Source: a virus
Lineage: Duplodnaviria > Heunggongvirae > Uroviricota > Caudoviricetes
IMG/VR virus record: IMGVR_UViG_3300013288_000004
Location: 1 to 63,359 of that record
Length of the DNA stretch: 63,359 nucleotides
Strand: one strand, 5' to 3'
Numbering within the stretch: position 1 is the stretch's first letter; the number at the start of each line of letters is the position of its first letter. Shown here piece after piece: positions 1 to 63,359 of the stretch. Both the position numbers and the translations under genes were made by a program. Below the pieces are notes generated by a model that was not told the origin of the DNA, searched no databases, and saw only the letters and a program-made list of their open reading frames with translations.

Positions 1-250
1 TGACACCAACTGTGACACCAACTGTGACACCAACTGTGACACCAACTGTGACACCAACTGTGACACCAACTGTGACACCAACTGTGACACCAACTGTGAC
101 ACCAACACAGTCTATAGAGCCAACAGTTACACCAACAGTTACACCAACAGTTACACCAACAGTTACACCAACAGTTACACCAACTGTGACACCAACTGTG
201 ACACCAACACAGTCTATAGAGCCTTCTGTGACACCAACTGTGACACCAAG
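1..250 (+). repeat. 12-bp coding tandem repeat (TGACACCAACTG and ACAGTTACACCA variants) encoding VTPT
   Basis: Eight perfect TGACACCAACTG units at 1-96, a block of ACAGTTACACCA units at about 124-183, and two copies of ACACCAACACAGTCTATAGAGCC. Confidence 0.97.
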
Positions 251-368
251 TTTGTCATATGTATTAGCATGCAATTATATTCCACCAAACGGTGACGATG
301 TAGGTGGAAATGTGACAACCGGTTATACACCACCGAACGGTGATGATGTAGGTGGAAACTTATGTTGA
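3..368 (+). CDS. 3' end of a probable virion/tail-fibre protein with a (VTPT)n mucin-like tract and two C-terminal Y(I/T)PPNGDDVGGN repeats; 5' end lies outside the window
   Basis: Open frame runs from the window edge to TGA at 368; located just upstream of the tail genes. Confidence 0.75.
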   Translation, partial: TPTVTPTVTPTVTPTVTPTVTPTVTPTVTPTVTPTQSIEPTVTPTVTPTVTPTVTPTVTPTVTPTVTPTQSIEPSVTPTVTPSLSYVLACNYIPPNGDDVGGNVTTGYTPPNGDDVGGNLC

Positions 369-435
369 TCTAACATAAATATATGGAAAATCTAATATCA
401 TTTATAAAATGACAAACTATTAAAGGACACTAATA

Positions 436-1329
436 ATGGCAACACAAAGTTATTCCACGGCAATATCTCACAGTAATACCACAAATTTCAGGGTATGGGG
501 TTTAGAACTTTCTAACGCATTAGAAGCTGTAGGGCTTATAAAAACTACTGACACTGGTCAAATAAATTGGGCTTCAGCAAATAAACCGGCGATCAACGCT
601 TCTGCCGGTTATGAGATTCGCATATTAAACGATTCATTACACGCTTCCGCCCCAATTTATGTCAAGATTGAGTACGGGACCGGGTCGGTATCTACATATC
701 CGGTATTGTGGTTTACTGTGGGGACTGGATCAAATGGGAGCGGTACAATTACCGATATATTTTTCACCAGAGCCGTCCAATATAATGGAAACTATATAGC
801 ACTAGATTCGACGGTTGCCGCCAAACAAACATACATAAGTATGGTTGATGGTTTTTTTGGTCTATTATTTAAAGCTGAGAATTGCGCCACACTATACCCA
901 GTAGCAGGTTTCATTATTCACCGAACGCAAGATAGCTCAGGAACTCCAACTGCTGAGGGGGTTGTCATCTATTCCCCAAATGTCGCATATAACCCGGAGC
1001 ATCTGATGTTTAATTTTTCAACACTATATACATATTTCGTACAAAATACTAGTTTGTACGGTGGATCATTTGGAGCTACCATGCCCGGTGATTTATTGGT
1101 CGTTGGTACTATCAACGCGGGGGTGCCCGGTGATTATCAGTTAGCGCGCCACTACTGCGCGATGCCCCTAATTCAACCCCTTGGATTAATTGTTTCAGCA
1201 TCCAATGGTGATACAATCGTACTTGGAACTCAATTCACCGCAACCGTTCTGGGAACATCGCGAAATTATATTTCACTCGGACCAAACGCTTTCGACCAAT
1301 ACTCGACATTCTGTATGGTATGGGAATAA
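436..1329 (+). CDS. Putative tail-associated virion protein
   Basis: 297-aa ORF with AAAGGA RBS; rich in G/T/S/Y; tail-module context. Confidence 0.55.
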   Translation: MATQSYSTAISHSNTTNFRVWGLELSNALEAVGLIKTTDTGQINWASANKPAINASAGYEIRILNDSLHASAPIYVKIEYGTGSVSTYPVLWFTVGTGSNGSGTITDIFFTRAVQYNGNYIALDSTVAAKQTYISMVDGFFGLLFKAENCATLYPVAGFIIHRTQDSSGTPTAEGVVIYSPNVAYNPEHLMFNFSTLYTYFVQNTSLYGGSFGATMPGDLLVVGTINAGVPGDYQLARHYCAMPLIQPLGLIVSASNGDTIVLGTQFTATVLGTSRNYISLGPNAFDQYSTFCMVWE

Positions 1330-1332
1330 AAA

Positions 1333-1647
1333 ATGCCACTTTTGATTAATGATTATCTACCACAGATTTTAATACCAGTTACAAGATATTTTCCTTCAGG
1401 CGCGCTTAGAATAGCTGGCGATTCGCCATCCGGTCTAGTATTAGTTGGAATGGCCCCGGCATCCAGAACTGTGGATATATTCGACAGGGAGACTAAAGTC
1501 CTAGTTGCAACAACTGTTTCTGCTGGTGATGGTACTTATGAGTTTACAAACCTGTCGTCACGAACAGAAGGTTATGATGTTATTATCAGGGGTGTTATTT
1601 TAGATGGTGAGAGAGATGTCATAATACCCGGAGTACATCCCATCTAA
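1333..1647 (+). CDS. Small tail-associated protein, transthyretin/carboxypeptidase-regulatory-like beta sandwich
   Basis: PASRTVDIFDRETKVLVATTVSAGDGTYEFTNL resembles small tail-fibre-linked proteins of proteobacterial phages. Confidence 0.55.
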   Translation: MPLLINDYLPQILIPVTRYFPSGALRIAGDSPSGLVLVGMAPASRTVDIFDRETKVLVATTVSAGDGTYEFTNLSSRTEGYDVIIRGVILDGERDVIIPGVHPI

Positions 1648-2435
1648 TGGATAACGATTTTAAAAAAGATTTAGACACATATTTTTATGACGCTCAATTG
1701 AGACGTTATATAATACAATTCATGGCAATCTTTTCCGGGTTGAAGGTTAAGGTTGGAAAAAATTCCAATGTAGATTCTTCAAACGATTTTGTAGATATTC
1801 CGGTAAGATATGGTAATTCTAGTAGAATCGTTGATGCAATCATAACAGAAAATACTCAAAATAAACCATTAAGTTTACCAGTGATGGCCGTAAACATGGT
1901 AGGCATGGACGTAGCAACACAAAGATTAAAAGGTATAGGAGCGCAAGAAAGGACTGTTAATCTACCAAGAGGTGGATCACTACCAGATGACCTTAAAGTT
2001 CTCTATAAACAGCAGCCTGTACCATATGATGGGATGATGGAGCTTAGTATATACACAAGTAATGAGCATGAACATTTCCAAATTTTAGAACAAATATTAA
2101 TGATATTCGATCCAACGCTTCAGATACAGACCAGCGATGACGTGCATGATTTCGTGAGAATAACACAAGTAGAATTAAAATCGATAGACTTCAACACAAA
2201 CTATCCAAAATTAGCTGACAAGAGAGTCATAGTCACTAATTTGAATTTCTTAGTGTGGTTCTATCTAGTACCTCCAGTTAATATCAAGACTAACTTCATC
2301 AAAGCTGTGAAGTTGAGATTGGAAGCAATTAAAAATACAGAAGATGTTAACGAAAAGGTTAGAGAGGTTAATAGAACAGATCCACCTTACAAAGTCCTAT
2401 ATGATATAGATGATATGGGCATCCCGCCAAACTAA
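1647..2435 (+). CDS. Tail sheath stabilizer/terminator, T4 gp15-like
   Basis: YFYDAQLRRYIIQF, IPVRYG, PVPY and QILEQIL..FDP motifs; directly upstream of the sheath gene. Confidence 0.85.
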   Translation: MDNDFKKDLDTYFYDAQLRRYIIQFMAIFSGLKVKVGKNSNVDSSNDFVDIPVRYGNSSRIVDAIITENTQNKPLSLPVMAVNMVGMDVATQRLKGIGAQERTVNLPRGGSLPDDLKVLYKQQPVPYDGMMELSIYTSNEHEHFQILEQILMIFDPTLQIQTSDDVHDFVRITQVELKSIDFNTNYPKLADKRVIVTNLNFLVWFYLVPPVNIKTNFIKAVKLRLEAIKNTEDVNEKVREVNRTDPPYKVLYDIDDMGIPPN

Positions 2436-2463
2436 AAATATAATCTATTTTGTGCACACGTAA

Positions 2464-2469
2464 TAAATA
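2464..2469 (+). promoter_or_regulatory. T4-like late promoter core (TAAATA) for the sheath gene
   Basis: TAAATA about 35 nt upstream of the AAGGAG-preceded ATG; the same core recurs before most structural genes. Confidence 0.65.
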
Positions 2470-2505
2470 TCTGTAACATCTTATTTTATTTTAAGGAGAT
2501 AACAG

Positions 2506-4734
2506 ATGGCACAATTAATTAGCCCCGGCGTAGACGTAACCATAATCGACGAATCTTTCTATATTCCCGGTCGTGCTGCGAGCTTCCCACTTATTTTCAT
2601 CGCTACAGAAGATGAAAAACTACAACCAGATGGCGAATCGCCTGCTGTTGGAACTTATGAACATAACGTTTTGAGAACTGTTACTTCTTTAAGACAGTCC
2701 ATAGAATTATATGGTATTCCAAATTACTTACGTTCAGCTTCAAATTCTCATCATCATGGTGATGCCCGTAATGAATACGGTCTTGACGCATTAAACAAAT
2801 ATCTAGAAATTGGCAACAGAGCATATGTTATTCGTGCTAATGTTAACTTAAATGATAATCTGGATGATTTGAAAGATTTATGGACAAGAAAGATACAGAT
2901 AGCAGCCGACTACTTGAATGAATTGGTTGCAAATTGGTTAGCAGAATACAATGCTGTTAACAATTTGTATCCAGCGGATGATTACTACAAAACGTCCGTG
3001 GACGGTGACACACTAAAGACTCTATTGGATGAAGCATTGAAAGATGTGTTCAATATGTATAGTTTCAGCAAAGAATCCAAAGATCTTCCAGCCGATAATC
3101 CAGTGGATGACGATAGATCATCCTCATTTAAAGATGAGTTCTTACTAAGTAACTTAACTGCACGTCCAGCATATCAAGACGTCCTAACAGAAACTTATAA
3201 TGGTTTCATTGTGGCCGGTGACTATGCTGGATTGGAAGAAGGTGAAGAATATGGTGCAAGCGTATACATTGTTGGTGATCAAGACAATGATCTGGACGCT
3301 GAACCAATAACAATAGATTTACTGTTCAATGGTAGTAATGTTGTAACTTTCGGAGAGCTAGTCGATGCTATTAATTCGCAATTAGATAATTATGCTACAT
3401 GCGAACTAATTCAGGGTGCTATAAGAATAACCAGTACATGGGCTGGAGCAACGTCTAGTGTTTTAATATCTGATGGATATTCAGGGACACTTCCACTATT
3501 CGCATCTTTAAGCTTATTTGATAGAATAAAAGATCCAATAAGCGGTAAAGGCATTTCAACATTAAACATCTATGATGATACATATGATAATGTCATAGCT
3601 GGTGATAATGAAATAGTTGCCGGTTATGAGGGTCTTTATGGTATGATAGACACATGGCCTTCTGGTACATTTACCGCTGACGAAGCGGAAGGCTTATTAT
3701 TAGCAGCCGCTGGCGATTTTGATAATACAAAGGAATTCGTATTCTTCACCTCATTAGGCGCAAACAATCAAGAACGTTATGAAGAAATTGAAAGAGCCGT
3801 TGTAGAGGCAATTAATAATCCATTCAACGGTTCACGTTCAGAATGGTTAGAATATACCACTCTGATAGCTCCGGGCATTCACGGTTCAAAAGTATCAGCC
3901 GCATTATATCGTCTTATGCAGGATCAGTTAGAGGAAGTGTTCATCATTGATGAAACACCATTTGACAAACCAGCAACTGGACCAAATTCAATTGCGGCAT
4001 GGGCAACATCAGGACCGAATAGAAATCAATATTGGCATGCCGCTGCATATTTTCCACATGGTCTATCATCTAACATAGATGGTTATGACATCATGACCAC
4101 AGCAGCATCTGCCGCATTGCGCGTGTTTGCATACAATGACCAGCAGAGAGATGTTTGGTGGGCACCAGCGGGCGTTAATCGTGGTCAGTGTGGTTTCTTG
4201 CAGGATATTGGTTATGTGTCAGGAACTTTAGGCGGTCCAACCACTTTCGTTCAAGAATATTGTGACACTGGAACACGCGATGAGTTGTATGAGTCTCCAA
4301 AGAATATCAACCCAATTGCATATATTCCGGGTCGTGGCATTTTGGTAATGGGTCAGAAGACTGGTCAGGGTACTGCTTCAGCACTTGATAGAATCAACGT
4401 TGCAAGACTGTGTAAATTCATCAAGAGACAGTTGAGAAAAGGTTTGTTCGCATTCTTGTTCGAACCTAATGACAGTATCACTTGGGATCTGGTTAAGGCT
4501 GCATGTGACGGTTTCTTGAGCACATTGGTTGATCGTAGAGGACTGTACGATTTTGCGGTTCTGGTAGACGAAACGAATAATAATCCAGAGACCATAGATA
4601 ACAATGAACTTCATGTTGACATAGCAATTAAGCCAACACGTGCGATAGAATTTATATACGTGAAAGTGCGCGTGGTTCGTACTGGAGCGAATATAGGTAC
4701 TGGTAGATCCGGGTCCGCGCTGACGACTAGATAA
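2506..4734 (+). CDS. Contractile tail sheath protein, T4 gp18-like, with an inserted domain
   Basis: N-terminal LISPGVDVTIIDES; C-terminal WWAPAGVNRG, INPI, GQKT, SALDRINVARL, FLFEPND, IKPTRAIEFIY. Confidence 0.97.
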   Translation: MAQLISPGVDVTIIDESFYIPGRAASFPLIFIATEDEKLQPDGESPAVGTYEHNVLRTVTSLRQSIELYGIPNYLRSASNSHHHGDARNEYGLDALNKYLEIGNRAYVIRANVNLNDNLDDLKDLWTRKIQIAADYLNELVANWLAEYNAVNNLYPADDYYKTSVDGDTLKTLLDEALKDVFNMYSFSKESKDLPADNPVDDDRSSSFKDEFLLSNLTARPAYQDVLTETYNGFIVAGDYAGLEEGEEYGASVYIVGDQDNDLDAEPITIDLLFNGSNVVTFGELVDAINSQLDNYATCELIQGAIRITSTWAGATSSVLISDGYSGTLPLFASLSLFDRIKDPISGKGISTLNIYDDTYDNVIAGDNEIVAGYEGLYGMIDTWPSGTFTADEAEGLLLAAAGDFDNTKEFVFFTSLGANNQERYEEIERAVVEAINNPFNGSRSEWLEYTTLIAPGIHGSKVSAALYRLMQDQLEEVFIIDETPFDKPATGPNSIAAWATSGPNRNQYWHAAAYFPHGLSSNIDGYDIMTTAASAALRVFAYNDQQRDVWWAPAGVNRGQCGFLQDIGYVSGTLGGPTTFVQEYCDTGTRDELYESPKNINPIAYIPGRGILVMGQKTGQGTASALDRINVARLCKFIKRQLRKGLFAFLFEPNDSITWDLVKAACDGFLSTLVDRRGLYDFAVLVDETNNNPETIDNNELHVDIAIKPTRAIEFIYVKVRVVRTGANIGTGRSGSALTTR

Positions 4735-4754
4735 TTTATCACAATACGTCAAAC

Positions 4755-4792
4755 AAAAGGTGAGAAGGTCTAGTTGACTTCTCACCTTTTTT
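4755..4792 (+). terminator. Intrinsic terminator after the sheath gene, overlapping a sigma70-like promoter (TTGACT 4774, TAAGAT 4797)
   Basis: AAAAGGTGAGAAG / CTTCTCACCTTTT inverted repeat plus T-run; -35/-10 spacing is 17 nt. Confidence 0.8.
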
Positions 4793-4827
4793 ATTGTAAG
4801 ATTTTTACATTAATGATATAAAACGAC

Positions 4828-6369
4828 ATGATAATTTGTAAAATATGTAATACTGAATTTAATTCCATTATTTCCCCATCGCATTTGAGGAAACATAATA
4901 TTACGCCACAGGAATATAAAAATATTTACGGTGAAAAATCATTAGCTACTGATGAGTATAGATTACAAAAAGCTAATCATTTTTCTGAAACTAATAGAGG
5001 TAGAACGGCGTGGAATAAAGATAAAACTATTCAATTGAGTGACAAACAAAAACAAGCATATTTAATACGAGAACAAAAATATGAAACTGGTGAATTATGC
5101 AGAAGAAAATATTCACCATTAACAACTGAAACAAAAAACAAAATATCGTCATCAATCAAGGATTATGCAAATAAAAATCCGGAGGAAATGAAACAACGGT
5201 ACCAGAAAGCTGCAAAAACAAAAATGGAAAAAGGAATATCCATTCTACCATCAATGGCGGGCCATAAACACACGGATGACAATAAAGTTAAATTCAAAAA
5301 TAACTTAGTAAAACTTTCACAAGAAAGAGTCAAAAACAGTCACGAAAAATTATTAAAAAAGATTCAAAAACAATTTCATTTATTAAATGATTTTTTGCAT
5401 GATAAACTACAATTAAAATGTATTACTTGTGGAACTATATCATACAGAACCAAACAACATTTTTATGATTTCAGATTCCACGAAAAGTTATGTCCTACAT
5501 GTTTTCCTAGAGCCATACTAACAAGTAAAGCTCAAACTGAAATTTATGAATTCATTAAAAATATTTTTAATGACACTATTTTAAATTACAAAACTAATCA
5601 TGGTGATATTGATATTTACATTCCTTCCAAGAATTTGGGAATCGAATATAACGGTTTGTATTGGCATTCCACTGAAGTTTTAACTTACAACGACAAATCA
5701 AAAATAAAAGATTTCGACAAATACATCAAACTCAAAAACGATGGTGTGCAACTAATTTGCATTATGGAAGATGAATGGATAAACAAAAAAGAGATTGTCA
5801 TATCCAGATTAAATAATTTTTTTGGTACAAGTAGTAAGATTGGCGCAAGAGACTGTGAAATAGTAGAATTGGATGTTACTGTAGCTAGGAAATTCTTTGG
5901 AGACAATCACATACAAGGATATGGAAATTCCCAAATCAGATACGGATTAATTAATAATGGTGAATTGTTATGTGCAATGTCTTTTTCCAACAGTAACATA
6001 GCCAGAAAGAATATTGATTGGGAAATTGTCCGATTCTGTAATAAGATTGGTACTTCTGTTACTGGTGGTGCTGGTAAGTTGTTCAAACATTTCATACAAC
6101 AAATTAATCCAGATAAAGTTATATCATATGCTGATTCTAGATGGTCGTCTGGTAATCTTTACGGTAATCTTGGCTTTTCATTTGTTAGGCAGACGGTTCC
6201 AAACTATTGGTACTTCAAACCGAATGAACTTAAAAGAATCCATAGATTCACATTACGAAAGAGAAGTGACGAACCGAAAGATCTTACTGAAAAAGATCTA
6301 AGATTTTCTGAAGGTTATTACCACATTTATGACTATGGTTCAAGTAAATGGGTTTGGAACAAGACATAA
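4828..6369 (+). CDS. Hef-like free-standing homing endonuclease: Zn fingers, NUMOD3-like repeats, PD-(D/E)xK/Vsr-like nuclease and a C-terminal Mom/GNAT-like domain
   Basis: CxxC..HLRKH, AWNK, DIDIYIP..GIEYNGLYWH, EDEW, WEIVRFC, VISYADSRWS.GNLY..LGF. Confidence 0.8.
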   Translation: MIICKICNTEFNSIISPSHLRKHNITPQEYKNIYGEKSLATDEYRLQKANHFSETNRGRTAWNKDKTIQLSDKQKQAYLIREQKYETGELCRRKYSPLTTETKNKISSSIKDYANKNPEEMKQRYQKAAKTKMEKGISILPSMAGHKHTDDNKVKFKNNLVKLSQERVKNSHEKLLKKIQKQFHLLNDFLHDKLQLKCITCGTISYRTKQHFYDFRFHEKLCPTCFPRAILTSKAQTEIYEFIKNIFNDTILNYKTNHGDIDIYIPSKNLGIEYNGLYWHSTEVLTYNDKSKIKDFDKYIKLKNDGVQLICIMEDEWINKKEIVISRLNNFFGTSSKIGARDCEIVELDVTVARKFFGDNHIQGYGNSQIRYGLINNGELLCAMSFSNSNIARKNIDWEIVRFCNKIGTSVTGGAGKLFKHFIQQINPDKVISYADSRWSSGNLYGNLGFSFVRQTVPNYWYFKPNELKRIHRFTLRKRSDEPKDLTEKDLRFSEGYYHIYDYGSSKWVWNKT

Positions 6370-6379
6370 GATAAATGTT

Positions 6380-8002
6380 ATGGAACTGCAAGAATATATT
6401 AAAACTAAACTATTAAGAAAAGACGGGAAACTTAATTCCGCCATCTTGCGTCGCGATACATTCGTTCAGTCAGAAGAAAACAAACAAATTATAGATCAAA
6501 CTAATTTCTTATCAGAACCATCTTTCTCTGAGAGGATATATTGCCTAATAAATGACATAAAAGAACAACAAATATGTCCTATTTGTAATAAAAATAATAG
6601 AGTTTTTCTCCCCAATTTTGGTAAGGGATATTCAGAAACATGTAACGATATAGCATGTATAGGAAAAAATTCAAACCGAATAGAAGAGATAAGAAAAACA
6701 AAACAAGAAAAATATGGTGGCATGGTTTCTGAGAAACAAAAACAGTTGTTTGTCAACAATATTCCACAAATGCTTGAAAAATCTAGAAAAACTCTGTCAA
6801 ATAAGTATGGAGTTGATAATCCCGGAATGCTGCCAGACCATTATAAAAAGGTCAAAGCCACTAAGTTACAAAAATATGGTAATGAAAATTGGTTTCTGAG
6901 TGATGTCGGAAAAGAGAAAATACACAAAAACAAGCTCGAAAAATTTGTAAATTGTACTAATGTACAAGAACCTAATGATTCGTTAAAACAATTGTATCCA
7001 AATGCAACAGATTATTATACATTCATTTGTGATGTTTGTAATAATCAAGATACTATAGCATATTATACCGCAAAATGGCGGCTGACACATTTCAATACTA
7101 CATGTTCTGTTTGTTCTAATCTTAAATATGGTAGTAAATTTCAAACGCAAGTGTTTGATTTTGTTAAAGATTTTACCAATTGTAAACAAAATATACGCAT
7201 ATTGGAGAGTAACAAACAAGAAGTTGACATATATTGCGAAGATAAAAAAATGGCATTTGAATGTAACGGACTGTACTGGCATTCTGCCGAACATTTCCAA
7301 TCAAATGGTAAAGAACATAATAGAGATTTTCTAAAATATGAACTGTTTAAACAAAATGGTATACGTATATTTTCTATTATGGAAGATGAATGGCTACACA
7401 AACAAAATATTGTTAAGAGTAGAATTAAGAACATCCTTGGTGTTACCACAGATAAAATATATGCTAGAAACTGTATAGTGCGACCAATAGATAGAAAATT
7501 AGCCAGAGATTTTATAAATGATAACCATATCCAAGGTTATCACGGATGTTCTGTAGCTTATGGATTATTTTATAATAATGATCTAGTTTCTGTAATGACG
7601 TTTACAAGCTCAAATATAACTAGAAAACTAAAAGATACTTGGGAGATTTCTCGCTTCTGTTCACTGATAGACACTAATATTGTAGGCGCAGCCGGAAAAC
7701 TATTCTCTCGCTTTGTGAAGGATGTAAAGCCAGAATTAGTAGTATCATATGCTGACACTCGTTGGTCTGATGGTAATCTTTATAAGCAGTTGGGATTCTC
7801 ATTTGAACATCAAACACCATGTAATTATTGGTATGTTGATAAGAAGGAAACAAAGAGAATTCATAGATTTAACCTACGCAAGCGACCTGATGAACCAAAA
7901 GACAAGACAGAATTTGAGTTGCGTATGGAACAGGGATATCTTAAAATATATGACTATGGTTCAAGTAAATGGATTTGGCTTAAACCCACATCGGAACATT
8001 AG
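6380..8002 (+). CDS. Second Hef-like endonuclease with the same nuclease and Mom/GNAT-like C-terminal domains
   Basis: KYG repeats, CxxC pairs, EVDIYC..AFECNGLYWH, EDEW, WEISRFCS, VVSYADTRWS.GNLY; start placed at MELQEY, after the upstream stop. Confidence 0.8.
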   Translation: MELQEYIKTKLLRKDGKLNSAILRRDTFVQSEENKQIIDQTNFLSEPSFSERIYCLINDIKEQQICPICNKNNRVFLPNFGKGYSETCNDIACIGKNSNRIEEIRKTKQEKYGGMVSEKQKQLFVNNIPQMLEKSRKTLSNKYGVDNPGMLPDHYKKVKATKLQKYGNENWFLSDVGKEKIHKNKLEKFVNCTNVQEPNDSLKQLYPNATDYYTFICDVCNNQDTIAYYTAKWRLTHFNTTCSVCSNLKYGSKFQTQVFDFVKDFTNCKQNIRILESNKQEVDIYCEDKKMAFECNGLYWHSAEHFQSNGKEHNRDFLKYELFKQNGIRIFSIMEDEWLHKQNIVKSRIKNILGVTTDKIYARNCIVRPIDRKLARDFINDNHIQGYHGCSVAYGLFYNNDLVSVMTFTSSNITRKLKDTWEISRFCSLIDTNIVGAAGKLFSRFVKDVKPELVVSYADTRWSDGNLYKQLGFSFEHQTPCNYWYVDKKETKRIHRFNLRKRPDEPKDKTEFELRMEQGYLKIYDYGSSKWIWLKPTSEH

Positions 8003-8669
8003 AATCTTCTTGAGATTGCCCATAAGCAGACATCTGCGAAAATGGGTCTGTTATAACCAATTGTGGACCATATGGTGTACGCCTAAACATCATATTATCA
8101 GCATGTAAATCTAAATGCCAATTCTTCTTTAGGAATTTTGATAAGAATACTAACGCATTGTAAAGATTACGGTCTTTCACTAATTTTCTTACAGAACTCT
8201 TTTTGATAGCCTCGCTCAGAAAATATGCCAGCATCATATCAGTATCAATACCCCAAGCTCTTTGAATACCCTCGTCTATAATCAAATCAAGGACGTGTTG
8301 GAGTTCTTCTTTTGATATAGTATGCATACTATTTAATTGTTCCATATTGAACTTATGTAACGTAACCCCTTGTTTATCCGTATACTTGTTGACGCCATAT
8401 ATTCTTGGGAAATATGGGTTCATTTTCTGATCACTATTCACTAGCGCTTTTACGAACTCTGGGTATAAATCTTTCTGATGGTAGTTTTCGCCAGAAGTAT
8501 CGATTTTTTGTCGTTTAGACACCATATGTGGGTCTTTAGGGTCTTTTCTCACAATAGAATATCTACCAGAACCCATCAGGTCTTTCGTTTCTCCACGCTT
8601 ACCACTAAACGCTTTATTTGGTATGTTTACGTCTTTAATGTCAGTTTGAATGATCTCGTTTAACAACAT
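7980..8669 (-). CDS. Protein-kinase-like (APH/RIO-type fold) protein
   Basis: Gly loop GSGRYSIV, Lys in VSK, hinge MEQL, catalytic loop DLHADNMM, DFG-like TDPF. Confidence 0.7.
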   Translation of the reverse strand: MLLNEIIQTDIKDVNIPNKAFSGKRGETKDLMGSGRYSIVRKDPKDPHMVSKRQKIDTSGENYHQKDLYPEFVKALVNSDQKMNPYFPRIYGVNKYTDKQGVTLHKFNMEQLNSMHTISKEELQHVLDLIIDEGIQRAWGIDTDMMLAYFLSEAIKKSSVRKLVKDRNLYNALVFLSKFLKKNWHLDLHADNMMFRRTPYGPQLVITDPFSQMSAYGQSQEDSNVPMWV

Positions 8670-8671
8670 TT

Positions 8672-9397
8672 TTATTTCTCTACATAATGATCATAGAAAT
8701 TTTCTAATCTAGCTAAGACTTTCTTCTTAGTTTCACTTTCTAAATTGGATATGAATTTACCTTCTGGCAACTGTGTTAATATTGACAAGAATCTCTTGAA
8801 ACTGTCTCCAAAATATTCTTTCTTGATAGCTTGCTTTGCCATGTTGGCTGAAGTTTGTTTTGCAGCGTTTGCTGTAGAATTTGCTGTTTTGTCTAGTTCA
8901 GCTATAGCTGATTTATACTCATTGAGTTTATTAGCATATGCCTTCATTAATGCATCATATCTAGCATCAACTTCGTCATTATCTTTACTTTTTATCTCAT
9001 AAGTAGTTTCTTTATTTTTCTCATGAAATTCATCTCTAGCTTCGTCTAAGAATTTGACTATAGCTTGCTTTACCTTGCCAGCCATTTGCTGTTCTTCAAT
9101 CTTATTCAGCAAATCATCTCTTGAAACTTCTCCGCTGTATTTCGGATACTCTACAACTATAAAAAATTCATCACCTTTTGATGCTAACCTTGCATTTTCC
9201 TGCCCAGCACGGAAAACCATATTCAAAGTTTTATAATTTTTATCTTTAATGACCTGTCCAACATTTAGTTCTGAGTGGTTAGGTTTCTTTTCTATGTGTG
9301 CAGTATCAAACCCACCATAGATTTTATGTAACACCAATGTTGCCTCTTCTTGGTTAGCATTGGTCTTTTCTAATAAAAAAGATGCAAATCGTTTCAT
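8672..9397 (-). CDS. Hypothetical late protein with a capsid-targeting-like N-terminus (MKRFASFLLE)
   Basis: 241-aa ORF; minus-strand TAAATA at 9419-9424. Confidence 0.6.
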   Translation of the reverse strand: MKRFASFLLEKTNANQEEATLVLHKIYGGFDTAHIEKKPNHSELNVGQVIKDKNYKTLNMVFRAGQENARLASKGDEFFIVVEYPKYSGEVSRDDLLNKIEEQQMAGKVKQAIVKFLDEARDEFHEKNKETTYEIKSKDNDEVDARYDALMKAYANKLNEYKSAIAELDKTANSTANAAKQTSANMAKQAIKKEYFGDSFKRFLSILTQLPEGKFISNLESETKKKVLARLENFYDHYVEK

Positions 9398-9509
9398 TTT
9401 TATAATTCCTGTTTGATATATTTATTGTTGAGATGTAAAAAAAGTTAGCTTTTATTACACACTTATAATAAATAGATATAACTATTGTACATGTTTAAGG
9501 AGCTAAGTC

Positions 9510-10130
9510 ATGGCATTAATAACAGATATGGGCGTACTACCAAATGCTGGTGGAATTATCCATCCAATTGTCAAGCACAAGTGGAGAGTATTTTTCTATG
9601 GCATCGGTGGTCCTCGTGGAAACGTTCAGACATCAGGAACTGATGGAGAAATTTTAACCCTACAGGCAGTACAGGGTGATAGACCTAAATTAGAATTCGA
9701 AGAAATCGAATTACATCGTTATAATTCAAGAGCTTGGATTGCCGGTAAGCATAACTGGCAGCAAGCTACATATCAGTTCGAAGCTGATGTTGGTGGACGT
9801 GTAACTCAAATCTTCCAAGAACAGTTAGAAAAGCAACAGGCTATTATTGCGCCGGGTGCTGGTAGAGTTTTAAACTCAGCATATGCCGGTCAACAATATA
9901 AGTTCGCAATGATCTCGCAGATGATGGATGGTGATATTACCCCATTAGAGTCATGGGCACTTGAAGGTTGCTTTATTCAAGCTATTGATTATGGTGAAAA
10001 GGATTACAGCGTATCAGAAGCGATGAAATTATCCGTAACTTTCCGTTACGATCACGCACGTCAGTTAATCACTGGTATCGAAGGTATGGCTACAGGTGGT
10101 CCAGCACCACTTGGCAACAGCAACAGCTAA
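9510..10130 (+). CDS. Tail tube protein, T4 gp19-like
   Basis: RPKLEFEEIELHRYNSRAWIAGKHNW, WALEGCFI, LSVTFRYDHA; late promoter at 9469-9474; AAGGAG RBS. Confidence 0.9.
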   Translation: MALITDMGVLPNAGGIIHPIVKHKWRVFFYGIGGPRGNVQTSGTDGEILTLQAVQGDRPKLEFEEIELHRYNSRAWIAGKHNWQQATYQFEADVGGRVTQIFQEQLEKQQAIIAPGAGRVLNSAYAGQQYKFAMISQMMDGDITPLESWALEGCFIQAIDYGEKDYSVSEAMKLSVTFRYDHARQLITGIEGMATGGPAPLGNSNS

Positions 10131-10151
10131 ACCTAGTGCTGATAGTGTTAC

Positions 10152-10183
10152 AACAAAGGGGCCAATCGGCCCCTTTGTTTTTT
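10152..10183 (+). terminator. Intrinsic terminator after the tail tube gene
   Basis: AACAAAGGGGCC-AATC-GGCCCCTTTGTT followed by TTTT. Confidence 0.9.
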
Positions 10184-10199
10184 CAATAAATAGAATATA

Positions 10200-10754
10200 A
10201 TGGATTTTTATATGGCGACAGTTAGAGAAGTAATAGAAGCATTTGATAGGCAAGAATACACTCAAGTGCAAAAACTTATTCAGAATATTAGAGATGCCGC
10301 TCTTATCGGTCCCGTGCCATTTCAACCAAATGATCCATTAACAAAACAGGCAGAAATAGACAGAGCATTTCCGTATATACAAGACGTGGCTAATGGTCCA
10401 ATTTCAAAAGGAATTGAAACATTGAAAGCTACAACTATGGTTATAAATGGCTCTTCATATTCTGGTATGCAAAAATTTGGCATTTATTCTTTTGTACACG
10501 CTCCTGATTTATTCAAAAGAACAGATAATGAAAATGGAGCTATTTTAGTAGTTGATACATTATACATGAGAGATTATTATAATTTATTACGAACAATAAA
10601 CAAAACTGAGTTTAATTCTTTTACTGAATTTATGAAGAAAATATTTAAGCTGATAAAATCTGGAGCATTTGATAAAACCGCATGGTCTAATAGTATAAAA
10701 ATTGAATGTAAAAGAGTTATTAAAATTTGTGTTAACTATAGGCAAGTAGTATGA
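10200..10754 (+). CDS. Hypothetical late protein
   Basis: 184-aa ORF after a TAAATA core; true start may be 10212. Confidence 0.55.
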   Translation: MDFYMATVREVIEAFDRQEYTQVQKLIQNIRDAALIGPVPFQPNDPLTKQAEIDRAFPYIQDVANGPISKGIETLKATTMVINGSSYSGMQKFGIYSFVHAPDLFKRTDNENGAILVVDTLYMRDYYNLLRTINKTEFNSFTEFMKKIFKLIKSGAFDKTAWSNSIKIECKRVIKICVNYRQVV

Positions 10755-11629
10755 TTATTCCTCCACCGCCACCGGGCAATGGGCGCTCAAAATTATTCAA
10801 CCCGACTTGGCAATTGGGTAAAAATACATATGATTTTAGTTCGGTATTACAACAAACAAATACTCGTTTAGACGTAGACGATAGGATAATAACCAGAATC
10901 CCAGATGATATGGCAGATGGTGAGGCTCCGAAATTAAAATTTAATTTTACTGTAGAATTCGCATTTAGAGATAATGACCCAGAGGTCCAAAATGATGTAA
11001 TAAAACATCCCGGCTACGAAGAACCTTATGATAATAAATTCGCTGTCTTAAAAGTTACTAGACCCAACCCAACAGTGAATTATCATAAAGCTAACTTTTA
11101 TAATTTTAGAACTAATGTCGCCACTAATGTTGATTATGGTACGGTGAATGTGGTGTTCTACGATGACGCTTCAAATAGAGCACATGACATATTCGATCAA
11201 TATTTTACACTATTAAGTCCGGTTTTTTCTTGGGATATTGAAAGCAGAGCTAACACTATGGATCGCCACGGTTTCGGTGATAGTTCCGATGCACCGCCAG
11301 CCATGGCTGGCGGTGCTGCTGTTACCCCGGTAAACGCACCGGGAAAAAGAACTGCATCATTGGGTGAGTTAGAAGCTAGACATGGTATAATAAGATATAT
11401 TAAAATATATCATGAATATTTTGTTAAGGAATCTGGCGTAAATCAGTCCCCAGTGAGAAGGACTACCGTTTACACATATTTAAATCCTAAAATAACATCA
11501 GCTAATATGGATGAGTTGGATATGTCTCAAAGTGCTGTAACTATCGTTGATTTGACTTTCAATTATGATAGTGTGTTTGTTATTCATAAAGATTCACCTA
11601 TTACAAACAGCGGTGAAATAATTCCATAA
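10751..11629 (+). CDS. Tail-tube-like protein (tube paralog or baseplate-tube junction, gp48/gp54-like)
   Basis: PKLKFNFTVEF, VTRP, NFYNFRT, VVFYDD, NPKITS..DELD, LTFNYD motifs shared with the gp19 family. Confidence 0.7.
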   Translation: MIIPPPPPGNGRSKLFNPTWQLGKNTYDFSSVLQQTNTRLDVDDRIITRIPDDMADGEAPKLKFNFTVEFAFRDNDPEVQNDVIKHPGYEEPYDNKFAVLKVTRPNPTVNYHKANFYNFRTNVATNVDYGTVNVVFYDDASNRAHDIFDQYFTLLSPVFSWDIESRANTMDRHGFGDSSDAPPAMAGGAAVTPVNAPGKRTASLGELEARHGIIRYIKIYHEYFVKESGVNQSPVRRTTVYTYLNPKITSANMDELDMSQSAVTIVDLTFNYDSVFVIHKDSPITNSGEIIP

Positions 11630-11643
11630 TATGATATGAGATA

Positions 11644-12087
11644 ATGCGTAGAGCGAACGAAGGTAAATTCACCCCGAAGAATCTAGACAAATATATTGGA
11701 GATCATACAAAAATAATGTATAGATCTAATTTAGAATACAATGCTTTTATATTCTGTGATAATAATCCGTTTGTATTGAAATGGGGTTCAGAAATAATAA
11801 AGGTACCATATATGAAACCGTATCCAGATGGTAGTATTAGACCATCAATATACATACCGGATTTATACGTAGAGTTTATTGATAAAAATAAACAATTAAA
11901 GAAGGTTTTATTGGAAGTAAAACCAGAAAAATTCATAAATAAAAGCAAGTCCAAAAAGAGAAAAACCGCGATTGTAGAAAACTATACTTATATGATTAAT
12001 ATGATAAAAGCCGAAGCCGCACAAAAATGGTGTTCGACTAGAGGGATAGAATATAGATTCGCAATAGAAAAAAACATAATACGTTGA
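11644..12087 (+). CDS. Head completion nuclease, T4 gp4-like (TnsA-type PD-(D/E)xK)
   Basis: GKFTPKNLDKYIGD, YRSNLE, WGSE..VPY, YIPD, EVKP, K.EAA..WC. Confidence 0.9.
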   Translation: MRRANEGKFTPKNLDKYIGDHTKIMYRSNLEYNAFIFCDNNPFVLKWGSEIIKVPYMKPYPDGSIRPSIYIPDLYVEFIDKNKQLKKVLLEVKPEKFINKSKSKKRKTAIVENYTYMINMIKAEAAQKWCSTRGIEYRFAIEKNIIR

Positions 12088-12113
12088 TAAATATATAAAA
12101 TTAAGGATTTTTC

Positions 12114-13649
12114 ATGTCTATACTGCAAGAAATTATAAAAGAAATGGCTATTACAGGTGCTGGATCAATCGCTGCTAATCCTAGCGGTGGTGGAGAAATG
12201 CGTCGTCGTGATATACGTGGTGATACTAGCAGACGTGAATGGTCAGATTCATCTAGAGCGGATCAGGCTGCACGCAGAGAGGCTGGTTCCAAGATGTATG
12301 TAGACCCAAAGTCCAAACAAAGTCTAGATGCGGCTAAGGCAAAACTGAAAAAGAAGAAGTCGATTAAAAGTAAAATAAAACGTTTCTTTGGTCTAGGAGA
12401 AGCTGTAGATTTGAATGATGTGGCATCTCGTTTTAAAGACTTACAAACTGGTGCCACAGATGATGACACTGTTACTTATGGCGTTGAAGATGATCAAGGT
12501 AATTTGATGAAAGTCACTGTAAGGTCTGATGTCGCAAAAGATTTCGAAGAGAGATTAGCTCACGAAATCCAAAAGAATGCCGAATTTAATACTGACATAA
12601 ACAAAATTCCGAATAGAAATACTCCATCAATGGCAGAAGTTCTGTTTAAACTTAAAGACGAATTCGAAATCATAGATGTGGAGTTTCCAACAATTCCCAA
12701 AAACACCGTGTACAAGGCTGCTGGTGTAGATGTGCGTGAGCCAGAATCAGGGGTCGGTAAAACTGACTTAGATAATGATCTAGGATATGAAGATGATGAA
12801 TTCGGCTCACCCGATGGTGAAGATGAATTTGGACTTGGCGGTGGAGAAGGCGACGACTTAGATTCTCTAGACGGAGAGCTAGACGGCGAAGATGGTATGG
12901 GTGTACCGGGAGAGGATGATTTCTCTGATGACGAGAGTGTTGAAGATTTTTCTGGTGGCGGCGCATCTTCTGGCGGAACCGAAGGTTTGTTAAATGCTAT
13001 ATTACAGATGTTGCAATCCGATGCAGAAGCTAAAAAGGCACAGGCCGAAGCTGAAGCTGAAAAAGCTAAAGCATTACAGGCTGAATATTCGGCCAAAGCC
13101 GCAACAGCTTCTATAGCCCAACAGACAGAATTAATGGCAATGGAACAGGATATCGCCAAACAGAAAGAAAAAGAAAAAGAAGCCAGAAAGTTGGCAGATT
13201 TGGCTAAGTTCCAAGTCAAAAAATCCAATAGCTTTACATCCGAAGCAGTGAATGCGTCTGCTGCTGTGGATAAAATTTTATTAGAACTTGACGTGGTTGA
13301 TAATATGCAGTCTATAATGGCTGTTAGACGAGTCATAAACACTGCATATAGACCGCTTCCAACCGATGATGAAGCCACTAAAAAATATAAACAAACACAA
13401 AGAAGACTAGCAATGCAGGAATGGATGGCTAAAAGACGAGGCGTCCAAGTTAAAAAAACCTTTGATACGGAAAAATCTCAACAAGAACAACAACTGCAAG
13501 CCAGAGAACAAGAATTGGCCAGAAAAGAGAATGGTCAGCAACAAAATGATCAACAACAAAATGGTCAGCAACCTAATAATAAACAACCAAGACCGAGACC
13601 CGCAGTGGCTTTACCAAAAAATGAGTTCAGTGGCGCGAGTATGCGATAA
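12114..13649 (+). CDS. Acidic coiled-coil late protein, possibly prohead core/internal head protein
   Basis: D/E/G-rich middle, A/K/E coiled coil, Q-rich tail; late promoter at 12088-12093; N-terminal SILQEIIKE. Confidence 0.55.
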   Translation: MSILQEIIKEMAITGAGSIAANPSGGGEMRRRDIRGDTSRREWSDSSRADQAARREAGSKMYVDPKSKQSLDAAKAKLKKKKSIKSKIKRFFGLGEAVDLNDVASRFKDLQTGATDDDTVTYGVEDDQGNLMKVTVRSDVAKDFEERLAHEIQKNAEFNTDINKIPNRNTPSMAEVLFKLKDEFEIIDVEFPTIPKNTVYKAAGVDVREPESGVGKTDLDNDLGYEDDEFGSPDGEDEFGLGGGEGDDLDSLDGELDGEDGMGVPGEDDFSDDESVEDFSGGGASSGGTEGLLNAILQMLQSDAEAKKAQAEAEAEKAKALQAEYSAKAATASIAQQTELMAMEQDIAKQKEKEKEARKLADLAKFQVKKSNSFTSEAVNASAAVDKILLELDVVDNMQSIMAVRRVINTAYRPLPTDDEATKKYKQTQRRLAMQEWMAKRRGVQVKKTFDTEKSQQEQQLQAREQELARKENGQQQNDQQQNGQQPNNKQPRPRPAVALPKNEFSGASMR

Positions 13650-13966
13650 TGTCAGACAATATTTTTAATTATGAATTTGACTTATTGGAAGAATCTCCAA
13701 GAGTCACCAGACAGATGAAGAGAGTTGGTAACAATACAAAGAGACAGTTTCGTTGTATGTCTGGTGATAAACAAGGTCGTTTAGTTTCGGATTCCGGTAA
13801 ATGTGGAATAAAAAAAGATCCAAAAAGGGTTCTTCAAGGTAAAATGGCGGCTAGGCATAAGAAAGCTCAGAAGGCTAGAAAGTCAAAAAGAACTAAGGCT
13901 AAACCATTTTCTAGACGATTAGTTAAGTTTAATGATTTCCTTAAGGGTAAACTGAACGAAAAATAA
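13649..13966 (+). CDS. Basic hypothetical protein
   Basis: 105-aa ORF coupled to the upstream stop; K/R-rich. Confidence 0.55.
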   Translation: MSDNIFNYEFDLLEESPRVTRQMKRVGNNTKRQFRCMSGDKQGRLVSDSGKCGIKKDPKRVLQGKMAARHKKAQKARKSKRTKAKPFSRRLVKFNDFLKGKLNEK

Positions 13967-14002
13967 GATCATAAATAACTTCATATAAACTATGAGGTAA
14001 TT

Positions 14003-14635
14003 ATGTCTGTATCAAAATCCCCCTTTGTATTAATTGAAGATTTCGTTTCACCATTGTTATGTGAAGAGATAGTAGATTCTTGTTTGATAGAAGTACCAGA
14101 CACAGACGAAAATCATAAGCCAATTATGAGTGTTAGGTTCAATAGGCTAGCCGAACTGCGTTTGGGTGAGTCAATAAATGAAATACTCATTCCAGAATTG
14201 GAACAATATTATGATTTTGAATACAAGGGTATGCACCCATTTGAAATAGAGTTTTACCCACAAGGGTGTAAGAATAATAAACAAAGATGCGAGAATAGTG
14301 TCTTTGTTGCAACTAAAGGTAAGAAAAGTTGGCACAGAACAAGTTCAAAAGATTTTTGTTGCGTATTGTTCCTGAAAGATTATAGAGACAAAAAACCTCT
14401 TGACCCATACTATGAAGTCATGGGCGGTAAGCTACAATTTTTAAATCATAACTTTTCCATTAATCCAAAACGTGGTACATTAGTAGTATTCCCCGGCGAA
14501 GAACATTTTATAAACTATACAAGTGATATTTTATATGGTGATCTACATCAGGTTAGATTCTATATAGCGGCAACAAAGCCTTACATTTATGACAAGAGTA
14601 AGTTCCCCGGCGATTATACTACATGGTTTAAATAA
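14003..14635 (+). CDS. 2OG-Fe(II) oxygenase (prolyl-4-hydroxylase-like) fold protein; metal ligands look degenerate
   Basis: IEDFVSPLLCEEI, VLFL.D, GGKLQF, INPKRGTLVVFP; RCE replaces the expected HxD/E, and the distal His and Arg appear substituted. Confidence 0.7.
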   Translation: MSVSKSPFVLIEDFVSPLLCEEIVDSCLIEVPDTDENHKPIMSVRFNRLAELRLGESINEILIPELEQYYDFEYKGMHPFEIEFYPQGCKNNKQRCENSVFVATKGKKSWHRTSSKDFCCVLFLKDYRDKKPLDPYYEVMGGKLQFLNHNFSINPKRGTLVVFPGEEHFINYTSDILYGDLHQVRFYIAATKPYIYDKSKFPGDYTTWFK

Positions 14636-14700
14636 ACTATGCTACTTGCTATCGCAGGTAAAGTCATTTAAGATGTTTGTACAACATAGGAATTGACAAG

Positions 14701-15045
14701 ATGGCCAGACCAAAGAAAGAAAAACAATCAGAAAGTTTCGTAATGCCAACTAAAGAAGAAGATGTTAAGGCTCTAAAAGAGATCCTATTCGAAATCTCTG
14801 GACAACTTCAAATGATAGAAGATGCAAGGCAATCCATTTCGGATCGTTGTGAAGACATTGAAGTTGGATTCAAGATACCAAAGAAGGTAGCAAAGAAAAT
14901 GGCTACTACATGGCACAAGCAAAATTTCGATGATCTTGACCATGAAAATACCATCTTCGGCGAGGTCTATAGTAGACTATTCAAAGAGTCTGGCGAAGAG
15001 GATACACCATCTGTAGACACAGGGCCAATCAATAGTTTTAACTGA
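14701..15045 (+). CDS. dsDNA-binding protein, T4 DsbA-like
   Basis: Helical core EISGQLQMIEDARQSISD..IPKKVAKKMATTWHKQNF; directly before the polymerase. Confidence 0.65.
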   Translation: MARPKKEKQSESFVMPTKEEDVKALKEILFEISGQLQMIEDARQSISDRCEDIEVGFKIPKKVAKKMATTWHKQNFDDLDHENTIFGEVYSRLFKESGEEDTPSVDTGPINSFN

Positions 15046-17654
15046 TGTATATTTCAGCACAAGCAAGTTATGATAGATCCCATGTAAAAGTTTGGGAACG
15101 TACAGAACGGGGAAGGATTCTTAATGAATATCCTTCCCCGTTGTATTTCTATTTGGAAGATAAAGATGGTAAATATCGTGATTATAAAGACACAAAACTA
15201 AGAAAACTACAGTTTGATAATTATGATGATTACTATAATACCGCCAAGAGATTAAAAGCTCAGGGTAAAAAACTATGGGAATCTGACATTCCACTTGAAT
15301 ATAAGGTTTTATCATCTCATTATCACGATAAACTCACTGGAACATTGAATGTCGGTTTTTACGATATAGAAATCGACTATGACAAGACCAGAGGTATGCC
15401 TGACATATACAATGCTCCTTATGCGCCAATTAATGCCATATCATTATACTGTGTTCATAATGGTAAGATGCTTGTATTGGCCGTTCCGCCAGATAAGAAC
15501 TTTAAATTAGAAGACGTATCCAAAGATGTACTTGATCTAGGTGAAGTACGACTATTTAACAATGAAAAACAACTATTATTAGCATTTATCGACGAGATAG
15601 ATGACATAGACATCTTATCCGGTTGGAATAGCGAAGGTTTCGATGACGTATACATTTACCAAAGATTGAAGATGGTATGCGGTGAAGAGATTGCTAACAG
15701 ACTATCTTTTGACAAGGCCAGAAAGCCATACTTCAAAGAACAACAAGATCGTTTAAATAAAGTGAAACCAGTTTTGGTAACATCTGGTAGATGTTTAATT
15801 GACTTGATGTTAGTCATGATCAAATTTGAACCCGGAGAGCGCGACTCGTTCGCGTTAGAGGCTGTTGCAGAAGAAAAACTACCAGACTTACCCAAACTCC
15901 AATACGAAGGGAGTTTAGCAGATCTATATAAAAATGATTTCAATTTCTTCTTACGATACAATATTAGAGACTGCGAAATCCTCAAAGGATTAGAAGATAA
16001 GTTTGGTTATATAAAGTTGGCCATTCTAATGTATCATATGGATACTGGTTTACTTAATGATGTATTAGGTACAATCAGATTGACAGAAATGGCAATAATA
16101 AATTATTGCCATCATACTCTCAACATTGTTGTTAATGACAAAGAAATAGATGGTGAATTCTCCGGGGAGAAATTCGGCGGTGCATTCGTTTTACCTCCAT
16201 TGGTAGGATTACATGAATGGGTTGGGTCAATTGACGTAAATTCCCTATACCCATCATCTATGATGTCTGTAAATATTAGTTTTGATACTTTGATAGGACA
16301 ATTTGCAGAAAACGTTATTGCATATGAAAATGTGATATCAAAAACCGATAAAAAGCTATCATTCATATTTGAAGATGGTTCAGTGGAATCATTGACTGGA
16401 AAGGAATGGAATAACCTACTAAAAGAAATGAATTGTTCAATTAGTGGATATGGAACCGTCTTTTCGTTAGAAAAGAAAGGAATTATACCATCATTATTGA
16501 AAGAATGGTTTACAAAAAGGAAACAATTCAAACATAGGTCAGAAGAAAATGAAAGGAAATATCTGGAAACAGTTAAGACTGATCCCACACAATCTAAAAA
16601 ATACCTAGACGATCACCGTCTATATGATTTGATGCAAAAAGTTTTTAAGCTGAAATTGAACTCTACTTATGGCGCATGCGGAAACAGGTTCTTTAGATTC
16701 TTCGATATAAGAATGGCGGAATCAACTACTAAAACCGGAAGACAGATATTATTTCATATGTGCAAGTCGATTTCAAAATATTTGGTTGGTAAGTATGAAT
16801 ACCCAAATAACTATATCATAGCTGGCGACACTGACTCGAATTATTTTAAAACATTGACCGATAACTATGAAGATTGTACAAAAAAAGCGAAGGATATAGC
16901 AAAATATATTAACGAATCATTTAATGAATTTTCAGTTGATCATTTCTTACTATCTTCAGAGTACTTAAACATTTTTGCGGTGTCACAAGAAACCATATCA
17001 GATCGTTGTATTTTTACTAACGGTAAGAAGAACTATATGATGCATATAGTAGAAAAAGATGGTAATAAAGTTGACAAGATGGTAGTCAAGGGATTACAAA
17101 TAAAGAAAACTAATACTCCAAAACCGATAAGAAAAATGTTAACTAGCCATTTTGAAAGATTTTTGAAAGGCGAGAGTTGGTCTTCAGTTGGATTATCTAT
17201 TTTGGAAAACAGAGAGAAAATTTTAAAAGCTGAACAATTGGACCTCGATAGGTTAGGGCTACCGAAAAGAGTCAACAATCTAGAAGAATATTATGGTCAT
17301 TTTGTAAATGGTACAAAGGGTGTTACAATTCCGGGAAACTGTATGGCATCAATATTTTGGAATAAATGTTTAGAGGATTTCGATGATAAAATTTCATTAA
17401 AGATAGTATCTGGTATGAAAATAAAAACCTTTTATTTCAAAAAACCAATTGAGAAATTTAAGTCTATAGCTTTGCCAATTGATCTTGAAATTGTACCAGA
17501 ATGGTTTTATCATAATATAGAAAATAAAATTGACAGAGAACAACAAATTATTAGAATAATAGATAAGGTGTGCAAGCCATTATTAATTGCAATAGATGAA
17601 AAATTACCAACAAGAAAAACATTACTTATAGAAGAATTAGTGGAATTTGAATGA
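15045..17654 (+). CDS. Family B DNA polymerase, T4 gp43-like
   Basis: Exonuclease motifs FYDIEID, SGWNSEGFD, YNIRD; polymerase motifs SIDVNSLYPS, KLKLNSTYG, AGDTDS. Confidence 0.97.
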   Translation: MYISAQASYDRSHVKVWERTERGRILNEYPSPLYFYLEDKDGKYRDYKDTKLRKLQFDNYDDYYNTAKRLKAQGKKLWESDIPLEYKVLSSHYHDKLTGTLNVGFYDIEIDYDKTRGMPDIYNAPYAPINAISLYCVHNGKMLVLAVPPDKNFKLEDVSKDVLDLGEVRLFNNEKQLLLAFIDEIDDIDILSGWNSEGFDDVYIYQRLKMVCGEEIANRLSFDKARKPYFKEQQDRLNKVKPVLVTSGRCLIDLMLVMIKFEPGERDSFALEAVAEEKLPDLPKLQYEGSLADLYKNDFNFFLRYNIRDCEILKGLEDKFGYIKLAILMYHMDTGLLNDVLGTIRLTEMAIINYCHHTLNIVVNDKEIDGEFSGEKFGGAFVLPPLVGLHEWVGSIDVNSLYPSSMMSVNISFDTLIGQFAENVIAYENVISKTDKKLSFIFEDGSVESLTGKEWNNLLKEMNCSISGYGTVFSLEKKGIIPSLLKEWFTKRKQFKHRSEENERKYLETVKTDPTQSKKYLDDHRLYDLMQKVFKLKLNSTYGACGNRFFRFFDIRMAESTTKTGRQILFHMCKSISKYLVGKYEYPNNYIIAGDTDSNYFKTLTDNYEDCTKKAKDIAKYINESFNEFSVDHFLLSSEYLNIFAVSQETISDRCIFTNGKKNYMMHIVEKDGNKVDKMVVKGLQIKKTNTPKPIRKMLTSHFERFLKGESWSSVGLSILENREKILKAEQLDLDRLGLPKRVNNLEEYYGHFVNGTKGVTIPGNCMASIFWNKCLEDFDDKISLKIVSGMKIKTFYFKKPIEKFKSIALPIDLEIVPEWFYHNIENKIDREQQIIRIIDKVCKPLLIAIDEKLPTRKTLLIEELVEFE

Positions 17655-18364
17655 ATAAATTATTACCAAAAGATATAGAATTGATCAGACGATCAATTGA
17701 TATAGCACAATCAAATGAGATATCAGATATCTCGTTTAAAGAGAACCGAGTGGGAGGATATTCCTCTGAAGCTGGTATATTCATTTTGCAAGAATTACCA
17801 GACAAATTTTCATTTCCGCCATTAGCTTTATCTAGATTGGATTCTCTCAAGAAACGTCTGGCTATGGTGGATAACTTGTCAGAATATGATGTGTTCTACG
17901 ATGATGACGGTAAGAAGATTACCAAGCTTACTTTTAAAAGTAAGAGAACTAAAATAGAATTTAGGTGTATAGATCCGGAAAAAGTTAAAACACCATCTAG
18001 AGTGACAGATCCAGTATGGTTTTCATTCGATATGGATGCGGAGACATTGACGGTACTGAACCGTGTCACGGCAGCAATGGATACAAAAACAATATCTTTG
18101 ATAGGGAAAAAGACCACCCCCGGACTATTATTAAAAGTAGAAGATGAAAATAGGGATATATTAGAACATGAGACAGAGTCAAAAATCACTTGGTCGGATG
18201 ATGGAAGTGTGAATGAGTTCAACTTTGTATACTCTACTAAGAAAATATCTAGATTAATACGAGATGCTGTTTCCGCTAATTATAGAAACGTTAGAATAAC
18301 GAAGCGAGGCTTTATGATTACACAATCTAAAGGCGTAACAGTTTATACAGTTGCAGAAATATAA
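17651..18364 (+). CDS. Putative sliding clamp, gp45-like
   Basis: 237 aa, alternating beta/alpha pattern, coupled to PolB; no diagnostic motif. Confidence 0.5.
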   Translation: MNKLLPKDIELIRRSIDIAQSNEISDISFKENRVGGYSSEAGIFILQELPDKFSFPPLALSRLDSLKKRLAMVDNLSEYDVFYDDDGKKITKLTFKSKRTKIEFRCIDPEKVKTPSRVTDPVWFSFDMDAETLTVLNRVTAAMDTKTISLIGKKTTPGLLLKVEDENRDILEHETESKITWSDDGSVNEFNFVYSTKKISRLIRDAVSANYRNVRITKRGFMITQSKGVTVYTVAEI

Positions 18365-18377
18365 AGGAAAAAAAGAA

Positions 18378-18872
18378 ATGTTTTTAACTACTGAAAAATT
18401 ACTAAAAGACCACAGGTTCATAAAAGGTGTAGCAGATTCAATAACAAGAGTGAATCATTCATATATTTTACAACTTCTGGACAGTATTGAACTCAACCCG
18501 GAGGGAGATGAAAAGAAGAACCAATTTATAGATGCCATGTATAATTATTTACTGTCTAAAATTGAAAAGGATAATTTATTTCCAAAAATTATTGATTCTG
18601 TGTTGGATAAATTAACATCTAGCGATGAAGGTAAACAAAAAATAACAGAGATCTTAGATAAAACTAATGATATAGTTGTGGAACATAAAAAAAAATCTAA
18701 GGAACCTTGGGTAAACATAGTCGGAGATGTTTGGGATGATAATGAAGGGAAATTTAAAGTATCTTTAGACTGGAATGATTCGTTTATAGCAATGTTGCGT
18801 AAACAGGGGATAACTGGTGAAGATGAAAGTCAAGTAGTAGAAATGTGGTTGAGAGGTTTAGCCAACCAGTGA
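18378..18872 (+). CDS. Conserved phage hypothetical protein
   Basis: EPWV..G, LDWNDSFI..LR..GITGEDE..VVE.W pattern. Confidence 0.6.
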   Translation: MFLTTEKLLKDHRFIKGVADSITRVNHSYILQLLDSIELNPEGDEKKNQFIDAMYNYLLSKIEKDNLFPKIIDSVLDKLTSSDEGKQKITEILDKTNDIVVEHKKKSKEPWVNIVGDVWDDNEGKFKVSLDWNDSFIAMLRKQGITGEDESQVVEMWLRGLANQ

Positions 18873-19801
18873 AGCATTTAATATTTGATACTCATCATTT
18901 ATTGCATAGAACATTCTTCACTATTGCTGAAGAAATGGATGCTGAGACTATGTCTGCTATGGGCCTGCATAAGGCTTTAGTATCTATGAATAAATTCTAT
19001 AAGCAATTTATGCCGGATAATGTAGTCTGTGTCTTCGATAATTATTCATGGCGTAAAGAATATACAGCTAGCGATAAATGCTTATCAATCAAAAAGTACA
19101 AAGGAAACAGGAGAAAAGACTTGTCGGAAAGACAAGTCATCCAATTCCAAATATTTGATGAACATATTCAGTATTTTAAATCAATTTTAAAAGAGAAAAC
19201 CGGTATTCTAGTTTTAGAGAGAGAACGATTGGAAGCTGATGATATTATTGCAGGTTTTGTAATGTCAAAACCGGAAGACACTCATATAGTTTTGACTGGA
19301 GACAATGACTTCTTACAATTATTAAAATATGATAATGTAACTATCTACGATCCTATTCAAGACAAAGCAAAAACCCTCGAAGAATATGATTTCGATGCAG
19401 ATTATTTTATGTTTCAAAAATGTTTTCGCGGCGATGCTGGTGATAATGTTATGTCATCTTATCCAAGAATACGATCAGATAAAATAAAAAAAGCATATAC
19501 AGACGATTACACATTTGAAAATGCTCTTCAGCACACATTTGATGTAGAGTATTTTAATGAATCCGGTGAATTATGTAAAAAAACGTTTAAAACGATGGAC
19601 GTCTTTAATGAGAATTTACTATTAATGGATCTTAATAGTCAACCTGAAGATATTAAACAATTAATATCAGAAACGGTCAGCCAAACAAAACGATCAAGAT
19701 ACAACATGATTGAATTCATGAAATTTTGTAACTCAATGGGGTTGAAGAATATTTCCGAAAGTTTAACAAATTTTACAGGATTGTTAGTCGGTAAAAAATA
19801 G
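18869..19801 (+). CDS. rnh: T4-type RNase H / 5'-3' flap exonuclease
   Basis: LIFD, VFD..SWRK, YKGNR, LEADDII, TGDNDFLQL, GDAGDNV. Confidence 0.92.
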   Translation: MKHLIFDTHHLLHRTFFTIAEEMDAETMSAMGLHKALVSMNKFYKQFMPDNVVCVFDNYSWRKEYTASDKCLSIKKYKGNRRKDLSERQVIQFQIFDEHIQYFKSILKEKTGILVLERERLEADDIIAGFVMSKPEDTHIVLTGDNDFLQLLKYDNVTIYDPIQDKAKTLEEYDFDADYFMFQKCFRGDAGDNVMSSYPRIRSDKIKKAYTDDYTFENALQHTFDVEYFNESGELCKKTFKTMDVFNENLLLMDLNSQPEDIKQLISETVSQTKRSRYNMIEFMKFCNSMGLKNISESLTNFTGLLVGKK

Positions 19802-19802
19802 T

Positions 19803-20279
19803 TTACGGTCTAGGACCAGTATCTTCAGGTGGTTCAACCTTTTCTATTTTTTTATTCTGTGCGTTCTCAACGATAGGCTCTACAGGAGCCACAGGAGGCG
19901 TGTAGGGAACTATAGAGATGTTTGGCTGCGTTGTATCGTTCTTATCCCATTTACGCCCTGTAGACGCATACAGACCGAATATACCGGTAGACAGTCCTAT
20001 GATCGTTGTAACGAATGCGGATTGTGCTGCTGTAGGACCGCCAACAACATCTACGACAGTGCATGCCAGCGTTTGCGCTTTCTCTAAAGCCATTCCAGCT
20101 TCAGTGAAAAGTTGTAAAACTGCCGCATCACATCTTTCTTGTACATATGTCGGAATTTTTGTGTACCATAAATATAGTTCATTAACAAGCCACGCATAGC
20201 ACACTAGTATTAAGCGCGGCACTACGCGCCATGCGTCAACTGCTTCGGCTAATTGTAGTGATAACTTTCTAATATTCAT
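19803..20279 (-). CDS. Two-TM membrane protein, putative holin
   Basis: DAWRVVPR followed by two hydrophobic helices; PT..QSAFV motif. Confidence 0.5.
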   Translation of the reverse strand: MNIRKLSLQLAEAVDAWRVVPRLILVCYAWLVNELYLWYTKIPTYVQERCDAAVLQLFTEAGMALEKAQTLACTVVDVVGGPTAAQSAFVTTIIGLSTGIFGLYASTGRKWDKNDTTQPNISIVPYTPPVAPVEPIVENAQNKKIEKVEPPEDTGPRP

Positions 20280-20290
20280 GAAATATATTT

Positions 20291-21274
20291 ATGGTTGATA
20301 CTGAAAATCTGGAAACTGAGAACGAAATGATAGAGAATACTAATGCCGAAAAACGCGGCAGGGGCCGTCCTATATCTAGGATTGTTAAAGAAGATGAACC
20401 GGAGAAAGAAAAGCGTCCTGTAGGTAGACCACCAAACCCAAATAAAAAGGGGAGGAAGCCATACATTCCGACTGGAAGAAGTCGCGGGCGCCCAAAGAAA
20501 CCCGATCATCTCAAAGTTCCACCTAAAAAGAGAACGTACCAACGAGTACCGGAACACTTAAAAAAGAATCCCGGAAGAAAGAGAACGTCATTATCATTTG
20601 AAAAGGCTAGATCTATTATATTAGACGAGACGATTGGTTCTGTTAAACAGTATAAAAAATGGTATAAATTCAACAGACCATCAAATATACCAAGAAATCC
20701 AGACATAATATATAAAAATACTTGGACCAGTTGGAATGACTATTTAGGGAACGACAATCTTTCTTTTGTCGAACAAGCAGCACACAGATCATATTTAAGT
20801 TATGACGACGCTCAACTTTTCGTCCGTAAGTTAGGATTGAAATCTTCTGAGGAATGGAAAGAATTTGCGAAATCCGATAAATTTCCTAAAGACATACCAA
20901 AAAGACCAGATTTTCATTATAGAAAAAATTGGATATCATGGAAACAATTCTTAGGATACAATCATTTAGATCGTATAATAGAAGAAGTGAGCACCACAAA
21001 GTATTTGTTCATTGCAAAATATTATAACATGCCTATGAATGTTTTTAAAGTGGATGTCACTAATGTAAAATTAGAAAAGATTGTTGAATATGCCAGACAC
21101 CAGCAATTTAAATTAGTGAAAGTTTATGAATATGAAGAAGGATTTGACTTTAAATTGATAGTTAATCGACACGGTCAGATGTATTGGGGCGGTGAGCAAG
21201 GTGACTATGAATTATATAACGTCCATAATCTGATTATGGACTTAGATACTATGTTGTTGCCTGCTCGTTTATAA
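20291..21274 (+). CDS. DNA-binding protein with multiple AT-hook-like motifs and two integrase-repeat-type units
   Basis: RGRGRP, VGRPP, GRKP, RGRPKK; two copies of IP..P...Y...W.SW..(Y/F)LG. Confidence 0.7.
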   Translation: MVDTENLETENEMIENTNAEKRGRGRPISRIVKEDEPEKEKRPVGRPPNPNKKGRKPYIPTGRSRGRPKKPDHLKVPPKKRTYQRVPEHLKKNPGRKRTSLSFEKARSIILDETIGSVKQYKKWYKFNRPSNIPRNPDIIYKNTWTSWNDYLGNDNLSFVEQAAHRSYLSYDDAQLFVRKLGLKSSEEWKEFAKSDKFPKDIPKRPDFHYRKNWISWKQFLGYNHLDRIIEEVSTTKYLFIAKYYNMPMNVFKVDVTNVKLEKIVEYARHQQFKLVKVYEYEEGFDFKLIVNRHGQMYWGGEQGDYELYNVHNLIMDLDTMLLPARL

Positions 21275-21668
21275 ACTTCGCAACTATATGTGCGATTGGT
21301 CTTTGCCAATCACGACCTATCAACATAAATTCTCTTTCTGAAAGAAAAGCCGTGTGTATGGTTTCTTCTTTAGTTTTGGGATAAGAGTTGAAATTGTATT
21401 CACATATGAATAAATCGCATGTATCATTCATTATACGTTTAACAAAGACTGGTTCCGAACCGTAATATGGAATGATTCCAAGTTCTTCTGTAGCTTCTCT
21501 CATGGCAGCAATCGCAGAGGTTTCACCATCTTCTATTCTTCCTTTACAAAATTGATACGCATCGCCCCCAAAAGTAGCATTTGATGGTCGCATGCAGAGA
21601 AAATACAATTCATTTTCCCATCTCATGTAAGGAATTAACATTGCTCTTTTTAATCTCTGGTTCGGCAC
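21249..21668 (-). CDS. NUDIX hydrolase
   Basis: Nudix box GRIEDGETSAIAAMREATEELG. Confidence 0.92.
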   Translation of the reverse strand: MPNQRLKRAMLIPYMRWENELYFLCMRPSNATFGGDAYQFCKGRIEDGETSAIAAMREATEELGIIPYYGSEPVFVKRIMNDTCDLFICEYNFNSYPKTKEETIHTAFLSEREFMLIGRDWQRPIAHIVAKFINEQATT

Positions 21669-21721
21669 GATGTTTTTTTTCTCTAATAAATATTTTTAAA
21701 TTCTACAGGAGAATAAGAATT

Positions 21722-22141
21722 ATGTCAAGAGTTATGCAAACAAGAGCACCAGTTTATAATCACCTACGTAAAGTTCTATTGGATGGGGTGTTGCAGGAAG
21801 TACTAGTAATGCGAGAAGATCCATCCAATGGTGATATTTACTTTATCAAAGTCCAGCATCTGGATCGTATTGATAAGGATCGTTTTGTTAAGATTTTACG
21901 TCGTCGTGACGCTAATCGTTATGAACTTTGGGATTTATTAAGTCAGGTTACGTTGCCAAATGGTCAAAATGCGCTGGTACTATACCATCAGTTGGTTCGT
22001 GTGTTACACGCTAATGGTAAAACATCACTACCCGGTCACGGTTTTGGTGCTGCAACCGGTCCAACTTCACTGTCTATGGCGGTGTCAGGACAAGAAGCGC
22101 CGGAAGCTAAACCTGCTGCAAAAGCTAAACCAGCGGCGTAA
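21722..22141 (+). CDS. Hypothetical late protein
   Basis: AGGAG RBS; TAAATA at 21687-21692; Ala/Lys/Pro-rich tail. Confidence 0.65.
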   Translation: MSRVMQTRAPVYNHLRKVLLDGVLQEVLVMREDPSNGDIYFIKVQHLDRIDKDRFVKILRRRDANRYELWDLLSQVTLPNGQNALVLYHQLVRVLHANGKTSLPGHGFGAATGPTSLSMAVSGQEAPEAKPAAKAKPAA

Positions 22142-22182
22142 ACATAGAAAAATATCCACGCTAAATAAAGGTGGAATTCTTC

Positions 22183-22218
22183 AAAAGAGGGGTTCGAACG
22201 AACCCCTCTTTTCTTTTT
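22183..22218 (+). terminator. Intrinsic terminator
   Basis: AAAAGAGGGGTTCG-AA-CGAACCCCTCTTTT followed by a T-run. Confidence 0.85.
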
Positions 22219-22232
22219 ATATAAGGTGAAAA

Positions 22233-24923
22233 ATGGAAAATACAATTTTTGTGCAGATTGCTTGTTATCGTGATAGACAGCTAATACCAACTTTGTTGGA
22301 TATGATAAAAAATGCTGAACACCCAGAAAATCTAAGAGTATGTGTAAATTGGCAACACGATGACAGTGAATCAATAGAAGATTTTCTAGGTAATGGTTTC
22401 AATATTGAACAAGTATTCTCAGAAAATGATAATGATTTTGACCAATATCTATTATCTAAGGATAGCGCATTTATAATATTATTGGATGTTCCGTATACTA
22501 CATCAAAAGGCGCTTGTTGGGCTAGAAATAGAATACAACAAGAATATGATGATGAAAAATATACATTACAGTTAGACTCACATCATAGATTTGTCGAAAA
22601 ATGGGATACGTTGTTAATAAACACGTATGAATCATTAAAGACCAAGTCAAAAAAACCATTAATAACTGGTTATTTGCCATCGTTCGAACCGGATAATGAC
22701 CCTGCTGCAAGGTTAAAAGCACCATGGAAGATGAACTTCGATAGATTCAGTCCAGAGGGGATAGTACATTTCATGCCAGCTACGATTGACGATCATGCAT
22801 CCAGAACGGAACCATTGCCAGCTAGATTTTATTCTGCTCACTTCGCATTTACGGAAGGCGCATTTGCTAGAGAAGTACAACACGACCCTAACTTATACTT
22901 CCACGGCGAGGAACATTCTATCGCAGTAAGAGCCTTTACATGGGGATATGATTTATACCATTTACACTATGTTGTTGCTTGGCATTTTTATACAAGAAAA
23001 GGTTTGACCAAACATTGGGACGATGACAAAGAATGGCATAAATTAAATAATAATGCTCACTTACGTTGTAGAAAATTATTTAGTATGGATGGTGAAGTAT
23101 ATAATCCAGAGGAATTTGGATCATATGGCTTTGGTTCAGAGCGAACTCTTGCAGATTATGAGAGATATTCCGGTATAAGATTTAAAGATAGAAAAATTCA
23201 GAAGCACACATTAGACCACAAATATCCACCAAATCCATCGTTTGAAAATGATACCGATTATGATAATTCATTCTTGAATTTCTTTAAACATTGTATAGAC
23301 ATATCATTCAGTCAATTGCCGTATGATGATTACACATGTTTAGTCGTAGCATTTAAAGATGAAGATGGTAATGAAATTTATAGACAAGATGTGGATGCCG
23401 AAGAAGTTAAGAGAATGAAAAATGATCCGGATGGTTACGGAAAAATCTGGAGAAGTTTCTATTCAGACAAGAAAGCATATAAATGGATAGTTTGGCCACA
23501 TTCTAAAGAACATGGTTGGCAATCTATTATAGAAGGTAATCTTTATGAAAAGAAGAAAATAGAAGATACTCCAGAACCAATTGATTTTAATATTCAGGTA
23601 AAATATACACCAGATAGTGATAAAATGGTAACCCCTAAAACATTAGAAGAACAAATAAAAACTGATCGCATAATGATACATTTACCTGCGTATAGAGAAC
23701 CAGAATTAATTCCTACCATAAGAGATGCTTTAAAGAATGCATCTAATCCTGATCGCATTATATTTGGTATTTGTAGACAATATAATCCTGATGATGGTTT
23801 CGATAATTTAGATGAATTTAGAGATGACCCGAGATTTAAGATTATTGATATTCATTATACAGAAGCGAAAGGTTTAGCATACGCTAGGGCGCTGATCAAC
23901 GATACCTTATTAGAAGATGAAGAGTTCCTTTTACAACTGGATTCACATCATAGATTCACTGAAAATTGGGATACCACATTATTGACGTGGTATTATGATT
24001 TAAAAAATGATGGACACAATCCACTTATATGTGGTTATCTACCATATTATAATCCTAAAAATGATCCAGCAGATAGAGTTCAAGAACCATGGTTTTCTGA
24101 AGCGGCATGCTTCTATCCGCACGGCACAATTTTCATTAGACCAACTTCGGCAAAGAATTGGAAAAACCTTACCAAGCCATATCCAGCAAGATTCCTAAGC
24201 GGACATTTCGCTTTCGGACCAAATAAATGGGCGAGAGATGTACGCCACGACCCAAACATATTCTTTAGCGGAGAAGAGATTAATTTGACTGTTAGGAGTT
24301 TCACCCACGGCTACGATCTGTTTCACCCACACAGAGTTATTATATGGCACGCAACCATGCGAGAAGAGAGAGCTGGTATGTTGATATGGGATGATCAACA
24401 TAAACGTGGTGAAAATAAATGGTGGCGTCAGCAAGACATCGCTAGATCCAGAATTCGTCAGTTATTACAAACCGAAGATAATGGACATGATTTGGGGCCA
24501 TATACATTAGGAAATGTAAGAACACTGCGTGAATATGAAAAATATGCTGGTATACACTTTAAGAAGCGTGCATTCCAGAAATGGACTATGGAAAATAATT
24601 TTGCGCCAAATCCATACCCATATTCATCGGAAGAAGAGTGGGAAGATTCATTTTCAAAATCATTCTATCACTTGGTCAATATAGATAGAAAACAATTACC
24701 CGGTGATGATTATAATTTCATTCTAGTGGCCTTCGACGATAAAGATGGTAAACCTATCCATACTAAGAATATTGAAGGACATAATCTGAAAAGATTTTTA
24801 AATGGTGATGGACCTATACATTATGAAGAGATGTTCACAATACATGAAAAACCGAGTAGGTTAGTATTTTGGGGTCATTCTTCTTCTAGAGGTTGGGCAG
24901 AGAGAGTAGAAACATCGTTATGA
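22233..24923 (+). CDS. Tandem-duplicated GT60-family (Skp1 Gnt1-like / polypeptide alpha-GlcNAc) glycosyltransferase
   Basis: Two copies of I....(C/A)YR, (S/A)KG...AR, LQLDSHHRF..WD, S.HFAF, DPN..F.GEE..VR.FT.GYDL, each followed by a similar C-terminal domain. Confidence 0.88.
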   Translation: MENTIFVQIACYRDRQLIPTLLDMIKNAEHPENLRVCVNWQHDDSESIEDFLGNGFNIEQVFSENDNDFDQYLLSKDSAFIILLDVPYTTSKGACWARNRIQQEYDDEKYTLQLDSHHRFVEKWDTLLINTYESLKTKSKKPLITGYLPSFEPDNDPAARLKAPWKMNFDRFSPEGIVHFMPATIDDHASRTEPLPARFYSAHFAFTEGAFAREVQHDPNLYFHGEEHSIAVRAFTWGYDLYHLHYVVAWHFYTRKGLTKHWDDDKEWHKLNNNAHLRCRKLFSMDGEVYNPEEFGSYGFGSERTLADYERYSGIRFKDRKIQKHTLDHKYPPNPSFENDTDYDNSFLNFFKHCIDISFSQLPYDDYTCLVVAFKDEDGNEIYRQDVDAEEVKRMKNDPDGYGKIWRSFYSDKKAYKWIVWPHSKEHGWQSIIEGNLYEKKKIEDTPEPIDFNIQVKYTPDSDKMVTPKTLEEQIKTDRIMIHLPAYREPELIPTIRDALKNASNPDRIIFGICRQYNPDDGFDNLDEFRDDPRFKIIDIHYTEAKGLAYARALINDTLLEDEEFLLQLDSHHRFTENWDTTLLTWYYDLKNDGHNPLICGYLPYYNPKNDPADRVQEPWFSEAACFYPHGTIFIRPTSAKNWKNLTKPYPARFLSGHFAFGPNKWARDVRHDPNIFFSGEEINLTVRSFTHGYDLFHPHRVIIWHATMREERAGMLIWDDQHKRGENKWWRQQDIARSRIRQLLQTEDNGHDLGPYTLGNVRTLREYEKYAGIHFKKRAFQKWTMENNFAPNPYPYSSEEEWEDSFSKSFYHLVNIDRKQLPGDDYNFILVAFDDKDGKPIHTKNIEGHNLKRFLNGDGPIHYEEMFTIHEKPSRLVFWGHSSSRGWAERVETSL

Positions 24924-25720
24924 CGGAGTTAAAGGAACGAGTTGCCATATGTTGGACTTGTTGCGGCCCAACATATAGAGAAACATTATTGAAAAAATTA
25001 CAAAACTATTATACAGATGATGATAATGTGTTTTATTTTATAATCACAGATGACAAATATTTCTTTAAAGATGTTAATAGAAAAAATCTTATAATTAATG
25101 AATTAAGAGACTTTTATGATAAATATCCCCTTTTACAACAATATGAATCATATCTAGAAAGTGATGATTCACAGGATTATGCAAAAAAATTTACCACACA
25201 AAATTATAGGTTTCCATTTTCTACTAATAGGTTCCATTTAATACAAATAGAAGATTTTAACATAACAAATGTTATCATGCTTTGTACGGATACAGACGTG
25301 TTTATTGACAGAATAAAAAATTATTTAACAAATAAAAATTATTTATATAATGCTGTCAGTAGATGGTATCAAGACACGACAGAGCAAAATATGACCATAA
25401 TATGTGATATTCTATACGAAGATTTTGGACTGCAATGTGATCAAAATGTTCAAATATTTGACGGAGCTGCTAAATTTTTCATCTTTGATAGTAAAAATAC
25501 GGTAAAGAGATTTTTTTCTGTATGGAATCATGTTATACAAAAATTATACGAAGAGAATAAAATGCGTTTTTTCTGGGGGTCATACGCTGTAAATGATGAA
25601 TATATACTAGGACCAATATATAACGTTTTTGGTATTCATCAGCCTAACGAAAAATTTTCTTATGCGGAATTGTTCGAAGTAAATCACGATCCCGCTGAAC
25701 GGTTTTGGTCATATTGGTGA
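24920..25720 (+). CDS. Putative GT-A fold glycosyltransferase
   Basis: FIITDD, DxD-like TDTD, NDE near the C-terminus; lies in the GT operon. Confidence 0.6.
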   Translation: MTELKERVAICWTCCGPTYRETLLKKLQNYYTDDDNVFYFIITDDKYFFKDVNRKNLIINELRDFYDKYPLLQQYESYLESDDSQDYAKKFTTQNYRFPFSTNRFHLIQIEDFNITNVIMLCTDTDVFIDRIKNYLTNKNYLYNAVSRWYQDTTEQNMTIICDILYEDFGLQCDQNVQIFDGAAKFFIFDSKNTVKRFFSVWNHVIQKLYEENKMRFFWGSYAVNDEYILGPIYNVFGIHQPNEKFSYAELFEVNHDPAERFWSYW

Positions 25721-25734
25721 TACAGGATAACATT

Positions 25735-27423
25735 ATGAATAATTGTACAATAGTAACGGGTCTTTGGAACATAAACAGATCTAATAGGTCTTTTGATCAT
25801 TATATAGATAATTTCAAGCGATTTTTAGACATCCCACAGAATCTATTCATCTACATACCGAAAGAGTTGGAATACCTTGTGTGGGAAAAGAGGAATAGAA
25901 ATAATACATATGTAAAAGTATATGAATTGTATGATATTAAAAGATTATACCAACCATTCTGGGATGTTACTCAAAAAATACGCAATGATGATAATTGGAA
26001 AAATTTGGCAGGATGGCTACCAGAATCTCCACAGGCTAGTCTAGAATGGTACAATCCAATTGTACAATCTAAAATGTTCATGCTAAATGATGTAACGATA
26101 TGGAATCCATTCGGTAGCGAGTATTTTTTCTGGTTGGACGCTGGCATAACAAACACAGTTCCGCATACTCACTTAGTAGAAAACAACGTTCTTGATAAAC
26201 TAACAGAGTATGCAAATCCATTTTTATTTCTTAGTTATCCATATGTGGCCAATACGGAAATACACGGTTTTGATTTTGATAAAATTAACAAATATGCCGG
26301 AAAAAAGGTTGAATATGTTTGTAGAGGTGGATTATTTGGAGGACACAAACAACAAATAAACGAAGCTAATGCCACTTATTACTCTATTCTATCTAGAACT
26401 CTAAATGAGGGTTGTATGGGGACAGAAGAGAGTATATTTACAATCATGTCACACAATCAACCGGACATATATCGAAGATATGAATTAGATGGGAATGGAT
26501 TAATAGTAAAATTCACACAGGCTATTATAGATGGTAACGTAAAAATAACAGAGCCGGATAAGAAGAAAATGGCCAACACAAAAAGATATTCTGATAATGA
26601 TATAAAAAGATATAAAACAAACCTTTACATATTGACATTCAATTTTCCAGAGCAGTTGTTACATACTATAAAATCCATGGAAAAGACACCAGAATTGCTT
26701 ACCAAACCAAACCTGATTCTTATCGACAATTCTACTGATCCAGATGCAAAAATTAAGAATAAACAAATAGCAAACGAACGCAATTTTGAATATGTAGATA
26801 TGGGTGGGAATACCGGTATATGTGGTGGTAGGCAAAGAGCCGCTGAACATTTTGATGCTTCTGGCGCAGACTTTATGTTGTTTTTTGAGGATGACATGAC
26901 CGTAAATCCACCAGAATATTCCGGTCAGGTATGTAGAAATGGATTTAGAAAATACATACCAAATCTATACAACATTATCCATAAAATAATGTTAATAAAT
27001 GAATTTGATTTCTTGAAATTGACATTTACGGAAGTATACTTTGACAATGACAAACAATGTTCGTGGTATAACGTTCCTCAACATATACGAAGCAGGGATT
27101 GGCCGGATTATGATAAATTACCGATACAAGGTTTAGACCCGAACGCCCCATTAACCAATTTTAAAAATATTAGAAATCTGGATGGGGTTACTTATGTAGA
27201 TGGCGAAATTTATTATGCCAACTGGCCAATGATCGTATCTAAAAATGGAAATAAGAAAATGTTTATAGATACAAAATGGGCGCATCCATATGAACAGACA
27301 TGGATGTCACATATGTATCAAATGACAAAAGCTGGTGAATTGAAACCAGCCATATTATTGGCATCTCCAATATGGCATGATAGAATAAAACATTATAAAC
27401 CAAACGAGAGAAGAGAAAATTAA
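25735..27423 (+). CDS. HtrL/YibB (WlaTC)-family glycosyltransferase fused to a GT2-like domain
   Basis: TIVTGLWNI, YFFWLDAG, GGLFGG, GTEESI; then LIDNS, NTGICGGR, FFEDD. Confidence 0.8.
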   Translation: MNNCTIVTGLWNINRSNRSFDHYIDNFKRFLDIPQNLFIYIPKELEYLVWEKRNRNNTYVKVYELYDIKRLYQPFWDVTQKIRNDDNWKNLAGWLPESPQASLEWYNPIVQSKMFMLNDVTIWNPFGSEYFFWLDAGITNTVPHTHLVENNVLDKLTEYANPFLFLSYPYVANTEIHGFDFDKINKYAGKKVEYVCRGGLFGGHKQQINEANATYYSILSRTLNEGCMGTEESIFTIMSHNQPDIYRRYELDGNGLIVKFTQAIIDGNVKITEPDKKKMANTKRYSDNDIKRYKTNLYILTFNFPEQLLHTIKSMEKTPELLTKPNLILIDNSTDPDAKIKNKQIANERNFEYVDMGGNTGICGGRQRAAEHFDASGADFMLFFEDDMTVNPPEYSGQVCRNGFRKYIPNLYNIIHKIMLINEFDFLKLTFTEVYFDNDKQCSWYNVPQHIRSRDWPDYDKLPIQGLDPNAPLTNFKNIRNLDGVTYVDGEIYYANWPMIVSKNGNKKMFIDTKWAHPYEQTWMSHMYQMTKAGELKPAILLASPIWHDRIKHYKPNERREN

Positions 27424-27453
27424 TAAATAAATGATAAATTTTAAATAATAATA

Positions 27454-28020
27454 ATGACAAAATTCAATTCAACTGGGTATTTCGTATATAAAAATCTGAA
27501 GGCTATGCAGAGTAATATGTCCTTTGATCTTTTTGATGAATTTTTACAAAAAGAAAAATTTGATAATGTAATAGAGATAGGGACGGCCTTTGGTGGATTG
27601 TGTTTATTCCTATACGAAAAATCATTGGAATATAATTATAATTTTATGTCATTTGATATTGCGGATAGAATATATGACAAACACTTAACAATGGGTAGAA
27701 TAGTATTAGATATATTTTCGGAAGACGCTATTAATATTGTTAAAAAACAGCTAGAAAATGGTAAATGTTTAATACTGTGTGATGGTGGTAATAAAATAAA
27801 AGAATTCAATTTCTTTTATGAACTATTAAAGCCGAATGATTTTATAATGGCACATGATTATGCTAAAAGTGTCGAGCATTTTAACAACAATATAAAAGAT
27901 ACTTATTGGAATTGGTGTGAAATAATAGATTCAGATGTTGCAAAAGCTTTAGAAAATCTACAAAAATATAAAGATATAGATTTTGAAAAATGTGCGTGGT
28001 TATGCTGTGAAAAACAATAA
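27454..28020 (+). CDS. Class I SAM-dependent methyltransferase (CmcI/Methyltransf_24-like)
   Basis: VIEIGTAFGG, SFD, LCDGG, LLKP.D.IMAHD. Confidence 0.85.
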   Translation: MTKFNSTGYFVYKNLKAMQSNMSFDLFDEFLQKEKFDNVIEIGTAFGGLCLFLYEKSLEYNYNFMSFDIADRIYDKHLTMGRIVLDIFSEDAINIVKKQLENGKCLILCDGGNKIKEFNFFYELLKPNDFIMAHDYAKSVEHFNNNIKDTYWNWCEIIDSDVAKALENLQKYKDIDFEKCAWLCCEKQ

Positions 28021-28879
28021 TATTATATTTGTTACATGTATATACGATGGATATAATGGTACTATATTTGGAGGAAGAAAGAGTAGAAAAACATATTATA
28101 TGGAATCATTAAAAAGTATATGCAATATTGGTCACACTATATATTGTTTTACATCCGAAAATCTTTATGACGAATTGTCCTCACATTTTTCACAATTTAA
28201 TAACTTGATTCTTATAAAAAAAGAATTAACGGAATTTTGGTTTTCTAATAGTATATTAGAAATAAAAAATGAGAAACCTGATTTGTTTGTGTCGCCGATT
28301 TTTTGGAAAGATAGAAATTGTCACATCATGTGGGGTAAAACTGAAATGTTAAAAATAATCATGAAGAAAGAAAATCCAAATTATATTTTTTGGATTGATG
28401 CAGGTCTTTCATCTGATCAACTTTTCCCGCATGAATATTTTCCCAATCCTAAAAATAGAAATTATTCCGTTGGAATCTTTAATAATTATTTTATTATGGA
28501 AATTATAAAACATATCAAGAACAGAATAATATCCATACATCACACAGTCCCGAATAATAGACCACTCCCAGAAAAATACTATAATATTACTTCAAATAGA
28601 CGAACACACGCAATGTTAGGAGGTTTTTTCGGAGGCAGAGTAGAGCATATGGATATTTTTTGTTGCGTATGCACATCTAAAATTTTAGATATAATCAATA
28701 ACAAAGAATTATTTTCTGAAGAATCTATCTATTCCACTATAGTACACGAAAATGAAAACATATTTAGAATACAAATGTTTGATTCATTTTATCATAAAGA
28801 TTGGGGAAATCGTTATAATGAAAATAGAAAACCGTTCAGTGATTGTTTTAAACAATTCATAAAAAATGAACAGACTTAA
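27983..28879 (+). CDS. HtrL/YibB-family glycosyltransferase
   Basis: FVTCIY, YIFWIDAG, GGFFGG, SEESI; likely GTG start at 28007. Confidence 0.78.
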   Translation: MKNVRGYAVKNNNIIFVTCIYDGYNGTIFGGRKSRKTYYMESLKSICNIGHTIYCFTSENLYDELSSHFSQFNNLILIKKELTEFWFSNSILEIKNEKPDLFVSPIFWKDRNCHIMWGKTEMLKIIMKKENPNYIFWIDAGLSSDQLFPHEYFPNPKNRNYSVGIFNNYFIMEIIKHIKNRIISIHHTVPNNRPLPEKYYNITSNRRTHAMLGGFFGGRVEHMDIFCCVCTSKILDIINNKELFSEESIYSTIVHENENIFRIQMFDSFYHKDWGNRYNENRKPFSDCFKQFIKNEQT

Positions 28880-29032
28880 GATTAATTTTATACCCTCTGA
28901 TAATTTTGGAGATGCGTTAAATCAATACATCCTATTTAAGAAAGGAATCCCTTTTCACTATTGTCACCATGAAATAGAAAATAAGATAACTCTGGTAGGC
29001 AGTACACTAACAGTTAGTTAAAATATGTCTTT

Positions 29033-30289
29033 TTATACCAAATGACAAACAACGCCACTGGAAACAGATTTTAACCTCAACGAAACGCCTTCAAAATTTT
29101 GAAGGCGAAAAAGCTTTCGATAACTGAGTTTCGTTCGCTTTTTGAACCAATCATATAAATTTATCCACGAAACATCATCGATCTCAAAACCTAACATTTC
29201 CTTCCAACGGGTAGTTATGGCTTTTAAATCAACTTCAGGAAAATTTGTAACTGATTGATTTGTAAGGAATTGTCGCGCTCTTCGCGACAATTCCATTGCT
29301 GCTGCTATTGAATCATATTCTTCGGGCTGCGTCAAGCAGCCCACAAAAGATGAATAAAAAGCAGGTATTTCTTTGTACTTTATTCCATTTATGTTACATT
29401 TTTTTACAAGATTTTGTACTAATTTTGATCTGTTCCAGCTATTGTTCACAAGTCGGTTGAAGTTCTTGCCCTTTTTATGATCTTTTGACTTCATATTCAA
29501 ATCTTCAAAAGCTATCAATTCCACTCTGTGATGGCGCGCAAGCGCCACAATTCTAGAGTTGATCTCACATGTCTCATGTAACTTTTTGTTTTTATTAGTA
29601 ATTTTGTTCAAAATGGAAAGATCAATGATCTCTTTGTAACGGATTGTCTGGTTGTCCATGACAACCAGACCAATGTAATTTGGGTTCATGTCAAATGATA
29701 GAATTCTATTTTTTATAGGCTTGCGCGTGCTGGCATCCGCCAGCACAGCCTCATCAAAAATCACAATGACTTCATTTCTAAGGATTTCTAATGAAAAACA
29801 TGCCTTTTTGTCTTCGCATAAATCTTGCAGGCGGCGCAAAGCGCCTAGCCTGCGATCATTTTTAAGATCAATTTCATAGATCAAACCGCAACGCGGTTTG
29901 AAAATGATTTTTTGATTTAAAAGATCAAATGATGCCTTGCGATTGCCTGCGGCATCGCAAGATGATCCTCTTAGATAAATCGAAGGATTTCTCTTTTTAT
30001 CCCATTCTGTCTTGTTTTCTGTCTTTTTGTATTTTAATCTTTCGAAAAGCTTACGACCACCAAATACAACTTTCTCTTTGTTTTTCAATGACTTAGCTGA
30101 ATTTACAGCCATCTTTACAAAAGATGCATCCAATAAATCTATATTAATCAACAATTTGCAGGCTTTCTCTATTTCTGTGACAGATTTTTCTTCAATCCAT
30201 CGGTTGTGCGCGAAGCGCACAACATTGTTGAATTGCTTAAAATAATCTTCCGGAATGGAATGAGAGCACGCAAGCTTATAAGAGATCAC
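29033..30289 (-). CDS. tnpB: TnpB RNA-guided nuclease, IS607-associated type
   Basis: N-terminal QFNNVVRFAHNR; RuvC-I SFDMNPNYIG, RuvC-II AFEDL, RuvC-III YDSIAAA; no CxxC Zn finger. Confidence 0.9.
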   Translation of the reverse strand: MISYKLACSHSIPEDYFKQFNNVVRFAHNRWIEEKSVTEIEKACKLLINIDLLDASFVKMAVNSAKSLKNKEKVVFGGRKLFERLKYKKTENKTEWDKKRNPSIYLRGSSCDAAGNRKASFDLLNQKIIFKPRCGLIYEIDLKNDRRLGALRRLQDLCEDKKACFSLEILRNEVIVIFDEAVLADASTRKPIKNRILSFDMNPNYIGLVVMDNQTIRYKEIIDLSILNKITNKNKKLHETCEINSRIVALARHHRVELIAFEDLNMKSKDHKKGKNFNRLVNNSWNRSKLVQNLVKKCNINGIKYKEIPAFYSSFVGCLTQPEEYDSIAAAMELSRRARQFLTNQSVTNFPEVDLKAITTRWKEMLGFEIDDVSWINLYDWFKKRTKLSYRKLFRLQNFEGVSLRLKSVSSGVVCHLV

Positions 30290-30450
30290 TGGTCAGGTTT
30301 CTCTTTCTGTTTGATCTTTGCGTCTTCTGGCACCAAAATCGTGCCAGAAGCCGTCTGGATGGCCCCCTCAATCATTCCAGAATGGAACCACGTCTGTGCT
30401 GTTCTGTAACTGATGTCCATCTTTTCAGCAAACTTCTTTAATTTAATCAT
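30286..30450 (-). CDS. tnpA: IS607 TnpA N-terminal MerR-like HTH only (54 aa, no serine-recombinase domain)
   Basis: Manual translation MIKLKKFAEKMDISYRTAQTWFHSGMIEGAIQTASGTILVPEDAKIKQKEKPDQ*; GTGA overlap with the tnpB start; absent from the ORF track. Confidence 0.85.
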   Translation of the reverse strand: MIKLKKFAEKMDISYRTAQTWFHSGMIEGAIQTASGTILVPEDAKIKQKEKPDQ

Positions 30451-30489
30451 TTCTTCATCTCTTTTATCTATTTAGCAGAGATGAAGAAA
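30450..30489 (-). promoter_or_regulatory. 13-bp hairpin covering the tnpA-HTH initiation region, with a late-promoter core in the loop
   Basis: Minus strand reads TTTCTTCATCTCT-GCTAAATAGATAAA-AGAGATGAAGAAA(TG); the last stem base is the A of ATG. Confidence 0.75.
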
Positions 30490-30521
30490 AACGTGCAACT
30501 TTTTTGGTTTCTTGTCATGGA

Positions 30522-30551
30522 TTGACAAGAAACAACATAAAATGCTATAGT
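30522..30551 (+). promoter_or_regulatory. Outward-facing sigma70-like promoter in the IS end
   Basis: TTGACA-18 nt-TATAGT with a TGn extended -10; overlaps the inverted repeat GTTTCTTGTCA/TGACAAGAAAC (30507-30533). Confidence 0.55.
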
Positions 30552-31299
30552 TTCTTATGACTAGTTAGAACACATCACTTGTGTAAAAATACTCATGTTT
30601 TTGGAAATGGTGTTATATCTAGTGCGCAAAAAATGCGTGAAGGTCTCGTCTATCATGTAATAAGAGGACCATTGACCAAGAATGTATTAGAATCTACTGG
30701 AATTAATGTAGGTAATGTTACATATGGTGATCCGGCTCTTTTGCTCCCAACTATTTATAATAATAAATCCATAAAAAAACAATATAAATTAGGAATTATT
30801 CCACATCAAATAGAATATAATGATATGGTTAACTTTATAAATGAGCATAAATCTAATTTCGCTAACACAATAGTATTAAACGCTACTACACCAACGGCAA
30901 TATCTATGGAAAACTTTATAGACCAAATACTTAGTTGTGAAAAAATAATATCTTCCAGCTTGCACGGAATAATAACATCGCACGCATATAGAGTACCAGC
31001 GATTTGGTTAAAATTTTCTGATAAATTATGGGGAGATGGTATAAAATTCAGAGATTATTTCGCTAGTGTTGGTGTTGAGGACATTTCACCAATTACAATG
31101 ATCAATAGTGAAAATGTATCAATTGATAATTATATACCAACATTAGATATAAGAAATATAGAAAATAATATGCCTTGGAATGTACAATTTCCAGAATGTT
31201 TTTACGCCGATGATACAGATCCAGAGTTTAATATAAAAACAAATATGATAAAAAATCCAATTCGATCTAAAGATTATTGGAACACTTTCTCAGAAGAAT

Positions 31300-31764
31300 T
31301 TAGTAATTATCAATCAAATAATTGTAAAATGTAAATGCATCAGTATCCCAATCTGTACATTTTCTAATTAATGAATTGACACAATAATCTCTATCGGGGT
31401 CAATATCCGAAATACTTCCAATATTATGATCTTGAAATTCAGAAGACACCCTAACTTCCATGGAACGAATGGAACCCATCGCAGATGGCGTATAAATCAT
31501 GGAACCATATTTATTGCCCACAGTATAAATTGTTGGTAATGTTTTTTCCAAATCACATATATTGTGTATATTGTTTTCGTCTTTGAAAAATAAAGCTAGA
31601 CGAATGTTAGCTTTTATTTTGTTTTTGTAAAATTGGTGAACAGCTAAAGCCACCATTCCAGAGTTTCCACCAGATAGGTCTTTGTTCATTTGTGAAAGAA
31701 TCTTATAAATTCTATTCATCGTGTTGGTCTGGTGGCCCTCTTCCAATATGTCAGCCATGTTCAT
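31300..31764 (-). CDS. Hypothetical protein (N-terminus ADILEE)
   Basis: 154-aa ORF coupled to the upstream virion gene. Confidence 0.55.
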   Translation of the reverse strand: MNMADILEEGHQTNTMNRIYKILSQMNKDLSGGNSGMVALAVHQFYKNKIKANIRLALFFKDENNIHNICDLEKTLPTIYTVGNKYGSMIYTPSAMGSIRSMEVRVSSEFQDHNIGSISDIDPDRDYCVNSLIRKCTDWDTDAFTFYNYLIDNY

Positions 31765-32969
31765 TATCCGACCACCTGATTAATTTCTGCATCACTTGTT
31801 TCTCCTACTGATAGGGTCAAGATGTATTCTATGGTTATGGAACGATTAGCAGATTTCAATATAGGACTGAAGATAAAGTGAGTTAACAGTCTTTCTCTTT
31901 CGTTAGATGGATTGATTGGATCATTTTGTACGCCAGCGTTTTGTCCATTCACAGGTTCTATGTTACAATTTGCACAAACACCATTAGTGATAGCGTTGAA
32001 AAAATCTGTTGACACTGTTTCACATGTCAAAACAACAGACGAATTCACCCCAGTTGTTTTACTTTGAACAGTTAAATATCCATAACTTTGTTTATTAATT
32101 ATAGTTGTGTAGACACCTTCTGAATCATCGGTGATATAAAAATATACATAATCATTCATCTGTGAACCCGATGATATCCAAGAACCATCATTTATGCCTT
32201 CACATATATCACCATATGTTAACTCACCTGATAAGCCAGTACCAGATGCCGGTGTTGTTATACCACAAGTATATGTTGTACCATCAATAGTTATTTCCAT
32301 TGAATAGGTAGTATTAACTGCTAAATTAGAGTTTGTTGTAGATGTTTTATTACCAACGTCTACATTACTGTAACCATTAGTATTTCTTGCTGGTTTACCC
32401 GGACTGTATAAACCTATTTCATCGAATAGAAAACATGTTTCGTTTTCTTCAACTGTAATACCAAGATCATCCGACAACACTTGACCAGAAGGTTCGTTTT
32501 CATTTAATACGGATATGATCGTTATATTAGACTTTAAACCAACTTCAGTTGATACTACACCCCCTCCCGGAGGATCAGAACTCGAATCATCTCCACCACC
32601 TATGCGGACATTTGACGAATCTGCTGATCCGGGATCAGTGCCAAAATATATACTATCTTCGTCCACTACTTCAGAATATGTTTCATTGTACAAACGCGAT
32701 TGCCAACCGTCTACCGCACCAGTATTGGGTGCTTTGAAGATAGTATTACCTGCGCTATCCTGAAAACTTGCCCCATTTCCATAGGCTATGCGGTGAATTA
32801 TGGAATTTGGTTCGTTAGCTAAAGCCCTTGCCAAGATTCTTGCCATGTTCTGTGGATGGATAGCATTGGAGCCTTGATGAATGATTTCTTGCGTATCAGT
32901 GTACTTTATGGTAATGTGTGTCGTCATTGAGACTGGTAAAGAATCAGATTTCATTAAGTAAAACTCCAA
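31764..32969 (-). CDS. Putative baseplate/tail-collar virion protein
   Basis: IIHQGSNAIH, IAYGNG, LFDEIGLY, LLTHFIFSPILKSANRSITIEYIL; exact TATAAATA upstream (32987-32994, minus). Confidence 0.7.
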   Translation of the reverse strand: MEFYLMKSDSLPVSMTTHITIKYTDTQEIIHQGSNAIHPQNMARILARALANEPNSIIHRIAYGNGASFQDSAGNTIFKAPNTGAVDGWQSRLYNETYSEVVDEDSIYFGTDPGSADSSNVRIGGGDDSSSDPPGGGVVSTEVGLKSNITIISVLNENEPSGQVLSDDLGITVEENETCFLFDEIGLYSPGKPARNTNGYSNVDVGNKTSTTNSNLAVNTTYSMEITIDGTTYTCGITTPASGTGLSGELTYGDICEGINDGSWISSGSQMNDYVYFYITDDSEGVYTTIINKQSYGYLTVQSKTTGVNSSVVLTCETVSTDFFNAITNGVCANCNIEPVNGQNAGVQNDPINPSNERERLLTHFIFSPILKSANRSITIEYILTLSVGETSDAEINQVVG

Positions 32970-33015
32970 ATATTATTGTTCTGAACTATTTATAGCAAAT
33001 TAAAAAGGTAAAGTC

Positions 33016-33888
33016 ATGAGTGCGATCAAAGCGTTACACAAAGTTGGTAAATTAAGCCTGTCAAAGGACTTTATGTCTGATATTGTATTTGAGGGGGTGA
33101 CTGGCTCAACTGCTTATAATTCTAGTATAGAAAATAAGAGTGACCTAGACATTTATGGTATTTGTATGTTGCCACTGGACATGGCATTTCCACATAGAAC
33201 TGGATATATCAGAGGTTTTGGTCCAGCGCCGGAATACTTTGAAACGATGAATCAGCACCATATCCAACACAATGATAAAGAATATGATATCAACATCATT
33301 TCTATCGTTAAATTTTTTAATCTTGCAGCAGAAAACAATCCAAATATTGTGGATGTTTTATTTTTGCCACAGCGCTGTGTATTATCCGAGGATCAGGTTG
33401 GTAAGCATTTGAGATCTGCTCGTCATCAATTCTTACACAAAGGTAGTGTACAAAAGTTTCTGGGGTATGCGCATTCTCAGCTTAAGAAGATGGAAAATAA
33501 AGAACCTATTGGTAAACGTAAAGAATTAGTGGAAAAGTACTCCTATGATACAAAGTATGCGGGCCATCTAGTTCGTCTATGCTTAGAATGTGAACAGATT
33601 CTGACAGAAAAGGATTTGAATCTTGAAAAGAATGGTGATATCCTCAAGTCCGTTCGTAATGGTATGTATACTTTAGATGAACTTAAAACATGGTTTAAAG
33701 AGAAAGAAATTTCTTTACAGAAATTGTATGTGGAATCCAAGATTCCGTATGCTCCAGATTGGACATATCTGCGTACACTATTGATTCAGTGTTTTGAAAT
33801 TCGTTATGGAAACATCAACGAAGTCAATCAGGAAATTTTAGCGTACAAAGATCGCCTAGAACAAATTAGAAAATTAACGGAAATCTAA
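33016..33888 (+). CDS. RlaP/YcgL-family pol-beta nucleotidyltransferase
   Basis: GSTAY, SDLDIYGI, NNPNIVDVLF, YDTKYAGHLVRL. Confidence 0.85.
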   Translation: MSAIKALHKVGKLSLSKDFMSDIVFEGVTGSTAYNSSIENKSDLDIYGICMLPLDMAFPHRTGYIRGFGPAPEYFETMNQHHIQHNDKEYDINIISIVKFFNLAAENNPNIVDVLFLPQRCVLSEDQVGKHLRSARHQFLHKGSVQKFLGYAHSQLKKMENKEPIGKRKELVEKYSYDTKYAGHLVRLCLECEQILTEKDLNLEKNGDILKSVRNGMYTLDELKTWFKEKEISLQKLYVESKIPYAPDWTYLRTLLIQCFEIRYGNINEVNQEILAYKDRLEQIRKLTEI

Positions 33889-33891
33889 ATC

Positions 33892-34671
33892 ATGAGCATT
33901 GATAGAATATCATTTGTGGGTGTGGATAATAGAACAAATTTCAGCGAGTTGAAGAGACTCGCTGAAATTTCTATGGTCAAATTAGAATTTGGCGTATTAT
34001 ATAGTGAGACCAAAAAGGATAATCGTTACCCAGATGGACTAGTAATCGATAATTTGTCATCTTATGTGAATGGACAATTGCCATATTCTACTTCTTTACA
34101 TTTGTGTGGTACTAGTGTTCAGAAATTTCTTTCATATGACAGAGAATTTTTATCTAACCTTCTCCATTATGAAATTGATGACGGGGTGTATCAAAATGAA
34201 TTTGATGCCGTGCAGTTAAACTTTGTATTAAAGCCTGAACAAAACATTGAAAAGTTGGTACATGATGCTGTAAGATCATGTTGGTTGTTGGGGATAAGAG
34301 ACCTAATATTTCAAGCAAATAAATCAAAAACTAAGCTTGTGCAATATCTACAAGATTTAGACCCTGAAACATATAAGGATGATGTAAATATCAGATTATT
34401 GTTTGACGGGTCCGGTGGTTTTGGGAGAGAAATTTCAAATATCGAAAAACCGTTTAAAAACTTCTACACTGGATACGCTGGTGGAATCAAACCAGAAAAT
34501 ATACATGATATAGCATATAAAGTAGAAATAGAATCTGGCGCAACTCCTGTATACTTAGATATGGAATCTGGCGTTAGAGAAGATAACTGGCTATCCATAA
34601 ATAAATGCGAAAAAATAATCGAATGTGTAAATAAATTGAAACAAAATAATGTATGGGAAACTGTAGAATGA
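33892..34671 (+). CDS. TIM-barrel protein, phosphoribosylanthranilate-isomerase-like
   Basis: LEFGVLYS, SLHLCG, LLFDGSGGFG, GYAGGIKPENI, LDMESGVR. Confidence 0.75.
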   Translation: MSIDRISFVGVDNRTNFSELKRLAEISMVKLEFGVLYSETKKDNRYPDGLVIDNLSSYVNGQLPYSTSLHLCGTSVQKFLSYDREFLSNLLHYEIDDGVYQNEFDAVQLNFVLKPEQNIEKLVHDAVRSCWLLGIRDLIFQANKSKTKLVQYLQDLDPETYKDDVNIRLLFDGSGGFGREISNIEKPFKNFYTGYAGGIKPENIHDIAYKVEIESGATPVYLDMESGVREDNWLSINKCEKIIECVNKLKQNNVWETVE

Positions 34672-36617
34672 CAGAAGTAGTAAATGAATTTGATAATAAT
34701 TATATCGATCTTTGTAAGAAGATCATAAATCAAGGTTTCGTTCAACAAAACCAACGAACAAAGAAGCGGTGTGCAACCATATTTGGAGATTATAGAGAAT
34801 ATGATTTGAGCACTGGCAAATTTCCATTATTAACTACAAAGCAAATGGACATCAAGCCAATTGCTGCTGAACTGTTAGGTTTCATTCGTGGTTATACAAA
34901 CGCTGCCGATTTTAGAAAAGCCGGATGTAAAATTTGGGATGCTAATGCAAACAAAACTCAAGCGTGGTTGGACAATCCTAACCGTAAAGGTGAGGATGAC
35001 TTAGGGCGTATCTATGGCGCTCAGGCGAGAGATTGGCGTAAGCCTGATGGAACATCCGTAGATCAGTTAAAATCTGTTGTAGAGCGTCTGAATAAGCGTA
35101 GTGATGATCGTAGACTGATAGTTACTCATTGGAATCCGGGGGAGTTGGATCAAATGGCATTGCCGCCGTGTTTTAAAGCTGGTACTTTAGTTTTAACAAA
35201 AAACGGATATAAAAAAATTGAAGATATTACAAAAGAAGATCAAGTTTTTTGTGACGATGGATCTTGGGATAATGTCACAGAAATATTTAAAACTCCTTAT
35301 GAAAAATCTCTTAGAGAAATAAAACTTAGATATATTTCCGATAAAATATATTCAACGAGTAACCATCCATTTTTAATCAAAGATAAAGGATATATTGAAA
35401 TCAAAGATGTTGATAAAAGCGATTTCTTTGCGATTAAAAAATTTGTATCAAAAAATATAGTACCAGAATTTATATTGAATGTTGCTAAACATTGTAAATT
35501 TGTAGAATCTGACAAATTAAAATTAATAAATGTATCAGATGATAAGAATATTAGGACATATAAGTTAACTTTAACAGAAGATGATATGTATACGCTTGGT
35601 TACTTCGTTGGAGATGGATGGTATACAAAAAAATCTAAAAACCGAATAAGTTTTGCTATAGCAAATAAAGACGTTGATAATATATTACCAAAAATAAGAA
35701 AAACAATAAAAATTTCCATTAAAAATGATAAAAGAACCGCGAATAATGCTGTTAGAACTTACGAGACAAAAAGTTTATTGTGGTCTAATGTAGTAGAACA
35801 ATTTGGTCATAAAGCATTTGGAAAAAAAATACCACAATGGGTTCTAGACTCTCCCAAAGAATTCCGAGAACATTTTTTAAATGGTTATTTTTCTGCTGAT
35901 GGTAATTTTCAAGCTAAAAATAGAGAATTAAAACAGTTTGTAACAACTTCAAGAGAGTTGGCTCTTGGTATACAAATTCTTGGTAGTTCATTAAATCAAT
36001 TTTATGCAATACAGGAAAGCATAAGACATCCTACATGTATTATTCAGGGGCGAACAGTAAATCAGAGAAATTTCTTCACTTTAAGAGAAATCAATCTTTG
36101 TAATAATAAATACTTAGAAGTTGACGAAGATTTTTTCTGGATTAAAAATGAATATATAATAGAGTCAGAATCAACTGATTTCGTATATAATTTTTCAACT
36201 AGAAGAACTCATAGTTACAGTGTAAATAACATTATTACTCATAATTGTCACATGACGTATATGTTTGGTATAGAGAGCGATAAATTACATTTATCTATGG
36301 TGCAGCGCAGCATGGACGCGCCACTTGGCTGCCCATACAACATAGCATCATATTCATTACTTCTACTGTTAATGTGTAGAATAACTGGGTTACGACCCGG
36401 AAAATTCTGCCATTTTGCATGGAATGCGCATATATATCAAGATCAAATGGACGGCATTATACACCAAATAACAAGACAACCATATCCGGCCCCATCTATA
36501 TGGATTGATGAACGTATTAAGAGTCTAGAAGATTTAGAAACATGGGTAACTACAGACTGCTTTAAGATGATTGATTATCAACATCATCCAAAAATTGTCT
36601 TTCCATTCTCGGAGTAA
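34668..36617 (+). CDS. thyA: Thymidylate synthase containing an intein
   Basis: FPLLTTK, IWDANA, DLGRIYGAQ, DRRLIV..WNP, MALPP|intein|CH, QRSMD..LG.PYNIASY, AHIY. Confidence 0.96.
   Translation: MTEVVNEFDNNYIDLCKKIINQGFVQQNQRTKKRCATIFGDYREYDLSTGKFPLLTTKQMDIKPIAAELLGFIRGYTNAADFRKAGCKIWDANANKTQAWLDNPNRKGEDDLGRIYGAQARDWRKPDGTSVDQLKSVVERLNKRSDDRRLIVTHWNPGELDQMALPPCFKAGTLVLTKNGYKKIEDITKEDQVFCDDGSWDNVTEIFKTPYEKSLREIKLRYISDKIYSTSNHPFLIKDKGYIEIKDVDKSDFFAIKKFVSKNIVPEFILNVAKHCKFVESDKLKLINVSDDKNIRTYKLTLTEDDMYTLGYFVGDGWYTKKSKNRISFAIANKDVDNILPKIRKTIKISIKNDKRTANNAVRTYETKSLLWSNVVEQFGHKAFGKKIPQWVLDSPKEFREHFLNGYFSADGNFQAKNRELKQFVTTSRELALGIQILGSSLNQFYAIQESIRHPTCIIQGRTVNQRNFFTLREINLCNNKYLEVDEDFFWIKNEYIIESESTDFVYNFSTRRTHSYSVNNIITHNCHMTYMFGIESDKLHLSMVQRSMDAPLGCPYNIASYSLLLLLMCRITGLRPGKFCHFAWNAHIYQDQMDGIIHQITRQPYPAPSIWIDERIKSLEDLETWVTTDCFKMIDYQHHPKIVFPFSE
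35169..36245 (+). mobile_element. Intein (359 aa) with a LAGLIDADG homing endonuclease, inserted at the ThyA catalytic Cys
   Basis: Block A CFKAGTLV, block B TSNHPF, endonuclease motifs LGYFVGDG and FLNGYFSADG, terminal ITHN followed by Cys. Confidence 0.95.
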
Positions 36618-36619
36618 TT

Positions 36620-36874
36620 ATGAACAAAAAATTAATAAACATTTTACTATCAAGTTTCTTATTAGGAGCATTTCTAGGAGTATTAATAGGAATCTCCGTA
36701 AAATATCCCACAAGAGCGGCAACGTTAGCAGTGTTGACACAATTATGCCAAGATCATGGCGGCTGGGATACTACAATGGTCAGTATAACGGGTAAATTTT
36801 ATACAGTTACTTGTAAAGATGGTGTAGAACTTAATATTCAAAAAGTGCCAGTTGCAACACCTATTGACAAATAA
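36620..36874 (+). CDS. Small membrane or secreted protein
   Basis: N-terminal hydrophobic helix; GGAG RBS. Confidence 0.6.
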   Translation: MNKKLINILLSSFLLGAFLGVLIGISVKYPTRAATLAVLTQLCQDHGGWDTTMVSITGKFYTVTCKDGVELNIQKVPVATPIDK

Positions 36875-37183
36875 TCAATGTTCATTCATAGCCGATAATT
36901 CACCATCAATGACCAGAACATTAGCGAATCCAGACACTTCTGTTGAAAATGTGATGGTAATATAATTGTTGGTAATAACAACGTTCGCAGGAATGATCAA
37001 TTCATTTGTAGCATTGAAAGTCTGGACTATTACATTTTCAGTATTATAATTATGTATTACGTCCCATTGTGAAGATTCGTATGGAAAATTAAATTGTTTA
37101 ACATCACTGGCAATATCTATAACTTCTCCACTAAATGATGAAGAAATTTTATCAAATTGTAATTTTCTTAAGTTGTCAAACAT
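36875..37183 (-). CDS. Virion protein with a W.V.HN beta-repeat unit
   Basis: SQWDVIHNY...VQTF...ITITFSTEVSG.A; minus-strand TAAATA upstream. Confidence 0.6.
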   Translation of the reverse strand: MFDNLRKLQFDKISSSFSGEVIDIASDVKQFNFPYESSQWDVIHNYNTENVIVQTFNATNELIIPANVVITNNYITITFSTEVSGFANVLVIDGELSAMNEH

Positions 37184-37224
37184 GCGTCTTCACTGTTGAT
37201 CACATATTTATGATTCGACATTTA

Positions 37225-38004
37225 TCATAGTGAAAATACTACTATTTCAGCTACCGTAGCACTATTTAATGTTATTTCTACCGTATTATCACTGGTATAC
37301 AGTACATCATATGTAGATGTGTTTAATTTCCTACTGGTAAGTTTGTCAAAAACTTCAACTACGCAATATTGTACTCCAAGTCCATGCGTTAATACATATT
37401 CAGTTTGAGAAGTTTCCGATGAATATCTATAAAAACAACGTTTATTATTAAAATTTTCTGTTTCGGAATTCCAACAAATTAGATCATTATCTAGTAATAC
37501 CCCCACCGTTTCATAATCCTGTAATGATGTTAACCTAACATTTCCATAATTCTCTATGGCATCTTCTAAACTTAAATTTACAAAAACCCCAGAAGAAAAT
37601 ATTAATATGTCCGCATCTTCTGGTGTGGCTAATACAATATCTTGAAGGTCTGCTAAAGAATCTTGATTTATGTTTGTTATGGCTTGGTCTAATTGAATTA
37701 TGACATCAAGAAGAGAATTGTCAGAAGTAAGGTCAGAGACATTATTAAGTTCGTTAAACGGTGTAGGGTCAAATGATAGATCATTATTAATCCACGGTCC
37801 TAAAGTAGTGATAAGTGGAGACTCATTATCAGTGTCTGAAAATTGTAGTAATTTATAACCGGAACCATTATTGAAATATAGCTTTCCGTCAGAAGCGATT
37901 AATCTGTTAGAATCTACGCTCGTTAAATCGATAGACTCTATCGACTCAAGATGTAGTCCAAAAATTGACCCGTTTATTAATTCAATATCACCATAATATT
38001 TCAT
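37225..38004 (-). CDS. Virion/tail-fibre-associated protein
   Basis: LADLQD/LTSLQD fibre-like repeats; C-terminal LTHGLG..VEV unit; TATAAATA at 38027-38034 (minus). Confidence 0.65.
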   Translation of the reverse strand: MKYYGDIELINGSIFGLHLESIESIDLTSVDSNRLIASDGKLYFNNGSGYKLLQFSDTDNESPLITTLGPWINNDLSFDPTPFNELNNVSDLTSDNSLLDVIIQLDQAITNINQDSLADLQDIVLATPEDADILIFSSGVFVNLSLEDAIENYGNVRLTSLQDYETVGVLLDNDLICWNSETENFNNKRCFYRYSSETSQTEYVLTHGLGVQYCVVEVFDKLTSRKLNTSTYDVLYTSDNTVEITLNSATVAEIVVFSL

Positions 38005-38109
38005 TCATATTTTCCAAATATAACAATATTTATAAATTATGCAGCGGTCATTAGGTTTCTACGATAATTTTAAATGAATCTTCTGTGAGAACATATCCAA
38101 TATTCTCAT

Positions 38110-39243
38110 TTAATATAACGGAGTTACTGTTGGTGTCACTGTGGCTGTTACAGAAGGTGTCACTGTAGGTGTAACAGTCGATGTTGGAGTCACTGTTGGT
38201 GTTACGGAAAGTGTGACCGTAGATGTAACCGACATAGTTGGTGTTGTGGTTGGGGTGTTTGAAACAGTAGGTGTGACAGAAGGTGTCGGCGAAGGATTTA
38301 AATATATAGGTTCTTGTGGGTAAAAATCTATTATATTTCTACCTAATATAATGCCAGCCTTTTGTATGATACCACTATCAGTAACCGTTATATTAGTAGT
38401 TAACTGGCCATTTTCATCACAGAACAGGTTTTTATTTGTTTGTTGTGGTTCGAATAACCAAGAATTATTTACTATTTCCCCTCTAGTTATAAATTTGACT
38501 ATTTGGCCAATTGAAAAATTTCCAATAGATATTGCAAAAAACGGAGTACTATTATCCGCAACAACTATGTTACCATTACTATCCATAGTTAATAGTGATA
38601 AAGCTGGTATATATTCGCCAGCTATACCATAATATGTAGAATTATTTAATAATATATTTGTAGAATTTTTCCAAGTGTTTATATTATCTTCATAATCTAC
38701 TTCTGTAGTAAAAGAATAATTATCACCGTCCTGTATTCTTAAAGGAATATGATTTTTTGATTGTAATATGTTACCAGATGTTGCAACTCTAGATGATGCA
38801 ACTTGAGTACCAGTATGATAAGGCTGTACTTTATTATTTTCGCACGTTGCAACTATTATCTGAATAATATTAACCCATTGATATCCATTCCATTGAAACA
38901 TTCTATTATTTGATAGATTAAAGAACGTGTCTCCAATGTCAGGAGAAGGAAAGTCTGTCCCAAATCTGTTTTCTGGATTAATAGTTGTTGTTATGTATTC
39001 GAGTTTTCCAGTGAAATTATTTAATCTTAGTAGTAACCACGTTTTTTCTGTAGTGGTAACATTCCACGCATTGGTTTTGTCTTGTATCTCTATGAAATAG
39101 TCTCTTATGCCATGCGCCATAGTGCATGTTATTGTTTTTTTGGTGTTTACTATAGAAACATATCCATTAGAAAATTTGAATGGATTATGTATTCCGTCCC
39201 AAGAGTATATTAGTCCATTGGAGAAATTAGTTCTCACTATCAT
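38110..39243 (-). CDS. Virion protein with a C-terminal mucin-like Thr/Pro tract
   Basis: GDTFFN..MFQWNG..W fibre motif, decoration-protein-like domain, then about 55 aa of (V/S)TPT. Confidence 0.7.
   Translation of the reverse strand: MIVRTNFSNGLIYSWDGIHNPFKFSNGYVSIVNTKKTITCTMAHGIRDYFIEIQDKTNAWNVTTTEKTWLLLRLNNFTGKLEYITTTINPENRFGTDFPSPDIGDTFFNLSNNRMFQWNGYQWVNIIQIIVATCENNKVQPYHTGTQVASSRVATSGNILQSKNHIPLRIQDGDNYSFTTEVDYEDNINTWKNSTNILLNNSTYYGIAGEYIPALSLLTMDSNGNIVVADNSTPFFAISIGNFSIGQIVKFITRGEIVNNSWLFEPQQTNKNLFCDENGQLTTNITVTDSGIIQKAGIILGRNIIDFYPQEPIYLNPSPTPSVTPTVSNTPTTTPTMSVTSTVTLSVTPTVTPTSTVTPTVTPSVTATVTPTVTPLY
38119..38292 (-). repeat. Degenerate coding repeat encoding (VTPT/VTPS)n
   Basis: Peptide PSPTPSVTPTVSNTPTTTPTMSVTSTVTLSVTPTVTPTSTVTPTVTPSVTATVTPTVTP with varied codons. 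Confidence 0.85.
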
Positions 39244-40289
39244 GAGACTTTCCTTATTTGTGGATAAGTATTCTCAATAGCCTCAGAATCGATATAAACT
39301 TCACCGTCAACATATGTCATGTGCCAATATTGTGTATCTATTATTTCACCAAGATCTAGAATATTATCTAAAGTTTTATCTGGTATTTTATGCGGAGGTC
39401 TGCTTAATAATATAAAAGCTCCTCTGGAAGGAATTGTTTGTTCTATTCCAGCTCCATAATTAATGCGTATGAAACGTAACTTTGTACCATTTGGTATATC
39501 AGTGAATGTTAAATTAGCATTGTCAAATGTTGTGAATTGAAGAATGTTTTTCATTTTCACATAATAGTTTCTTCTATTTCGTATTAATATCTCATTAGTA
39601 CCAATCCAAGGCGATGTCACTTGTTCTACTGGTATATCTTCAAAACATACAATCTCTTCTTCATTAGGTTTGGTGATTCCTATTTCTAATTGAATATCAC
39701 CAATATCATAAAGGTCCACTGGCAAAGATGGAGTTGGTGTTATAGTTGGTGTTGAATCGAATTTTGTTAACAATTTTGGAATTGCAAATGAAAATGTACC
39801 ACCAACTGTAACTTGGGTCATATTCTGTGTATTTGTTGGAGGTAGGATTGAATCCGCGTTAGAAGTTCTAGAAATGCAATGCGCTACTCCAGAAACATTA
39901 TCTAATTGTATTGTTAAATTGTTAGCATCTGTATAATTTACCGTATAACTGGAATTGTCTAACTTCTGTATACCATTTGATGTATTAATAAAAACAACAA
40001 CAAATGGATGATTGTTTAGATCGTGTTTAATTCTCCATACGGTATTAGCATTTATTTGCTCATGTTTGAAGAATTTATTTCTACTATTAAATTCTAATAA
40101 CTCTTCAATTTCGTTATCGAAGTAATTATATGTCTCCCTGACGTTATATGGATTTCTGGCCAGAGGCTTCATCTTACCCATGCAACCATTAGTCAATATA
40201 CAACGCCCAACAATAGTCAACCCTTGCTGTTTTTCCAGCAATTCTACTTCTCTCTTGCAAACGTTACATTTATATTGGATAGTTGACAT
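39240..40289 (-). CDS. Virion structural protein with an N-terminal Cys cluster and a short TPT tract
   Basis: YKCNVCKR..RCILTNGC, VWRIKHDL, STPTITPTPS; minus-strand TAAATA upstream. Confidence 0.6.
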   Translation of the reverse strand: MSTIQYKCNVCKREVELLEKQQGLTIVGRCILTNGCMGKMKPLARNPYNVRETYNYFDNEIEELLEFNSRNKFFKHEQINANTVWRIKHDLNNHPFVVVFINTSNGIQKLDNSSYTVNYTDANNLTIQLDNVSGVAHCISRTSNADSILPPTNTQNMTQVTVGGTFSFAIPKLLTKFDSTPTITPTPSLPVDLYDIGDIQLEIGITKPNEEEIVCFEDIPVEQVTSPWIGTNEILIRNRRNYYVKMKNILQFTTFDNANLTFTDIPNGTKLRFIRINYGAGIEQTIPSRGAFILLSRPPHKIPDKTLDNILDLGEIIDTQYWHMTYVDGEVYIDSEAIENTYPQIRKVS

Positions 40290-40316
40290 TATAATTCTGT
40301 TTTATAGTTTTATTTA

Positions 40317-41594
40317 TCAGGGAGTCCAATGGTCCCTAATCTCTGGATAATCTATTTGATGGGGTTTTGGTAATCCGTGAAAACACACTATTTTTGTATT
40401 TTTGGGAATTCTGAAAGCTTTATTCTTAACACAGTCTTTTTTATATGAAACTACATTATTCCCAAATATATCTTGAAAATATTTCATGGATTTGACATTT
40501 TCATTAATCCAACGTTGATCTCCTTCTGGCGTGTTATTCATTATGTATGTAGAATTTTTTACAAACCTTTCATACACATGATGATATTTGTCGTGCTGCC
40601 ATGACATAAGGCCACTGCCGAGTGTAACTGTTTTATAAAAATCACGTAAACCACAAAATTCAAACTGCTTTGATACAATATTATCAATATTATCAATGAT
40701 TACAGTGTCAAGATCTAAAAAGAAAACCTGTTTTCCTTGAAAAATATCAGGTCTGAATAATTCTATCTTACCCCACCATTTTTTATAATCATGTTTGAAC
40801 GGTATTACAGTGTCAACATTTGAATTGAAATTTGAAGAATCGTCAGTTAAGCATACAAATTCATAGGGTATGGTTACATTTCGTCTTATAGCATTTGCCA
40901 AGGCGTTTACATAATTATGATCATATATACCGCCTGTTTTAAGAACACATGATATTACCAATTTGTTTTCTACGTTTTGTATAGAATATAGTTCAGGTTC
41001 TTCAACTATTATCGATTCTTGTTTTATTTTTGAAATAGTAACACACTTTTCTATAATATTAACTTTTGTAGTAATATCGTTTAGATTTTTTTGTATAAAT
41101 TCATCAACAGATTTACTACTCAGTCTTTCACTATTTTGTTTATAATTTGTAATTATAATTTTTCCACCTAATGGAATCTTTTCCCAACAAAAATCTAGAG
41201 CTATTTGCGTTGGTTCTGCTTGTATTAAATCCAGCACACAAATAGATGGTGCTATCTTTGATATTTTTTTAACAGCGTCTTCTACATTTCTATAATCTGC
41301 AATAGTATATCTATTTTTCTCATTTTTCAGGTTAGATCCTAATCTATTAATTAAATCTTTTCTACTATAAGCAAATCTTCCTTTTTTATATAGACAGGTT
41401 TTATTATCTTTTTCAAAGTCAAAAATGGTTGGAACTTCCAAACCGGAAGAGTTATGGACTATAAAAAAATTTTTATTAGTTATATTATTTTTTAATAGTC
41501 GTATTATTATATCTCCTTTGTAAACTCTGAAAAATATAATATCACCATCTATCCCATTAGTCTCTTCAATAGCACTAGAAATAGTATCAAGCAT
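40317..41594 (-). CDS. Fusion of a degenerate TylF-like methyltransferase and a GT8-like glycosyltransferase
   Basis: N-terminal DGDII..VYKG and GGKIII; C-terminal CVLKTGGIY, FVCLTD, WWGKIELF, FLDLDTVI, GDQ, VCFHG.PKP. Confidence 0.8.
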   Translation of the reverse strand: MLDTISSAIEETNGIDGDIIFFRVYKGDIIIRLLKNNITNKNFFIVHNSSGLEVPTIFDFEKDNKTCLYKKGRFAYSRKDLINRLGSNLKNEKNRYTIADYRNVEDAVKKISKIAPSICVLDLIQAEPTQIALDFCWEKIPLGGKIIITNYKQNSERLSSKSVDEFIQKNLNDITTKVNIIEKCVTISKIKQESIIVEEPELYSIQNVENKLVISCVLKTGGIYDHNYVNALANAIRRNVTIPYEFVCLTDDSSNFNSNVDTVIPFKHDYKKWWGKIELFRPDIFQGKQVFFLDLDTVIIDNIDNIVSKQFEFCGLRDFYKTVTLGSGLMSWQHDKYHHVYERFVKNSTYIMNNTPEGDQRWINENVKSMKYFQDIFGNNVVSYKKDCVKNKAFRIPKNTKIVCFHGLPKPHQIDYPEIRDHWTP

Positions 41595-42261
41595 TTTTAA
41601 ATACCTCCAATGCTTCTTCTGGTTCATACCGATCAAAACATGTTATACTACTATCTTTACTCCCGTTAACAACAATTATTTTTTTCTTGATAATTTGCTG
41701 TAATGTTGATTGCATCATCAATGGTAAAAATTTTAAAGCCCTATTTTTTTGAGTATCAGAGTAATAATAACCAATGTCACCATCCATACCTAATATAAGT
41801 ATTTTTTTAGGTTCCATGTGGTATGCTAAATTGAAGGCACCAAAACCTGAATTACCAGTGTTAATACATCCCCTGTCTTCACTTAAACCCAATCGATATG
41901 CAGTTTCACTGGAAATTGATGGGTTGTTATGTGACATTAATCTGTTAAGATAAGTAATTTTTGTAGGAGCATTTATTCTATGTTGTGGATTTTTAGCATG
42001 TGTAGTTCCGAAATCTTGTGGCACTGCTGCATACAGTTTACCGTTTCCAGTTTTAGGAAGTTGATCGCCAGCTAACCCCCAAGGGTCTAAGGTAAACCAT
42101 GAATCGTAAAATGGTACACTAGTATAAGAATTATTAACACATATAATGTGCCCACAATTTCTTAATGAATTAAAATTAAAATTTCGTAAGCTTTTTCCAC
42201 TACATATAATTATGATATTGTCGTGTTGACATTCTACGTCGCCCCAAGTTACTCCTTTCAT
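41587..42261 (-). CDS. Maf/DUF115 (MptE-like, sialyltransferase-like fold) protein
   Basis: IICSGKSL, ICVNN, NSGFGAFNLAY, ILILGMD, VVNGS. Confidence 0.72.
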   Translation of the reverse strand: MKGVTWGDVECQHDNIIIICSGKSLRNFNFNSLRNCGHIICVNNSYTSVPFYDSWFTLDPWGLAGDQLPKTGNGKLYAAVPQDFGTTHAKNPQHRINAPTKITYLNRLMSHNNPSISSETAYRLGLSEDRGCINTGNSGFGAFNLAYHMEPKKILILGMDGDIGYYYSDTQKNRALKFLPLMMQSTLQQIIKKKIIVVNGSKDSSITCFDRYEPEEALEVFKNA

Positions 42262-42827
42262 TTTATTATTCCTTTTCTTGCATTACCAGACGATTTATGT
42301 AATATTACAGTATCTCTCTGGCGTTCATGTAACTTATTGATAATGAAGAATTTTTTTGGTAAAATTCTAGTTTTCATTATATCTTTCCATTTGTTTTGCC
42401 ATATTGATTCCAAATTTGCTTCATCCGTACCAGAACCATTGACACATGATGCTGTCCAATCTCGTAACATGTTTATAGAATTTTCTGTGTAATTAAATAA
42501 CATAGTGCCGACGCACCAAGTTCTTCTCGGACCCCATTCTTGCCTGATTCCCATCATGTCTACATCAACAGGAACATCAAGCTCTATAGGATTATATATT
42601 TCCGCATCAACATCTACCCACATGATGGTTTGTTTTTCTTCTTGAAGAGCCTTTAAGATGAATTCCGGTTTCTTCCTTGTATTAGAATGCCAGTCGCCCA
42701 TATCATCAAATCGTTCCATTATTAATTTGTTTTTACAATGATTTAGAAACATCTTTTTAAATTTATTACTACATTCAATGTAGTAATTGTTGGTACTAAA
42801 CGCTGTAACTACAATAGGAGTTATCAT
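42258..42827 (-). CDS. Nucleotide-diphospho-sugar transferase (GT-A)
   Basis: W..NTRKKPEFI, IMWVDVDA (DxD), GTMLF, TDE. Confidence 0.78.
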   Translation of the reverse strand: MITPIVVTAFSTNNYYIECSNKFKKMFLNHCKNKLIMERFDDMGDWHSNTRKKPEFILKALQEEKQTIMWVDVDAEIYNPIELDVPVDVDMMGIRQEWGPRRTWCVGTMLFNYTENSINMLRDWTASCVNGSGTDEANLESIWQNKWKDIMKTRILPKKFFIINKLHERQRDTVILHKSSGNARKGIIK

Positions 42828-43465
42828 ACAACATCCTCCAATTTCATTCTGGGAAAACATTTCAAATCAGAATTTGTTGATGTATTAATTACTGAGATCC
42901 CAGCACGTTTAAAAAATTCAGCCATGGATTGTATTGATGGAATGAACAGATTAGCATAAACTTCTGGCTTAATGGATAAACTATGACCTTGATGCCAATG
43001 CGACCTACTGTCGATAATCTTCATATCATATCCTAACAGGACTATCTTTTTAACTTTACAATTGTAGAGTAAGTTTAATATATGTGCACCGCTATTATTA
43101 CCCCTGACATTGTTAATTTCCGGATCTATTCCTCTATCACCCGTCCTTTTCAATATGAGAGAATTGCCAATGCCTAAATGTTTTTCATTCTCTAAATATT
43201 TGTTGGATACATGGAATTTACTGTGGAATCTGAATTTGGTAGGATGAGAAGATAAACCATCGATATGTTTTGCGGCCCATGTTTCATCCGCCCAATATAA
43301 TGCTAGTGCATCTGGGTAAATAGAGTATGCATTATTTAAACAAACTACATGCTTACCTTTCAATAATTCTAAATTCTGATTTTTTACTGTCGGTCCACCG
43401 GCAATTACATATACAGTTCTGCCAGATACTTTATCGTAAAACTCTTGAAGTGTTTTTCTTATCAT
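42824..43465 (-). CDS. Second Maf/DUF115-like protein
   Basis: VIAGGPTV, VCLNNAY, NNSGAHILNL, IVLLGYDM, SHWH, VINTS. Confidence 0.75.
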   Translation of the reverse strand: MIRKTLQEFYDKVSGRTVYVIAGGPTVKNQNLELLKGKHVVCLNNAYSIYPDALALYWADETWAAKHIDGLSSHPTKFRFHSKFHVSNKYLENEKHLGIGNSLILKRTGDRGIDPEINNVRGNNSGAHILNLLYNCKVKKIVLLGYDMKIIDSRSHWHQGHSLSIKPEVYANLFIPSIQSMAEFFKRAGISVINTSTNSDLKCFPRMKLEDVV

Positions 43466-43487
43466 GCTATAATTTTCTTAGATATCA

Positions 43488-43495
43488 TATTTATA
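43488..43495 (-). promoter_or_regulatory. Exact T4 late promoter TATAAATA heading the second GT cluster
   Basis: TATTTATA on the plus strand, 22 nt from the ATG at 43465. Confidence 0.7.
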
Positions 43496-43504
43496 GGACT
43501 AAAA

Positions 43505-44038
43505 ATGTTGTTCCCTACCATTAAAAAAGAATGTTCAGAATTCATACATAAGTCTAACGGTATACCACTATTCAAATCTTTAATCAGCGGAAAGGATGGA
43601 TTTATTCGGGTAAAGGCTAGACATAGAAAAATTCACGATGAATCATTCGAGAATGCTTTCAACTCGGCGTTTCAAAAACAAACAAACAAGATGTTATCAA
43701 AGGCTATTTTTTGTAACACCAATGAAGTGATACTACCAAACCATGAAAATTATTATGTATTCCCTATAGATGGATATAGAATTTTGTATAGTAAAAACGA
43801 TACAAATACTTCAAAAACTTATCAAACAGCCTTGACAGAAATTCTAGATATGGTAGCCGAAAATCACGCTGTCAGCTTGTTAACAACTATCCTGTCTGAT
43901 GATTACACAGATGAAAGTCTGAGCGAAGCGCTTTTAAATAAAAAAGAAATTTTGGTATATAATATACCATATTTTTATGCAGTAAAGTGCTCTTTGTTCC
44001 CCACAATCGACGATTATAAAAATATAATTTATAAGTGA
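43505..44038 (+). CDS. Conserved phage hypothetical protein
   Basis: YYVFPIDGY..LYS and EIL..IPYFYAV motifs; AGGA RBS. Confidence 0.6.
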   Translation: MLFPTIKKECSEFIHKSNGIPLFKSLISGKDGFIRVKARHRKIHDESFENAFNSAFQKQTNKMLSKAIFCNTNEVILPNHENYYVFPIDGYRILYSKNDTNTSKTYQTALTEILDMVAENHAVSLLTTILSDDYTDESLSEALLNKKEILVYNIPYFYAVKCSLFPTIDDYKNIIYK

Positions 44039-44119
44039 TTGATTTAACTATCAAAATGAAAATTTACAATAAAAAATCTAAATACATCTACCTCAAAAAT
44101 AAAAGGAAACACAAATAAA

Positions 44120-46336
44120 ATGATTAAACACGATACCAGACAATTAGCTTCGGATACAAAATTTTATGAATCATATTCTAGATTTTTAGAAGAGGAAAAT
44201 AGGTATGAGACATGGCATGAAAGTGTGGACAGAGTGTGCAATATGCACAGACAGAAATATGCAGAAATTTGGAACGATGAACTAGAACAAGTCCTTTTGT
44301 ATGCCAAAGAGCATTATTATGATAAGTTGATTCTGGGTGCACAAAGAGCGTTACAATTTGGTGGTGATTCATTGCTTAAACATGAAGCAAAAATATATAA
44401 TTGTACCTCATCTCACTTAGATCGTGTTAGATTTTTTTCAGAGTATATGTATCTACTGTTATGTGGCGCTGGTGTTGGGTTCTCGATACAGAGACACCAT
44501 ATAGCAAAGCTTCCTAAAATCTGTCAACGCTCAAATAGAGCAGTTCAGTTCACTATCGACGATTCTATCGAAGGTTGGGCAGACGCGATACAAGTATTAA
44601 TGGAATCGTTTTTTGAGGATGAAAATAACACATCTAAGTATTTTGGCAAGAAAGTGTATTTTGATTTTTCTAAAATAAGATCAAAAGGTTCTTTAATTTC
44701 AGGAGGGTTTAAAGCTCCCGGACCAGAACCACTAAGAAAATGCATTGCAATATGTGAAGAAATACTTACAAGAATATCGTATAATACGGGCGTTATAAAA
44801 ACTATAGAAGCGTATGATATCGCTATGCATATAGCGGACGCAGTAATAAGCGGAGGGGTAAGACGTGCAGCAACAATAGCATTATTTTCAGATGATGATG
44901 AAGATATGCTAGGTGCTAAAACCGGTAATTGGTTTGTGGATAATCCGCAAAGAGCCAGATCAAATAATTCTGTAATTTTATTAAGAAGTGAAACCACTTT
45001 AGAAAAATTAAATATTATTGCCGAATACATCAAACAATTTGGAGAACCCGGATTTATTTTAGCAGACAGTAAAGATTTTTGTTTTAATCCATGTGTAGAA
45101 ATCGGCATGTTACCAATAACAGAAGACGGCGAAAGCGGATTTCAAGCTTGTAATTTAACAGAGATAAATGGCTCCATGTGTGATTCTAGCGATATTTTTT
45201 ATAAGGCTTGTGAAGCTGCGTCCATAATAGGAACATTTCAAGCAGGCTATACAAATTTTAAATATTTGTCAGATGCCACAAAGAAAATCGTGGAAAGAGA
45301 AGCATTATTGGGAGTATCTATTACCGGATGGATGAATAACCCACAAGTTTTATTTGATGAAAACGTATTAAAGAAAGGTGCATTAATAGTAAATGAAACT
45401 AATAAAAAAGTAGCAAAATTGCTCGGAATAAATCAAGCAGCAAGAACAACATGTGTAAAACCTTCTGGAAATGCCAGTGTATTGCTTAAAACCGCTAATG
45501 GCATCCACGGAGAACATGCGAAATACTACATTAGACATATTCAGATGAATAAAGAAAGTGAAATAGCTAAATTAATTAAAAAAGAAATCCCAGAAATGTT
45601 AGAAGAATCTGTATGGAGTTCATCCAAAAGTGATTATTGTATATCATTTCCATTTGTATGTAAAGATAATAATATATTTAAAAATGAATTGTTGGGAATT
45701 AAACAGTTAGAGTTTGTCAAAAAAGCCCAACAATTTTGGGTAGAAAATGGTACAAACATAGAAATATGTAGAGACCCACAATTGAGACACAACGTATCTA
45801 ATACTATAACAGTGGATGATTGGGACTCCGTAATTAAATATGTCTACGATAATAAACAGTGGTTTGCGGGAATTTCATTCATTCCAATGACCGGTGACAA
45901 AGATTATGCACAAGCTCCAAATGCAGCGGTATTAGATGAAGATGATATTATAAAGAAATATGGATCAGGTGCATTGTTTGCTAGTGGTTTAATATGCCAT
46001 GGGCTTGATGCATTCAACGATGACTTGTGGTTAGCCATATCAACTTCTATGGGAATGGGTTTAGACGTTTCAGAAGAGAATCACAACAATTCATCAAAAC
46101 GTGACTTTGTTAAGCGTTTCAAAAAATTTGCCGACGCACAATTTAATGGTGATTTACAAATGTGTGCAGAATGTCTTAAAGATGTACACTATTTACACAA
46201 ATGGGAAAAAGTCCAGAGAGCATTAGAGAGGACAGGTGGAAGCATTGATTGGGCATTGGTGTCAACGCAGAAAGAAATAGATATTGATACCATGGGCGCT
46301 CAAGCGTGCAGTGGTGTTAAAGGTTGTGAAATATGA
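44120..46336 (+). CDS. nrdJ: Ribonucleotide reductase, probably class II (NrdJ, monomeric RTPR-like)
   Basis: YNC, GAGVGFS, GGVRRAA, NPCVEI, CNLTEIN, TCVKPSG, C-terminal CSGVKGC; no beta subunit in the window. Confidence 0.85.
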   Translation: MIKHDTRQLASDTKFYESYSRFLEEENRYETWHESVDRVCNMHRQKYAEIWNDELEQVLLYAKEHYYDKLILGAQRALQFGGDSLLKHEAKIYNCTSSHLDRVRFFSEYMYLLLCGAGVGFSIQRHHIAKLPKICQRSNRAVQFTIDDSIEGWADAIQVLMESFFEDENNTSKYFGKKVYFDFSKIRSKGSLISGGFKAPGPEPLRKCIAICEEILTRISYNTGVIKTIEAYDIAMHIADAVISGGVRRAATIALFSDDDEDMLGAKTGNWFVDNPQRARSNNSVILLRSETTLEKLNIIAEYIKQFGEPGFILADSKDFCFNPCVEIGMLPITEDGESGFQACNLTEINGSMCDSSDIFYKACEAASIIGTFQAGYTNFKYLSDATKKIVEREALLGVSITGWMNNPQVLFDENVLKKGALIVNETNKKVAKLLGINQAARTTCVKPSGNASVLLKTANGIHGEHAKYYIRHIQMNKESEIAKLIKKEIPEMLEESVWSSSKSDYCISFPFVCKDNNIFKNELLGIKQLEFVKKAQQFWVENGTNIEICRDPQLRHNVSNTITVDDWDSVIKYVYDNKQWFAGISFIPMTGDKDYAQAPNAAVLDEDDIIKKYGSGALFASGLICHGLDAFNDDLWLAISTSMGMGLDVSEENHNNSSKRDFVKRFKKFADAQFNGDLQMCAECLKDVHYLHKWEKVQRALERTGGSIDWALVSTQKEIDIDTMGAQACSGVKGCEI

Positions 46337-46361
46337 TAAACCAATAGGCAGAAATCATAAG

Positions 46362-46413
46362 TTGACAATAAGGCCAATGTGAGTTAGTCTGTAGGCTACT
46401 ACATTGGCCTTAT
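46362..46413 (+). promoter_or_regulatory. Sigma70-like promoter embedded in a long hairpin
   Basis: TTGACA (46362)-17 nt-TAGTCT (46385); arms ATAAGGCCAATGT / ACATTGGCCTTAT at 46368-46413. Confidence 0.65.
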
Positions 46414-46416
46414 CTT

Positions 46417-46794
46417 ATGAAGAATAAAAATATTTACGTTAGAATCACACAATATCAAAAACATCTAATCAAAGATTTATTAGAAGAAAACGGTATTTCA
46501 GTTTCGTTCGATGAAACTATAACACCCAGTGATCTTATATTATTCCAATATAACAATTCAAAAATACAAGAAGTTAAACTAAACAATTTTTCTGATGCAG
46601 AAATTCGTGTAACGCCAGAAGCTTTTATTGATATCGAGAAGATGGTCAATGGTGATATAAAAGATTTTTGTGGAATAATTTCTGACAAAGTATATTTGTC
46701 AATGGCAGAAACAAACATAATTTTACATAAAAATGGAAAGATTTTAATGGCCATGCCATTTTCATATACTCCTATTTACAAGGAAAACATCTAA
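46417..46794 (+). CDS. Hypothetical protein
   Basis: First ORF of a tightly packed run. Confidence 0.55.
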   Translation: MKNKNIYVRITQYQKHLIKDLLEENGISVSFDETITPSDLILFQYNNSKIQEVKLNNFSDAEIRVTPEAFIDIEKMVNGDIKDFCGIISDKVYLSMAETNIILHKNGKILMAMPFSYTPIYKENI

Positions 46795-47204
46795 TGAGTA
46801 TGTTTAATGTATACGAAGATTCTGTAGAAGAATTATTAAAAAATGAAATAGGCTACTGTCCGGGATGGCATGATCTAATACGAGAAGCATTCAAAAAGCT
46901 GTTATATCTCGCAGATCTTTTTAACATGGAAGAGATAAACATATGCCAAATAAAAGAAAAATTTGGAGGTTTACGATTATATCTAGATTTTCTTCCAACC
47001 GATAACAATGAAGAGATTGGAACTATGCAGGTACAGATCATGCAATCTATTTTAGATATTGCAGAGAGCCGTTCTTTGAATGTTTGCCAGAACACCGGAA
47101 AATATGGTAAGTTAAGAGATGTGAACGGATGGGTTATGACCCTATGCGATGAAGAATACGAAAAAGTAATAAACAAACTAGGAATGAAAAATGGCAAAAG
47201 TTAA
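46794..47204 (+). CDS. Conserved phage protein (QIKEKFGGLR family)
   Basis: GWHDLI, QIKEKFGGLRLY, AESRS..VC...G, GW..TLC. Confidence 0.75.
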   Translation: MSMFNVYEDSVEELLKNEIGYCPGWHDLIREAFKKLLYLADLFNMEEINICQIKEKFGGLRLYLDFLPTDNNEEIGTMQVQIMQSILDIAESRSLNVCQNTGKYGKLRDVNGWVMTLCDEEYEKVINKLGMKNGKS

Positions 47205-47463
47205 CATAATGAATGATACGTTTGAATTTGGTAAAGAAGATGTATATAGAATGATTTCAAATCATGGAAAATATGACTTCGACCTTTGTAAACAGATCAA
47301 GAAGTGGTTTGAATTAGAAGGAGTAGATCTTGATGGTATTACGCCAGTGTATTCTTTGGCAGAATCAAAGATTACTGGCATAGAATGTCGATATAATGTT
47401 GGGAATAGAAAGCACACACTCTTTCTTCAAAAAGACAATTATAAATTTGGTGAAATAAAGTAA
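47191..47463 (+). CDS. Hypothetical protein
   Basis: Coupled ORF, 90 aa. Confidence 0.55.
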   Translation: MAKVNIMNDTFEFGKEDVYRMISNHGKYDFDLCKQIKKWFELEGVDLDGITPVYSLAESKITGIECRYNVGNRKHTLFLQKDNYKFGEIK

Positions 47464-47464
47464 G

Positions 47465-47758
47465 ATGAAAGGCCAAGTTTATTCTATAGAGCTTCTGGAC
47501 GAAGATGATTGGGGACTACCACTCCCCGGTGAATTTGTGTATGATGAAGATGAAAATTCCAGAACGCTTATAGGTTTTATATCCAGTGCAGAATACAAAT
47601 CTATAAGAGTGTGTTTGTTTGAACCTATAGAATTACCAGAAAAAGCGTTTGACATTATAGAATCACTAAACAGGTGCGATGTCATAACACTAGCGCAATC
47701 TGCGCTAGAGAGCAATCCACACATGAGAAGAGAATGGGAAGAACTGTTAAATGATTGA
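47465..47758 (+). CDS. Hypothetical acidic protein
   Basis: Coupled ORF, 97 aa. Confidence 0.55.
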   Translation: MKGQVYSIELLDEDDWGLPLPGEFVYDEDENSRTLIGFISSAEYKSIRVCLFEPIELPEKAFDIIESLNRCDVITLAQSALESNPHMRREWEELLND

Positions 47759-47972
47759 TTATAATGAAATCGTTTACCCCATTAAGAATAGTACTCGAAA
47801 TTACCCATTATGGTGGTGCGACGCACACCAATGGTCTATAAATGCGAATAATTCTGGAAGGTGTTTTAGATGTGGCATTACTGTAAAATCATCTAAGCAA
47901 TTAGATAACACGAGCGGATGCGTACCACACTTAGTGAAAGCTTTTTCCAGTTGGAAACAAATGAAAACATGA
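47751..47972 (+). CDS. Small Cys/His-rich (Zn-ribbon-like) protein
   Basis: C..H.W and CFRCG. Confidence 0.5.
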   Translation: MIDYNEIVYPIKNSTRNYPLWWCDAHQWSINANNSGRCFRCGITVKSSKQLDNTSGCVPHLVKAFSSWKQMKT

Positions 47973-48490
47973 AAGTTAATATTACAAAATATCCTAAAGA
48001 TACATCTAAGCAAAGAAAAATCGATATAAGAATCGATAAGCATGATCTTTGGGATTTCAGGTCATCTGTAGGATTAATAATTCTTGAATGGTTAAAAGAG
48101 TTCAAGAACTACAATAAGCATGGCGTACCCGGTGACATGCCCGTATTTCAACAGATACAAGAGAGCTACACGCCGCAAGCGGCATTTGATTTTTATATAC
48201 AGGACAATCCCCCATTCTCCAATGCAGAAAAGGAATGGGATCAGATTTTAGAAAAGATGATCTGGTCTTTTGATGAAATCATCAATGAGACTAATGCTGA
48301 TTGTTATTGGAAAGTAAAACCAGAGGCAGATTGGGATAGTTTAATTGATGAACCTAATGAAAATGGAACTTTCGAAATGCGATGGAAAGTCCATGGAGAA
48401 ATAGACCAATACAAATACAAAGAGTATGGTGAAAAGGTACAAGAAGGTTTAGATTTATTTGCTAAATATTGCGTAAACTTATGGGATTGA
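47969..48490 (+). CDS. Conserved T4-like phage hypothetical protein
   Basis: IRIDKHDLW, WDQILEKMIWSF, VQEGLDLFAKY..NLWD; ATGA overlap. Confidence 0.75.
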   Translation: MKVNITKYPKDTSKQRKIDIRIDKHDLWDFRSSVGLIILEWLKEFKNYNKHGVPGDMPVFQQIQESYTPQAAFDFYIQDNPPFSNAEKEWDQILEKMIWSFDEIINETNADCYWKVKPEADWDSLIDEPNENGTFEMRWKVHGEIDQYKYKEYGEKVQEGLDLFAKYCVNLWD

Positions 48491-48493
48491 GTC

Positions 48494-48673
48494 ATGGCCA
48501 AAAAAGACAACACAGAAGAATTAAGACAAGTCTTATATAATTACGTTGATAAGTGGTTCGATGACATGCAAATTGGCTGTGTAGAGTCCATAGGACAATG
48601 TGACAGAGTGATACTGAATGCTCAAGAATTCATTGAAAATATATTCGAAATAATAAGAGATGATAACTACTAG
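48494..48673 (+). CDS. Small hypothetical protein (59 aa), not in the ORF track
   Basis: MAKKDNTEELRQVLYNYVDKWFDD...IRDDNY*; fills the gap directly after the upstream stop. Confidence 0.6.
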   Translation: MAKKDNTEELRQVLYNYVDKWFDDMQIGCVESIGQCDRVILNAQEFIENIFEIIRDDNY

Positions 48674-48813
48674 GATGAAGTGTAATGGCAAACGTAATTA
48701 AGATGCAACACAATTATAGAAATTGGTCTATAAGATTAAATAATACAGAAACGTAGAATTGGTTTCCACGTAAATTGGTACAGTTCAGCTAAATATATAA
48801 AAAAGGCAATGAC

Positions 48814-48990
48814 ATGTCAGTAGAAATAAATGGCAAAACATATAATGAAGGTGATGAAGTATCTATAAACGGTAGAAAAGGTGTACTGTGGAAATTCTAC
48901 CACGCCGATGGTGTAACGTCAGTTGCAGTAAAGTATGACAATTTTGTTTATGAAATGTTTCTGTTAGAAAATCTTGTTTTGGATAATTAA
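48814..48990 (+). CDS. Small SH3/KOW-like hypothetical protein (58 aa), not in the ORF track
   Basis: MSVEINGKTYNEGDEVSINGRKGVL...LVLDN*; CTAAATA upstream. Confidence 0.6.
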   Translation: MSVEINGKTYNEGDEVSINGRKGVLWKFYHADGVTSVAVKYDNFVYEMFLLENLVLDN

Positions 48991-48992
48991 CA

Positions 48993-49271
48993 ATGGCTGA
49001 TACCTTAGATTACGAATTGGACATTGGCCAGACATTTTACGTTGTTAACGAAGAAACTGAATGCATTAAGAAAGGTGTATGTAGATTAGTTGATATTAAA
49101 ATATATCTTAGTGATCCTACAATTGAAGATGATTCGGAGATTGTCAACGAAACTAGATATCTAATAGAAACCGAAGCTGGGGAAACGTTTATGACATTTG
49201 AAGAAAATGTATACGACACATTTGCAGACGCCGCCACAGCATTAGAACAGTTGATTGACTCAGAAGAGTGA
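48993..49271 (+). CDS. Hypothetical acidic protein
   Basis: 92-aa coupled ORF. Confidence 0.6.
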   Translation: MADTLDYELDIGQTFYVVNEETECIKKGVCRLVDIKIYLSDPTIEDDSEIVNETRYLIETEAGETFMTFEENVYDTFADAATALEQLIDSEE

Positions 49272-49311
49272 TTGCACTATGATTGTCCCACCGAAAAATG
49301 GGACAATAAAA

Positions 49312-49680
49312 ATGTCAGAAAATAATAAAGAAACAATATCTCTCTTTGGATACATTGGTAGATTGTTAAGAGAATTTTGTTTAGTAATTGTGTTACAAAC
49401 TGTTTTATTCACCTTATTCTGGAATATGACTGTAGTAGGAGTCTTTAACACACAAGATTATACAATAAATATTTTAACAGGGTTATACGCAATACTTACA
49501 TTTAAAGTATTTACTTTTAGTTATGTTCAATTATTAATTAGAAGCAATACAGCAATGATTCAGGCATATGTGTCTACTGAAGTTGAATATAGAAAAGCCA
49601 AAGATGCCATGCTGGCGTCATACATGCTAGACGCAATGACAAAGAGTGAAGATAAAAGCGACACACAAATAAATAGTTAA
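49312..49680 (+). CDS. Two-TM membrane protein
   Basis: Two hydrophobic segments. Confidence 0.6.
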   Translation: MSENNKETISLFGYIGRLLREFCLVIVLQTVLFTLFWNMTVVGVFNTQDYTINILTGLYAILTFKVFTFSYVQLLIRSNTAMIQAYVSTEVEYRKAKDAMLASYMLDAMTKSEDKSDTQINS

Positions 49681-49681
49681 A

Positions 49682-49774
49682 AAGCGCCCGTTCTATAACT
49701 TTCGTGGTGGTTAGTTATTGAAGACCGAATAATACATTGGTGAGAAGTGGGTGGTGAACGTCGGAGACGCGCTT
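49682..49774 (+). ncRNA. Candidate structured non-coding RNA, possibly Y-RNA-like
   Basis: GC-enriched intergenic stretch after TAAATA (49670); ends pair (AAGCGC/GCGCTT, CGTTC/GAACG); internal hairpins ATAACT/AGTTAT and ACCGA/TTGGT. Confidence 0.45.
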
Positions 49775-49790
49775 AAACATAGGAAATATA

Positions 49791-50003
49791 ATGAAAGTTC
49801 TTGATGTAAAAACTCCTTCTTTGGAGAATATTGCTAAAAAGTTTGATGTAGGCTTATCTTGGTTAAAAAAACAGTTAGAAGCTGGTATTGAAGTAGAAAA
49901 AGAGCATACTTCGAAAAGAGAAGTAGCAGAAGAGATCGCGTTAGATCATTTGAATGAAGATCCGGAATACTATATCAAATTAAAGAAGGTTGAAAAACAC
50001 TAA
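49791..50003 (+). CDS. Small conserved phage protein (DUF5661-like)
   Basis: GIEVEKEHT..AEEIALDHL.EDPEYY.KL. Confidence 0.75.
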   Translation: MKVLDVKTPSLENIAKKFDVGLSWLKKQLEAGIEVEKEHTSKREVAEEIALDHLNEDPEYYIKLKKVEKH

Positions 50004-50014
50004 ATAAACGTTAT

Positions 50015-50086
50015 GCGGGTGTAGCTCAGTGGTAGAGCGGAACTTTGCCAAAGTTCAGGTCGCCGGTCCAATCCCGGCCACCCGCT
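50015..50086 (+). tRNA. tRNA-Gly(GCC), non-canonical T-loop, CCA not encoded
   Basis: Acceptor GCGGGTG/CACCCGC with U73; D-arm GCTC/GAGC; anticodon arm GAACT-TTGCCAA-AGTTC; T-arm GCCGG-TCCAATC-CCGGC; TAAATA at 50001. Confidence 0.92.
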
Positions 50087-50093
50087 CAAATGT

Positions 50094-50198
50094 TTATTGT
50101 AACTGCGCCACAATATACAAAGTAAAACTACCTAAAGCTACAATCACAACCATCCCTGCTATAAAAATAGCAGCACCAATTCGCATCAACCATTTCAT
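50094..50198 (-). CDS. 34-aa single-TM peptide, not in the ORF track
   Basis: MKWLMRIGAAIFIAGMVVIVALGSFTLYIVAQLQ*; AAGGAG RBS; TAAATA upstream. Confidence 0.7.
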   Translation of the reverse strand: MKWLMRIGAAIFIAGMVVIVALGSFTLYIVAQLQ

Positions 50199-50230
50199 AT
50201 ATTTCTCCTTATAATTTTATTTAGTATCTG

Positions 50231-50259
50231 TTGACAATGATGCAAAAATCTTCTATGAT
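50231..50259 (+). promoter_or_regulatory. Near-consensus sigma70 (early) promoter for the HTH gene and Ro60
   Basis: TTGACA-17 nt-TATGAT. Confidence 0.8.
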
Positions 50260-50286
50260 ACTGGTTGACAATCATAGGAGAATAAA

Positions 50287-50619
50287 ATGTCAAATATTAC
50301 TTCAGCAGTATTAACCGAATCACAGGTATCAGAAATTCGCCTTCGTGTATCTGTGCTTGGACAGGCACAGACTCACGTAGCACAGAAGTTCAATGTTGGT
50401 AGATCAACAGTTGGTGATGTTGTGAACTATCGCACATGGAAGAATGTAGCCGGTCCCACCAAGATCAAGGGCGAAATCTATCAGTTAGCCGATGGTCGAG
50501 TTTTCTCTGCAAAGAGTAACAAGTTCTTGCAAGTGTCTCTTGACAAGAATTCAAAGAAGAAGTATGTTAGTGTGACAAACAGCAAGGGCGATAAGGTAAA
50601 AATTTACCTTAGCAACTAA
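50287..50619 (+). CDS. HTH DNA-binding protein built from HNH-endonuclease accessory domains, without a nuclease domain
   Basis: LTESQVSEIR..AQKFNVGRSTV..V...TWKNV, then NUMOD4-like DGRVFS; AGGAG RBS. Confidence 0.65.
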   Translation: MSNITSAVLTESQVSEIRLRVSVLGQAQTHVAQKFNVGRSTVGDVVNYRTWKNVAGPTKIKGEIYQLADGRVFSAKSNKFLQVSLDKNSKKKYVSVTNSKGDKVKIYLSN

Positions 50620-50633
50620 GCTAAATAGAACAC

Positions 50634-50663
50634 ACGATCACCTGTAATGGTGCAGGTGATCGT
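50634..50663 (+). promoter_or_regulatory. 13-bp hairpin in the Ro60 leader, just after a late-promoter core
   Basis: ACGATCACCTGTA-ATGG-TGCAGGTGATCGT; TAAATA at 50622-50627. Confidence 0.7.
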
Positions 50664-50702
50664 TATTACTGAAAATCAAAACAGTCGAAAAGGAAAATTA
50701 TC

Positions 50703-52313
50703 ATGGCAAACGCAAAGTACGCAGACCTTTCAGGTCTTTCAAAGAATGTTTCAATCCCTGTAGCACAAAAGATTCCGGGCACCAACCAAGAGCGCAACAC
50801 AGATGGGGGTGGTTACGCATATGTAATTTCTCCGTGGAATGTGTTTGACCGTTTCTTAATCCTTGGAACATCGTCAGGTTCCTTCTATGCATCTGCAAAG
50901 GATATGACACGCTATTCATGTGACGTTCTCTTGCAGCTTATCGCGCAAGACAGCAATCGTGTTGTTGATCGAATTGTTGAGGTGTCTGATAAGGGTTTGG
51001 CGATCAAGAACGAACCAGCAATCTTTGCGTTGGCTACAGTGGTTGCCAATACCAAGGATGCAGCCCGTAAGTATGCTCTGGATGCCCTATCGAAGGTGTG
51101 CCGCACATCAACTCACCTGTTTGCATTTGTGGATAGCTACAAGTCAATGGGTGGTGGTTTTGGTACTTCTGTACGCAAGGCTATCAATGCTTGGTATCAG
51201 AGTAAGACTGTAGACGGTTTGGCATATCAGTTGGTGAAGTATCGCCAGCGTGATGGATGGACTCATCATGACGTGTTACACCTTAGTCACCCAAAGGCTA
51301 CATCAGATGAGCAAAATGCTTGTTTTAGATTTGCCAAGGCTTGTGCAAACAAGGACAAGGTGCTTGAACTAAGCGGCGTTCCAAGCATCATAGAAGGCTA
51401 CCTGCGCGCGTCCAAGGCATCGGATGTCAAGACAGTACTTTCCCTAATCAATGATTACAAACTGCCACGTGAAGCGATTCCAACGCAGTTCCTGAATGAT
51501 CCAAAGGTATGGGAAGCTATGTTACCAGACATGCCAGCAACAGCATTGATCCGAAACCTTGGGACAATGTCGAGCAACGGTTTGATTTCAAATCTTTCAT
51601 CAACTGAAAAGATGGTGATGGATAAGCTATCAAATAGTGATTGGCTGCGTAAGAGTCGAATTCATCCGATTTCTGTCCTGATCGCATCAAAGGTTTATGC
51701 AAATGGTCATGGTATGCGTGGATCGAACTCATGGAACGTAAATCGCAGAATTGTAGATGCTTTACAGGAAGCTTTTTACGCAACGTTCGATAACATCGAA
51801 CCAACAGACGAAGTTTATCTGTTGGGTGTTGACATCTCCGGGTCCATGACAATGTCTGGAAATGTGTTGGGCGTAGAAGGATTATCGGCTGCGGAAGCTG
51901 CGATTGCGCTGGCTATGGCAATCAACAAGCAGAATGAGCGATCACTAATCATGGGGTTCAGTCACAAGTTCATCGACCTTGGCATCACTCATAAGGATCG
52001 TCTGGACAAGACTCTACAGCGTGTGTACCGTATGAATTTCGGCGCAACTGATTGCTCTCTGCCAATGCGTTATGCCAATGAAAAGAAGTTGGATATCGAT
52101 AAGTTTGTTGTAATTACCGATAATGAGTGCAACACTGGTCCTCACGCAAGTAGAGAGTTGGTGAAGTATCGTAATGAACGTAGAAAGAATTCTGGAATGG
52201 TTGTATGTGCAACATCTGCAACCAAGTTCAGTATTGCAGATCCTAATGATCCTAAGCAATTAGACATCGTTGGATTCTCGCCTGACGTTCCACGCATCAT
52301 CGCTTCATTGTAA
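50703..52313 (+). CDS. Ro60/TROVE RNA-binding protein (Rsr-like)
   Basis: RFLILGT..GSFY, RTSTHLFAF, KYRQRDGWTH.D.L.LSHPK, ALIRNLG, SRIHP; vWA MIDAS DISGSM, GATDCSLPM, ITDNE. Confidence 0.95.
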   Translation: MANAKYADLSGLSKNVSIPVAQKIPGTNQERNTDGGGYAYVISPWNVFDRFLILGTSSGSFYASAKDMTRYSCDVLLQLIAQDSNRVVDRIVEVSDKGLAIKNEPAIFALATVVANTKDAARKYALDALSKVCRTSTHLFAFVDSYKSMGGGFGTSVRKAINAWYQSKTVDGLAYQLVKYRQRDGWTHHDVLHLSHPKATSDEQNACFRFAKACANKDKVLELSGVPSIIEGYLRASKASDVKTVLSLINDYKLPREAIPTQFLNDPKVWEAMLPDMPATALIRNLGTMSSNGLISNLSSTEKMVMDKLSNSDWLRKSRIHPISVLIASKVYANGHGMRGSNSWNVNRRIVDALQEAFYATFDNIEPTDEVYLLGVDISGSMTMSGNVLGVEGLSAAEAAIALAMAINKQNERSLIMGFSHKFIDLGITHKDRLDKTLQRVYRMNFGATDCSLPMRYANEKKLDIDKFVVITDNECNTGPHASRELVKYRNERRKNSGMVVCATSATKFSIADPNDPKQLDIVGFSPDVPRIIASL

Positions 52314-52341
52314 AAAAAAGCCGCCGAAAGGCGGCTTTTTT
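52314..52341. terminator. Bidirectional intrinsic terminator
   Basis: AAAAAAGCCGCC-GAAA-GGCGGCTTTTTT between convergent genes. Confidence 0.92.
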
Positions 52342-52371
52342 CAGGAATGAATTATACAGTCACGATTCTCA

Positions 52372-52770
52372 TTAATGTGGAGTTCTAATATCAATACCGT
52401 TATAATATTCTGGTGCTTTGTTACGTAATTTTATACTTTTATAGAACTGGTCAATTTTTTCATCATACCATGTGTCAGGAGACGTAAGCATTTGTAAAAA
52501 TTGCGGTAATGTTGGTGTATACCCAGAAGTTTTATTTTGTTTGGATAGTTCATTAGACGGGATGTGTCGTAAATTTTCCAAAGTTATTAAACTGAATTCA
52601 AAGTTTTTTAATTTTTCTGGTTTACCGTTAACATAGTTGTCTATAGAATAGTAAAATAGACAATTTACAATTTTATCTTTAATTAGCTTATTCCAATTCC
52701 AAGGTATTTTAGTAAACTGATTTCTATCATACTGGAATGATACAGTTTCCAATAATTGTCTTAATTTCAT
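52372..52770 (-). CDS. Hypothetical protein (N-terminus MKLRQLLE)
   Basis: 132-aa ORF with AAGGA RBS. Confidence 0.6.
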   Translation of the reverse strand: MKLRQLLETVSFQYDRNQFTKIPWNWNKLIKDKIVNCLFYYSIDNYVNGKPEKLKNFEFSLITLENLRHIPSNELSKQNKTSGYTPTLPQFLQMLTSPDTWYDEKIDQFYKSIKLRNKAPEYYNGIDIRTPH

Positions 52771-52780
52771 GAAAAATTCC

Positions 52781-53521
52781 TTATGCTGATGTAGGTGGCG
52801 ATAGACTTTCTAATAATGGCACTGTTGACAGTTTATTTTCAAAAGCAATACATGCTGTACCACCATCCGATAATAATTTTTCGAAATGGTTGAATGTTAT
52901 GAAAGCGTAACCTTGCTGGCCATAAGATTTACCCCATGAGTTTTTTAACCTAAACACTTTCTTAACAGTATCGACACCATTCAACACATAAGCATGACCA
53001 CCCATGTTAGTACCAGTTGGAGATACATAACCTTGTGAGTTAGTTTTATTCATGTTACTATACCACTTAGTACCTACAACCATAGGACCGAGATTTAGAA
53101 TCGTATTGGCGACATCAGTGATATTACTGGCCCAACGGTATTCCTTGATTATGCCCAATTCTTTAAAAATTTTAGCGGCTGCACGTACAGAAGTACCGTT
53201 ATAATTTCCCACACCGGGCCATTCATCTCTTTCTTGACATGCTCTATATAATTTAGCAGGATCGTATAGAGGCTTAGATCTGGTAGATGGTAATTTATCT
53301 TGGACGACTGGTCCATCCTCTAACCAATGTAAAAATGAATAACAAACACACATGGAACTGGAACCCTGATCGCCCCACCAACCATCTGCCCACCAATACT
53401 TCTCTGTTATAAAAGGTGTCTCCATAAGCATAGAAGATACTGGAAATAGATTATCTCTCTCATCTATGTTTTGTATAAAACCAAATTGACGCGTGATGTC
53501 ATTCATGATATAATGTTCCAT
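52781..53521 (-). CDS. Papain-like (C1) cysteine peptidase
   Basis: DQG....C, GGHA, KNSWG..YG..GY; minus-strand TAAATA at 53532-53537. Confidence 0.88.
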   Translation of the reverse strand: MEHYIMNDITRQFGFIQNIDERDNLFPVSSMLMETPFITEKYWWADGWWGDQGSSSMCVCYSFLHWLEDGPVVQDKLPSTRSKPLYDPAKLYRACQERDEWPGVGNYNGTSVRAAAKIFKELGIIKEYRWASNITDVANTILNLGPMVVGTKWYSNMNKTNSQGYVSPTGTNMGGHAYVLNGVDTVKKVFRLKNSWGKSYGQQGYAFITFNHFEKLLSDGGTACIAFENKLSTVPLLESLSPPTSA

Positions 53522-53556
53522 TAATAACTATTATTTATCTAAAGAGTACAAATATA

Positions 53557-54360
53557 ATGTATATCAGAGTGTTCAGTGACATCCATTTGGAATTTGGCAG
53601 GAATTTTAAAATTCCTAGTGCGCAGAATTTCTTTATATCAGAATTACCAACAGACAAAGAGACAATTCTATGTCTAGCTGGCGACATATGCAGCATAGAG
53701 TCGAATAGATTTCACGAATCATTTTTAAATTCGGAGTTGACTGATAGGTTTAGGAAAGTTTTATATATACCCGGCAATCATGAATATTATAATGGGTCGA
53801 TTACAACTACTGACAAAAAACTACAAGAATATTGTGATAAACATGGAATAATTTTTCTTCAGAAAAAATCAATGGAGATAGATGACATCATCTTCATCGG
53901 TGCTACTCTTTGGACTAATATGACTGATGTCCATCCATTCAACGCATTTAAAATTGCTCAATATATGAATGACTATCGAAAGATTCGTATAGGACCAACT
54001 TCAAATCCATATCAGAAGAAACTTACTGTAAATCAGGTTGACGCTCTACATAAAAATCACTTAAAATTCATAGAGAATGAGCTATATGTGTATGCGGATA
54101 GAAAATGCGTGGTCATGACACATCATGCACCATCTTATGAGTGTATAAATGAATATTATAGACAAAATAGCGATCTAAACAATGCTTATTACTCTAATTT
54201 AGATGAATTAATATTACAATATCAACCATTGTTATTTTTGAGTGGACATTCGCACTGTGCTTATGATTTCAATATAGAAAAAACTAGATTAATCAATAAC
54301 TGTGTTGGTTATCCGGGAGAGGAGACTGGGTTTGATCCTGAGTTGGTAATTGAGATTTAG
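53557..54360 (+). CDS. Calcineurin-like metallophosphoesterase
   Basis: SDIHLE, LAGD, GNHEYY, THHAP, GHSH. Confidence 0.92.
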   Translation: MYIRVFSDIHLEFGRNFKIPSAQNFFISELPTDKETILCLAGDICSIESNRFHESFLNSELTDRFRKVLYIPGNHEYYNGSITTTDKKLQEYCDKHGIIFLQKKSMEIDDIIFIGATLWTNMTDVHPFNAFKIAQYMNDYRKIRIGPTSNPYQKKLTVNQVDALHKNHLKFIENELYVYADRKCVVMTHHAPSYECINEYYRQNSDLNNAYYSNLDELILQYQPLLFLSGHSHCAYDFNIEKTRLINNCVGYPGEETGFDPELVIEI

Positions 54361-54934
54361 CCTTTTGGTGATTGATCTCTAATATATTAATTAAAGATTG
54401 AAAATCCTGTGGTAAAGGTAGCGCCTGCATTCTGTAACATTTTTGCGGGCGTTTATCTTTAAATATAAAGCTAATGTAAGACTTAGGAATTTTGGGTTCA
54501 TAAGCCACAAACACTTTTACATTAGGATCATCCGCATATGCTATAGAAGCGCTCAATCTGGTCATTATTATCTGTCTTAATGTTCCATTCGTGCCAGTAT
54601 TACAATTGATATGTTCTAATTTATCGATTAACGGATATAGTTTTTTATAAAATCTAGCCTTAGTATTTACGTCCTTCCATACCGGAATGTCCATACAGCG
54701 CATAATGATGGTGCACAATTTCATTATCACTGAATCATATAAGTGTGGTAAAACGTCTGGAGATAGTACTGCAATTCTGTTAACAGAAGATGCAACCAGA
54801 TCTATCGCATTCTTTCTACGACCAGTTTTCATCCATTCCGCATAGACTTTATTGATTATCTGTACGGCAAATAAAACTTCGCGTTCGGTATTTTTTTGTT
54901 GTTCTGTCAACAACATTTTTTGTAATAAATCCAT
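54293..54934 (-). CDS. Hypothetical protein (N-terminus MDLLQKMLLTE)
   Basis: 213-aa ORF; minus-strand TAAATA at 54964-54969. Confidence 0.55.
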   Translation of the reverse strand: MDLLQKMLLTEQQKNTEREVLFAVQIINKVYAEWMKTGRRKNAIDLVASSVNRIAVLSPDVLPHLYDSVIMKLCTIIMRCMDIPVWKDVNTKARFYKKLYPLIDKLEHINCNTGTNGTLRQIIMTRLSASIAYADDPNVKVFVAYEPKIPKSYISFIFKDKRPQKCYRMQALPLPQDFQSLINILEINHQKAKSQLPTQDQTQSPLPDNQHSY

Positions 54935-54985
54935 TAGTTTTCCATAAATATATTAGTTATTTGTATTTATGAGGGTTTAGGTTGG

Positions 54986-55222
54986 ATGGTATCTGAATGG
55001 CAGCATAAGGTATTGGACCAGCGGTTCGGAGAACCGCCAGTCGATGTTTTAATGATGAATGATGGTGTGAAAATTGTCATAGTAAAATATGAACGTTGCC
55101 ATAATTTTGTCTATAATGATTCATTAAAGGATTATGTTTTTAATTATACACCATCTATAGAATTCATAACCACTCAAAATTATCTATTGAGAAACAATAG
55201 ACATGCCATGGTCATGGCATAA
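54986..55222 (+). CDS. Hypothetical protein
   Basis: 78-aa ORF; TAAATA at 54945. Confidence 0.45.
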   Translation: MVSEWQHKVLDQRFGEPPVDVLMMNDGVKIVIVKYERCHNFVYNDSLKDYVFNYTPSIEFITTQNYLLRNNRHAMVMA

Positions 55223-55523
55223 TGAATGATGATGGTGCGGTAATAATACTACCTACTGCCTGTTTATACATATTAATTATTTGATCATCAAAATCTACAA
55301 TACATAAAATGGACGTATGTGGAATTATAGTTTTATGTCCTTTTTGATTTCTTGGTGCTAGATGCGAAACTGGTGTTAAACCAATCTGAGGACTACCGTC
55401 TGGACCTTCCACAAGACCCATGAATAATGCTTTATCTAAAGCTATACCACTTGGAGTTTCTTCCAGTAGTTCACCTATAACGTGTTCACCGCTTAACAAT
55501 CTAGCTGTAAAAATGTGTGCCAT
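55212..55523 (-). CDS. Sm-like fold phage protein
   Basis: RLLSGEHVIGEL..QIGL.P..Y...VGSII pattern of T4-like Sm-domain proteins. Confidence 0.65.
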   Translation of the reverse strand: MAHIFTARLLSGEHVIGELLEETPSGIALDKALFMGLVEGPDGSPQIGLTPVSHLAPRNQKGHKTIIPHTSILCIVDFDDQIINMYKQAVGSIITAPSSFIMP

Positions 55524-55535
55524 TAATTTTTCCTT

Positions 55536-56006
55536 TTAACAATATGAGTTTTTTAAACCATCGACGAACCATTTCGGCAATGGAGTTTCAGCATTATAAA
55601 CTGGGACACTATCTATGATTATGTCGCAGTGAATATAAGCTAATTTAAGATAGGGTTCATTATCTATGTTAGCAAACATACCACATAGATATTCTTTATT
55701 TCCTATAATCCACTTACATATGATACCACCCGGAGATTCTTCATATGATTCAATGTCATACATTCTGAAAAATATTCCGTTTTCTTTTAACACCGTTTCC
55801 ATTAGACTTATGCCTTTCTTCATGGAAGATACATACCTGTCGTAATTTTGTTCTAATAGAACAGATAAATCGGATGTTGTTTGTATTTTTTTAAATTTTA
55901 CTGATTTTTTACCTTCATCAGTTTGTAACCATTCTTGAATAGAATTGTAACCGTCTTGTCTGAATTTCTCAAAATGCGTATTGGCTATGGTAAATATATC
56001 GTTCAT
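55536..56006 (-). CDS. Hypothetical protein
   Basis: Coupled ORF in the leftward operon. Confidence 0.6.
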   Translation of the reverse strand: MNDIFTIANTHFEKFRQDGYNSIQEWLQTDEGKKSVKFKKIQTTSDLSVLLEQNYDRYVSSMKKGISLMETVLKENGIFFRMYDIESYEESPGGIICKWIIGNKEYLCGMFANIDNEPYLKLAYIHCDIIIDSVPVYNAETPLPKWFVDGLKNSYC

Positions 56007-56500
56007 GAGTTTGTTTTCTGAATAGAAGAATATATTCTGTAGCAGAAAATTTTAAAACTCTCCTCAAATTCTTGATTATTGAATGGGTGATCAATAAAGA
56101 ACGGACCCATCAGCTTTTCCACATGATACGCTTGTTGTTCTTTATGGTCAGCCAGTTTTGCGTTATATTCACACAGATATACCATAATAAATCTCTGATG
56201 CAGATCATACATTATGGTCGCTCCGAGATACAATTTGTCTTCCAAATCATACATCACGTTAAATTCTAATTTATTAGAAAAATCTTTTAAATTACAAGGG
56301 CTTACGTTGATTTGACCAATCAAATCTTTGTGACCAAATGTATTAAAAATATCTATAATATTCTCTGCGCTATCCGAGTAATCTCGCCAACCGTTTTCAG
56401 ATGATATTAATAAAAATTCTAAAAATGATATACTATCAGTGGCGTTTTGTATGCAAAACTTCTCCAATCTTTCCGTATCATATTCAACATATTGGTGCAT
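56003..56500 (-). CDS. Hypothetical protein
   Basis: Coupled ORF in the leftward operon. Confidence 0.6.
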   Translation of the reverse strand: MHQYVEYDTERLEKFCIQNATDSISFLEFLLISSENGWRDYSDSAENIIDIFNTFGHKDLIGQINVSPCNLKDFSNKLEFNVMYDLEDKLYLGATIMYDLHQRFIMVYLCEYNAKLADHKEQQAYHVEKLMGPFFIDHPFNNQEFEESFKIFCYRIYSSIQKTNS

Positions 56501-56506
56501 AATAAT

Positions 56507-57892
56507 TTACCTATAGATGTCTGCCGTGAAACCAACTCCATTCTTCTTTTTAACATGAGTAAATTTGTCTTCATCATATGTATATATTTCCGCAAGACTC
56601 ATAGGTTCTACACGTTCTGGTATGCTGAGATTAGGATACAAATCTACTAATAGATTTCTTGTTTTGTCTGCTGATAGTTTGTCAAATTGGTATTCTGCAA
56701 CTAATCTACCGGGTCTGCGAAGTGCACCATCAATTTGATCGATATCACAGTTTATGGTGATAACAAAATTAAAATGTAAAACATCCGCCAATAAACCGTC
56801 TGATACGTTTAACATATTAGATACGGCAGTTGTATTACCATTCTCGCCTCTTTTCTTCAAAACCTCTTCACCATCTTCAATAATGAAGATAGAATTTGAC
56901 TTAGACTTCATGAAATCGATGATAGATGGGTCTGACAGTATATTAGTCATGTCTGGTGGTAGATATATAATATCCTTCTTTAATACGGACACTAGGTATC
57001 TTAAATATGTGGTCTTTCCAGTACCCGGAGAACCGTGTAAAATAGTAATGCCAGAGGACTTTTTCTTATTCAGATGTTTAACAATTTTGTCAGAAACTGG
57101 TATTAATGAATCATTGTAGTTTCTACTAAGATCAAAATCATGATACTTTTCATAATCGAAATCAAATGACATAGTAGAAAAACCTTTTTGGGTTTTTGTT
57201 ATAAGTTGGAATTCTGAATTAAATTCATCTTCATCTTTGTCAATCTTTGTTTTACAAAGATTGAATATTGACTTAATGAAACTGTTTATTTTTTCATTAA
57301 TGTGGCTATCCGCAATGTAGAAGAACCTTATTGAATAATGTCCATCAAAAGGGATGGAATGGATTGTTAATCCCAATTGAATGTTGTCAAATATAATACA
57401 TGTTGTGGAATCATCAACTTGAATGTGCGAATTTTCCTCTAACATTAGAAAATTCTCTTTTGACATGTTTGGATTTGATATAATTTTATTATATTTCTTT
57501 TTATACTGTGTATCTACATCACTCAATTCGTTTACGTCAAATTCGAATGATAACATCTTTACTGTTGAGGTATCATAATCACTTCCAAAACAATTATGTA
57601 ATTCGTTAATAATATTGTCATGTGATATACTATAAACCGTGACAAAGATTATATCGGAGAAATCTTTTCCGAATTTGTTAATGAATTTTGCCCTAATAGG
57701 AAAATCCATTTTATCAGAATTAAAAAAGTGTGTACCATTCATATGTGTTATATTATCCACTCTATTCTCTCTAAATTTTTCTATTCTGTCTTTTATCTTT
57801 TTTGACAATTCAGACGGTTTGATATATTCATCGTCATCATCCATCTCTAACTGTTGTATTGCTGAAAGAATTTCATTCCTATTATATTTCAT
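56507..57892 (-). CDS. AAA+ ATPase
   Basis: Walker A GSPGTGKT, Walker B FIIEDGE, LN.SDG, SRH IDGALRRPGRL. Confidence 0.92.
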   Translation of the reverse strand: MKYNRNEILSAIQQLEMDDDDEYIKPSELSKKIKDRIEKFRENRVDNITHMNGTHFFNSDKMDFPIRAKFINKFGKDFSDIIFVTVYSISHDNIINELHNCFGSDYDTSTVKMLSFEFDVNELSDVDTQYKKKYNKIISNPNMSKENFLMLEENSHIQVDDSTTCIIFDNIQLGLTIHSIPFDGHYSIRFFYIADSHINEKINSFIKSIFNLCKTKIDKDEDEFNSEFQLITKTQKGFSTMSFDFDYEKYHDFDLSRNYNDSLIPVSDKIVKHLNKKKSSGITILHGSPGTGKTTYLRYLVSVLKKDIIYLPPDMTNILSDPSIIDFMKSKSNSIFIIEDGEEVLKKRGENGNTTAVSNMLNVSDGLLADVLHFNFVITINCDIDQIDGALRRPGRLVAEYQFDKLSADKTRNLLVDLYPNLSIPERVEPMSLAEIYTYDEDKFTHVKKKNGVGFTADIYR

Positions 57893-57909
57893 TTTTAGTC
57901 CTATTATAT

Positions 57910-57939
57910 AGAGACGGGTTAGAATTCTAACCCGTCTCT
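57910..57939. repeat. Perfect 30-bp palindrome between the RNA ligase and AAA genes
   Basis: AGAGACGGGTTAGAA|TTCTAACCCGTCTCT. Confidence 0.9.
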
Positions 57940-57941
57940 TA

Positions 57942-59240
57942 TTACGCTTCGTCTTCTAAGTTAGTTTCGCCGCTATCCAACTGTTTCGTTTCTCTTTCTT
58001 GGAAAGCGAACGATTTTAATTTTAATGGACGGAAAACGTTGCCATCATTTTGAATAATTACAACACCTTCTTCTGGAACTTTATTCTTACACATATAACA
58101 CTGTTTTTCTGTAAAGTCCTTCTTCATAAGTTCTAGAAACGTTTCTGAGAATTTTTCATCGTTCGCAATGTCATATTTTTCTTTTACTTTTCCATAAAAG
58201 AATGTTGGAACCATTTTCAATCCGTACTTAGTACAATATGCAACGATTTGGTCATGGTTAAATTCAAAAACTTTTCCAGATGGAGAAGTGTAGTAAATAC
58301 GATATACATACAATTCGCATGTACCTTGTTCTTGACCATAGTCATAACCTTTTTGAATCCATCCACCCTGTTTAGTATAGCCAACAATCTCACCATTTAT
58401 ACTGATACCATCTTGCAAACTATCTCGATAACGTTGTGCAATGTCACCCCAAACGTCATCAGTGAACTCAGAATGCCTATCGAATAGGTTGTTCTTAATT
58501 ACACTTCTGCTAGCGTAAACAAGGTCGTACTGAGTGTCAACAATGTTGATACCAAACTTTTTCAACATTTTTTCAACCCACGAAAGTTTCTTTTTAACAA
58601 GTACGCGACCCATACTAAAATTACAACCGTGCATCTTGTAAGAAATACTGATCTTACTGTCTGGTGTAAATGTGTGGACGTTCTTCTTGAAATGGTCCGT
58701 ATCCTGAGACAAAGCATATTGTCCTTCAATCAAACGAGATTCGGATTTCTTCTTACCTTTTGGAGTCTTGTTACCAAGACCTTGCTGGTTTCGAACATTC
58801 AACTTGTATTTGTTACAAATGTGTATGCCACCAACAGTATCGAACTCTTCATTGATAGAATCTTCAAAAGAGAAAGAAATACCCTTAGTAGCCAACCATT
58901 CTTGTAATGAAGAGGCTGGCACGATGTAGCCTTCTGACTTCTCACCACGCAATTTTGTACAACGAACTCTACAATTTTCGGCAAAATAAGATTTTACTGT
59001 AGTATCTTTGTTAAGAGTACTGTCAGCGAATGAGTTTGTATCGCGAAGAAATTCGGAGTTGATCTGCGATTCTAATGGAAAATAGACGACGATATCACCA
59101 TCTTTTGCACCAGAACCAGTGATAACATTGTTACCATCGATTGCAACACATTGTAGACGATCAGCATTTGTGTGTTTGCGGACGTTGTGTAATTTAACTA
59201 CCTTGGCTAGATAGTTACTCTTTTCTTTAATTGAAAGCAT
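57942..59240 (-). CDS. RNA ligase (Rnl2/DRB0094-like) with an N-terminal tRNA-binding OB-like domain
   Basis: VRKHTNADRL, LRGEKSEG, motif I YKMHGCN, YASR, NGEIVG, EGVVI, KLKS. Confidence 0.88.
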   Translation of the reverse strand: MLSIKEKSNYLAKVVKLHNVRKHTNADRLQCVAIDGNNVITGSGAKDGDIVVYFPLESQINSEFLRDTNSFADSTLNKDTTVKSYFAENCRVRCTKLRGEKSEGYIVPASSLQEWLATKGISFSFEDSINEEFDTVGGIHICNKYKLNVRNQQGLGNKTPKGKKKSESRLIEGQYALSQDTDHFKKNVHTFTPDSKISISYKMHGCNFSMGRVLVKKKLSWVEKMLKKFGINIVDTQYDLVYASRSVIKNNLFDRHSEFTDDVWGDIAQRYRDSLQDGISINGEIVGYTKQGGWIQKGYDYGQEQGTCELYVYRIYYTSPSGKVFEFNHDQIVAYCTKYGLKMVPTFFYGKVKEKYDIANDEKFSETFLELMKKDFTEKQCYMCKNKVPEEGVVIIQNDGNVFRPLKLKSFAFQERETKQLDSGETNLEDEA

Positions 59241-59285
59241 TTGAATTCTCCAAAATCAACTATTTGAGTGAAGAATGGTATATGA

Positions 59286-59747
59286 TTACGCGGCCTTTGT
59301 CAACTTCTTTGAGGTTTGTATGAATGTTTTACCAGAAAGGTGCTCACATTCATGTTGGACACACACAGCTTCTATACCGGAGAATGATCGTTGTATATTA
59401 TTACCGCATACATCCCTATACGATACGTCGATGATGTTAGCGCGTAATGTTTCTATGTGAATTTTTGGAAAAGACAAGCACCCTTCAGTAAATTTAATAG
59501 TACCTTCTGAAGAAATTATGGTCGGATTAATTAGACATATAGGCTCTGATATATTCATTACCATTATTTGTTTATGAATGTCAACCTGTGTTCCAGCTAA
59601 TCCTATACCCTTATTGGCTTTCATAGTTTCGAACATGTTTTGTACAGTTAAATACAATCCCATATCACTGTCGAATTCGTATTCTTCGACAGGAATGGCA
59701 ACATTATATAATCTTTTATCAGGATGTTTTAGGATCGGAAGAATCAT
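59286..59747 (-). CDS. def: Peptide deformylase
   Basis: GIGLAG.Q, EGCLS, QHECEHL.G. Confidence 0.93.
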   Translation of the reverse strand: MILPILKHPDKRLYNVAIPVEEYEFDSDMGLYLTVQNMFETMKANKGIGLAGTQVDIHKQIMVMNISEPICLINPTIISSEGTIKFTEGCLSFPKIHIETLRANIIDVSYRDVCGNNIQRSFSGIEAVCVQHECEHLSGKTFIQTSKKLTKAA

Positions 59748-59943
59748 TTGTTTTGGCCTTTAGATTCTTTATATATGATGTGGCTTGTCTGATGACAGCT
59801 TCATTAAGATTACCATCAACTATTCTAACTGTAGGATAGTCCATTTCAGCATTGAGTTCGCAGATAGCTTGTAAAAGTTGTTTTTCTTTTTGTTTGTTCA
59901 TATCATTAATCTCAGTCGATGATTTGTTTTTACATACTATCAT
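59719..59943 (-). CDS. Small hypothetical protein
   Basis: Short ORF downstream of a TTGACC-17 nt-TAGTAT promoter (minus); true start probably 59901. Confidence 0.5.
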   Translation of the reverse strand: MIVCKNKSSTEINDMNKQKEKQLLQAICELNAEMDYPTVRIVDGNLNEAVIRQATSYIKNLKAKTNDSSDPKTS

Positions 59944-59958
59944 TGATTTTTTAGCTGG

Positions 59959-60042
59959 TCAAGTTTGTATTATGTAACCCGGTCCGTAGACAGAGTTTGG
60001 TGCGTATCGTAAATCTGTTGTATAAAAACCCGCTGTACTCAT
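59959..60042 (-). CDS. Candidate 27-aa late peptide, not in the ORF track
   Basis: MSTAGFYTTDLRYAPNSVYGPGYIIQT*; AAAGAG RBS-like site and CATAAATA immediately upstream. Confidence 0.45.
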   Translation of the reverse strand: MSTAGFYTTDLRYAPNSVYGPGYIIQT

Positions 60043-60070
60043 TTTATATTCTCTTTTTGTTTATTTATGA

Positions 60071-60481
60071 TTAAAATAAAGAATCTTGTTCTGGTTTTGT
60101 TTGTTGTTTTTGTTTTGGTTGTTTTATAATTTGTAATAACTCTTCGCGTGAAATTTCTTTCTGAGAGGTTTGATCCACTACTATGTTCCCACGGTTTTCG
60201 CGTCTTGTTGCGACTATTGCTGCCTGTTGAAGATCATCATACGATAAACCTAAAGGCGTTACCAAATATCTGTTCGAAGATTCTCCAATTCTTTTGCCTT
60301 TATAAAAAGAATCATCCAACTCTGTTCCTAGAACTTGAGCTAGCAATTCTCGTATAGCCTGATAATTCTTTTGATTGAGATATTTTTTGAATAGTAATTT
60401 TTGTTCTGGCGTTGCTGCACGTTGAAATTTATGGAATTCCATAAATCCCAAATTACCATTGTATGTAGCTTCTAATATCAT
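60071..60481 (-). CDS. Hypothetical late protein (N-terminus MILEA)
   Basis: Y.GNLGFMEF..F motif; minus-strand TAAATA at 60502-60507 supports the start at 60481. Confidence 0.6.
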   Translation of the reverse strand: MILEATYNGNLGFMEFHKFQRAATPEQKLLFKKYLNQKNYQAIRELLAQVLGTELDDSFYKGKRIGESSNRYLVTPLGLSYDDLQQAAIVATRRENRGNIVVDQTSQKEISREELLQIIKQPKQKQQTKPEQDSLF

Positions 60482-60573
60482 TATAAATGTTCCATTTAAT
60501 CTATTTATTGAGTTTAGTGAATTGACAAAGTTAAAAATGAATGTTAGTGTAATAGTATTACTGGAAATCATTT

Positions 60574-60993
60574 ATGAATTTTAAAAATTTAGATTTACAA
60601 TTCGATTCAACTATAAAATATAAAATTTATAAAGTCGATATAAAGAATAGAAATAAAAACATTATAAATGAATATTTTTTTGCTGTGGTGGAAAAATTTT
60701 ATCACTTACATCAAGATCAGATTCCATTTATTCCGTATTCACAATTTGAAGCTATGTCGAAGTCCAAACCAATTTACCATTATGTGCTGGATCGTGGAGG
60801 ACGATTAGAAATTATGGATAATTCTAGTGAAAAGACTATAGAGCACAGATTACAAGTACAATCAGTAAATAATATAGATTTATGGCTGTCAGAAACTGAA
60901 GAATCTGCTGTAGAAAAAATAAAAGAAGCGTATGAACATTATATGAACAATGTTCCACATGATGTAAACATATACTTATTTACTGAACGGTGA
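60574..60993 (+). CDS. Hypothetical protein
   Basis: 139-aa ORF; TTGACA upstream at 60522. Confidence 0.55.
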   Translation: MNFKNLDLQFDSTIKYKIYKVDIKNRNKNIINEYFFAVVEKFYHLHQDQIPFIPYSQFEAMSKSKPIYHYVLDRGGRLEIMDNSSEKTIEHRLQVQSVNNIDLWLSETEESAVEKIKEAYEHYMNNVPHDVNIYLFTER

Positions 60994-61025
60994 TTTTTCT
61001 GTGAAATTGGTCGGCATATACAAAT

Positions 61026-61913
61026 TTATTTTCCTAAATTGTCCATGAGTTCTTGATATACTAATTTCAAGTATCTATTATATACTTTTTTGATTTTTGG
61101 ATCTTGTCTATTTGGAAAATACGAACCCACTCTATCTTTGACGGCATCTTGTATGTCCTGACGAGAAATATTTTTACCTTGCATACTTCTTAATATATTT
61201 GAAACTATGTCATGTGCAAATGCAGCTATTTCCTGTGGGCTTGAATAATACAAATGGTCATCTTCACTAGATTTTTTAGCCATTGCGGTTTGAAATTTTT
61301 CAGTATCTTTTTCTAGGTAACTTCTATATTCTGTTTTGTCACGGTGAGACTGTTTCAAATGTTGAACGACATGGACCAACTCATGCACAAACACTTGTAC
61401 CATTTCTTCTAAGGATGGAATTTGTGATATATCAAACCTGTCATCAACATCATCACCCGTTATATTAAAAAATTCATTAAACGGATTACCGGATTTAGAC
61501 GCAATATTTGCAACAAATTTTACTAAAGTACGAATAATATTATTTATGAATTTGACATTTATTGTCACCGTAGAACCGATAGCTTGCCCATTGTCCGGGT
61601 CTATAGGTTTGAAAAACACTTTGACTTGCTTATCTATTTCTGGTATATTATTATTGATATGTCTAGCCATGCCTATTCTGAAAATTGAATTAGACTTGGT
61701 TACTAATACCTCATATACTTCCTTGATTAAGAGACTTAAGTTGCCATCATCTGCCGCATTTCTTGCCTCAGTGGATATTTGTTTTTTTACAGATTTAATA
61801 GAATCTATTACTTGTTTACAACATTCGACAGCGCCCATTTCCACAGTTTCATTGTAATGGGACATGCTGATTCGTTCTATCAGAAATTGTGAAAATCTCA
61901 TATTATTGCTCAT
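61026..61913 (-). CDS. Putative zincin metallopeptidase with a capsid-targeting-like N-terminus
   Basis: MRFSQFLIE; HELVH (HExxH); YYSSPQEIAAFA as third-ligand region. Confidence 0.7.
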   Translation of the reverse strand: MSNNMRFSQFLIERISMSHYNETVEMGAVECCKQVIDSIKSVKKQISTEARNAADDGNLSLLIKEVYEVLVTKSNSIFRIGMARHINNNIPEIDKQVKVFFKPIDPDNGQAIGSTVTINVKFINNIIRTLVKFVANIASKSGNPFNEFFNITGDDVDDRFDISQIPSLEEMVQVFVHELVHVVQHLKQSHRDKTEYRSYLEKDTEKFQTAMAKKSSEDDHLYYSSPQEIAAFAHDIVSNILRSMQGKNISRQDIQDAVKDRVGSYFPNRQDPKIKKVYNRYLKLVYQELMDNLGK

Positions 61914-61940
61914 AATTTGTACATATTTATCTGGTTAAGA

Positions 61941-61948
61941 TATAAATA
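61941..61948 (+). promoter_or_regulatory. Exact late promoter TATAAATA, with a divergent TAAATA at 61924-61929 (minus)
   Basis: Back-to-back cores between divergent genes. Confidence 0.7.
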
Positions 61949-61974
61949 ATGAAAATCATATATGGAAAATCGCT

Positions 61975-62463
61975 ATGCAATTTCTAAAATTTTTGTTAGA
62001 GCAAATGGATAATGCACAATCCCTACAAGTTGTCGGAAGTGACAGTGTTGTAAAAATAAATGCGTATGCCGGTAAATACTATCCCGGAACACATTATGAT
62101 CCACCAGAACAGGACGAAGACTATATAACGGACGTCGAAGTAGAGCTTTTAACGATTGATTTTTCTTATGGAGATAAAACATTTTACATAGCATTTCATG
62201 ATTTTACAATTGACATAGATGGAGTTGTTGATCTACGTGACGAATATAAGTTATTTGTTGATACAATAGTTGAATTAGTAAAACATAATAAATTTGAATG
62301 TAGAGACGTAGAAACTGATGAAGTATTACCATTATCAGGACAACAAAAAAATGAGCTGATGCAATTTATGCAAACTGATAAAAAGTTCGTTTCTGCTATA
62401 ATGTCAGAATTAGCTAATGAAGATAGAATACAATATTCTAAACCGCCAACTCAATATGATTAA
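61975..62463 (+). CDS. Hypothetical acidic late protein (N-terminus MQFLKFLLE)
   Basis: 162-aa ORF after the late promoter. Confidence 0.6.
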   Translation: MQFLKFLLEQMDNAQSLQVVGSDSVVKINAYAGKYYPGTHYDPPEQDEDYITDVEVELLTIDFSYGDKTFYIAFHDFTIDIDGVVDLRDEYKLFVDTIVELVKHNKFECRDVETDEVLPLSGQQKNELMQFMQTDKKFVSAIMSELANEDRIQYSKPPTQYD

Positions 62464-62465
62464 TC

Positions 62466-63074
62466 ATGTTCAATGAACTGCTAATAGGTATATTTTTATT
62501 CGTAAACATTCTTGGCGCTCCAGTTCCGGTTAATACCGGAGTATGTTTGAATGAACAAGAATACGAATTGGCTAATCTTGTAAACGAATACAGAGTTGAG
62601 AATGGTAAAGCGGCATTACCAATAAGTTTTTGGTTATCTTCCACTGGGCAATGGCATGTCTGGGATAGAGTTGCAAATAATGCCGTTGGTGGTATATGCA
62701 ATACGCACAGTTGGTCTGATGCCATGCCACAACTATGGCAAGCGGTATGCTATACGTCAGATCACGCGCAAGCACAACAAATGTGGAGAAAACCGTTTCA
62801 AATCTCTGGTGGAATATACACCGGAAATGGTTTTGAAAATGCCGCAGACTCTTTCAATCAAACTGCACAACACGCATTAGATCAGTGGAAAAACAGTCCA
62901 GCACATAATGCTGTTATATTACAACAAGGACAGTGGGCTAGCGTACCATTTAGTGGTCTCGGAGTCGGTCTGATAGACAATTATGCCGTATTGTGGTTCG
63001 GAGACAGAGTTGATCCCAGTGGCACTATGACTATTTGCCCACAAGAAAACATATTTAACAATGGATTTGAATAA
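62466..63074 (+). CDS. Secreted CAP/SCP-domain protein with a C-terminal IFxxGFE motif
   Basis: Signal-like N-terminus, LVNEYR..NG, HSWS, GFEN, WKNSPAHNAVIL, GLGVG, WFG; ends ENIFNNGFE. Confidence 0.88.
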   Translation: MFNELLIGIFLFVNILGAPVPVNTGVCLNEQEYELANLVNEYRVENGKAALPISFWLSSTGQWHVWDRVANNAVGGICNTHSWSDAMPQLWQAVCYTSDHAQAQQMWRKPFQISGGIYTGNGFENAADSFNQTAQHALDQWKNSPAHNAVILQQGQWASVPFSGLGVGLIDNYAVLWFGDRVDPSGTMTICPQENIFNNGFE

Positions 63075-63359
63075 ATGTTTTTACGAAATTTACTGTTAGA
63101 ATCAAAACAATCTATTGTTAATTTAGGATTTCCACCAATTATTGCGGCACTGATGAAACAAAAATTCGGTAGTAATGCTTATTTAATATCTAAGTGGTTT
63201 AAGGACTCAGTTTCATATAGGCCGATGGACAATTGGTGGAAAGAGGCAACAGAACGGGTCGGATCGTGGTATGGCGATTTATACGGCCCAACATTATTAT
63301 ATACAGCAGCAACAACTTCGCCACAGGCTTATGAAAAAGCCTGCAAATATTTAGGAATT
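63075..63359 (+). CDS. 5' part of a hypothetical protein (N-terminus MFLRNLLLE) running off the window
   Basis: ATG directly after the TAA at 63074; open to the window end. Confidence 0.65.
   Translation, partial: MFLRNLLLESKQSIVNLGFPPIIAALMKQKFGSNAYLISKWFKDSVSYRPMDNWWKEATERVGSWYGDLYGPTLLYTAATTSPQAYEKACKYLGI

Follow-up and report, generated by a model that had tools for sequence, protein, structure and literature searches.

A non-autonomous IS607-like TnpB element with a predicted late promoter inside a start-covering stem-loop of a T4-like jumbo phage

Results

The element, its ends and the interrupted gene

The window (the whole stretch of 63,359 nucleotides that was analysed, to which all positions refer) comes from a 307-kb T4-like jumbo phage and contains an element of 1,560 bp on the minus strand (29010..30569), whose ends could be set by relatives with other flanks. 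The element splits a polysaccharide pyruvyl transferase gene and is antisense to it, which the original prediction had missed. The 5' half of this gene was found on the plus strand at 28866..29009, with 90% identity to the N-terminus of P0117, and the 3' half at 30570..31334, also on the plus strand, with a PF04230 match and 71-72% identity to P0117. This protein represents the intact allele; the two halves join in frame into 302 codons that match it, and the element/target junctions show a short common core only. Beyond this core there were neither terminal inverted repeats nor a target-site duplication, as in IS607 elements. Among the viral contigs searched, none had a gene closely related to the host gene, the joint of the two flanks (the empty site) was not found among the contigs of four runs, and no circular-intermediate joint was found among the contigs of four runs covering the whole element. 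We rejected a group I intron (IStron) in view of the antisense orientation relative to the host gene and of the Rfam search of the element, which returned no intron, nothing at the gathering score and one sub-threshold chance match.

Regarding the ends, the right end is AAC(T/G)GT in 10/10 aligned relatives and the sequence beyond it varies. It closes in GT and the target motif is GTGT, instead of the GG that IS607 elements carry in termini and target. The tip of the left end (30561..30569, minus strand) consists of two bases, which vary among copies of one family, followed by TAACTAG. There is also a 17-bp subterminal motif (30537..30553, minus strand), inverted with respect to positions 29020-29036 of the right end; the two ends agree at 13/17 positions in the focal copy, 15/17 in the relative L001 and 13/17 in the relative L002, and the motif is a candidate binding site of TnpA or of its HTH. 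Another motif, flanked by A-tracts (30488..30504, minus strand), is placed some 25-40 nt upstream of where late transcription is predicted to start; it is present in L002 and also visible in the loose end of X9, and may be an HTH operator.

Contigs from four other studies, with around 5-11% divergence, cross the HTH-tnpB junction without a joint. Those of X6 and X11/X12 continue to the left tip and then have different flanks (X11 and X12, labelled RNA and flagged as probably DNA, were taken as sequence variants only), and X7 has an identical left end at another site. Since copies occur at different sites, the behaviour of the element is that of a non-autonomous transposon, beyond what a homing gene bound to one site would show. 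The proposal of a phage-adapted homing element can be retained in part: the gp55 sigma factor of the phage, the late motif, the intact host allele and the phage-rich TnpB lineage agree with it, whereas the copies at different sites speak against a purely site-bound homing gene. In L001, the closest relative, tnpA includes the recombinase domain but has a premature stop, and L002 is a decayed relative with foreign cargo; exact left-end patterns in viral contigs appeared only in the contigs of these two. A BLAST of the ends found none in common between the full TnpAs of this genome and the focal element. By its sequence, the element is a non-autonomous IS607-like derivative and not a full IS607 member.

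The HTH-only protein and TnpB

The first gene (30286..30450, minus strand) encodes an HTH-only protein of 54 aa which corresponds to the N-terminus of IS607 TnpA; the serine-recombinase domain is absent. It matched NF033518 weakly (residues 5-43, E 0.018) and a profile of TnpA N-termini with an E of 7e-21. The nearest Atlas clusters were HTH_17-like proteins of 57 aa, and the search with the HTH returned two weak loci and one other protein cluster. The reduction of TnpA to this domain and its coupling to TnpB at a GTGA, both predicted originally, were borne out, as the ORFs 30286-30450 and 29033-30289 (both minus strand) overlap there. The same arrangement of an HTH-only protein and TnpB occurs in two further cases in this genome and also in LR756500.

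Among the 38 differences listed for the HTH, 29 were silent and 9 changed an amino acid, where 19% silent changes were expected (p 4e-14). The crude pN/pS was 0.07, which is too low, because it rests on the listed differences and not on all of them, and because some amino-acid changes are masked by paired one-base gaps; P0115 is just 78% identical in this comparison. Judging from these substitutions, the 54-aa HTH is kept under purifying selection and is not a decaying stub, which strengthens the earlier idea of an autoregulator. TnpA dimerises through its catalytic domain (PMC6188088) and therefore the isolated HTH, which is left without it, may bind weakly.

The second gene (29033..30289, minus strand) starts with a GTG overlapping the HTH stop and encodes a TnpB of 418 aa without zinc finger and with a C-terminal extension. 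All three RuvC acidic residues are present, as had been claimed, and D200, E262 and D326 were invariant in 40/40 aligned homologs. The fold was predicted with a pLDDT of 87 and its best PDB matches were Cas12f, Cas12k and TnpB (E 2e-8 and up). The protein scored under every NCBIfam cut-off, and a PDB sequence search with its profile gave one spurious match only. The TnpB lineage is rich in phage (22 phage records, 0 plasmid records), and the TnpB of ISCaje4 is a 30% homolog. A full TnpA was found in 26/99 family loci, and neither TnpA nor HTH in 68/99.

The stem-loop and the predicted promoters

The start of the HTH gene is preceded by a perfect inverted repeat of 13 bp, whose 5' arm lies at 30477..30489 and whose 3' arm lies at 30450..30462 (both minus strand). 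The latter comprises the 12 nt preceding the start codon and the A of ATG, so the stem ends exactly where the original prediction had placed it. Its folding energy was -16.7 kcal/mol (z -3.4), and 0/200 shuffles were equally stable. The description as a hairpin that occludes the ribosome-binding site holds for the start region, which is covered in the folding, but there is no strong Shine-Dalgarno in the stem.

The 14-nt loop contains CTAAATA (30469..30475, minus strand), a predicted gp55 late promoter that would start transcription near 30463 by analogy with T4. The motif is indeed in the loop; as a late-promoter core, however, it is a minor variant of TAAATA, the dominant motif of the phage, and it is not the T4 consensus TATAAATA. 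The phage encodes a gp55-type late sigma factor (phrog_234, E 3e-25), and in 307 ORFs we found TAAATA 20-39 nt before ATG in 71 sense and 16 antisense cases. In the 77 genes with the motif 20-45 nt upstream, the base before TAAATA was A in 64 and C in 7; the CTAAATA form is itself enriched before phage genes (7 sense and 1 antisense, against 0.6 expected).

The computed cost of opening the start region was 13.4 kcal/mol for a read-through RNA and 0.2 for the predicted late RNA, and by start-region occlusion the focal HTH gene ranked 2/78 among the late-motif genes. According to the folding model, the stem blocks the start region solely on transcripts beginning upstream. From the upstream gene motifs and sigma70 matches we found no early read-through source: the host gene runs in the opposite direction to the element, the nearest same-strand upstream gene carries its own late motif and the sigma70 matches upstream of the element are at chance (15 against 12.5 expected). 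To validate the stem score, gp25 was considered as a positive control and then dropped, since the cited papers disagree on its stem: gene 25 is listed among the repressed genes in one (PMC2988022), and its stem is described as enhancing in the other (PMC3014915).

A putative outward sigma70-type promoter, TTGACA-18-TATAGT with a TG extension (11/12 consensus), was overlooked at first at the left end (30522..30551, plus strand). That of L002 has 12/12 consensus and a changed spacer. Outward matches of this type occurred in 21/95 family loci against 4.6 expected, and inward ones numbered 8.

Occurrence of the layout in this phage, other viruses and bacteria

All the IS607-type elements of this phage (5/5) carry TAAATAGAT, against 3/73 other genes. 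Their first genes took ranks 2, 11, 13, 14 and 17 in start occlusion (p 0.001), and two of them belong to elements with a full TnpA, C1:117803 and C1:148770, which have the same motif; in C1:117803 an 11-bp stem covers the Shine-Dalgarno. Several phage genes, namely baseplate gp25, terminase and HNH genes, rank as high. Therefore, the layout is not special to a transposase-less element, and it had to be given up as the mark of a homing element of that kind. The sequences of the stem arms vary among the five elements and the pairing is kept.

The stem-loop layout was absent from 75 other viral IS607 copies, among which a leaderless TAAATA-N5-ATG layout recurs. TAAATA was placed 20-45 nt upstream in 8 of the 75 unique loci, and an enclosing stem longer than 7 bp in 0/8 of these. 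The full 13 bp of the stem are not conserved across relatives, being reduced to 7 bp in the decayed L002 and to 8 bp in X9, where the common form ATAAATA replaces CTAAATA in the loose end. No compensatory stem change was seen among the close copies.

The bacterial control was small: few IS607 copies were recovered from the 601 genomes that were sampled in two phyla, one genome remained unscored, and the upstream DNA was readable at 17/23 loci. In the 12 loci from randomly drawn genomes (5 genomes), TAAATA was present in 1 and no enclosing stem was visible by eye. TAAATA was found in 4 of the other 5 loci, some of which come from fragmented assemblies picked for this TnpB family that may be phage contigs.

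Predicted omegaRNA, guide and target motif

The element ends 23 nt after the last base of the tnpB stop codon, and not 20 nt as had been stated. Given this gap, the omegaRNA scaffold would overlap the 3'-end of tnpB, and we placed it at 29010..29240 (minus strand), with an approximate 5' boundary. The last 146 nt of the element fold with a z of -2.4, and 0/73 omegaRNA pairs showed a compensatory change among 3 close copies.

The predicted 20-nt guide TAGTGTACTGCCTACCAGAG lies in the flank (28990..29009, minus strand), antisense to the 5' half of the host gene, and was placed by the alignment of right ends. Because AAC(T/G)GT is fixed in 10/10 relatives and the sequence is variable beyond it, the guide probably starts at 29009 (TAGTG...); thus the location proposed originally was near, and the predicted start moves one base earlier. 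A genome search that allowed up to 2 mismatches in 12 gave no second site with TGT plus seed. The predicted TAM is the target motif GTGT before the left end (30570..30573, minus strand), whose GT equals the GT closing the right end. The motif ends in GTGT and not in GTGTT. Directly before the left end, GTGT is present in the focal copy and in L001, L003, L021, L009, L083 and L050, and GAGT in L052, while L002 gave no fit.

Discussion

The explanation that we favour, and consider moderately probable, is a non-autonomous IS607-like element whose HTH and TnpB would be expressed only late, which would be repressed by its own HTH and would spread by RNA-guided cutting plus a borrowed transposase. 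The element sits in a GTGT site within a phage gene, the same HTH-tnpB junction occurs at other sites, and a full-length TnpA acting in trans probably moved it. From the folding and the motif statistics, an incoming upstream transcript would fold the 13-bp stem over the HTH start, silencing the coupled tnpB too, whereas a gp55 transcript starting in the loop would not have the 5' arm and would be translated. The outward sigma70 promoter may protect further by firing away from tnpB early. At the left end, the HTH protein would bind the motifs next to the late promoter and limit expression, and it may also hinder excision. By analogy with other TnpBs, the nuclease would take its guide RNA from its own 3'-end plus the flank and cut empty sites next to GTGT, in genomes from which the element was excised or in co-infecting ones, so that recombination would copy the element in.

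A broader proposal, which we make only tentatively, is that in large T4-like phages IS607-like elements repeatedly trimmed the transposase to its DNA-binding domain, which they would have retained for repression. Combined with a gp55 promoter within a stem that blocks the start, and with an early promoter directed outward, it would make a minimal self-limiting, late-only RNA-guided homing element, in which every control layer of T4 I-TevI is copied with unrelated parts.

The stem might instead be ordinary IS insulation against incoming transcription, inherited from a full-length ancestor, with the late promoter being whichever works in this phage and TnpB serving more for retention after excision than for phage-to-phage spread, so that nothing would be homing-specific. 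The fold-back of IS10/IS50 is a precedent for such insulation. IS200 has a start-sequestering stem plus a terminator against impinging transcription (PMC4513863), and the two full-TnpA elements with the same motif, one with its 11-bp stem, and the phage genes of equally high rank fit this reading as well. Nevertheless, we find it rather unlikely, as it leaves unexplained both the selection on an HTH without catalytic domain and the intact RuvC triad in the 68/99 loci with neither TnpA nor HTH.

The purifying selection shows only that the HTH protein matters, and its job could be another one: blocking TnpA in trans (a guard against excision), assisting it (a helper similar to Xis) or being a partner of TnpB, with the inverted repeat as its DNA site. 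TnpA binds the end motifs via this domain (PMC6188088), the subterminal motif is at both ends and the nearest Atlas clusters are likewise small HTH proteins. However, the conserved A-tract-flanked motif immediately precedes the late promoter, IS605 elements are known to encode small repressors (10.64898/2026.09.24.754181), and the stem arms vary but still pair, as would be expected of a role in RNA rather than of a DNA site; we regard this job as improbable. Finally, a decaying and poorly expressed IS remnant, whose promoter is short of two bases of TATAAATA by loss (the sister element has GCTATAAATAGAT in place of the GCTAAATAGAT of the focal one) and is locked off by the stem, would have company in the decayed L001 and L002 but is very improbable, given that phage genes are preceded by the C variant more often than expected, dispersed copies have it too, both ORFs are intact, the HTH changes are mainly silent and X7 has the identical left end at another site.

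Concerning known systems, the element shares with the IS607 family (IS607, IS1535, CboIStron and ISXfa1, with a serine-recombinase TnpA and an RNA-guided TnpB) the N-terminal HTH, the coupled tnpB with RuvC triad, the absence of target duplication, a short motif common to target and right end, candidate end motifs in inverted orientation and, in the 26/99 loci mentioned of its own family, a full TnpA. It differs in the absent recombinase domain, in the GT/GTGT junctions instead of GG/TGGG, in its phage late promoter and in a TnpB without zinc finger, below the NCBIfam cut-offs and with a C-terminal extension. The activity of IS607 TnpB has been shown (10.1101/2023.11.20.567912). In T4 I-TevI, I-TevII, I-TevIII and segB, Aeh1 mobE and gene e, the late RNA is without the 5' arm of the initiation-region stem (PMC2988022, PMC3014915). 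Here, in silico, a late promoter is likewise placed so that the late RNA escapes the start-region stem; by contrast, the nuclease is RNA-guided and inside a transposon, the gene gated by the stem would be that of the HTH, which lies before the nuclease gene and is coupled to it, the promoter is a minor variant, the Shine-Dalgarno is weak, an early transcript was not found and the autorepression is proposed to come from a separate protein.

Repression has been shown for Arc, the ribbon-helix-helix accessory protein of IS605 elements (10.64898/2026.09.24.754181). Like the focal HTH, it is a small element-encoded DNA-binding protein proposed to repress the tnpA/tnpB promoter, whereas the HTH is a cut-down transposase domain and a putative repressor. 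ISCaje1-4 of the T4-like Campylobacter phages CP220/CPt10 are also TnpB elements mostly without TnpA (PMC2853527), but the TnpA remnant of ISCaje4 is the C-terminal part and not the HTH; the accessible text of that paper names neither a late promoter nor regulation for them (0 matches for 'late promoter').

TnpB homing has already been shown within bacterial chromosomes. In a plasmid gene drive by an IS200/IS605 TnpB, experiments showed that the guide records the insertion site and that element-free replicons are cut (PMC11870625); the focal element is instead IS607-like and in a phage, and its homing is predicted. In our literature search, neither the control of phage TnpBs by late promoters, nor selection that maintains a TnpA reduced to its HTH, nor a phage-to-phage TnpB gene drive was the subject of any paper. 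Each part has a precedent, and the promoter-stem layout is general in this phage.

If the favoured explanation is true, RNA-guided nucleases would have arrived convergently at the timing of expression that protein-only homing endonucleases use, and a piece of a transposase would have turned into a repressor, comparable to Arc of the IS605 elements. Moreover, its TnpB is compact, has no zinc finger and is predicted to use a GTGT motif, unlike the GG that is the rule in IS607, and all parts of the element are testable in E. coli.

The element and its insertion site

The phage contig (C1 of genome G000, 306,759 bp, the window being its first 63 kb) encodes a T4-type major head protein (phrog_138, E 7e-88) and a late sigma factor (phrog_234, E 3e-25). 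The four runs containing the entire window came from bioreactor sludge and may be its source. The window also carries a single tRNA-Gly(GCC) gene (50015-50087), a 654-aa thymidylate synthase-like ORF (34653-36617) in which, by eye, there appears to be an intein with an endonuclease domain and, at the contig start (about 100-180, minus strand), a short tandem repeat with five TAACTGT matches at 12-nt spacing.

Both ORFs of the focal element, of 54 and 418 aa and overlapping at GTGA, were confirmed. The 418-aa protein has only a weak match to TnpB models (E 8e-6, below the cut-off) and no zinc finger. Its predicted structure (pLDDT 87) matches those of Cas12f, Cas12k and TnpB, and the RuvC acidic residues D200, E262 and D326, all three of which had been claimed, are invariant in the 40 homologs aligned out of 113 found. 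The nuclease is predicted to work like IS607 TnpB. Nevertheless, two marks of IS607, the recombinase domain and the GG ends, are both missing, and therefore we call the element an IS607-like derivative.

Regarding its limits, AAC(T/G)GT closes the right end in 10 out of 10 aligned relatives, beyond which the sequences differ, and at the left junction relatives have GTGT, followed by two variable bases and TAACTA or similar, except for GAGT in L052 and for L002, which does not fit. According to these patterns the element spans 29010-30569 (minus strand), with the predicted guide starting at 29009 and GTGT as the predicted TAM, one base away from the positions originally proposed. The variable left-junction bases may resemble the left-end dinucleotide of CboIStron, described as deriving from the donor (10.1101/2023.11.20.567912). 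Since only 23 nt separate the tnpB stop from the element end, the predicted guide scaffold must overlap the 3' end of tnpB, as had been argued for the omegaRNA.

The insertion interrupts a polysaccharide pyruvyl transferase gene that lies on the opposite strand. P0117, an intact homolog (294 aa) with a 90% match to the 5' half and 71% to the 3' half, reads GSTLTHHL across the insertion site, so at the protein level empty alleles of the site exist.

GCGC/CGCG words are about four times enriched in the element (15 at 29266-30220, 3.6 expected from the genome), and within tnpB they often form small palindromes. The right-end tip also recurs elsewhere in the genome as exact copies of 17 and 15 nt (L242; C1:177948-177964, plus, and 178036-178050, minus), which lie between two convergent genes, face each other over a gap of 71 nt and form one long hairpin.

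A likely late promoter within a predicted start-blocking stem

The perfect 13-bp stem (30450-30462 pairing with 30477-30489; -16.7 kcal/mol, z -3.4) and the CTAAATA in its 14-nt loop were both as described. Upstream of the 307 ORFs of the phage genome, TAAATA was found 20-39 nt before ATG 71 times in sense and 16 in antisense. CTAAATA, taken before for the core of the late promoter, is enriched too (7 sense, 1 antisense, 0.6 expected), but it is a minor variant: among 77 genes with the motif 20-45 nt upstream, 64 have ATAAATA and 7 CTAAATA. A relative in run X9 has the A form at this place. The focal CTAAATA is likely a late promoter, perhaps a weaker one.

Opening the start region was computed to cost 13.4 kcal/mol on read-through RNA versus 0.2 on RNA started in the loop. 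Judging from sequence and folding, the element would be controlled like a T4 homing-endonuclease gene, this contrast having the logic of I-TevI, segB, mobE and gene e, where a start-blocking stem with a late promoter has been described (PMC2988022, PMC3014915). A plainer reading fits the stem equally well, namely insulation of the insertion sequence against outside transcription, as described for IS200 (PMC4513863). Our survey of sigma70-type and late motifs identified no early transcript entering the element.

At the left end there is an outward promoter, TTGACA-18-TATAGT, and L002 has a perfect one with a different spacer. Of 95 family loci, 21 show outward matches (4.6 expected, against 8 inward), although the 150-nt windows may take in flanking promoters and the shuffle preserved only base composition. 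This promoter might counteract early read-through, or it might drive transcription of the 3' half of a split gene.

Two leaders also contain a tiny upstream ORF with a stop that overlaps the start of the gene: Met-Lys-Lys in the focal element (30459-30448, minus strand), absent from L002, and one of 6 codons beginning near the predicted +1 in C1:117803, another IS607-type element of this genome.

The HTH-only gene

Contigs X6, X7, X9 and X11/X12, from four other studies, span the HTH-tnpB junction unbroken at about 5-11% divergence, and those of X6 and X11/X12 reach the left tip and then enter different flanks. Therefore the HTH-only form is a dispersed family that has moved, most simply by means of a borrowed transposase, though no full TnpA encoded in this genome has the ends of the focal element. 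Only 5 of 99 loci, two of these with stubs of 36-37 aa, have the HTH-only form, compared with 26 that have a full TnpA and 68 that have neither. An unrelated 54-aa HTH precedes TnpB in LR756500.

The 38 differences listed for the HTH gene comprise 29 silent and 9 protein-changing ones (19% silent expected), and of 34 positions 28 are the third of their codon. A crude pN/pS came to 0.07, which is too low, being drawn from listed differences in which paired gaps hide changes, and the bias may include divergence before the deletion if this arose more than once. A mere coupling leader would not give such a bias. The sister HTH at C1:134341 (minus strand) is 63% identical to the focal one and ends at about the same place, whereas its coupled TnpB is of the classical zinc-finger type, another family; similar HTHs preceding different nucleases suggest that a promoter-HTH module has been swapped between them.

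TnpA is reported to bind end motifs through its N-terminal HTH domain (PMC6188088). Candidate sites here are a motif inverted between the element ends and an A-tract-flanked one just upstream of the late promoter. Our best guess is that the protein acts as a repressor, to which Arc offers an analogy (10.64898/2026.09.24.754181); the main rival is that it was kept as an excision guard.

How widespread the layout is

The layout had been linked to a transposase-less homing element. Among the five IS607-type elements of this genome two have a full TnpA (C1:117803, C1:148770) and three are HTH-only (focal, C1:134341, C1:260684), and TAAATAGAT occurs in all five versus 3 of 73 other late-motif genes. 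By the long-versus-late energy difference they rank 2, 11, 13, 14 and 17 of 78 (p 0.001), with phage genes including baseplate gp25, terminase and HNH genes ranking among them. The layout is thus less special than proposed. The most pronounced layout of this kind in the genome is that of a 384-aa gene (L235; C1:198174, minus strand; 23.5 versus 1.0 kcal/mol).

Outside this phage group the stem is rare. Among 75 unique viral IS607 tnpA loci (L137-L216, taken from the 80 top-ranked of 313 loci), 8 have TAAATA 20-45 nt upstream, none of these 8 enclosed by a stem longer than 7 bp, and in 9 it precedes ATG by exactly 11 nt (no more than 4 in 2,000 shuffles). By eye, the focal TnpB family (L001-L116) has it at -11/-12 in 13 of 94 unique loci, including the closest relative, L001. 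Position -11 predicts leaderless late RNAs. Many other copies in both sets look leaderless, with sigma70-type boxes. In a small bacterial control, one copy out of 12 drawn at random had TAAATA. Database matches of the focal TnpB lineage comprised 22 records from phages and none from plasmids. The stem is identical in X7, shows no change among the differences listed for X6, X11 and X12, and is reduced to 8 bp in X9 and to 7 bp in the cargo-filled L002. In the latter (1340-3051) both ends are intact and the interior has been replaced by GC-rich cargo with two ORFs, one short and the other, as judged by eye, similar to a DNA methyltransferase, joined to the 3' half of tnpB, possibly through gene capture or chimeric assembly.

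TnpB-only elements have been published from T4-like phages (PMC2853527) and TnpB drive from plasmids (PMC11870625). The available text of a 2026 review of OMEGA homing lacks the whole word 'late' (PMC13565253), and in the literature searched, with most subscription journals outside its scope, we found no report of a late-gated phage TnpB or of an HTH-only TnpA under selection. The original observation is real, and the kept HTH is the most distinctive part of the element. Considering the survey counts, late-promoter use appears to be a widespread adaptation of these elements to phages, the stem being one local solution.
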